NCBI RefSeq assembly: GCF_000008665.1
Contig: NC_000917.1
Coordinates: 1,560,001-1,592,000 of the forward strand
DNA: 32,000 nucleotides
Reading direction: 5' to 3'
Source: Archaeoglobus fulgidus DSM 4304
GTDB taxonomy: Archaea > Halobacteriota > Archaeoglobi > Archaeoglobales > Archaeoglobaceae
Of this stretch, positions 1 through 32,000 are shown one piece after another. The notes beneath the pieces are model-generated. The model saw only the letters and a list, made by a program, of their open reading frames with translations. It did no database searches and was not told the DNA's origin. Every line of letters starts with the position of its first letter. The stretch's first letter is position 1. A program made the translations under genes and the position numbers.

Positions 1-1701
1 CCTTCTGGCCAATCCAGCGAAAGTTCTGAGGCCTTCAACCGCAAGCTCCTCGTACCTTCTCTCTCCAGTAATGGCGCTGAGGGCTAAAAGAAGCTGTGGA
101 GCTGAGCCGTTCACTGACTGAGTTGGGCTGTCGTGGAAGTTTTTAAGCCTGATTCCAAGCACAGCCCTCTCAGAGTCGAAGAAGCCCCCATCTTCGCCAT
201 CCCAGAATTTTTCGACCGCTGAATCAACAATTTCAAAACACTTTTCGAGGTATTCGTGCCTCTGCGTAACCTCAAAGAGGGCCAGAAGCCCTCTGGCAAA
301 GAAGATGTAGTCCTCCGAGAGCCCTTCTACGTTATGAGTGTGGAGAAGCTCCCTACCATCCCAAAACTCCTTTAGCAGCCTGTTGGCCGTTTTCTCTGCC
401 ATTTCAAGGCTCCAATTATCCCCAAAAACCTTGTGGTGCATACACAATGCCTCAATCATCAATCCATTCCATCCAGCGTAGATGGTGGTGTCGATGTAGG
501 GCATCTCCCTCTGCTCCCTGAACTCCAGCATCTTCCTCCTTGCGGAATTAACAGCCCTCTCCACCTCTTCAACAGAAACTCCGAGGATTTTTGATATCTC
601 CTCCTCGGTAAGGAAGATTCGGGGAAGCTTTCTCTCTCCCTGAATGTCGTAGTAAAGGGTAGCTATCCTGAACTCCCTCTCATCGAGAATTTCCTTCAAT
701 TCTCTGTCGCTGAAGAGGTAGTAACCCCCCTCGTCGAGCTCTCCTATGTCCGCATCCTGTGAGGCGTAAAAGCCCCCCTCATTGCTGCAGCCAAATTTTC
801 TGTAATATTCAACAATCCCATCGGCAATTTTCTGGTAAAGCCTCTTTCCTGTTAAGGCGTAGGCGATGGAGTAGAGATAAAGCAGCTCGGCGTTGTCGTA
901 GAGCATCTTTTCGTAGTGCGGTGTGACCCACTTCGCATCGGTGGAGTATCTGAAGAAGCCACCAAGCAAGTGGTCGTAGATTCCGCCCCTCGCCATTGCA
1001 TCGAGCGTTATCTCTGCAGCCTTCAGCACCTCTTCATCTCCAGTGAAAAAGTGGTGAGTAAGGAGAAGCTCAACGGCCTTGGCGTGATGAAACTTTGGGG
1101 CTGAGCCGAATCCACCATTAACGTAATCCGTTTGATCCAGAACTGCCTCAATTCCCTTATCAAGCAGTTTTTCATCAACATCCCCTTTAAAGCTGCCCTC
1201 AGCATACCTCCTTACAGCTTCTGTAAGCTCCTCGGCAGATTTCAGCAGCCTCTCTCTGTCGTGCCTCCACATCTCCGCAATTTTTCTCAGCACAGTTTTG
1301 AATCCGGGAAGATGATAGCGGTCTTCGGGAGGAAAGTATGTCCCCCCGAAAAAGGGCTTGCCATCAGGGGTAAGGAAAACTGTTAGCGGCCACCCACCGC
1401 TTCCTGTGGTGGCCATTACAAACTCCTGATACCTCTTGTCGATGTCGGGCCTTTCATCCCTGTCCACCTTTATGGCCACAAAGTTCCTGTTAATCATTTC
1501 AGCAATCTCTTCATTCTCAAAACTCTCTTTCGCCATCACGTGGCACCAGTGGCACCAGACACCACCTATGGAGAGCAAAATAGGCTTATCTTCTTTCTTT
1601 GCCTTTGCAAAAGCCTCTTCTCCCCACTCAAACCACTCAACCGGCTGATTTGCGGCTTTGCGTAGATAGGGGCTACGGGAGTTGATTAGACGATTGACCA
1701 T
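1..1701 (-). CDS. Thioredoxin-domain protein of the YyaL/DUF255 (SPATA20-like) family; the 3' end runs off the window
   Basis: Absent from the ORF track because there is no stop in the window. My own minus-strand translation from the ATG at 1701..1699 reads [88 protein letters not shown]... The same frame was checked again only at bases 1-120, where it reads ...[40 protein letters not shown]. Continuity through the middle is assumed. The CHWCH thioredoxin-like motif and the N-terminus are typical of this family. Confidence 0.85.
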
Positions 1702-1770
1702 CAAAAAACATTGTTACGCAACTTTATAAAGATGGTGAAGTTTTAATATGGCCTGAAAAAACGCTTTTTG

Positions 1771-2985
1771 ATGAAAATTGCTGTGGTTGGAGCGGGGCTT
1801 ACAGGGCTCAAGACGGCGAAGGAGCTTGCAGAGCATGCCAAAGTTGTGGTCTTTGAGCCTGATGACGTGGGAGGGCTTGTGGCAACCTTCAGGGAATTCA
1901 GCATCGAGAAGTTCTACCACCACTGCTTCAGGGATGACGCCTTCCTGCTTGAGGAGATAAAGAGGTGCGGGCTGAAGTCGAAGCTTGTGTGGAAGATAGC
2001 AAAGACTGGATTTGCTGCCAACGGTAAAATTTACCCCCTCAACACTCCTTTTGAAATTCTTCGCTATCCTCTCCTTACCTTTGGTGAAAAAATCAGGCTT
2101 GCGAGGTTCACTCTGAAGAGCAGGAAGCTGAACTATGAGGATTTTGATGATGTTGGTGTAAGTGAGGGGATAAGGGAAGAGCTTGGAGAAGGGCTGCTTG
2201 AGCGCTTTTTCATGCCCCTCCTGAGGTCGAAGTTTGGGGAGAATGCTGAGAAGGTGAGCTACGCATGGCTGCTTGGGAGGGTTGCGATAAGGAGCAACAG
2301 GAAGTACTCTGGAGAGGAGATAGGCTACATAAGGCACGGGTTCCAGCAGCTTGTGGATAAGATGGCCGAGGGGCTGGAGATAAGGAGAGAAAGGGCGAGA
2401 ATCAGGAAAAATGCCAGATGGGACGTGAATGGTGAGGATTTTGATGCTGTTGTGTACACAGCCCCCCTCTCAGAGCTTGGCGAGCTGGCAGAGAAGCTCG
2501 GAATTCCGGAAGTCAGATACCAGAGCTCCGTCTGCGCCCTGATTGGGGCTGAGGAGACACTGACTGAGAACATCTACTGGACGAACATCGCTGATAAGAT
2601 GAGCTTCGGGGCGGTTATTGAGCACACGAACTTCATGCCCTTCGAGGACTACGGCATCCACCTCATGTATCTGGCAGCCTACTCCACTCCAGACGGCTGG
2701 CTTTTCAATCTGAGCGATAAGGAGATAGAGAAGCTCTTCCTCTCCGACCTCAGAAAGCTCGGATTTAAGACAGAGAGTGTGAGGTTTGTTAGGGTCTTCA
2801 AAGCAAAGTACAGCGGGCCGATTTACGAGAAGGGATACAGGAGAAAGATAACTCCCTATAGAGTTGCGGAGGGCTTTTACGTTGCGGGAATGACCTCAAG
2901 GCCGAACTATCCGGAGAGGAGCATGAATGGAAGCATTAGGGCGGGCAAAGAGGTTGCAGAGCAGGTTAAGGAAGATCTTCTGTAA
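1771..2985 (+). CDS. NAD(P)/FAD-dependent oxidoreductase (amine-oxidase / phytoene-desaturase-like family)
   Basis: ORF track 1768..2985. Position 1768 is TTG and the first ATG is at 1771. The N-terminus carries a Rossmann dinucleotide motif, MKIAVVGAGLTGL. The C-terminal FYVAGMTSRPNYPERSMNGSIRAG tail is typical of this flavoenzyme family. The substrate is unknown. Confidence 0.75.
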   Translation: MKIAVVGAGLTGLKTAKELAEHAKVVVFEPDDVGGLVATFREFSIEKFYHHCFRDDAFLLEEIKRCGLKSKLVWKIAKTGFAANGKIYPLNTPFEILRYPLLTFGEKIRLARFTLKSRKLNYEDFDDVGVSEGIREELGEGLLERFFMPLLRSKFGENAEKVSYAWLLGRVAIRSNRKYSGEEIGYIRHGFQQLVDKMAEGLEIRRERARIRKNARWDVNGEDFDAVVYTAPLSELGELAEKLGIPEVRYQSSVCALIGAEETLTENIYWTNIADKMSFGAVIEHTNFMPFEDYGIHLMYLAAYSTPDGWLFNLSDKEIEKLFLSDLRKLGFKTESVRFVRVFKAKYSGPIYEKGYRRKITPYRVAEGFYVAGMTSRPNYPERSMNGSIRAGKEVAEQVKEDLL

Positions 2986-4072
2986 TTTTCTCAATAAGCA
3001 TCGCCAGCCTGACCTTGGCATAATCAACAAATTTTTCGCTGAGGGTTATCTTTGAGCCTTCGAGCCTGCAAACTCCGCTCTCCTCGGCTTTTCTCAGAAA
3101 ATCCCCTGAGTAGCTCAGAATTGGATAGATGTCGGAGTGGCTGAGCGGATACGTCAGGGCCATGAACTCCCTCAGGTAATCTCTGGGGATTTCTGCAAAG
3201 CTGAACTTCATTAATGCTTCAACAGCCTCCCTTGCAATTCTGTACTCCTCTCCGAGGTAGTGTCCGAAGGGCGAGTATTTTTTAACCTTGAAGGCCAAAC
3301 CGAGCTTGCTTAGAGTTTGAGCGAGCTTCACTGCCTTTCCGTTTAATGCGGTATCAACAAGAAATCTGCAGAGAGCTGTTTTTGGGTGCAGAGCTTCGTC
3401 AACAGCAAACCTTTCCTCGCTCAGCTTCCGCATAAAGCTGAGGAGAGATTTGAGGTCGTAGTCTTCCAGATCAGCCGTCTTAAAAACCTTCAGGCCTGCA
3501 GACATGCCAAGGGCGATTATGTAGTTTTCTGGAGTTGAAAGCTTTCTGAGTCTTTTCTCGAACAGCTCGACTCTCCTCAATACTACCTTTTTCGCTGCTG
3601 TGTAGCCGTCATGAGTGAGGCATACGAACATCTGTGGATTGAGCTTTGGCTTTGAATATGAGACAGCATAACCGAACCTTTTCAGGTCTGGCAAAGTTGA
3701 GTTCAGCGGTCTGTAATCAATTTCCTTCTCGTAAACCTCGCCTGTGATGTAAAGATAAGCCAGAGCATCCTCAATGGCCTTTACGTATGCAGAGGGAGCT
3801 TCAAGCTCCTCGTCATTCAGCTCGGGAGCGGGAATGCCAAACTCCTTGCAGAACTCTTCGACGGAGTCAACTATTATCACATCCCTGAAGGGGTGGGAGC
3901 TGAGTCTCTCCGCACAGGATTCGTAGCTTCCATCCAATATGTCAATGCCAATCCTCTTTCGAGGGATGGCTAAGTCAATCCATCCAATTCCTACCTTGTA
4001 GGGCGAGACAGCTCTAACTCCTGAATTTCTGAGATTTCTGGCAATTTCCTCTCGCAGCCTAAGGAACATCAT
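2966..4072 (-). CDS. Hypothetical protein (368 aa); the N-terminal ~60 aa resemble a Vsr/DUF559-type PD-(D/E)xK nuclease core
   Basis: This is a long ORF with coding-like composition and tandem ATG ATG at 4072/4069. An AT-rich TATA-like region lies upstream. The N-terminus EIARNLRNSGVRAVSPYKVGIGWIDLAIPRKRIGIDILDG resembles the DUF559 pattern (vDla...klaiEvDG). I do not recognise the rest. Confidence 0.6.
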   Translation of the reverse strand: MMFLRLREEIARNLRNSGVRAVSPYKVGIGWIDLAIPRKRIGIDILDGSYESCAERLSSHPFRDVIIVDSVEEFCKEFGIPAPELNDEELEAPSAYVKAIEDALAYLYITGEVYEKEIDYRPLNSTLPDLKRFGYAVSYSKPKLNPQMFVCLTHDGYTAAKKVVLRRVELFEKRLRKLSTPENYIIALGMSAGLKVFKTADLEDYDLKSLLSFMRKLSEERFAVDEALHPKTALCRFLVDTALNGKAVKLAQTLSKLGLAFKVKKYSPFGHYLGEEYRIAREAVEALMKFSFAEIPRDYLREFMALTYPLSHSDIYPILSYSGDFLRKAEESGVCRLEGSKITLSEKFVDYAKVRLAMLIEKITEDLP

Positions 4073-4161
4073 TGAAGTTTTGTGGGGATGTTAATTTTGT
4101 TTTTTGTTTCGTTAGCTGAACCGCCATGTAAAAATTTTAAAATCCGACACCAACAGCATGC

Positions 4162-4701
4162 ATGCTCGATTTAATTCTCAAAACAATCTGGCTTCTTCTC
4201 CCCTGCTACACCCCCAACAACTTCGCCGTTCTTGTTGGCGGCGGAACGCCGATAGATTTTGGAAAGACCTTTGTTGATGGAAAAAGGATACTCGGGGACG
4301 GTAAAACATGGAGGGGATTCGTTGGGGGCGTTGCGGGTGGAGTTTTGACGGCCAATCTTCAGTATGCAATTGAGAAGCTTTCGGGATTGGCAATTTACTC
4401 TTCTCTCCCCTTTAACGAGTTTTTCACGCTTACGTTTCTCCTTGCCTTCGGGGCTATGTTTGGAGACCTTTGCGGAAGTTTCATCAAGAGGAGATTCGGT
4501 TACGAAAGGGGCTCGAGATTTTTAATCGTTGACCAGCTTATGTTTCTTCTCGTTGCCCTGCTTATCGCCTCGCTTTATCCACCCTTCTGGAAGCTGTTTA
4601 CGGCTGAAATCATCGCTCTGGCTGTCATCATCACACCCGCCCTTCATATGGGGATAAACTATATTGCCTACAGGCTGAATCTAAAGGAGGTGCCGTGGTG
4701 A
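4162..4701 (+). CDS. carS: CDP-archaeol synthase (CDP-2,3-bis-O-geranylgeranyl-sn-glycerol synthase, DUF46 family)
   Basis: The 179-aa polytopic membrane protein starts MLDLILKTIWLLLPCYTPNNFAVLVGGGTPIDFGK..DGKTWRGFVGG, which is characteristic of archaeal CarS. The TATA-like sequence aaaattttaaaa lies about 30 nt upstream. Confidence 0.85.
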   Translation: MLDLILKTIWLLLPCYTPNNFAVLVGGGTPIDFGKTFVDGKRILGDGKTWRGFVGGVAGGVLTANLQYAIEKLSGLAIYSSLPFNEFFTLTFLLAFGAMFGDLCGSFIKRRFGYERGSRFLIVDQLMFLLVALLIASLYPPFWKLFTAEIIALAVIITPALHMGINYIAYRLNLKEVPW

Positions 4702-5231
4702 TGTTGGCTGATGCTTTAGTCAAGAGAATGATAGAGGTCGGAGCGCTGAAGTTCGGTGACTTTGTGCTGTCTTCAGGCAAGAGGAGCAGAGTTTACGTCG
4801 ATGTGAAGCTCGCCTCCACCTTCCCCGACATCCTTGAGATGATTTCTGAAGGCATGGCGGCAAAGCTGAAAGACTTGGAATTTGACAGAATTGCCTGCGT
4901 TGAGCTTGGTGGTGTGCCCATAGCGGTCGCGCTTTCGCTGAAAATGAAAAAACCACTCGTTATTTTCAGGAAGGAGAAAAAGGACTACGGCATCAAGGGC
5001 GACAGAATTGGGGAAGTGAAAGAAGGGGAGAAAGTTGTGGTTGTGGAAGATGTCATAACCACCGGCAGCTCTGCCCTCTCGGCAGCGAGGAGAGTTGAGG
5101 AGAGCGGTGCGAGCGTAGCGGCCATTATCGCGGTTGTTGATAGGGAGGAGTCAGGAAGGAATTTCATGAGCCTTCTTAAGCTCAGCGACTTAATCGAGGC
5201 GCACGACTCCATCCAGCCCACCGAATCTTAG
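4701..5231 (+). CDS. pyrE: Orotate phosphoribosyltransferase
   Basis: LKFGDFVLSSGKRSRVYVDVK and the PRPP-binding motif VVVVEDVITTGSS identify it. The ORF track starts at GTG 4695. The first ATG, at 4701, overlaps the carS stop as TGATG. Confidence 0.9.
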   Translation: MLADALVKRMIEVGALKFGDFVLSSGKRSRVYVDVKLASTFPDILEMISEGMAAKLKDLEFDRIACVELGGVPIAVALSLKMKKPLVIFRKEKKDYGIKGDRIGEVKEGEKVVVVEDVITTGSSALSAARRVEESGASVAAIIAVVDREESGRNFMSLLKLSDLIEAHDSIQPTES

Positions 5232-6128
5232 CTCCTCAAGCTCCTCTTTTTTGAACTCCTGGTCTGGGTAGAAATCGTAGCTCTCGAAAGACCTCACCAC
5301 CACCTCGGTAGGGAAGCCGATTAACTCTGCCAACACCTTTCCATCCTTCTTTCCCACCTTCGCCCTGTCGAACTCCCTGATAAATTCTTCCAGCAAGTCT
5401 GAATTGCACTCGCTAAAGTTGTTGTTAACGGCAAGGGTGCAGCAGAGGTAATCCCCAATGTGCTCGTTGAAGGCCTCCTTTTTTCCCTCAAGCATTGTGA
5501 AGTACGGCTCCCATATCGCTATCGCCCTCAACTCCCCCAGGGATTTTATCATGCTTTCAGGGCCTCTGAAATACCTTATGGAGCCCTTTAGCCCTTTCAA
5601 CTCGAGATATTTCCTTAAATTTCTTTCCATGGTTGAGAATTCGGAGCAGCCCCAGTAATCGGAGCTTATACCTGAGAAAACGAGTCCCCCTCCGTTTAGA
5701 GCCACCTTTCTTACAATTGTGATGTTTTTCATAAGGATCCCAAAGACCGCTTGAGTTATGAACGGAGAAGCTGCTATGTCGATGAAACCGTAAACGAGGT
5801 CCTTTGTGATTTCGATGCTGCTATCGTAAACCCTTATATGCGCATTGAGCTTCTTTGAGGCCCTCATCACTCTCGGATACTCGCTGGCCCTCAAAATCCC
5901 CACTCTTACCACACCACTTAAAGGTTCGGGAGAGTACTTCGCAAGCCAGACTCTGTAGGACTTTCCGGAAACCTTCTTTCTGACAACTTCCTTCACATCT
6001 TCAAGCATAGAGAGTGTTTCAGAAACTGTTGATTTCGATAAACCGGTAAGGCGAGGTATCTCGCTCTGTAAAACTCCCTCTTCCTTTGCATTTTCCAGAA
6101 CTCTTTTTATCTTTTCAGCAGCGTACAT
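5190..6128 (-). CDS. Putative transcriptional regulator: N-terminal winged-HTH fused to an NMT1/SsuA-like (periplasmic-binding-protein-type) domain
   Basis: The ORF track gives 5190..6455, but the first 109 codons are low-quality sequence that crosses the divergent promoter. I place the start at ATG 6128 (MYAAEKIKRVLENAKEEGVLQSEIPRLTGLSKSTVSETLSMLED..), which looks like a wHTH. The remainder (VRVGILRASEYPRVMRASKKLNAHIRVYDSSIEITKDLVYGFIDIAASPF..) looks like a type-2 SBP fold. Confidence 0.6.
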   Translation of the reverse strand: MYAAEKIKRVLENAKEEGVLQSEIPRLTGLSKSTVSETLSMLEDVKEVVRKKVSGKSYRVWLAKYSPEPLSGVVRVGILRASEYPRVMRASKKLNAHIRVYDSSIEITKDLVYGFIDIAASPFITQAVFGILMKNITIVRKVALNGGGLVFSGISSDYWGCSEFSTMERNLRKYLELKGLKGSIRYFRGPESMIKSLGELRAIAIWEPYFTMLEGKKEAFNEHIGDYLCCTLAVNNNFSECNSDLLEEFIREFDRAKVGKKDGKVLAELIGFPTEVVVRSFESYDFYPDQEFKKEELEELRFGGLDGVVRLD

Positions 6129-6290
6129 TTTGGTATAGTACGCTAGAAAGGTATTTAGTGTTATCCTCAATATTTTCAGTGCTTGATTCCGGCAAGAGTT
6201 TAGATGTTTGGATAAATTGTTTAAATATGGTGCAGGACACTCCGCTAATTTTTTATAAGTTGACGGAGAGAGACTCAGAGGTGTTCTGAA

Positions 6291-6866
6291 ATGGCCAAGG
6301 TTCTTGACATAGATGAAAAGGACAGATTGATACTCGAGCTTCTCGAAAAAGACCCGGAAATGTCTCAAAGCGAAATAGCGAAGGTTGTAGGACTTTCGCA
6401 GCCTTCTGTAGGAAGCAGGATAAAAAAGCTCAAAGAGCTGGGTGTTATAAGCCACGCGTACGGGCTCAACATAAAACGGTCAGGTCTGTACGTTCTTAAG
6501 GTTGATGTGAAATGTAAGAGACCATCTGAAATCCTAAATAAGCTTTCAAACTGCCCGTTTTTCCTCAACGGACTCGTCGTGGCTGGAGAGAAGAATATTA
6601 CGATTTTGCTTGCTGGCGAAGACCTGACAACTCTTGAGGCTATTGTTGATAAGCACATCAGAGCCGAACCTGAGGTTTACGATGTTGAGGCAGGAATAAT
6701 TGTCAGGGCTGAAAGAGACGCTGTTATGCCGATTAAGATGTACATTGAAAGGCAGAAAGAGGTGCCATGCGGCGATGAAAGCTGCACGAATTGCAATTAC
6801 TGGAAAATTGACCTCTGCCTCGGCTGTCCCGTAACCGGGCACTACAAGGGAACCCTTTGGAAGTAA
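6291..6866 (+). CDS. Lrp/AsnC-family transcriptional regulator with a C-terminal cysteine-rich extension
   Basis: The N-terminus is an HTH_AsnC-type domain, LDEKDRLILELLEKDPEMSQSEIAKVVGLSQPSVGSRIKKLKELGVI, followed by a RAM-like domain. The tail is PCGDESCTNCNYWKIDLCLGCPVTGH, with five Cys spaced C-x4-C-x2-C-x7-C-x2-C. Confidence 0.8.
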   Translation: MAKVLDIDEKDRLILELLEKDPEMSQSEIAKVVGLSQPSVGSRIKKLKELGVISHAYGLNIKRSGLYVLKVDVKCKRPSEILNKLSNCPFFLNGLVVAGEKNITILLAGEDLTTLEAIVDKHIRAEPEVYDVEAGIIVRAERDAVMPIKMYIERQKEVPCGDESCTNCNYWKIDLCLGCPVTGHYKGTLWK

Positions 6867-6867
6867 A

Positions 6868-7431
6868 ATGCTCAGCCGAATAAAACCTCTCACGACGGAA
6901 CTCGTCTCTCCGGTGGCATTAAGACTGTCCAAACTCGGAGTAAAGCCCAACCACCTCACACTCGCCGGTCTGGTTTTTGCTCTCATCTCCTCTTACCTGA
7001 TAATTGAGGGCAGGATATTGCATGCAAGCATCTTCGTCCTGCTCAGCAGCCTTTGCGATTTGCTTGACGGGGCGCTGGCGAGAAAGGCAGAGTTAACCAC
7101 AAAGTTTGGGGGCTACCTTGATTCAGTGACTGACAGATACGTTGACGTCATCCTCTTCATCTCCCTCGGAATCTACGGCGTTGACTGGGTTGCCATCGCA
7201 ATGGCGATGAGCGGAGCTTTGCTTGTGAGCTACACGAGGGCGAGGGCCGAAACAATTATCGAGAAGTGCGATGTTGGTATAGCAGAGAGGAGCGAGAGGC
7301 TTTTGATTCTGCTTCTGGGGATGCTTACAGGATACATTTACGAGGCTGTTTTGATTATAGCTGTTTTAAGCCACATCACTGCCCTGCACAGGGTTGTTTA
7401 TACTTACTCAAGAACAAAGGAGGGGGATTAG
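6868..7431 (+). CDS. CDP-alcohol phosphatidyltransferase family protein (archaetidylinositol-phosphate / archaetidylglycerol-phosphate synthase-like)
   Basis: It carries the family signature D-x2-D-G-x2-A-R-x8-G-x3-D-x3-D as CDLLDGALARKAELTTKFGGYLDSVTDRYVD. It is a 187-aa polytopic membrane protein. It starts 1 nt after the Lrp stop (TAAAATG). The head-group specificity cannot be told from sequence. Confidence 0.8.
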   Translation: MLSRIKPLTTELVSPVALRLSKLGVKPNHLTLAGLVFALISSYLIIEGRILHASIFVLLSSLCDLLDGALARKAELTTKFGGYLDSVTDRYVDVILFISLGIYGVDWVAIAMAMSGALLVSYTRARAETIIEKCDVGIAERSERLLILLLGMLTGYIYEAVLIIAVLSHITALHRVVYTYSRTKEGD

Positions 7432-7955
7432 GCTTTCGTTATTCTGAGCTTCATCAAATCCTCCCTTATCTCGCATTCAAACCCCATCTTTTCCAGAAGA
7501 ACCTCCATAAGCATTTTAACGAACTTCTTCGTCTTTTCGTGATTGAGCAGAAGAACAAATTCGTTTTTCTTAACCTGCAGCCTGAAAAAATTGCATGCTT
7601 CGAGTCTGCGGAGCACGTACTCCAAATCTTTACCACTGAACTCCTCTGCGTGAGCCTTAGCAATTTCTCTGTGAAGCTTCCAGAAATCCTCTCCGCTGGG
7701 GTGAGACTCTATGAATTCAAGAAGAGAAATCCAGTGGTCTATGTCCAGAACAACGTGCTCACCTTCACCGAGCATTTCAATATAGGTGGAAACTTTTTCT
7801 CTGTCGAACTTTTCAAGAAATTTGTAATCCCTGTAGAATTTAATAACTCGCCTGATAATCTCACTTTGGGATAAACCTAACTCCTTTTTCAGCTCCTCAA
7901 ATATTTTAACGCTCTCGTCATCCAAAGCAATGGTTACTCTAACGGGATTTCGCAT
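7428..7955 (-). CDS. Ribbon-helix-helix (CopG-like) domain protein, putative transcriptional regulator
   Basis: The ORF track gives 7428..8003. I place the start at ATG 7955 (MRNPVRVTIALDDESVKIFEELKKELGLSQSEIIRRVIKFY), which has an RHH pattern. I do not recognise the C-terminal ~130 aa. The gene is divergent from amt. Confidence 0.65.
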   Translation of the reverse strand: MRNPVRVTIALDDESVKIFEELKKELGLSQSEIIRRVIKFYRDYKFLEKFDREKVSTYIEMLGEGEHVVLDIDHWISLLEFIESHPSGEDFWKLHREIAKAHAEEFSGKDLEYVLRRLEACNFFRLQVKKNEFVLLLNHEKTKKFVKMLMEVLLEKMGFECEIREDLMKLRITKA

Positions 7956-7984
7956 AGCCGTTAACACACAAGGCTGTTTAAAAA

Positions 7985-8013
7985 TTTTGTGAATAACTCT
8001 CAATTTTTGTGAA
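7985..8013. promoter_or_regulatory. Direct repeat TTTTGTGAA-N11-TTTTGTGAA (TTGTGAA cores at 7987 and 8007, 20 bp apart) in the divergent RHH/amt intergenic region
   Basis: Read directly from the sequence: aaaaTTTTGTGAAtaactctcaatTTTTGTGAAgaaat. A matching pair with the same 20-bp register lies upstream of the second amt gene, at 10571 and 10591. Confidence 0.4.
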
Positions 8014-8077
8014 GAAATCTTAGAAATGTCAAAAAAATATTAAAAGATTTTTAAAAACAACACTAAAACTTGAGTTC

Positions 8078-9819
<1,742 letters not shown>

Positions 9820-9825
9820 TTTTTG

Positions 9826-10536
9826 ATGATTATGTACAGAAGAATTCACAACAACATATACCAGATAAAGCCGGGAAGACTTTCCAGCCATTGCTACCTT
9901 ATCACTGCAGAGCTTAATGCTCTCATAGATTCGGGCACGGCAAGGGACTTTCCAAAGCTGGAAAGAGAGCTTGGAGAGATCGGTCTGAATGCAAAGGATA
10001 TTGACATCGTCATCAACACACATGAGCACTTTGACCACATTGGGGGGAACCTCTTCCTCCAGAAGAACTCCATAATCATGGCCCACAGACATGCGGCTGT
10101 TAAGATAATTTATGGCGATGATGAGGTTATGATGTGCAGAACTCACGGTCAGAGGCCGGTTGGTTATAGAGTTCACGTGTGGTTGAACAATATAGATGCC
10201 GTGGATCTGGGCGGCGTTTTTCTGAGGGTTATGCACACTCCAGGCCACACCTCAGGGTGCATCTGTCTCTACGACCCCAGAAACAGAATTTTATTTTCAG
10301 GAGACACTCTTTTCGCTAACGGAACACTATCTTCGATTTACAATTCCGGAAGCTTGGGTGAGTACTTCAATTCTTTGAGGAAAATTAAAACCATGAAGAT
10401 TGACCTTCTTCTGCCCGGACACGGCAGGATTTCAGGGAATGTCGAGGTGGACATCGAAAGAACCCTTGAAAACACGATTAGAACCTTTCCTGACGCCGAA
10501 TACATTGCCAAAATGCTTGGTTTAACGGAAAATTAA
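9826..10536 (+). CDS. Metallo-beta-lactamase-fold hydrolase
   Basis: It has the HxHxDH motif as INTHEHFDHIGG, followed by TPGHTSG and LLPGHG. The ORF track start at 9823 is TTG. ATGs lie at 9826 and 9832, only 6 nt after the glnK stop. Confidence 0.85.
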   Translation: MIMYRRIHNNIYQIKPGRLSSHCYLITAELNALIDSGTARDFPKLERELGEIGLNAKDIDIVINTHEHFDHIGGNLFLQKNSIIMAHRHAAVKIIYGDDEVMMCRTHGQRPVGYRVHVWLNNIDAVDLGGVFLRVMHTPGHTSGCICLYDPRNRILFSGDTLFANGTLSSIYNSGSLGEYFNSLRKIKTMKIDLLLPGHGRISGNVEVDIERTLENTIRTFPDAEYIAKMLGLTEN

Positions 10537-10570
10537 AAACTTTTTAGAAAAAAACTAAAAAACTGAAGAA

Positions 10571-10597
10571 TTGTGAAAAGTTATGAGTTTTTGTTAA
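10571..10597. promoter_or_regulatory. Direct repeat TTGTGAA-N13-TTGTTAA upstream of the second amt gene, abutting a TATA-like box (atatttttttaaatt, ~10598-10612)
   Basis: Read directly from the sequence: gaaTTGTGAAaagttatgagttttTTGTTAAatattttttt. The 20-bp register is the same as at 7987/8007. Confidence 0.4.
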
Positions 10598-10631
10598 ATA
10601 TTTTTTTAAATTCGGGCTTAATTTCTGAGCT

Positions 10632-12138
<1,507 letters not shown>

Positions 12139-12167
12139 ATTTTATTTTTTATAAAATATATAAAAGC
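12139..12167. terminator. AT-rich, oligo-T bidirectional terminator region between convergent glnK and apgM
   Basis: The run ttttatttttt follows the glnK stop directly. T-runs also occur on the opposite strand after the apgM stop. Archaeal termination commonly uses oligo-T tracts. This is inferred, not demonstrated. Confidence 0.45.
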
Positions 12168-13394
12168 TCAAGCCCCAAACTTCTTCGCAATGTTCAGCAG
12201 ATCAAGGGCGATGTTGAGCAGGTCCATTCCCCTTATCCTGCACAGCCCGCCCTTGTACGCCTCGAACTCGCTGAAACTGCTAACCTCATCCCTTCTAACA
12301 TCCTCGTGAACGATTACAACAGGCACCGGGTCTGCGGTGTGGTCCTTAACCTTGATTGGGGTTGAGTGGTCTGCTGTAAGAATGAGGCAGGTCTTGCTGA
12401 AATCCAAGTCGAGCAGTGGGGCTATCTTTTCGTCAAGCTTCTCTATGAAGGCCTTCTTCCCCTCAAAATCTCCATCATGGCCGAGTTCGTCAGTTGCTTT
12501 TATGTGCAGCAGAACAACGTCGTAGCTTTCGAGGGCGTTTATTGCCGCCTTAACCTTTGCCTCAAGGTTCGTGTTCTTGTTTCCCGTCGCCCCTTCGGGA
12601 GTGATAACATCCGCCCCGACAACTCTGCCGACTCCTTTTATCAGGGCGGTTGCTGCTATAACGCAAAGCCTTAAGCCCGTCTTATCTTTAAAGCTCGGAA
12701 CGTGCGGCATCTCTCCAGCTCCCCTCAAAAGCAGGGCGTTGGCCTTCAGCAGCCCTTTTTCAGCCCTTTCCCTGTTGAGAGGGTGGTTCTCAAGCACCTC
12801 GTGGGCTTTCTGCATGAACTCGTTCACTATTTCAGCCGTTTTTTTGGCTTTTGCATCATCAGCAAGCGGAACGCAGCGCTTCACCTTCTTTCCCACTGCC
12901 TTGGGGTCGGTGTCGCTCACTCTGTCAGACAGCCCCTCCCCCCTGAAAACAACCGCCGCTCTGTGACCTGTCCCCCTCTCAACGAGAAGCTCCACCGGCA
13001 GCTCTATCTCGCGGAGGGCTTTGATTAACTCTGAAGTGTCCTCAATCCTCCCCGCCCTCCTGTCAACAACAGTCTTGTCGAATATGCTGCCCTCACCCTC
13101 TACAGTGGCAAAGTTTGCCCTGAAGGCCACGTCCCCCGGTTTGATTTCAATCCCCACTCCAGCAGCCTCAATCGGGCCCCTCCCGCTGTAGTATTTGTAG
13201 GGGTCGTAGCCGAGCAAAGCAAGATGGCTGGTGTCGCTGCCCGGCCTTATTCCGGGAGCGATGGTGTCCATAATCCCGTTAATCCCCATCTCAGCCAGTC
13301 TGTCGAGGTTTGGCTTTCTCGCAACACTCAGCGGGGTTTTACCGTCGATGGGCCTGTCTGATAGGCCGTCAACAACAATCAGCAGTACAGGCAC
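12168..13394 (-). CDS. apgM: 2,3-bisphosphoglycerate-independent phosphoglycerate mutase, archaeal type
   Basis: The N-terminus is MPVLLIVVDGLSDRP. HIKATDELGHDGD and ILTADHSTP are metalloenzyme (alkaline-phosphatase superfamily) motifs typical of ApgM. Confidence 0.88.
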   Translation of the reverse strand: MPVLLIVVDGLSDRPIDGKTPLSVARKPNLDRLAEMGINGIMDTIAPGIRPGSDTSHLALLGYDPYKYYSGRGPIEAAGVGIEIKPGDVAFRANFATVEGEGSIFDKTVVDRRAGRIEDTSELIKALREIELPVELLVERGTGHRAAVVFRGEGLSDRVSDTDPKAVGKKVKRCVPLADDAKAKKTAEIVNEFMQKAHEVLENHPLNRERAEKGLLKANALLLRGAGEMPHVPSFKDKTGLRLCVIAATALIKGVGRVVGADVITPEGATGNKNTNLEAKVKAAINALESYDVVLLHIKATDELGHDGDFEGKKAFIEKLDEKIAPLLDLDFSKTCLILTADHSTPIKVKDHTADPVPVVIVHEDVRRDEVSSFSEFEAYKGGLCRIRGMDLLNIALDLLNIAKKFGA

Positions 13395-13403
13395 TCTATC
13401 ACC

Positions 13404-14864
13404 TCAGCCTTTCAAGTATGCATCCCTAATCTGGACATATTTGCTATAAATCTCCTCGTATTTTCCCATCCCATCCTCGGACGGCATAACCTCTGTGAAA
13501 TCGGGTAGGAAGGTTGTAAGAGCGTCGTCAATACCATTGAAGCTGTCAGATCCGGAAGCTGCAAGAATTGCCGCCCCCCTCGCAGTCGCTTCCACATCAG
13601 ATGAAACGAGGCATTTTCTGCCGGTAACGTCAGCAAAAATCTGGTTCCAAAGCCTGCTGTTCGCTGCTCCGCCATCAAGGCGAAGCTCCTCAATGCTGAT
13701 TCCCTTATTCTCCATCACCTCAATGTTGCTTCTCACCTCGAAAGCTACTGCCTCCATCACAGCCCTCGCAATGTCTCCTCTGTTGTGGGCAAGAGTTAAG
13801 CCGAATATAACCCCCTTCGCCTCCGGATTCCAGTGGGGACAGCCAGCTCCGGAAAAGAAGGGCAGGATGAACACACCTCTCGCCCCCACTCCTGACTTCT
13901 CAGCCTCCTCGTTAATCACATCATAGCCCTCACCGTGATAGAAGGCTTTCTTAACCCACGATAGCAGGCTGCCCGTGGTGAAGATGCTCACCTCGCCCAC
14001 ATTGATGCCGGGCAGAACGTGGGCGGAGTATATGATGTCTCCGTGGCCTCTGACTTTCTCCACAGGTGCAACCATGAAGGTCCCCGTTCCCGTCGTGGAC
14101 TTCACGCTCCCCTCCTCAACAACACCCTGAGCGAGGGCGGAGCACTGCTGGTCTCCCCCACCTGCAACCACTACCGGATTCGAACTTATGCCAAGCTTCT
14201 CCGCCACGTTCCCCCTGATCTCCCCCACAACCTCTCCCGAATTGACGAGATCAGGCATCAGAGACAGGTCAAGGTTGAATTCGGCAGCGATTTCATCGCA
14301 CCACTTCCTCGAATTCAGGTCGAGGAGCATCGTCCTTGAGGCGTTTGAGTAGTCCGTCACAACCTCTCCGGTTAGCCTGTAAACGATGTAGTCGTGGACG
14401 AGCATCAGCTTCCAGCTTTTCTCTATGACTTCAGGCCTGTTCCTCATCCACCAGAGAATTTTCGGCAGGGAGAAGTAGGGGTCCGGCTTTAGTCCGGTAA
14501 TTTTTGCAACCCTTTCCTCCCCGATTCTCTCCTTTATCAGCTCAACCTCCTCCCTGCACCTCCTGTCCTGCCAGACTATCGCTCTGCTTACAGGCTCACC
14601 GTCTCTGCCAACGGGGACGATTGTTTCCCTCTGATTTGCAACAGCTATAGCTGCTATGCTGTCAGAGGCTTTGGCAATCTTCACCGCCTGCCTGCAGGCA
14701 TCGATGATGCTGTTCCACCAGTGCTCGGCATCCTGCTCGACCCATCCCGGCTGGGGGTAGTAGGTTTCAAACTCGGAGTAGCTCTTTGCAACCAGATTTC
14801 CATCGGCATCGTAAACTCCCACAGTCACTCCTGTCGTTCCCGCATCGATGCCGAGAAAATGCAC
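13404..14864 (-). CDS. FGGY-family carbohydrate kinase (xylulokinase / glycerol-kinase-like)
   Basis: FLGIDAGTTGVTVGVYD and PGWVEQDAEHWW near the N-terminus, and GGAANSRLWNQIFADVTG near the C-terminus, are FGGY motifs. The ORF track start at 14885 is a GTG upstream of the Shine-Dalgarno sequence. I prefer GTG 14864, preceded by GGAGGTGA, which overlaps the upstream stop as TAGTG. Confidence 0.85.
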   Translation of the reverse strand: MHFLGIDAGTTGVTVGVYDADGNLVAKSYSEFETYYPQPGWVEQDAEHWWNSIIDACRQAVKIAKASDSIAAIAVANQRETIVPVGRDGEPVSRAIVWQDRRCREEVELIKERIGEERVAKITGLKPDPYFSLPKILWWMRNRPEVIEKSWKLMLVHDYIVYRLTGEVVTDYSNASRTMLLDLNSRKWCDEIAAEFNLDLSLMPDLVNSGEVVGEIRGNVAEKLGISSNPVVVAGGGDQQCSALAQGVVEEGSVKSTTGTGTFMVAPVEKVRGHGDIIYSAHVLPGINVGEVSIFTTGSLLSWVKKAFYHGEGYDVINEEAEKSGVGARGVFILPFFSGAGCPHWNPEAKGVIFGLTLAHNRGDIARAVMEAVAFEVRSNIEVMENKGISIEELRLDGGAANSRLWNQIFADVTGRKCLVSSDVEATARGAAILAASGSDSFNGIDDALTTFLPDFTEVMPSEDGMGKYEEIYSKYVQIRDAYLKG

Positions 14865-15664
14865 TAAATCACCTCCTCTATCCACTTCAGCATGTCAGCA
14901 AGCACCCTCTCCTTCTCGGGCTCGTTGTGGGGCTCGTGATAAAAGCCTTCGTAGCTGACAAACTTGCAAAGCTCCCCAGCCCTTTTTGCAAACTCCTGAC
15001 TTGCTCTGTAGGAGGTTATTTGGTCAGCAGTTCCGTGTATCAGAAGAATGGGCTTTCTCAGCCTGTCTGCATTCTCCAGCGCCCATTTTCCCGCTTCAAG
15101 AGATTGCAGAATGAATCGAGGGGAGATTTTGTCGTGGACGAGGGGGTCAGAAACATAGGCCTCAACAACTTCCCTATCTCTGCTGATTAAGTTTGGGTCG
15201 ATGCCATTTGAAAGCTGAATTGAAGGAGCAACAACGTTGAGGAGCTTCAGAATGAAAAACAGGTGTTTTGGTAGCTCCTTTGGCAGAGCAAGGAAGGGAG
15301 CGGAAATTATACCTCCCGCAATGTCGGGGTCGTATCTCAGGATGTAGTTCAGAGCGAGATTCCCGCCCATGCTGTGGCCGTAGAGTATCTTCGGGCAGTC
15401 GTAATCCAAACTTTGGAGGAAAAGGGTGATGTCATCCATTAACTGCTGATATTCAGCATGCCCCCTCTTCCCCTCCGACCTTCCATGCCCCCTCAAATCA
15501 AAAGCTGCAAAGGAGATGCCATTCTCATTGAAAAACCTTGCAACGTGCTCGTATCTTCCAGAGTGCTCCCCCAGACCATGAACAAGACAGATTACAGCTC
15601 TTGGAGACTCAACATCCCACCTTCGAGTGTAGAGAGTGAGCCCGTCTTTCGTTCTTAGAGTCAT
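14864..15664 (-). CDS. Alpha/beta hydrolase, lysophospholipase / monoacylglycerol-lipase-like
   Basis: It has the HGLGEHSGRY oxyanion region and the nucleophile elbow GHSMGG, with a distal D and H (HGTADQ..., FYHEPHNE). The TATA-like sequence aaaattttaatc lies about 24 nt upstream of the ATG. Confidence 0.8.
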   Translation of the reverse strand: MTLRTKDGLTLYTRRWDVESPRAVICLVHGLGEHSGRYEHVARFFNENGISFAAFDLRGHGRSEGKRGHAEYQQLMDDITLFLQSLDYDCPKILYGHSMGGNLALNYILRYDPDIAGGIISAPFLALPKELPKHLFFILKLLNVVAPSIQLSNGIDPNLISRDREVVEAYVSDPLVHDKISPRFILQSLEAGKWALENADRLRKPILLIHGTADQITSYRASQEFAKRAGELCKFVSYEGFYHEPHNEPEKERVLADMLKWIEEVI

Positions 15665-15703
15665 GTCTGGTCTTGGCAGAAAAAAGATTAAAATTTTTCG
15701 CAG

Positions 15704-16006
15704 TCACACAGCAAGCCTCAGAAGGTAGTAAGAAAGCACTGCTGCAAAGATTGACAGACCGAAGTTTCTCCAGCGGTAGAAGCTCAATATGAGGGGAAAT
15801 AGGGCTGCAACCCTCACGCCAAACTCTGCCGCATCAGGTGTAAACACGGAGGTTACAAAAAGGGCGGAGATTACCGATGTGGACGAGAGGGACAGAAAGC
15901 TCTTAATTTTGTCGGATGTGGCGAATTTAATCTTCAGCGGGAGGAATCTGGCTAAGTAGGTTCCCAGAGCGACGGCAATGATGGCCAAGACTTTCTCACT
16001 CACCAT
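15704..16006 (-). CDS. azlD: Branched-chain amino acid transport protein AzlD
   Basis: It is a 100-aa hydrophobic protein that overlaps the end of azlC by 11 nt, the typical AzlCD arrangement. Confidence 0.7.
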   Translation of the reverse strand: MVSEKVLAIIAVALGTYLARFLPLKIKFATSDKIKSFLSLSSTSVISALFVTSVFTPDAAEFGVRVAALFPLILSFYRWRNFGLSIFAAVLSYYLLRLAV

Positions 16007-16655
16007 CCCACCCCGAAAGCAGCGGTCCTGCTAAGGCGGCTGCAATTATTCCAACAGAAGTGAGGTTAAGCAGGTGGAAAGCCAAGGCAACAGCTCCACC
16101 GCTAACAGCCGCTCTGACATGCCTGCCCTTCAGGTTCGGGAGCAGGAGAACCAGAAACAGGGCTGAGATTGAGAAGACCAATGCAGAATAAACGTCCCTG
16201 TCGAGAATCAAGGTGCTTCCCGCAAGAACTCCCAGTGCAGTCCCCCCAACCCATGCCGAGTAGGAGCCGAGCTCAAGGCCGAGCAGAAATCTCTCATTTT
16301 CAGCGGAGTTCACCGAGACTGCAAAAACCTCGTCAGTCAGGCCGAAGGCTGAAATGTGTGGAAAGCGCAGTTTCAGCTTCTGGGCTATTATCGAGCTGTA
16401 AATTATGTGCCTGAGGTTGAGGAAGATGGGGATGAAAATCGCACTTAGCAAGGACTGGCTGTAGAGGGTGATGAGGGCAAACTGACTCGCTCCCGCGAAT
16501 ATCAGCAGAGATGCAAGCATTGCCTCCACTTCTGAAAAGCCGAGAGTTCTGGCTAAAACGCCAAAGGTGAAAGCCACAGGAATGTAAGCCATTACGATGG
16601 GAAAGCTGTAAACCAGTCCCTTTCTGAACATAGCAGATTTGCTGAGGGAATGCAT
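15996..16655 (-). CDS. azlC: Branched-chain amino acid transport protein AzlC
   Basis: It is a 219-aa polytopic membrane protein. FAGASQF, a conserved AzlC block, occurs within LLIFAGASQFALITL. Confidence 0.75.
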   Translation of the reverse strand: MHSLSKSAMFRKGLVYSFPIVMAYIPVAFTFGVLARTLGFSEVEAMLASLLIFAGASQFALITLYSQSLLSAIFIPIFLNLRHIIYSSIIAQKLKLRFPHISAFGLTDEVFAVSVNSAENERFLLGLELGSYSAWVGGTALGVLAGSTLILDRDVYSALVFSISALFLVLLLPNLKGRHVRAAVSGGAVALAFHLLNLTSVGIIAAALAGPLLSGWDGE

Positions 16656-16770
16656 AAAGCCTTATTGAGTTTGAGAGGTAAACACCGAAGATGAGCTGGA
16701 TAGAATTTCAAAGGAAATCAGACGCAATTTCAGGTGGAATTCTGAAGCTCATTCTGACAGAAAAATGAAA

Positions 16771-17112
16771 TCACTTGTACTCGTGAGTGCCGAGCTTTAC
16801 TGGAATTTGGAAGGCATTCTCTACTATCTTCGCCCACTCCTCGGCGCTTCTGTAGGGGCAGCCCGGATCTCTCAGCATGCAGGAGCTGAAGTAAATCGCA
16901 TCCGGCTTTACCTCAGACAGCTTCATTGTCATGCCGATGTTCGGCACCAACGTGTTTCCGGGGCATTCGCACCTCACAAAGCCAATCACTCTAACCGGCT
17001 CGTCAAACTTCCCCTCTCCGAGCGCAGCAGCCTTCAGACAGCGCCACTCACCGGGGCAGCCGTAGGTCGTGTCCATGTAGCTCCCGCAACCAACAATAAA
17101 AATGTCCTTCAT
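16771..17112 (-). CDS. CGGC-domain protein (putative metal-binding)
   Basis: The sequence MKDIFIVGCGSYMDTTYGCPGEWRCLKAA...VRCECPGNTL...SSCMLRDPGCPY shows the Cys pattern of the CGGC domain family. The TATA-like sequence gaaaaatttttag lies about 24 nt upstream. Confidence 0.75.
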   Translation of the reverse strand: MKDIFIVGCGSYMDTTYGCPGEWRCLKAAALGEGKFDEPVRVIGFVRCECPGNTLVPNIGMTMKLSEVKPDAIYFSSCMLRDPGCPYRSAEEWAKIVENAFQIPVKLGTHEYK

Positions 17113-17238
17113 GCTACTATGTCATCACTTGAACTAAAAATTTTTCGAAACAGACCATTTAATACTCTTGCCAAAGATTAATTGTATTTACTTTGAGACA
17201 TATAATTCTTAAAATGTTTTTAAAGTTGATCGCAGTTA

Positions 17239-17613
17239 TTATCCTTTTTCGATATACCATTTCATCCATTTTTTTATGGCTACAGAAGCAGCAAAATTGA
17301 CTATGAAACCATAAACGCCAAATAGGGCTAATGGTAAATATTCCACAGAAAAAACGTCAAATCCCTGCTGAAAGTCCCTTATGGATGGGTAGATATAGGT
17401 GAATGATAGGATAAGTACTCCAGTGACTATATGATGCAAATACATAATTTCAAAAATTTTATCCCATTCTCTGCTGACAGCCATCTTTATTATAAGAAGC
17501 TCCGGTTCCGTAGAAGGTTTTTGGAATAGGTGGGTTGAGCTGGTAGCCATCACAATTGCTGCACTCAAAATCAAGCCGAAAAATACAAGGCTAAACCTCA
17601 TTCTATCACTCAT
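17239..17613 (-). CDS. Small hypothetical membrane protein (124 aa, ~3-4 TM segments)
   Basis: The ORF has hydrophobic segments ([53 protein letters not shown]). A Shine-Dalgarno sequence GGTGAGGTGGT precedes the ATG, and the gene starts 9 nt after the upstream gene's stop. The local composition is AT-rich. Confidence 0.6.
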
Positions 17614-17622
17614 TCTACCACC

Positions 17623-18276
17623 TCACCAGTCGGAGGTGGCTAAGCAAAGAGAAGAGTCCCCTATGATTTTATTTTTAACCACATCTGAGTTTGAACCAAA
17701 CTCGCTCAACACTTGTTGTTCTGCGTGATCCCTGGCTTCAGAAATAGTTACGTCTAAGTGTCTTCCTTTATCGAAAAACGCTGAATAAAATCTGGCATTG
17801 TTGACAGTATAGACGCTGTCAGTATATCCGAAGTACGCATCGAATCCCTTGTTAAGGAAGGTATTACCCAGATCATCGTAGGTTGCGGAATCGCATGCTC
17901 CGGCAAAGATAAAGTATCCGTCGTAATTTAGCCATCTGTTCACTTCGTTATCGTACAACTTGCTACCATCCTTAAACTGGAGAAAACTCGATCCCCAAAT
18001 CCACCAGCCATCTGCACCGCCGTGACTGTGTATCAGGACTATCTTCGTGTGGGTGGGGTTCATAGAATTTAGGTGGTCTATAAAATCATGATCCGAGTTT
18101 GAGTACTGGTAGTCCAAGACTCCATCCACCCAGAATATGCTGGAAATGTAGTTGTGCGCTTCATCAAGCCTTTCATTTATGTAAGCTAAAACCTCGTTGT
18201 TCATCGGTTCTTGCTGCGTTCTCGTTCTATCTACCAAGCCATCGTATGCAGCAGCGGTGGCAGAAATTACAGCCAA
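17623..18276 (-). CDS. Caspase-fold (clan CD, gingipain/C25-like) cysteine-peptidase-like protein; the 5' end is uncertain or frameshifted
   Basis: A hydrophobic strand followed by His-Gly (KIVLIHSHGG, His codon 18024..18022) lies 43 residues before a hydrophobic strand followed by Ala-Cys (YFIFAGACDS, Cys codon 17895..17893). That order and spacing match the clan-CD catalytic dyad. The downstream GFDAYFGYTD...ISEARDHA resembles the gingipain-type tail. The only in-frame start is TTG 18276. Confidence 0.5.
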   Translation of the reverse strand: MAVISATAAAYDGLVDRTRTQQEPMNNEVLAYINERLDEAHNYISSIFWVDGVLDYQYSNSDHDFIDHLNSMNPTHTKIVLIHSHGGADGWWIWGSSFLQFKDGSKLYDNEVNRWLNYDGYFIFAGACDSATYDDLGNTFLNKGFDAYFGYTDSVYTVNNARFYSAFFDKGRHLDVTISEARDHAEQQVLSEFGSNSDVVKNKIIGDSSLCLATSDW

Positions 18277-18429
18277 TACTAAGCCACACTTACCCTGTGT
18301 TTCACGAACTCACCCCCGACTTTTTGAGTGCATTCGGTTTAATTTGTATAATAAACCAACGAAAACGTTCGAAAATCTTTGAACGAATTCGTAAGGCTTA
18401 TAAATTTTTGGACTCTTGCGCTATTGCGC

Positions 18430-18751
18430 TTATTTTACTGCTGACAGACTGACGGGCAATCTAACATGAGCATTGGTTCCAGAAAAGCAAAAGCAATATA
18501 AGATCCGATGGCGGGGTGCCCCAAACCGTATAGATGAGTCGAGCCAGACCGCCGAAATCAGCCCCAAGTAGCCCAGATCAGAATATGTGAGGGCGATGCC
18601 GTATTCGGGATTTAGCACAGCATAGTAGTCCCACTCCTTAATTCTGTATCAGGGCTGATTTTTGCTCTGGAGTACCTTAAAAGCTCTCTGCGTGCCTGAG
18701 CGAGATTTTATCATCCAGCAGCTCGGAAGGCTCAACAATCTCCCGCTGCAC
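18430..18751 (-). pseudogene. Possible decayed gene remnant in two frames between dacZ and the AT-rich cassette
   Basis: Two coding-looking stubs lie on the minus strand. The first is GTG 18751..18677 (VQREIVEPSELLDDKISLRHAESF*). The second is 18648..18430 (YRIKEWDYYAVLNPEYGIALTYSDLGYLGLISAVWLDSS...). They are in different frames and separated by stops. The KEWDYY...DLGY pattern reminds me of the DUF2804 family, but this recollection is unverified. Confidence 0.25.
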
Positions 18752-18753
18752 GG

Positions 18754-19590
18754 TCAGAAGAGCAGAGATGGAATGTGCATAACCTCAACACCGTCCTTGT
18801 AAACCGTGATGTCTCCACCGCTCTCAGAAACGACAACAGCGATCGCCTTTGTCTCCTTCGTTATTGAGGCGCATGCAATATGCCTCCCCCCGAGTCCGCG
18901 CTTAATCTTGGATACCAAATCCTTTGCTGAAGCTTCGATATACCTTCCGCATGCGATGATGATGCCGTTTTCGTCAAGCACGAAAACACCGTCAATCTGG
19001 GCGAACTCCATGACGCTCTCCCAGTTCTCGGGATTTTTTATATCCCTGTCCGCCTCCTTGTGTCCGTGATAGGGGTTTATCACAAGCTGGCTCGACCTGC
19101 TCATAACCTCCTCCACATCCCCCATAACGAAGGCCGTCCCTATCTTTCTCCCCTCCCTCCCCTTCTGAGCAATGTTCAGGGCAACGGTGAGAACGGCTCT
19201 AAACGCCTCGGGATGAACTCTTTCTACACACTCTTCAACCGCCTTAAGAAATGAGCTCTTTTCTGGTTCAAAGATGGTTAAACCCTTCAGGGTGTCGGTG
19301 TCGAAAACCACAACTGCTCTTCCAAACTCAAAACCCTTCAAATACATTTGAGCGGAAATGTACTCCCTCGCTCTGTAAATCTGGGCAAATTTTTCCGCTA
19401 TGATCTTCTCTTCACTCTCCTCGAAGTAGTATATCATGCTGTCCAGAATTGTCGCAAACTTTTTGGGTGCTTGAATGATTTCAAAACCTTCTAACTCTTC
19501 CTCAAACTCCTCCTTGGAGATTAAGGCTATCCTTTCTATCCCGTATTCTTCGGCGATTTTCAAAGCAGAGTTAACGAGCACTGAAAGCAT
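18754..19590 (-). CDS. dacZ: Diadenylate cyclase, archaeal DacZ type (N-terminal pyruvate-kinase-C-like domain plus C-terminal DAC/DisA_N domain)
   Basis: The DAC-domain blocks are DGVFVLDENGIIIACGRYI and GGRHIACASITKETKAIAVVVSESGGDITVY, matching the canonical DGA...RHR..A...SE..G pattern. The ORF track extends to 19779 across the divergent promoter. I place the start at ATG 19590 (MLSVLVNSALKIAEEYGIERIALI). Confidence 0.8.
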   Translation of the reverse strand: MLSVLVNSALKIAEEYGIERIALISKEEFEEELEGFEIIQAPKKFATILDSMIYYFEESEEKIIAEKFAQIYRAREYISAQMYLKGFEFGRAVVVFDTDTLKGLTIFEPEKSSFLKAVEECVERVHPEAFRAVLTVALNIAQKGREGRKIGTAFVMGDVEEVMSRSSQLVINPYHGHKEADRDIKNPENWESVMEFAQIDGVFVLDENGIIIACGRYIEASAKDLVSKIKRGLGGRHIACASITKETKAIAVVVSESGGDITVYKDGVEVMHIPSLLF

Positions 19591-19642
19591 CCAATCATTA
19601 AATGAATGAAAAAATTTTAAACTTAACGCTTCTAAAATAACC
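19591..19642. promoter_or_regulatory. 52-bp divergent promoter region with a near-palindromic TATA-like core (aaaaaattttaaac) shared by dacZ and the USP gene
   Basis: The sequence is ccaatcattaaatgaatgaaaaaattttaaacttaacgcttctaaaataacc. The AT core lies about 20-25 nt from each ATG (19590 on minus, 19643 on plus). This is consistent with two leaderless transcripts from overlapping TATA elements. Confidence 0.5.
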
Positions 19643-20467
19643 ATGCTTCGAAAGATGTTACTTCCCACGGACCTTTCCGAAAACAGCTTTAAAGTCCTCG
19701 AATACCTTGGTGACTTCAAAAAAGTTGGTGTTGAGGAGATTGGTGTTCTCTTTGTCATAAACCTTACAAAGCTTAGCACGGTTAGCGGCGGGATTGATAT
19801 TGACCACTACATTGACGAAATGTCAGAGAAGGCTGAAGAAGTGCTGCCCGAAGTTGCGCAGAAAATTGAAGCCGCGGGAATTAAGGCGGAAGTCATCAAA
19901 CCCTTCCCTGCGGGAGACCCGGTTGTTGAGATTATCAAAGCATCCGAAAACTACAGCTTCATTGCCATGGGCTCAAGAGGGGCGAGCAAATTCAAGAAAA
20001 TACTTCTTGGAAGTGTCTCGGAGGGAGTTCTCCACGACTCAAAGGTGCCTGTTTATATTTTCAAACACGATATGGTGGTCAACAGCCTTTTTGACAGGGT
20101 TCTCGTGGCTTACGACTTCTCGAAGTGGGCTGACAGAGCGCTTGAATACGCGAAGTTCGTCGTTAAAAAGACTGGAGGAGAACTGCACATAATCCACGTC
20201 TCTGAGGATGGAGATAAAACGGCCGATTTAAGAGTGATGGAGGAGGTAATAGGGGCGGAGGGTATTGAGGTTCACGTTCACATAGAGTCTGGAACACCGC
20301 ACAAGGCGATACTGGCAAAAAGAGAGGAGATTAATGCCACCACGATCTTTATGGGCTCAAGAGGAGCGGGAAGTGTGATGACAATGATACTTGGAAGCAC
20401 CTCTGAAAGCGTTATAAGGCGCTCCCCTGTTCCGGTTTTCGTATGCAAGAGAGGTGACGACGAATGA
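19643..20467 (+). CDS. Tandem universal stress protein (two UspA domains)
   Basis: There are two USP domains. Each carries the ATP-binding-type motif G-x2-G-x9-G-S/T: MGSRGASKFKKILLGSVSEGVL in the first and MGSRGAGSVMTMILGSTSESVI in the second. Confidence 0.88.
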   Translation: MLRKMLLPTDLSENSFKVLEYLGDFKKVGVEEIGVLFVINLTKLSTVSGGIDIDHYIDEMSEKAEEVLPEVAQKIEAAGIKAEVIKPFPAGDPVVEIIKASENYSFIAMGSRGASKFKKILLGSVSEGVLHDSKVPVYIFKHDMVVNSLFDRVLVAYDFSKWADRALEYAKFVVKKTGGELHIIHVSEDGDKTADLRVMEEVIGAEGIEVHVHIESGTPHKAILAKREEINATTIFMGSRGAGSVMTMILGSTSESVIRRSPVPVFVCKRGDDE

Positions 20468-20961
20468 AAATGGTTGGCAGGGCGTGGAAGTTTGGTGATG
20501 ACATCTCAACCGACCACATCACGCCCGGCAGGTACTACCACCTCAGAAGCAACATGCCTGAGCTGGCAAAGCACGTGATGGAGGATGCTGATCCGGATTT
20601 CATGAAAAAGTTCAGGCCCGGAGATTTCATCGTTGCAGGAAAGAACTTCGGCATGGGAAGCAGCAGAGAGCACGCCCCTTTGGCCTTGAAAATTGCAGGG
20701 GTTTCGGCGGTCATCGCCAAATCCTTCGCTAGGATATTCTACAGGAACGCCATAAACGTCGGCCTGCCTGTTTTGATAGCCGACACAGACTCTATCGATA
20801 GCGGTGATGAGCTTGAAGTTGACCTCGGCAAAGGGCTGGTGGTGAACAGAACGAAGGGTATTGAGATAAGAGTGAAGCCAATTCCCGAGGTCATGCTGAA
20901 GATTCTCCATGAAGGCGGGCTTGTGAGCTACGTCAAAAAGCATGGCGACATAAAAATTTAA
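20464..20961 (+). CDS. leuD: Aconitase-family small subunit (3-isopropylmalate / homoaconitate dehydratase small subunit, LeuD-like)
   Basis: GRAWKFGDDISTDHITPGRY and GKNFGMGSSREHAPLALK are typical of the LeuD/HacB swivel domain. An ATGA overlap links it to the USP stop. No large subunit (LeuC) is present in this window. Confidence 0.85.
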   Translation: MKMVGRAWKFGDDISTDHITPGRYYHLRSNMPELAKHVMEDADPDFMKKFRPGDFIVAGKNFGMGSSREHAPLALKIAGVSAVIAKSFARIFYRNAINVGLPVLIADTDSIDSGDELEVDLGKGLVVNRTKGIEIRVKPIPEVMLKILHEGGLVSYVKKHGDIKI

Positions 20962-21118
20962 TTTCGGTCGAATTTCGCCTCCTTTTTTCAAGCATCGTCA
21001 CCACCTTCTCAGCGAAACCCCTCGTCAGGGTGGCCATGGAAAACATGTTGTGCACTTCAGGCCTGTTCAGAGTTATTTCCGCTAATTTACCATCCTTTTT
21101 CAAAATTATGGGATTCAT
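20933..21118 (-). pseudogene. N-terminal stub of an enoyl-CoA hydratase (crotonase) gene
   Basis: The 61-aa ORF starts MNPIILKKDGKLAEITLNRPEVHNMFSMATL.., matching the canonical crotonase N-terminus (v..itLNRPe..Na). Similarity is lost after about 45 aa. The ORF runs into the 3' end of leuD with a 29-nt overlap. Confidence 0.4.
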
Positions 21119-21256
21119 GACTCATAGGATGCAAGGTCTTATTTAATTATTGCTATCATCTTGAAGTTTCCGGAAATGCTTAAATAATTATGATTATATT
21201 GCTGATTACAATTAACATAAGGAAAATTATATAATATTTTGTGAAGGTAATTCAGT

Positions 21257-22681
21257 ATGAGAGGGCTTGCCGTGCTGGTGTTGCTGGTTTTTGCCGTGCA
21301 GGTGGCAGCAGCGGAAGACTTTAGACCGGTAGTGTTTGTGCACGGTCTTGCGGGTTCTGCTGGACAGTTCGAGAGCCAGGGGATGAGGTTTGCTGCAAAC
21401 GGATATCCGGCAGAGTATGTCAAAACCTTCGAATACGACACGATTTCGTGGGCTTTGGTTGTGGAAACTGACATGCTCTTCAGCGGACTTGGGAGCGAAT
21501 TCGGGCTGAACATCAGCCAGATTATCGACCCTGAAACGCTTGACAAGATACTTTCCAAGAGCAGGGAGAGGCTGATTGACGAAACCTTCAGCAGGCTCGA
21601 CAGGGTCATAGACGAAGCTCTCGCTGAAAGCGGAGCGGATAAGGTGGATCTGGTCGGGCACTCAATGGGGACGTTTTTCCTGGTCAGATACGTCAACTCC
21701 TCTCCTGAGAGGGCTGCGAAGGTTGCGCACCTCATTCTTCTTGACGGCGTCTGGGGGGTTGATGCTCCCGAAGGGATTCCGACGCTTGCAGTGTTCGGAA
21801 ATCCGAAAGCTCTGCCGGCTCTCGGACTTCCGGAGGAGAAGGTTGTTTACAACGCAACCAACGTTTACTTCAACAACATGACGCACGTTCAGCTCTGCAC
21901 TTCTCCGGAAACTTTTGCGGTGATGTTTGAGTTCATAAACGGCTACAAGCCAGCAACAACCGACATAGTGCCGCAGGATGGAGATTACGTGAAGGTTAAG
22001 GGGAAGTTTCTGGCCTTTGCGACCAATGGTGACGTTTCGGGATGGCTGTCAATCTATCCGATAGACGAGAACGGCAAGAGGTTGACGAGGTTGCCCGTCA
22101 AGTTCATGAGGGTGAAGGGGGACTTTGAGGTCAGGCTCAGGAAGGGGCAGCTTTACGAGTTCCAGTTCCGCAAGGACTTCAGCCCCATCATTTATCACTA
22201 CTACCGCGCCCCCTTCGTGAGAGATGACCTGTGGGCGAGGTTTCTGGTATCAAAGCCTCCCCTCGACGTGGAGCTTTTGATACTGCCCGAAAGACTCTCC
22301 CCAGCAGCCAAGGAGACATCGGGACTGCTGCTGATTAGATACAAGGAGATGATAGGCGAGTATGACGAGGAGATTGGCGGTGTTGATGAGGTTTACGTGA
22401 ATGGTGTCAACGTCTGCACTGAGAGAATCTGCCCCATTGAGAGAGCCGTCAACGGGCTATGGGTCTTCGACAGGGGGGCTGATGGAAAGAGCGATCTTGA
22501 CAGAGAGGTTGTTAGGTACTCCATAATGCCTTTCATGAGCGCCGCCGACCTTGTTGTCCCTGCGGAGGGGACGATAAGCATAGCTGTGAAGTCGAGAACC
22601 GGTGGGGAGGAAAGCTTCACCATCCCGGCATGGTCTGCGGACAGGCACTCGATTATCGTGCAGTTTTCGGATTACATTTAA
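21257..22681 (+). CDS. Secreted lipase/esterase: N-terminal alpha/beta-hydrolase domain plus a C-terminal ~230-aa accessory domain
   Basis: The signal peptide is [30 protein letters not shown] is the oxyanion region and [12 protein letters not shown] is the nucleophile elbow. I recall this 474-aa architecture as the characterised A. fulgidus lipase AF1763, whose C-terminal beta-barrel domain contributes to substrate binding. That is memory, not a search. Confidence 0.85.
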
Positions 22682-23151
22682 TTTTTTACTTTTTTGCTAA
22701 GCGAATCAGAAGGAAAGAACTCAATCTCCACTCCTGCCTCCTCCAGAAGCTTCAAACCGTTCTTATCGGCATACTCCTTCCCGTAAACAACTCTCTTTAT
22801 CCCCGCGTTGATGATGATTTTCGCACACGTGATGCAGGGGCAGTGAGTTGAGTAAAGAGTACCACCATCAACACTTATCCCGAACTTAGCCGCCTGTATT
22901 ATTGCATTTTGCTCCGCATGCACCCCTCTGCAAAGCTCCTGCCTTTCCCCGCTCGGCACGGACATCCTGTCCCTCAGGCATCCCACCTCTTCGCAGTGTG
23001 GCAGGCCTGAAGGCGCTCCGTTGTAGCCCGTGGCAAGAATGCGCTTGTCCTTGACTATGACGGCCCCGACGTGCTGTCTAAGACAGGTGGAGCGCTTCGC
23101 CACAACCGAGGCGATTTCCATGAAGTACTCATCGAGCGTGGGCCTCTTCAT
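22678..23151 (-). CDS. dCMP deaminase (cytidine/deoxycytidylate deaminase family)
   Basis: The zinc-binding motifs are HAEQNAI and HCPCITCAK. The N-terminus [23 protein letters not shown] is typical of ComEB/dCMP deaminases. Confidence 0.88.
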
Positions 23152-23900
23152 TCCAACACCCTCAAAAATTTTCTGGCGTTTTCCCTCGCAACCTTCTCCA
23201 TCTCCTCCCTGCCCACAGCCTCCTCAATCTTTACAGCAGCCTCCGCCACCGTGGTTATTTCTACATCCCTGTAACCCGCATCGCTGTTCAGCATGAACCT
23301 CTCCGGGCCGTGTTCAGCCACTATTCTTGCAGCGTCCTCGGCAGAAAGCTTTCCTGGCTGAACTGTGAGGCCAATCCAGTACTCAGTCTCAAGAACCATG
23401 TCGAGTGTTTCGAAGTTCACGTGGTCTATTACCGCAAGGTCTGCGGGAAAGTCGAGACTTTCGAGGATTTCGAGGGTTTTCCTTGTTGCTTTTAGCTTGT
23501 TTCCTCTCGGTGTGTGAATTATGCACGGCACGTCCATCCTCTTCGCCAGCTCGAGCTGCGATTTGAGAACTTCAATCTCCTCATCAGTTACAAGCTCAAG
23601 CCCTATTTCGCCGAAGGCAACCCACTCCCCCTCTTCAAGGTAGCCCAGCACGAACTCATAGTCAGGAGGAATGCAGCGCGGATGAATTCCAACAGCGGGA
23701 TGCATCTTAACCCCTGCAGCCTCACATCTGAGAGGCTCGAATTCTGTTAGCTTTCTGAAGACATCTATCATGGTCTGAGGGTATTTTGGCTTCACGGGAA
23801 AGAAGGCGAGGCTGCAAACCTCCTTTATTCCGTTTTCCTTCAGCTTAACAAGCTCGGAGAAGCCCAGACCCTCTGAATGAAGATGTGAGTCGAAATACAT
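23148..23900 (-). CDS. TatD-related metal-dependent hydrolase (amidohydrolase superfamily)
   Basis: The N-terminus [10 protein letters not shown] contains the HxH metal motif. FGEIGLE, IIHTPR and the distal DH/ D residues follow the TatD pattern. An ATGA overlap links it to the downstream dCMP deaminase gene. Confidence 0.75.
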
Positions 23901-23974
23901 GCTCCTCGGATGTTCGTGAGGATTATTAAAAATTTCTCACCAAACGCTTTTATAAGTTCGTTACTTTATTTTAC

Positions 23975-25762
23975 ATGGTGAAGTTCAAGTTGTTCGCATT
24001 AATCACGGTTTGTACCCTATTCATTCTAAATCCAGTCTCAGCTCTAAAAGTTGGTGTTTACGACAACCCTCCTCTTGTTTTCGTCGAAAACGGTGAGGCT
24101 AAAGGCTTCTTCATTGACATACTCGAATACATCGCAGAAGAAGAGGGGTGGAGCATTGAGTACGTTCATGACACCTTCCCCCGGCTGTTGGATAAGCTTG
24201 AGAGGGGTGAGATAGACCTTCTGGTGGATATAGCGTACACGGAGGAGAGGGCTGAAGCTTACAAGTTCAATGATGAGGCCGTTTTCACTAACTGGGGAGT
24301 GGTTGTGGGAAAACAGAACCTTGACTCTGTTTTGAAGCTTGATGGTTTAAAGGTTGCTGGAGTGAAAAGGGACGTTTACACCGCGGAACTGAAACGGCTT
24401 GTTGATGAGTTCAATCTAAACTGCCAGATATTTGAGATTGAGGGGGATTACAGGGAAGTTTTCGAGAAAGTTAAGGCTGGTAGGGCAGACGCTGGAGTGG
24501 TTTCGAGAATATACGCCTCCCTCTACGCCTCAGATTACGGCTTGAAGGAGAGCAGCATCATTTTCGGCCCGGTTGAGCTCAGATTCGCAGGGAGAGACGA
24601 TAACGTGCTTGGGAGAATAGATGCCCATCTAAGCGCCATGAAATCCGACCGCAACTCTGTTTACTATCAATCTCTCGACAGGTGGTTGGGGCCGAGGGTT
24701 GAGGTGATTCCCCAGTGGGTTTACTACGCGATTGCGTCCCTTTTTGCTGTGCTGCTGGCTGCAATTGCGCTCAATGCATACCTCAGCAGGGTTGTTGCAA
24801 AGAGGACAGAGGAGGTTAGGAAGAATGAGGCCTTCCTGAGAGCCATTTTCAATACCATACAGGATGGAATCAGCGTTCTGGACAAGGATATGAACGTTAT
24901 AATGGTTAACCACGCAATGGAGAGGTGGTATGGAAATGTTGTGGGAAAGAAGTGCTACGAAGCGTACCACAACCGCAGTGAACCGTGCGAGGAGTGCCCA
25001 ACTATTGAAGCGATGAAAAGCGGTGAAATGAAAAGAGGAGTAGTTCCGGGGCTGAAGGGTTCTGAAGTGGAATGGCTTGAGCTCTTCAGCTATCCTCTCA
25101 TTGAAAACGGAGAGGTCAAGATGGTTGTGGAATTCGTCAGGGACATTACGGAGAAAAAGCGCATGGAGGAGGAGCTGAGAAAAGCTCTGGAGAGCTACGA
25201 GTATCTATGGAACAGCACCAACGACATCCTTTACGTCCACGACATGCGGGGTTGCTTTACAAGGGTAAACAGAAGGGCTATGGAGCTTCTTGGGTATGAA
25301 GAGGGAGAGAACGTCACTGTATGGGATGTCGTTCCCGAGTCCCACCATGAGTTGGTTAGGGAGAAAATAAGAGAAGTTGTTGAAACAAAAAAGCCAACGG
25401 AGCCGTTTGAGCTGCCGGTTAAAGCGAAGAGCGGTGAGATACTGTGGCTTGAGGTTATCGCACACCCTGTAATTGAAAAGGGAGAAGTTGTTGCCGTGCA
25501 CGGTGTTGCGAGGGATGTTACAGAGAGGAAAAAGTTCATAGACGAGATTGGTGAGAACATAAGGCTGGTTTCTCACTTGGTGGACAGAATAAGGAATCCT
25601 CTCGCTGCTGCGAGAGCCTTCTGCGAGTTAAGGGAAAAACTCGGAGGTGAAGCCTTTGAGAAGGTAATCTCAAACATAGACAGGGTTACGGAGCTTATTG
25701 AAGACCTCGACAGAGTATGGGCGAATCTTGAGCGGCTGAGAAGGGGACTTAAGAGGCCCTGA
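23975..25762 (+). CDS. Membrane sensor protein: extracytoplasmic family-3 SBP domain, TM helix, two PAS domains and an H-box/DHp-like tail, with no HATPase_c domain
   Basis: A signal/TM segment (FALITVCTLFILNPVSA) is followed by an SBP_bac_3-like region (LKVGVYDNPPLVFVENGEAKGFFIDILEYIAEEEGW...). Next comes a TM helix (YYAIASLFAVLLAAIALNAYL). PAS1 is NEAFLRAIFNTIQDGISVLD...VRDITEKK and PAS2 is YEYLWNSTNDILYVHD...ARDVTERKK. The H-box-like sequence LVSHLVDRIRNPLAAA follows, with only about 60 aa after it. Confidence 0.8.
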   Translation: MVKFKLFALITVCTLFILNPVSALKVGVYDNPPLVFVENGEAKGFFIDILEYIAEEEGWSIEYVHDTFPRLLDKLERGEIDLLVDIAYTEERAEAYKFNDEAVFTNWGVVVGKQNLDSVLKLDGLKVAGVKRDVYTAELKRLVDEFNLNCQIFEIEGDYREVFEKVKAGRADAGVVSRIYASLYASDYGLKESSIIFGPVELRFAGRDDNVLGRIDAHLSAMKSDRNSVYYQSLDRWLGPRVEVIPQWVYYAIASLFAVLLAAIALNAYLSRVVAKRTEEVRKNEAFLRAIFNTIQDGISVLDKDMNVIMVNHAMERWYGNVVGKKCYEAYHNRSEPCEECPTIEAMKSGEMKRGVVPGLKGSEVEWLELFSYPLIENGEVKMVVEFVRDITEKKRMEEELRKALESYEYLWNSTNDILYVHDMRGCFTRVNRRAMELLGYEEGENVTVWDVVPESHHELVREKIREVVETKKPTEPFELPVKAKSGEILWLEVIAHPVIEKGEVVAVHGVARDVTERKKFIDEIGENIRLVSHLVDRIRNPLAAARAFCELREKLGGEAFEKVISNIDRVTELIEDLDRVWANLERLRRGLKRP

Positions 25763-25822
25763 ACTTGCTGAAAGAGTTTCTACCTTTTAATTTTGAGCCC
25801 AAATAAAAAATAAATCAAAAAA
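25763..25822. terminator. Oligo-T-rich convergent terminator region between the sensor gene and the SBP gene
   Basis: The plus strand has ccttttaattttg after the sensor stop. The minus strand has tttttgatttattttttattt after the SBP stop. This is inferred from the archaeal oligo-T termination rule. Confidence 0.45.
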
Positions 25823-27385
25823 TTATTCGGAATAGCCAGCCTTCTTCAGGTACTCCTTGGCAAGCTCGATGTTGCCATCTCCATACATATCCTTGAAGAC
25901 GTCCTCGTGGCTCCACATACCGATTGGTATTAAGGAGTACAGCGGCTCAACGGTCCCTCTGTAAACCCTCTGGGCGATGTCCTCTCTGTCAATTGCAGCT
26001 GCAATGGCCTTTCTGACGTAGATGTTCTTTGTCGGGTAGTCTGTGTTTTCATTGGCGTTGAGAACGAGGTACCTGATGAAACCACCCGGAGCCTCGATAA
26101 CCTGCAGACCCTCCTTTGCCTTCAGGGATTCGATGTCGATTGGTGTGAGCGTTCTCCATGCGATGTCAACCTCTCCCTTCTCGATGGCAAGTCTTAGAGT
26201 TGTGGCGTCCTTGTAGAACTTCACCACAATTCTCTTTGTCATTGGCTGCTCTCCAAAGAAGTTCGGGTTGGCTTCGAGAATTAGCTCCTGGTCTCTCTTC
26301 CACTCCACTATCTTGTAGGGCCCAACTCCACCGGCAGTCTGGTCGGGGTCTATTTCATCTGCCTTGTATGCCGGGTGGACGGGGAAGTATGGCGGTGTTG
26401 CAAGCAGTGAGACAAAGTACGCTGCTGGCTTCTTGAGCGTGAACTTCACAGTGTAGTCGTCAACAGCCTCCACATCCTCGACGAAGTGAGTAACGAGCCA
26501 TGAGGGGTCGCCCTGAATGGTCATGACTCTCTTGATGCTTCTCACCACATCCTGCGCCTTGCATGGGGTGCCGTCAGCAAATTTCAGATCCTGCCTGAGG
26601 TGGAAGGTGTAAACAAGGCCATCCTCACTGACTTCCCAGCTTTCAGCAAGGTATGGCTCAAGTTCTGTTGTGCCGGGCTTGTACCTTACCAGCCCTCCCA
26701 TGACGTTGTTCATAATTTCCCATGTGTAGAAGTCGTAAGCATTGGCAGGGTCGAGATCGGTAATCTTGTCAGTTACACCGATGGTGATTGTGTCCTTCTG
26801 CTCCTCGGAGTAGACAAGATAGTACCTGAAAATCATGGTCGGGTCGAGGGTAATTCCCTTGATGTCGTCCTTTGCAACTATCGTCAGCTTGCCCTGTACG
26901 AGCGGGATTATCGGTGCATCCTCAGCAAGCTTCTGCTGTATCTGCTTGTAAAGCTTCTCTCTCTCCTCCATCGAGGTTGCTGTTGATGCCTTCTCAAGCA
27001 GTTCATCCATCTCCGGGTCGCAGTACGGATAGCCGAGCCAGTTGTTTGCCGTGCAACTCAGGAAGGGTGTGGTGTAGTCATCAGGGTCGAGGTAGTCAGG
27101 ATACCATCCGAACAGCGAAGCCATCATCGCTCCCTTTCTGGAATAGTCCTGGAAAGTTGACCACTCGGCGCTCTTCAGCTCAACCTCAATCATTCCCGTT
27201 GCCTCAAGCTGCTCCTTCAGAACCTGTGCCAAATCTTTCTCAGTGTCACCGTAGTGAGTTGGAGTCCACCAGAGCTCAATCTTCAGCTTCTTAGCTTCCT
27301 CTTTCTGCGGTTGCTCCGGCTGTTGGGCACAGCCCAGTAGCAGCACTGCAGCAACCAAAAGCGCCAAAACGTATAGTTTCTTCAT
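25823..27385 (-). CDS. dppA: ABC transporter substrate-binding lipoprotein, family 5 (DppA/OppA-like), with apparently permuted domain order
   Basis: The signal peptide plus lipobox is MKKLYVLALLVAAVLLLGC. Family-5 blocks are LAESWEVSEDGLVYTFHLRQDLKFADGTP, GVGPYKIVEWKRDQELILEANPNFFG and GWYPDYLDPDDY. The order of these blocks is unusual (see findings). The peptide substrate is assumed from the family only. Confidence 0.85.
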   Translation of the reverse strand: MKKLYVLALLVAAVLLLGCAQQPEQPQKEEAKKLKIELWWTPTHYGDTEKDLAQVLKEQLEATGMIEVELKSAEWSTFQDYSRKGAMMASLFGWYPDYLDPDDYTTPFLSCTANNWLGYPYCDPEMDELLEKASTATSMEEREKLYKQIQQKLAEDAPIIPLVQGKLTIVAKDDIKGITLDPTMIFRYYLVYSEEQKDTITIGVTDKITDLDPANAYDFYTWEIMNNVMGGLVRYKPGTTELEPYLAESWEVSEDGLVYTFHLRQDLKFADGTPCKAQDVVRSIKRVMTIQGDPSWLVTHFVEDVEAVDDYTVKFTLKKPAAYFVSLLATPPYFPVHPAYKADEIDPDQTAGGVGPYKIVEWKRDQELILEANPNFFGEQPMTKRIVVKFYKDATTLRLAIEKGEVDIAWRTLTPIDIESLKAKEGLQVIEAPGGFIRYLVLNANENTDYPTKNIYVRKAIAAAIDREDIAQRVYRGTVEPLYSLIPIGMWSHEDVFKDMYGDGNIELAKEYLKKAGYSE

Positions 27386-27750
27386 GTTGTAAATGTCCGT
27401 GTTATGATATATAACAGTATCTTGAGTGTATCTGGCAAAAATTTAATGGGCTAATCTTTTTATCGCTCCGGCTGGGAGCATAAGATTCATTGGAGAGGTT
27501 ACGAAACTAATCATGAAACAAGAAAAAGGAAGAGAGGCTTTAGCATCAACGTGTAGTGCCACTCTTCCGTTAATTATTTCTCCCGAAATCGACATGGTTC
27601 TTTTTCACTATCGTTTTCGAGCCTTCTCAGAAGTGCCATGAGCTTCAAACGTGCATCTGATGAAATACAATCTTCAGGCGATAAAGGTACAACAATGTGC
27701 CCCTCTTTCCCTCAGATAAATTTTTAAGCCAAACACCTCAAACGTATCCG

Positions 27751-28761
27751 ATGTCGTCACTGCCGGCTTACATAATAACAAGGTTTTTAATGGTAATACC
27801 GACGGTGCTAATCCTTTTGACCATCGTTTTCCTGATACTCAGAATTATCCCCGGCGACCCGATAACGGCGATGGTGGGGCAGAAGGTTCCGGAAGAGGTA
27901 TTGGAGAAGCTTCGGCATGAGGCAGGGCTGGACAAACCATACCACGAGCAGTACATTGAGTACCTTAAGGGTGTATTCACAGGTGACCTCGGAAAGTCCA
28001 TGATCTGGGGGAAGAGACCTGTAATTGCCGAAATCATGGACCACTTTCCCGCTACGCTTGAATTGACGATATTTGGCTTCATTTTGAGCGTTCTGATAGG
28101 AGTTGCCACTGGCTCGATTGCGGCCTTCAGAAGGGGCAGCAAGGTTGATTCTGGGATGAGGATTTACAGCATTGTCGCCTACACGCTCTTCATCCCTTGG
28201 TTTGGAATGCTTCTGCAAATGCTTTTCGGGGTTTATCTGAAAGTTCTGCCAATTGGCGGTAGAATAACGCCCGGAAACACTCCAGAGACAATCACAGGGC
28301 TTTACGTTCTTGACAGCATTTTAACGCTGAACTTTAACTCTCTTATCGATGCCCTCGCCCACCTCGCACTGCCTGCAATAACACTCGGAATTGTTCTTTC
28401 AGGGGCCTACACAAGATTGCTGAGAAACAACCTGATTGACGTGCTCAGTCAGGACTTCATTAAAGCTTACAGGGCGAGGGGAGTGAGGAACAGAAAAGTC
28501 GTCTTTCATGCGATGAAGAACGCGTTCATCCCCGTCGTTACGCTGATGGGTCTCCAGTTCGCCATTCTTCTGGCTGGAGCGGTGCTTACGGAATCAACCT
28601 TCTCGTGGCCGGGGATGGGAACTTTCCTGATTGAGAGGATAGAGTACAGGGACTACACCTCCGTTCAGGGGGCGATAGTCTTCTATGCAGTCTTTGTAGC
28701 GCTAATCAGCCTTGTGGTGGATGTGATTTACGCGTTACTTGACCCAAGGATAAGATACTGA
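27751..28761 (+). CDS. dppB: ABC transporter permease (DppB/OppB family)
   Basis: The ORF track start at 27697 is GTG. I prefer ATG 27751 (MSSLPAYIITRFLMVIPTVLILLTIVFLILRIIPGDP), a typical N-terminus, about 30 nt downstream of the TATA-like sequence ataaatttttaag. The EAA-type loop is DFIKAYRARGVRNRKVVFHAMKNA and the C-terminus is DVIYALLDPRIRY. Confidence 0.9.
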   Translation: MSSLPAYIITRFLMVIPTVLILLTIVFLILRIIPGDPITAMVGQKVPEEVLEKLRHEAGLDKPYHEQYIEYLKGVFTGDLGKSMIWGKRPVIAEIMDHFPATLELTIFGFILSVLIGVATGSIAAFRRGSKVDSGMRIYSIVAYTLFIPWFGMLLQMLFGVYLKVLPIGGRITPGNTPETITGLYVLDSILTLNFNSLIDALAHLALPAITLGIVLSGAYTRLLRNNLIDVLSQDFIKAYRARGVRNRKVVFHAMKNAFIPVVTLMGLQFAILLAGAVLTESTFSWPGMGTFLIERIEYRDYTSVQGAIVFYAVFVALISLVVDVIYALLDPRIRY

Positions 28762-28770
28762 GGTGGTGGA

Positions 28771-29631
28771 ATGGCGGAAGTCAGAAATCTCGCAACAACA
28801 ATCTTCAGCTTCCTTCCAGAGGCGGAAGGGAGGTACATGGTCATTTCGGGACTTGCGATAATCATCACTGTCGCATTGATGGCGGTCTTTGCCCCCTTCA
28901 TCGCCCCCTACGACCCTATAAAGTCGGGAAAGGACGTTCTGCAGCCTCCAAGTGCTGAGCACATCATGGGAACGGATAATCTCGGCAGGGATGTTTTTTC
29001 GAGAATCGTTTTCGGCTCAAGAGTTGTTCTTGCCGTTGTACTGTCAGCCTCTCTTGTTTCAACGGTTATTGGCGTCCCTCTCGGCCTCATTTCCGGATAC
29101 TTTGGCGGAAAGCTTGACAGGCTGCTCTCAATGCTGATGGACAGCATGTACGCATTTCCCGGCCTGATTCTGGCAATTGCAATTGCTGCTGTTCTTGGGC
29201 CAAGTGTTTTCAACGCTGTTGTGGCAATCTCTGTTGTTTACGTTCCCACATACTTCAGGATGATTAGGGGGCAGACGCTGAGCGTCAAATCCCTGCTGTT
29301 TGTTGAGGCTGCAAAGGCTGCAGGAGCGAGCGACTGGAGGATAATGAGGAAGTACATTTTCCCCAACCTCATTCCAACCCTCGTGGTAGTCTTCTCCCTG
29401 AGCGTAGCTGATGCGATTCTCACTGAGGCAGGATTAAGCTTTCTTGGATTCATAGTGAGCGCTCCCACTCCTGACTGGGGATTTGAGCTCGCTTCGGGAA
29501 GGCCATACCTGCCTGCGGGCTACTGGTGGATGATTACCTTCCCCGGGCTGATGGTGATGCTGCTCTCTCTCGGCTTTGCATTAGTTGGAGAGGGGCTCAG
29601 TGAGATATACGCACCAAGGAGGGAGAGATGA
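28771..29631 (+). CDS. dppC: ABC transporter permease (DppC/OppC family)
   Basis: HIMGTDNLGRDVFSRIVFGSR and FVEAAKAAGASDWRIMRKYIFPN are typical of DppC/OppC. Confidence 0.9.
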   Translation: MAEVRNLATTIFSFLPEAEGRYMVISGLAIIITVALMAVFAPFIAPYDPIKSGKDVLQPPSAEHIMGTDNLGRDVFSRIVFGSRVVLAVVLSASLVSTVIGVPLGLISGYFGGKLDRLLSMLMDSMYAFPGLILAIAIAAVLGPSVFNAVVAISVVYVPTYFRMIRGQTLSVKSLLFVEAAKAAGASDWRIMRKYIFPNLIPTLVVVFSLSVADAILTEAGLSFLGFIVSAPTPDWGFELASGRPYLPAGYWWMITFPGLMVMLLSLGFALVGEGLSEIYAPRRER

Positions 29632-30569
29632 TGCTGCTGGACATAGAGAACCTGACGACAATCTTCAGAACCCGCAGAGGTGTTGTGAGGGCGGTGGACA
29701 ACGTCAGCATGTCCGTTGAAAAGGGCGAGTTCATATCCATTGTTGGAGAGAGCGGTTGCGGTAAATCGACCCTCGCCCACTCCGTTATGAGGCTGATTGA
29801 TTATCCCGGCGAGATTTCGGGCGGTAAGATAATTTTTGATGGCGTTGATTTGCTCTCTTTAGGCGATGAGGAGATGAGGGAAATCAGGGGGAGCAAGATA
29901 GGGATGGTCTTTCAGGACCCAATGACCAGCCTTGACCCCCTTGAGAAAATAGGAGACCAGATTTCTGAAACAATCATGGAGCACATGGATGTTACGAAGA
30001 AAGAGGCGTGGCAGATGGCGAGGGAGATGCTTGAGAAGGTGGGCCTTCAGCCTGAGAGGGTTGATTCATACCCTCATCAGCTCAGCGGTGGCCAGAGGCA
30101 GAGAGTTATGATTGCGATGGCCATAAGCCTCAATCCCAAGCTTTTGATTGCAGATGAGCCAACTACTGCTCTTGACGTCATAGTTCAGGAGAAAATAATG
30201 GACTTGCTGGAGGACATGAAGAGGGAGGGCAGGGCTGTGATGCTAATCACCCACGACTTCGCCTTGGCTGCGGAGAGAAGCGACAGGATTGCGGTTATGT
30301 ATGCTGGCTGGCTCGTTGAGCTTGGCAAGGCTGAGAAACTGACGAATGAACCGCTCCACCCCTACACGAAAGGTTTAATTCAGTCCGTTCCCGATGTGTG
30401 GATGGATAAGGAAATCAAGCCCCTCCCCGGCTTCCCGCCCGACCTCATAAACCCACCAGAAGGATGCAGGTTCAGGCCGAGGTGCTCTGAAGCTTCGAAG
30501 AGGTGCATGAAGGAGCCGCCAGAGTTCGAAGTTGACGGAAGGGTTGTGAAGTGCTGGCTCTACGGGTGA
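29628..30569 (+). CDS. dppD: ABC transporter ATP-binding protein (DppD/OppD family)
   Basis: Walker A is GESGCGKST, the signature is LSGGQRQR and Walker B is LLIADEPTTALD. The C-terminal oligopeptide-transporter domain carries a Cys motif, GCRFRPRCSEASKRC...KC. An ATGA overlap links it to dppC. Confidence 0.92.
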   Translation: MMLLDIENLTTIFRTRRGVVRAVDNVSMSVEKGEFISIVGESGCGKSTLAHSVMRLIDYPGEISGGKIIFDGVDLLSLGDEEMREIRGSKIGMVFQDPMTSLDPLEKIGDQISETIMEHMDVTKKEAWQMAREMLEKVGLQPERVDSYPHQLSGGQRQRVMIAMAISLNPKLLIADEPTTALDVIVQEKIMDLLEDMKREGRAVMLITHDFALAAERSDRIAVMYAGWLVELGKAEKLTNEPLHPYTKGLIQSVPDVWMDKEIKPLPGFPPDLINPPEGCRFRPRCSEASKRCMKEPPEFEVDGRVVKCWLYG

Positions 30570-30573
30570 TAGA

Positions 30574-31545
30574 ATGCTGAGAGTTGAGAACCTCAAGAAG
30601 TACTTCCCCGTTCAGAAATCCGTTCTGGAGGTTTTGCTGAGCGGAAGAAGGGACTTTGTGAGAGCTGTCGATGGCGTAAGCTTCGAAATGAAGCAGGGTG
30701 AGGTACTTTCCCTCGTTGGGGAGAGCGGGTGCGGGAAGACGACGACGGGCAGAATCATCGTCGGACTGGAAAGGCCGACGAGCGGGAAGATTTACTTCAA
30801 GGACAGAGAGATTACCTCCCTCAGCGAGGAAGAGCAGAGGAGGATGAAGAGGCATATCCAGATGGTCTTTCAGGACCCCTACGCCTCCCTAAACCCGAGG
30901 ATGAAGATTGGGGAGCACCTCGTTGAGTCCCTCACAATTCACGGAATTGCGGAGAATGATGAGGCAAGGGAAATGGCCATGTCGATGCTGGACAGAGTTG
31001 GACTGCCGGGGGAGCAGTTCTTCAACAGAATGCCCTATCAGCTCAGCGGTGGCCAGAGGCAGAGGGTTGCGATAGCGAGGGCGATGATTCTCAAGCCCGA
31101 CTTCGTCGTTGCGGATGAGCCGGTTTCAATGATTGACGTCAGCCTGAGGGCTGCGATTCTTGACCTGCTCATGTCCTTCAGGGATGAGTACAATCTGAGC
31201 ATGCTCTTCATAACTCACGACCTGTCAGTTGCGAGGATTGTGGGCGATAGAATTGCGGTGATGTACCTCGGAAAAATAATGGAAATCGGAAAGACGAGGG
31301 AGGTTATACACAATCCAAGGCATCCCTACACCGCAGCTCTGCTTTCCTCAGTTCCGAGCTTCGTGAAAAAGGGGAGAAAAGTGGAAATTATTGGAGACAT
31401 TGCAAATCCCATCGATATTCCCTCAGGGTGCAGATACCACCCACGCTGCCCCTTTGCGAGGGAGAAGTGCAAGAAAGAGGAGCCCGAGCTGGAAGGCGGG
31501 GAGCACAGCTTTGCCTGCCACTATCCGCTGGAGGGCGGGTTTTAG
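30574..31545 (+). CDS. dppF: ABC transporter ATP-binding protein (DppF/OppF family)
   Basis: Walker A is GESGCGKTT, the signature is LSGGQRQR and Walker B is FVVADEPVSMID. The C-terminal Cys motif is GCRYHPRCPFAREKC...AC. Confidence 0.92.
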   Translation: MLRVENLKKYFPVQKSVLEVLLSGRRDFVRAVDGVSFEMKQGEVLSLVGESGCGKTTTGRIIVGLERPTSGKIYFKDREITSLSEEEQRRMKRHIQMVFQDPYASLNPRMKIGEHLVESLTIHGIAENDEAREMAMSMLDRVGLPGEQFFNRMPYQLSGGQRQRVAIARAMILKPDFVVADEPVSMIDVSLRAAILDLLMSFRDEYNLSMLFITHDLSVARIVGDRIAVMYLGKIMEIGKTREVIHNPRHPYTAALLSSVPSFVKKGRKVEIIGDIANPIDIPSGCRYHPRCPFAREKCKKEEPELEGGEHSFACHYPLEGGF

Positions 31546-31627
31546 GCTTGGAAAATCCTAATAGTTAATTGTTAAAAGTTATCCCACATTTAAAAAAATT
31601 TTAATAGTTCTCACTCTAATTAACAAT

Positions 31628-32000
31628 ATGCTTGGTGTGGAAGGAAAGAGCATAACAGAAATTGACGAGAAGGAGATAAACAGGATCTGGCTAAAGCACT
31701 ACGATGAAGGAGTTAGGCCCAACATTGACTACCCCGAAATTCCGCTGTATCAGCTTCTGGAGGATACGGCGAAGAAGTATCCCGACAAGACCGCGCTGAT
31801 TTTCTTCGGAAAGAAAATCACGTACAGAGAGCTTGACGAGATGAGCGACAGAATTGCAGGTTTTTTGAAGAGCCTCGGCATTAAGAAAGGAGACAGGGTC
31901 ATTCTGGACCTCCCGAACGTGCCTCAGTATGTTGCGGCCTACTACGGAATTTTAAAGGTCGGCGCGACCGTTGTGCAGTGCAACCCTCTCTATACTGAGA
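31628..32000 (+). CDS. fadD: Acyl-CoA synthetase / long-chain-fatty-acid-CoA ligase (AMP-binding family), N-terminal part only
   Basis: Absent from the ORF track because it runs off the window. My translation from ATG 31628 reads MLGVEGKSITEIDEKEINRIWLKHYDEGVRPNIDYPEIPLYQLLEDTAKKYPDKTALIFFGKKITYRELDEMSDRIAGFLKSLGIKKGDRVILDLPNVPQYVAAYYGILKVGATVVQCNPLYTE. This is the canonical FadD-type N-terminus. Confidence 0.8.
   Translation, partial: MLGVEGKSITEIDEKEINRIWLKHYDEGVRPNIDYPEIPLYQLLEDTAKKYPDKTALIFFGKKITYRELDEMSDRIAGFLKSLGIKKGDRVILDLPNVPQYVAAYYGILKVGATVVQCNPLYTE

Follow-up and report, generated by a model that had tools for sequence, protein, structure and literature searches.

Swapped block order in the DppA lipoprotein of Archaeoglobus fulgidus, a probable natural circular permutant of the cluster C fold

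The DppA lipoprotein of Archaeoglobus fulgidus DSM 4304, a substrate-binding protein (SBP) of family 5 (cluster C), carries its two sequence blocks in swapped order: behind the lipobox and tether stands the canonical C-terminal third, with the canonical N-terminal two thirds after it. The protein is very probably a functional, membrane-tethered peptide-type SBP that most likely serves the adjacent DppBCDF transporter, and a natural circular permutant of the cluster C fold. The gene lies in a 32,000-nucleotide stretch of the genome (hereafter the window), to which all positions refer. Its parts are listed below, compared with the canonical sister protein P0002, whose cluster includes A. neptunius (e.g. 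WP_202320132.1).

27400..27425, minus strand: putative promoter-proximal motif TCAAGATACTGTTATATATCATAACA, which contains a TATA-like core and lies 15-40 nt upstream of the ATG
25823..27385, minus strand: complete gene for the 520-aa substrate-binding lipoprotein of family 5 (cluster C), circularly permuted; exact ORF with profile, PDB-sequence and accession matches
27329..27385, minus strand: signal peptide ending in the lipobox LLLGC, aa 1-19, MKKLYVLALLVAAVLLLGC; 63% identity to P0002 residues 1-35, homologous to that of the canonical sister
27287..27328, minus strand: aa 20-33, AQQPEQPQKEEAKK, a flexible tether that follows the lipidated Cys and derives from the canonical N-terminal linker AQQGQQPPAEKEEVKA
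26810..27286, minus strand: relocated block, aa 34-192, LKIELWW...RYYLVY; the canonical C-terminal third, 89% identical to P0002 361-519
27095..27097, minus strand: codon of Asp97, aligned with DppA Asp436 (precursor) or Asp408 (mature)
26792..26809, minus strand: six-residue linker SEEQKD (aa 193-198) between RYYLVY, the old C-terminus, and TITIGV, the old N-terminus; similar to the canonical linker motif KEEVKA and confidently modelled
25826..26791, minus strand: canonical N-terminal two thirds, aa 199-520, TITIGV...AGYSE; 86% identical to P0002 37-357
25801..25822, minus strand: T-rich stretch right after the stop codon, TTTTTTGATTTATTTTTTATTT; likely archaeal terminator

The translated product of 25823..27385 (minus strand) is identical to A. 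fulgidus DppA (AAB89484.1 / WP_010879263.1 / O28507). Its original assignment to the family-5 (DppA/OppA-type) substrate-binding lipoproteins was borne out by the lipobox and by a match to Pfam SBP_bac_5 (PF00496) at 321.8 bits (cut-off 32.4, E = 7.9e-96), which is split in two stretches. SBP_bac_5 and cluster C structures were the only matches, which places the protein outside the Cluster Bc / Type Ic (TpMglB-2) family. Other family-5 hallmarks are present: the signal peptide has a lipobox, and Opp/Dpp-type permeases and two oligo_HPY ATPases are encoded next to it, in divergent orientation. Scores against NCBIfam NF043070 (strict DppA orthologues; 174.9 bits) and TIGR02294 (NikA, nickel-binding; 197.1 bits) remained below the equivalog cut-offs of 1005 and 393. 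We take R383 and D436 of DppA to be ligand-binding residues; both are named as mutated in the entry title of 8z1z. The aspartate is conserved as Asp97, invariant in 85 permutants and 71 canonical relatives, and the equivalent of Arg355, which with Asp408 makes up the ligand-terminus residues of E. coli DppA, falls in an alignment gap, a pattern that differs from that of strict DppA orthologues. Because of this gap and the unreached DppA and NikA cut-offs, the ligand may not be a simple dipeptide.

In the canonical cluster C chain, the N-terminal part of lobe 1 is followed by a contiguous lobe 2 and a C-terminal segment of lobe 1 (YejA, PMC10924461). A. fulgidus DppA departs from this collinear topology. 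Aligned to Yersinia pestis DppA (5f1q), its residues 229-518 correspond to chain positions 61-368 and residues 35-183 to 373-524, and all of its PDB sequence matches came as two swapped stretches. The profile comparison proposed with the original prediction, run with a custom HMM of 114 canonical relatives, gave two partial matches with exchanged profile coordinates (residues 29-194 to HMM 369-534, residues 194-520 to HMM 47-370); the profile is therefore covered once, with neither duplication nor gap. Together with the Pfam and 5f1q coordinates, this confirms the predicted rotation, with the C-terminal third directly after the lipobox and each block present once. A collinear full-length match, be it to a canonical protein or to a PDB chain, had been considered incompatible with a permutation; none was found with Pfam, PDB sequences, the custom HMM or Foldseek. 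Chance is excluded: the two blocks share 86-89% identity with their counterparts in P0002. The predicted landmarks were likewise correct: the lipobox LLLGC, the start of the N block at residue ~198 (about nt 26794), the end of the ORF in ...NIELAKEYLKKAGYSE, and a break at the canonical junction, between ...AGYSE and DNK-LKVELWW.

In terms of mature Escherichia coli DppA, the relocated block covers approximately residues 345-507, where lobe 2 has its second part and lobe 1 its last segment. The N block corresponds approximately to residues 1-340, which comprise lobe 1 and the ~80 residues at the start of lobe 2, and the new C-terminus falls in the canonical loop between AGYSE and DNK. The protein thus has the attributes of a circular permutant: swapped blocks, each occurring once, that cover the whole parent and derive from the same parent gene, a short ordered linker over the old termini, and new termini that are contiguous in the parent.

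The fold and function of the binding protein have apparently been kept despite the swap. AlphaFold2 predicted one confident globule (pLDDT 88.9, pTM 0.85), with a pLDDT of 87-96 in the SEEQKD junction region; the tether is the only disordered part (residues 17-28). Secondary-structure elements are the same in kind and order within each block in the models of the permutant and the canonical sister, and mapping of the block boundaries indicated that both hinge-crossing segments are retained. In the order-dependent Foldseek comparison, the permutant aligned over ~350 columns at TM ~0.5 to structures of DppA, NikA and OppA (probability 1.00, larger block), versus ~518 columns and TM 0.80-0.85 for the model of the canonical sister against the same targets. 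Only ~350 of the 520 residues align sequentially to solved cluster C SBPs because the order is permuted.

The transporter genes next to the SBP gene are as follows.

27697 or 27751 to 28761, plus strand: dppB, divergent from the SBP gene
28771-29631, plus strand: dppC
29628-30569, plus strand: dppD
30574-31545, plus strand: dppF
27697..31545, plus strand: dppBCDF together, presumed cognate permease and ATPase subunits

DppBCDF adjoins the permuted gene in every member of the permutant clade with enough flanking sequence, and in this clade the permuted gene is inverted relative to dppBCDF. Inversion as a general correlate of permutation was rejected, as another permutant with the same break site (type A, P0276) resides in a normal co-directional operon. 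Linkage with DppBCDF is not obligatory in this group: the canonical sister occurs as an orphan SBP, and no SBP adjoins the nearest non-permutant operon. The motif TCAAGATACTGTTATATATCATAACA is common to all permutant loci and resembles the region upstream of the canonical sister gene; T-runs comparable to the putative terminator occur 3' of the stop codon in other permutant genes and in canonical relatives. A bacterial promoter and terminator scan of the window, ill-suited to an archaeon, gave nothing above shuffle expectation, and the window contains no tRNA genes.

We propose that the lipoprotein is anchored through Cys19 of the lipobox and, after the 14-residue tether, runs through the later portion of lobe 2 and the closing segment of lobe 1 (canonical ~345-507), crosses the old termini by the six-residue bridge SEEQKD, and ends with lobe 1 (domains I and II) followed by the opening ~80 residues of lobe 2 (canonical ~1-340). 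Ligand capture and hinge closure would proceed as in canonical DppA/OppA, and the membrane tether would now emanate from lobe 2 instead of lobe 1. What this shift of the tether to the other lobe does to the protein is a matter of speculation. In Mycobacterium tuberculosis, the N-terminal tether and N-lobe of the lipoprotein DppA are required for translocator assembly (PMC10954201), and a natural protein tethered via the other lobe would test the generality of that requirement.

The swap could be spurious, produced by misassembly or by reading two neighbouring gene fragments as one ORF, and two facts lean that way: the orthologue in locus L007 (P0064) was annotated by NCBI as a 'hypothetical protein' of only 339 aa, and loci L004, L018 and L019 contain frameshifts. 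These frameshifts point to sequencing error, as the affected loci either have them in all their genes or have a coverage of 5.9x. The exact A. fulgidus protein was deposited under two GenBank accessions (AAB89484.1, AIG98768.1) and sits on a 2.3-Mb contig, and intact permuted orthologues with only ~84% nucleotide identity exist in three other independent assemblies (L001/L002, L005, L007). Misassembly, the other finding that the original prediction considered fatal to it, is thereby excluded; the same permuted order is seen also in four lower-quality or truncated assemblies (L004, L018, L019, P0027). Both blocks and the junction are under long-term purifying selection: overall dN/dS across permutants is 0.04-0.08, with values of 0.045-0.074 for the C block and 0.026-0.094 for the N block, at dS of 0.35-1.36, and it is low over the junction. 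The probability of an artefact is consequently negligible. The same values, with dS exceeding 1, argue against a decaying relic in a genome whose transporter has its real SBP elsewhere, as do the confident fold prediction and the conservation of promoter motif, signal peptide and ligand Asp. Such decay, which we deem very improbable, would fit the inverted orientation of the gene, the unlinking of the SBP from dppBCDF in the sister lineage and the state of L004, which was left out of the selection analysis; with two frameshifts, one stop codon, 5.9x coverage and no dppB upstream, it may reflect sequencing error or a pseudogene.

The family is rich in SBP paralogues and multi-copy SBP proteins, and the C-terminal third of one SBP gene might have been fused ahead of the N-terminal part of a second paralogue. 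Signal peptide, C block and N block nevertheless share P0002 as their best canonical relative (63%, 89% and 86% identity, respectively), the two blocks are similarly close to it, and the profile is covered exactly once. On the grounds of this common relative a two-parent chimera was rejected, its chance being very slight, and the original interpretation as a true circular permutation, as opposed to a fragment or fusion, was upheld. A protein that kept the fold but ceased to feed DppBCDF, for instance by signalling to a convergent AF1766-like sensor or by binding a non-peptide ligand, has a low but somewhat greater probability. A sensor with SBP_bac_3, PAS and HisKA domains adjoins the 3' end of the gene in the window and in L018, DppA Arg355 has no equivalent, and the permutant lineage is modestly accelerated, with 29-38 unique changes versus 16-22. 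The L001 locus, however, lacks the sensor, and tblastn did not find it in L005 or L007; in all three loci DppBCDF adjoins the gene. Both Asp97 and the overall sequence (87% identity) remain near the canonical sister.

The permutation is, judged from sequence relationships, a recent event that took place within the genus Archaeoglobus, after the split from an A. neptunius-like lineage. Once re-ordered, A. fulgidus DppA is 87% identical to the canonical sister (P0002, A. neptunius group); in the tree, the permutant clade (bootstrap 100) is sister to P0002 (bootstrap 97), and the next type-A permutant is only 43% identical.

As to the most likely route, we infer that an in-frame duplication in tandem, or a fusion, first gave the arrangement N-C-N-C and that the leading N and the trailing C block were then lost; the gene would have kept its own promoter, signal peptide and terminator; in the permutant clade it would additionally have been inverted in place relative to dppBCDF. 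This scenario needs several events plus the inversion. The linker motif KEExK occurs twice in A. fulgidus DppA (aa 28-33 and 194-198), and fused tandem SBPs with C-to-N linkers of 7-10 residues exist in the family, e.g. P0257 and P0204. Duplication and subsequent truncation, as originally suggested, is hence the best-supported route, and it has the status of an inference because the lineage yielded neither intermediate nor remnant: sensitive tblastn detected no leftover SBP fragments around the gene in the window, L001 and L002, and the genome and metagenome collections contained only further permutants (L004, L005, L007, L018, L019) and unrelated distant SBPs. Comparison of the intergenic DNA with canonical loci gave only short T-rich matches and the similar promoter-proximal motif, with no junction sequence that would explain the inversion.

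The search for orthologues advocated in the original prediction located the permuted order within the clade and elsewhere, and no tandem intermediate in the lineage. Of the 150 nearest cluster representatives, about 26 have a permuted order, with breaks at three sites, and at least ~13 permuted lineages, from Archaea and Actinobacteria, look independent. The type B break lies near the first hinge and the type C break in a hairpin of domain II. The other permutants, of types A, B and C, belong to the same family as A. fulgidus DppA, have a short linker over the old termini (0-9 residues, save for 18 in the P0227 lineage) and keep the N-terminal signal or anchor. They form independent lineages, share 31-45% identity with A. 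fulgidus DppA and are in each case nearer to their own canonical relatives. Because it was permuted many times at three sites and includes fused tandem forms, the family is a good system for studying the duplication-truncation model. A bolder proposal, which we regard as tentative and rather unlikely, is that cluster C SBPs are an unrecognised hot-spot of recurrent, adaptive permutation at three preferred sites, altering how a tethered SBP engages its translocator. If this were true, the docking N-lobe would have lost termini and tether to the hinge, the mobile lobe or domain II, and A. fulgidus and A. neptunius, whose proteins are 87% identical, would provide a near-isogenic natural experiment.

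Such a matched pair is rare: natural permutants with a near-identical canonical sister are very uncommon, and here both partners occur in one genus and the pair is under purifying selection. With it, the origin of a permutation and its price in folding, stability and high-temperature function can be tested directly. Biosensor design can profit from the break sites and linkers found in nature, as they mark the places where cluster C SBPs tolerate new termini. The case also illustrates two annotation hazards: at least one NCBI annotation reduced a permuted orthologue to a 339-aa fragment, and an alignment that follows chain order cuts the apparent structural similarity in half (TM ~0.5 vs 0.8).

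In the literature searched for permuted SBPs and for AF1767/O28507, only the Treponema pallidum MglB-2 precedent and engineered permutants were found; PMC2588589 names permutation and SBPs without linking them, and the 2026 CIRPIN survey does not mention binding proteins. Permutation in cluster C SBPs is apparently undescribed within the searched literature and solved structures, and the novelty originally claimed for it holds to that extent and no wider.

The known systems closest to A. fulgidus DppA include the canonical Archaeoglobus SBPs (the P0002 cluster, A. veneficus P0024 and P0003), which have the same signal peptide, lipobox, tether and secondary-structure elements and conserve the ligand Asp, whereas their N block precedes the C block. 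In A. veneficus (L012) and L013, the canonical SBP gene is located upstream of dppBCDF and co-directional with it, and the DppBCDF partners are of the same type as in A. fulgidus (74-87% identical); in A. neptunius, the canonical SBP gene is an orphan at another locus. E. coli and Y. pestis DppA and other solved cluster C SBPs (1DPP, 5F1Q, 6OFQ, NikA, OppA) share the Pfam family, the within-block fold and the Asp408 counterpart. Their identity is only ~26-28%, and the A. fulgidus protein differs from them in being permuted, lipid-anchored and archaeal and in lacking an Arg355 equivalent.

Engineered permutants of periplasmic binding proteins, mostly of maltose-, ribose- and glutamine-type, serve as biosensors and in folding studies; in these, a short linker joins the old termini, the new termini are placed in a surface loop and the fold is kept. 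They are laboratory constructs, whereas A. fulgidus DppA is natural, selected and of cluster C. The natural precedent, T. pallidum Tp0684 (MglB-2), is a 'Type Ic / Cluster Bc' circularly permuted glucose-binding lipoprotein (PMC4990184). Like A. fulgidus DppA, TpMglB-2 is a naturally permuted SBP of an ABC transporter and a lipoprotein; it retains ligand binding and domain closure, and its authors raised a link to tethering (PMC4990184). TpMglB-2 differs in belonging to cluster B, type I, in the only 13% identity of its permuted segment to the canonical counterpart, in an extra fourth hinge crossing and in its uncertain origin (PMC4990184). A. fulgidus DppA needs no additional crossing, and its two blocks share 86-89% identity with a canonical sister.

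The substrate-binding lipoprotein (SBP) encoded beside dppBCDF carries its canonical C-terminal third (C block) ahead of its canonical N-terminal two thirds (N block):

25823-27385, minus strand, permuted SBP gene, 520 aa (ORF call)

Its Pfam match to SBP_bac_5 (PF00496; 321.8 bits) falls into two stretches, and all good matches in a PDB sequence search were split in two, with the parts swapped; chain residues 61-368 of Y. pestis DppA (5f1q), for example, aligned with query residues 229-518, and chain residues 373-524 with query residues 35-183. A custom HMM built from 114 canonical close relatives placed residues 29-194 at profile positions 369-534 and residues 194-520 at 47-370, so the profile is covered once, without overlap or gap. 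The profile-HMM comparison proposed with the original prediction thus returned two stretches with swapped coordinates, and these matches bear out its claim of a rotated block order, with each block present once, and support its reading as a circular permutation. It was also correct on the LLLGC lipobox, on the start of the N block near residue 198 and on the end of the ORF (AGYSE) at the canonical junction between AGYSE and DNK-LKVELWW.

The protein is identical to Archaeoglobus fulgidus DppA (AAB89484.1, WP_010879263.1, UniRef100_O28507) and to a second GenBank record, AIG98768.1. The gene would be AF1767; an AF_1763-like_C Pfam match on ORF 21257-22681 is consistent with the AF1763-AF1771 region. 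An assembly artefact, an objection that the original prediction had raised against itself, is excluded by these exact GenBank records, by a longest contig of 2.3 Mb bearing the exact protein and by the recurrence of the permuted order, with an intact ORF, in three independent assemblies (L001/L002 from JGI metagenomes, L005 from an Archaeoglobi MAG and L007 from an Archaeoglobus MAG), which show ~84% nucleotide identity to the window gene and ~82% across dppBCDF. The same order occurs in the error-prone or truncated assemblies L004, L018 and L019 and in the contig-end fragment P0027. A chimera of two genes is likewise ruled out, because the canonical cluster P0002 is the best canonical relative of every part: the signal peptide and tether (63% identity), the C block (89%) and the N block (86%).

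The copy in L004 (L004:1908-3465) is 94% identical at 5.9x coverage, contains two frameshifts and an internal stop and, in contrast to every other clade member, lacks dppB upstream; it represents an error of sequencing or assembly, or else a pseudogenised copy that lies in a different context. The permuted orthologue P0064 (L007:6001-7566) appears in one NCBI annotation as a 'hypothetical protein' of 339 aa that begins at MIFRYYLVYSEEQK and omits the entire relocated block, and a later RefSeq entry has 521 aa; homology-guided start-site calling may have been misled by the permuted order.

For a tree, sequences were re-ordered to canonical and profile-aligned (481 columns, 287 sequences, neighbour-joining, 100 bootstraps). 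The A. fulgidus permutant clade was monophyletic (bootstrap 100) with P0002 as its sister (bootstrap 97, 87% identity), while the next most similar permutant with the same break reached only 43% identity. Since the P0002 cluster comprises Archaeoglobus neptunius (WP_202320132.1) and further Archaeoglobus species, the permutation arose inside the genus, and recently. A relative-rate test gave 29-38 unique changes in the permutant lineage against 16-22 (p from 0.003 to 0.33, depending on the outgroup), so any acceleration would be modest at most.

Among the four intact permuted genes, Nei-Gojobori dN/dS was 0.04-0.08 overall (dS 0.35-1.36), 0.045-0.074 in the relocated C block and 0.026-0.094 in the N block, with next to no amino-acid change at the junction; these ratios argue for a maintained function. 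Signal peptide and lipobox are intact in the window protein. Its Asp97, invariant at this position in 85 permutants and 71 canonical relatives, aligns with DppA Asp436 of the precursor (Asp408 of the mature protein), which we take to bind the amino group of the peptide. The title of entry 8z1z (R383D+D436R) shows only that R383 and D436 were studied residues. At the position equivalent to DppA Arg355 the alignment has a gap, and neither the DppA nor the NikA equivalog threshold of NCBIfam was reached. The new C-terminus differs by sub-lineage: EYLKKAGYSE (window 25826-25870, L004) is ancestral-like, and L001 (7525-7569), L005 and L007 end in EYLNKYFEEVESSK or KYFEEAGS.

In the cluster C fold of YejA, lobe 1 combines the N-terminal part with the final ~40 residues, lobe 2 is a single unbroken stretch, and the lobes are linked by two short hinge segments (PMC10924461). 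Window residue 518 aligns with residue 340 of mature E. coli DppA (1dpp alignment), and residue 35 corresponds to ~residue 345 (from a 28-residue offset to 5f1q); on the YejA layout, this cut places the new termini inside lobe 2, ~80 residues past the first hinge crossing. The chain keeps both crossings, its old termini meet inside lobe 1, and the lipid tether would now exit lobe 2. In the M. tuberculosis lipoprotein DppA, the N-terminal loop and lipid anchor follow DppB TMH2, docking on the translocator is through the N-lobe and hinge, the C-lobe is mobile, and removal of the anchor prevents complex assembly (PMC10954201). One may speculate that tethering via the other lobe matters in A. fulgidus.

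In more distant relatives (A. veneficus L012, L013/L014, L026/L027) the SBP gene immediately precedes dppBCDF and is co-directional with it, and in every permutant locus with enough sequence (window, L001, L005, L007, L019) it is divergent from dppB. An MGS-domain gene is found on the stop-codon side of the permutant in L001 and upstream of the canonical gene in A. veneficus, which places the permutant at the ancestral position, inverted. The closest non-permutant lineage (L023-L025, Archaeoglobus sp., three assemblies; DppB 91% identical) has dppBCDF without an adjacent SBP gene, and the canonical sister gene of A. neptunius (L022) is an orphan between genes for a KaiC-like ATPase and a DUF1646 protein. 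In L024, an rve-family integrase gene is inserted directly after dppF. The permutant has kept a homologous signal peptide, a T-rich stretch 3' of the stop codon and a promoter-proximal motif resembling the one at the canonical sister gene, so the rearrangement was internal to the coding region. Inversion as a general correlate of permutation was rejected, as the permutant P0276, with the same break, sits in a normal co-directional operon. In A. fulgidus the SBP-dppB intergenic region (window 27439-27715 vs L001:5902-5948) exceeds its counterparts in L001, L005 and L007 by ~230 bp, with conservation confined to its promoter-proximal ends. Synteny breaks right downstream of the SBP gene, with tRNA, ASCH and MGS genes in L001 vs a convergent sensor gene in the window:

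23975-25762, plus strand, sensor, 595 aa, with SBP_bac_3, membrane segment, two PAS regions and HisKA

The sensor ends 14 residues past HisKA, with no HATPase_c domain detected. It adjoins the SBP gene in the window and L018, is absent from L001 and was not detected in L005 or L007.

The best-supported route of origin would start with in-frame tandem duplication or fusion of the parent gene to N-C-N-C, from which the leading N block and the trailing C block would then be lost. This route is supported by the canonical N-terminal linker motif KEEVKA, found twice in the permutant (KEEAKK ahead of the C block, EEQKD in the bridge), by fused tandem SBPs in the family with 7-10-residue C-to-N linkers (e.g., P0257 and P0204; four-unit proteins also exist) and by microhomology of only 2-3 nt at the junction codons. 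Neither an intermediate nor a gene remnant was found in the A. fulgidus permutant lineage, so the duplication step remains an inference. Of the comparisons suggested earlier, the orthologue search recovered permuted genes (L001/L002, L005, L007), and fused tandem forms were found elsewhere in the family (P0257, P0204). P0204, P0257, P0266, P0228, P0241 and P0255 carry from two to at least four complete SBP units per polypeptide (up to 4308 aa), and the two-unit proteins with 7-10-residue joints are the kind of intermediate required by the duplication model. P0121 (1036 aa, JGI metagenome) has a nested N-[N-C]-C architecture, a complete canonical SBP being inserted exactly at the N/C junction (profile ~372) of another copy, in the loop that is cut in the window protein; this suggests an unusually permissive loop.

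A search of 1.84 billion cluster representatives yielded 72,142 relatives, the nearest 150 of which were classified by profile-coordinate order and included ~26 single-copy permutants:

Type A, break at profile ~365-375, like the window protein, ~12 representatives
Type B, break at profile ~297-305, near the first hinge, ~10 representatives
Type C, break at profile ~101-107, in a hairpin of domain II, P0194, with P0103 and P0117 added from the first search
L017:566-2305, type-C permutant P0103

Every permutant lineage resembles its own canonical relatives far more than it resembles other permutants of its type (67% vs 38% identity for P0156, 64% vs 35% for P0188 and, with canonical P0070 as the relative, 81% vs 38% for P0117), which indicates, as judged from these identities, at least ~13 probable independent permutation events in the family; Fitch parsimony on the tree gave 21. 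Short, unrelated linkers bridge the old termini, with 0-9 residues in all lineages except P0227 (18), and every lineage has kept an N-terminal signal or anchor. The type-A clade around P0144 alone contains >80 clusters at 90% identity, and source names include Thermoplasmata, Promethearchaeota, Heimdallarchaeota, Bifidobacteriaceae and Propionibacteriaceae. Type B (P0181, P0182, P0183, P0188, P0211, P0216, P0217, P0231, P0239 and P0165) was seen in no fewer than five independent lineages, one of them from a Propionibacteriaceae MAG; cut close to the first hinge crossing (~DppA residues 266-274), its chain runs through lobe 2 and then lobe 1 and would have a single covalent inter-lobe connection, against two in the canonical fold. 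Type C has the first ~54 residues of the canonical mature protein (RVTIGVTDKVTDLDP...) at its C-terminus, after a GGSIAD linker, and a Tat-like signal and a Thr/Ser-rich linker at the new N-terminus.

The window protein is chiefly of value as a natural permutant that arose recently, is under selection and has a near-identical canonical sister; its family (cluster C SBPs) shows recurrent permutation. No PDB chain collinear with a type A or type B permutant was found. The literature searched contained nothing on AF1767 or O28507 and no description of a permuted OppA/DppA/NikA-type protein, in line with the suggestion that the permutation was undescribed for this protein. A 2026 automated survey of circular permutations makes no mention of binding proteins, although pairs of this kind might be implicit in its database. 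Nearest among the precedents is MglB-2, a glucose-binding lipoprotein of T. pallidum that prompted the proposal of a 'Cluster Bc' subclass (PMC4990184). Sequence, context and predicted fold identify the window protein as a family-5 / cluster C binding protein; as it fails the canonical chain topology of that group, it is a variant of a known protein family, novel by its chain order.
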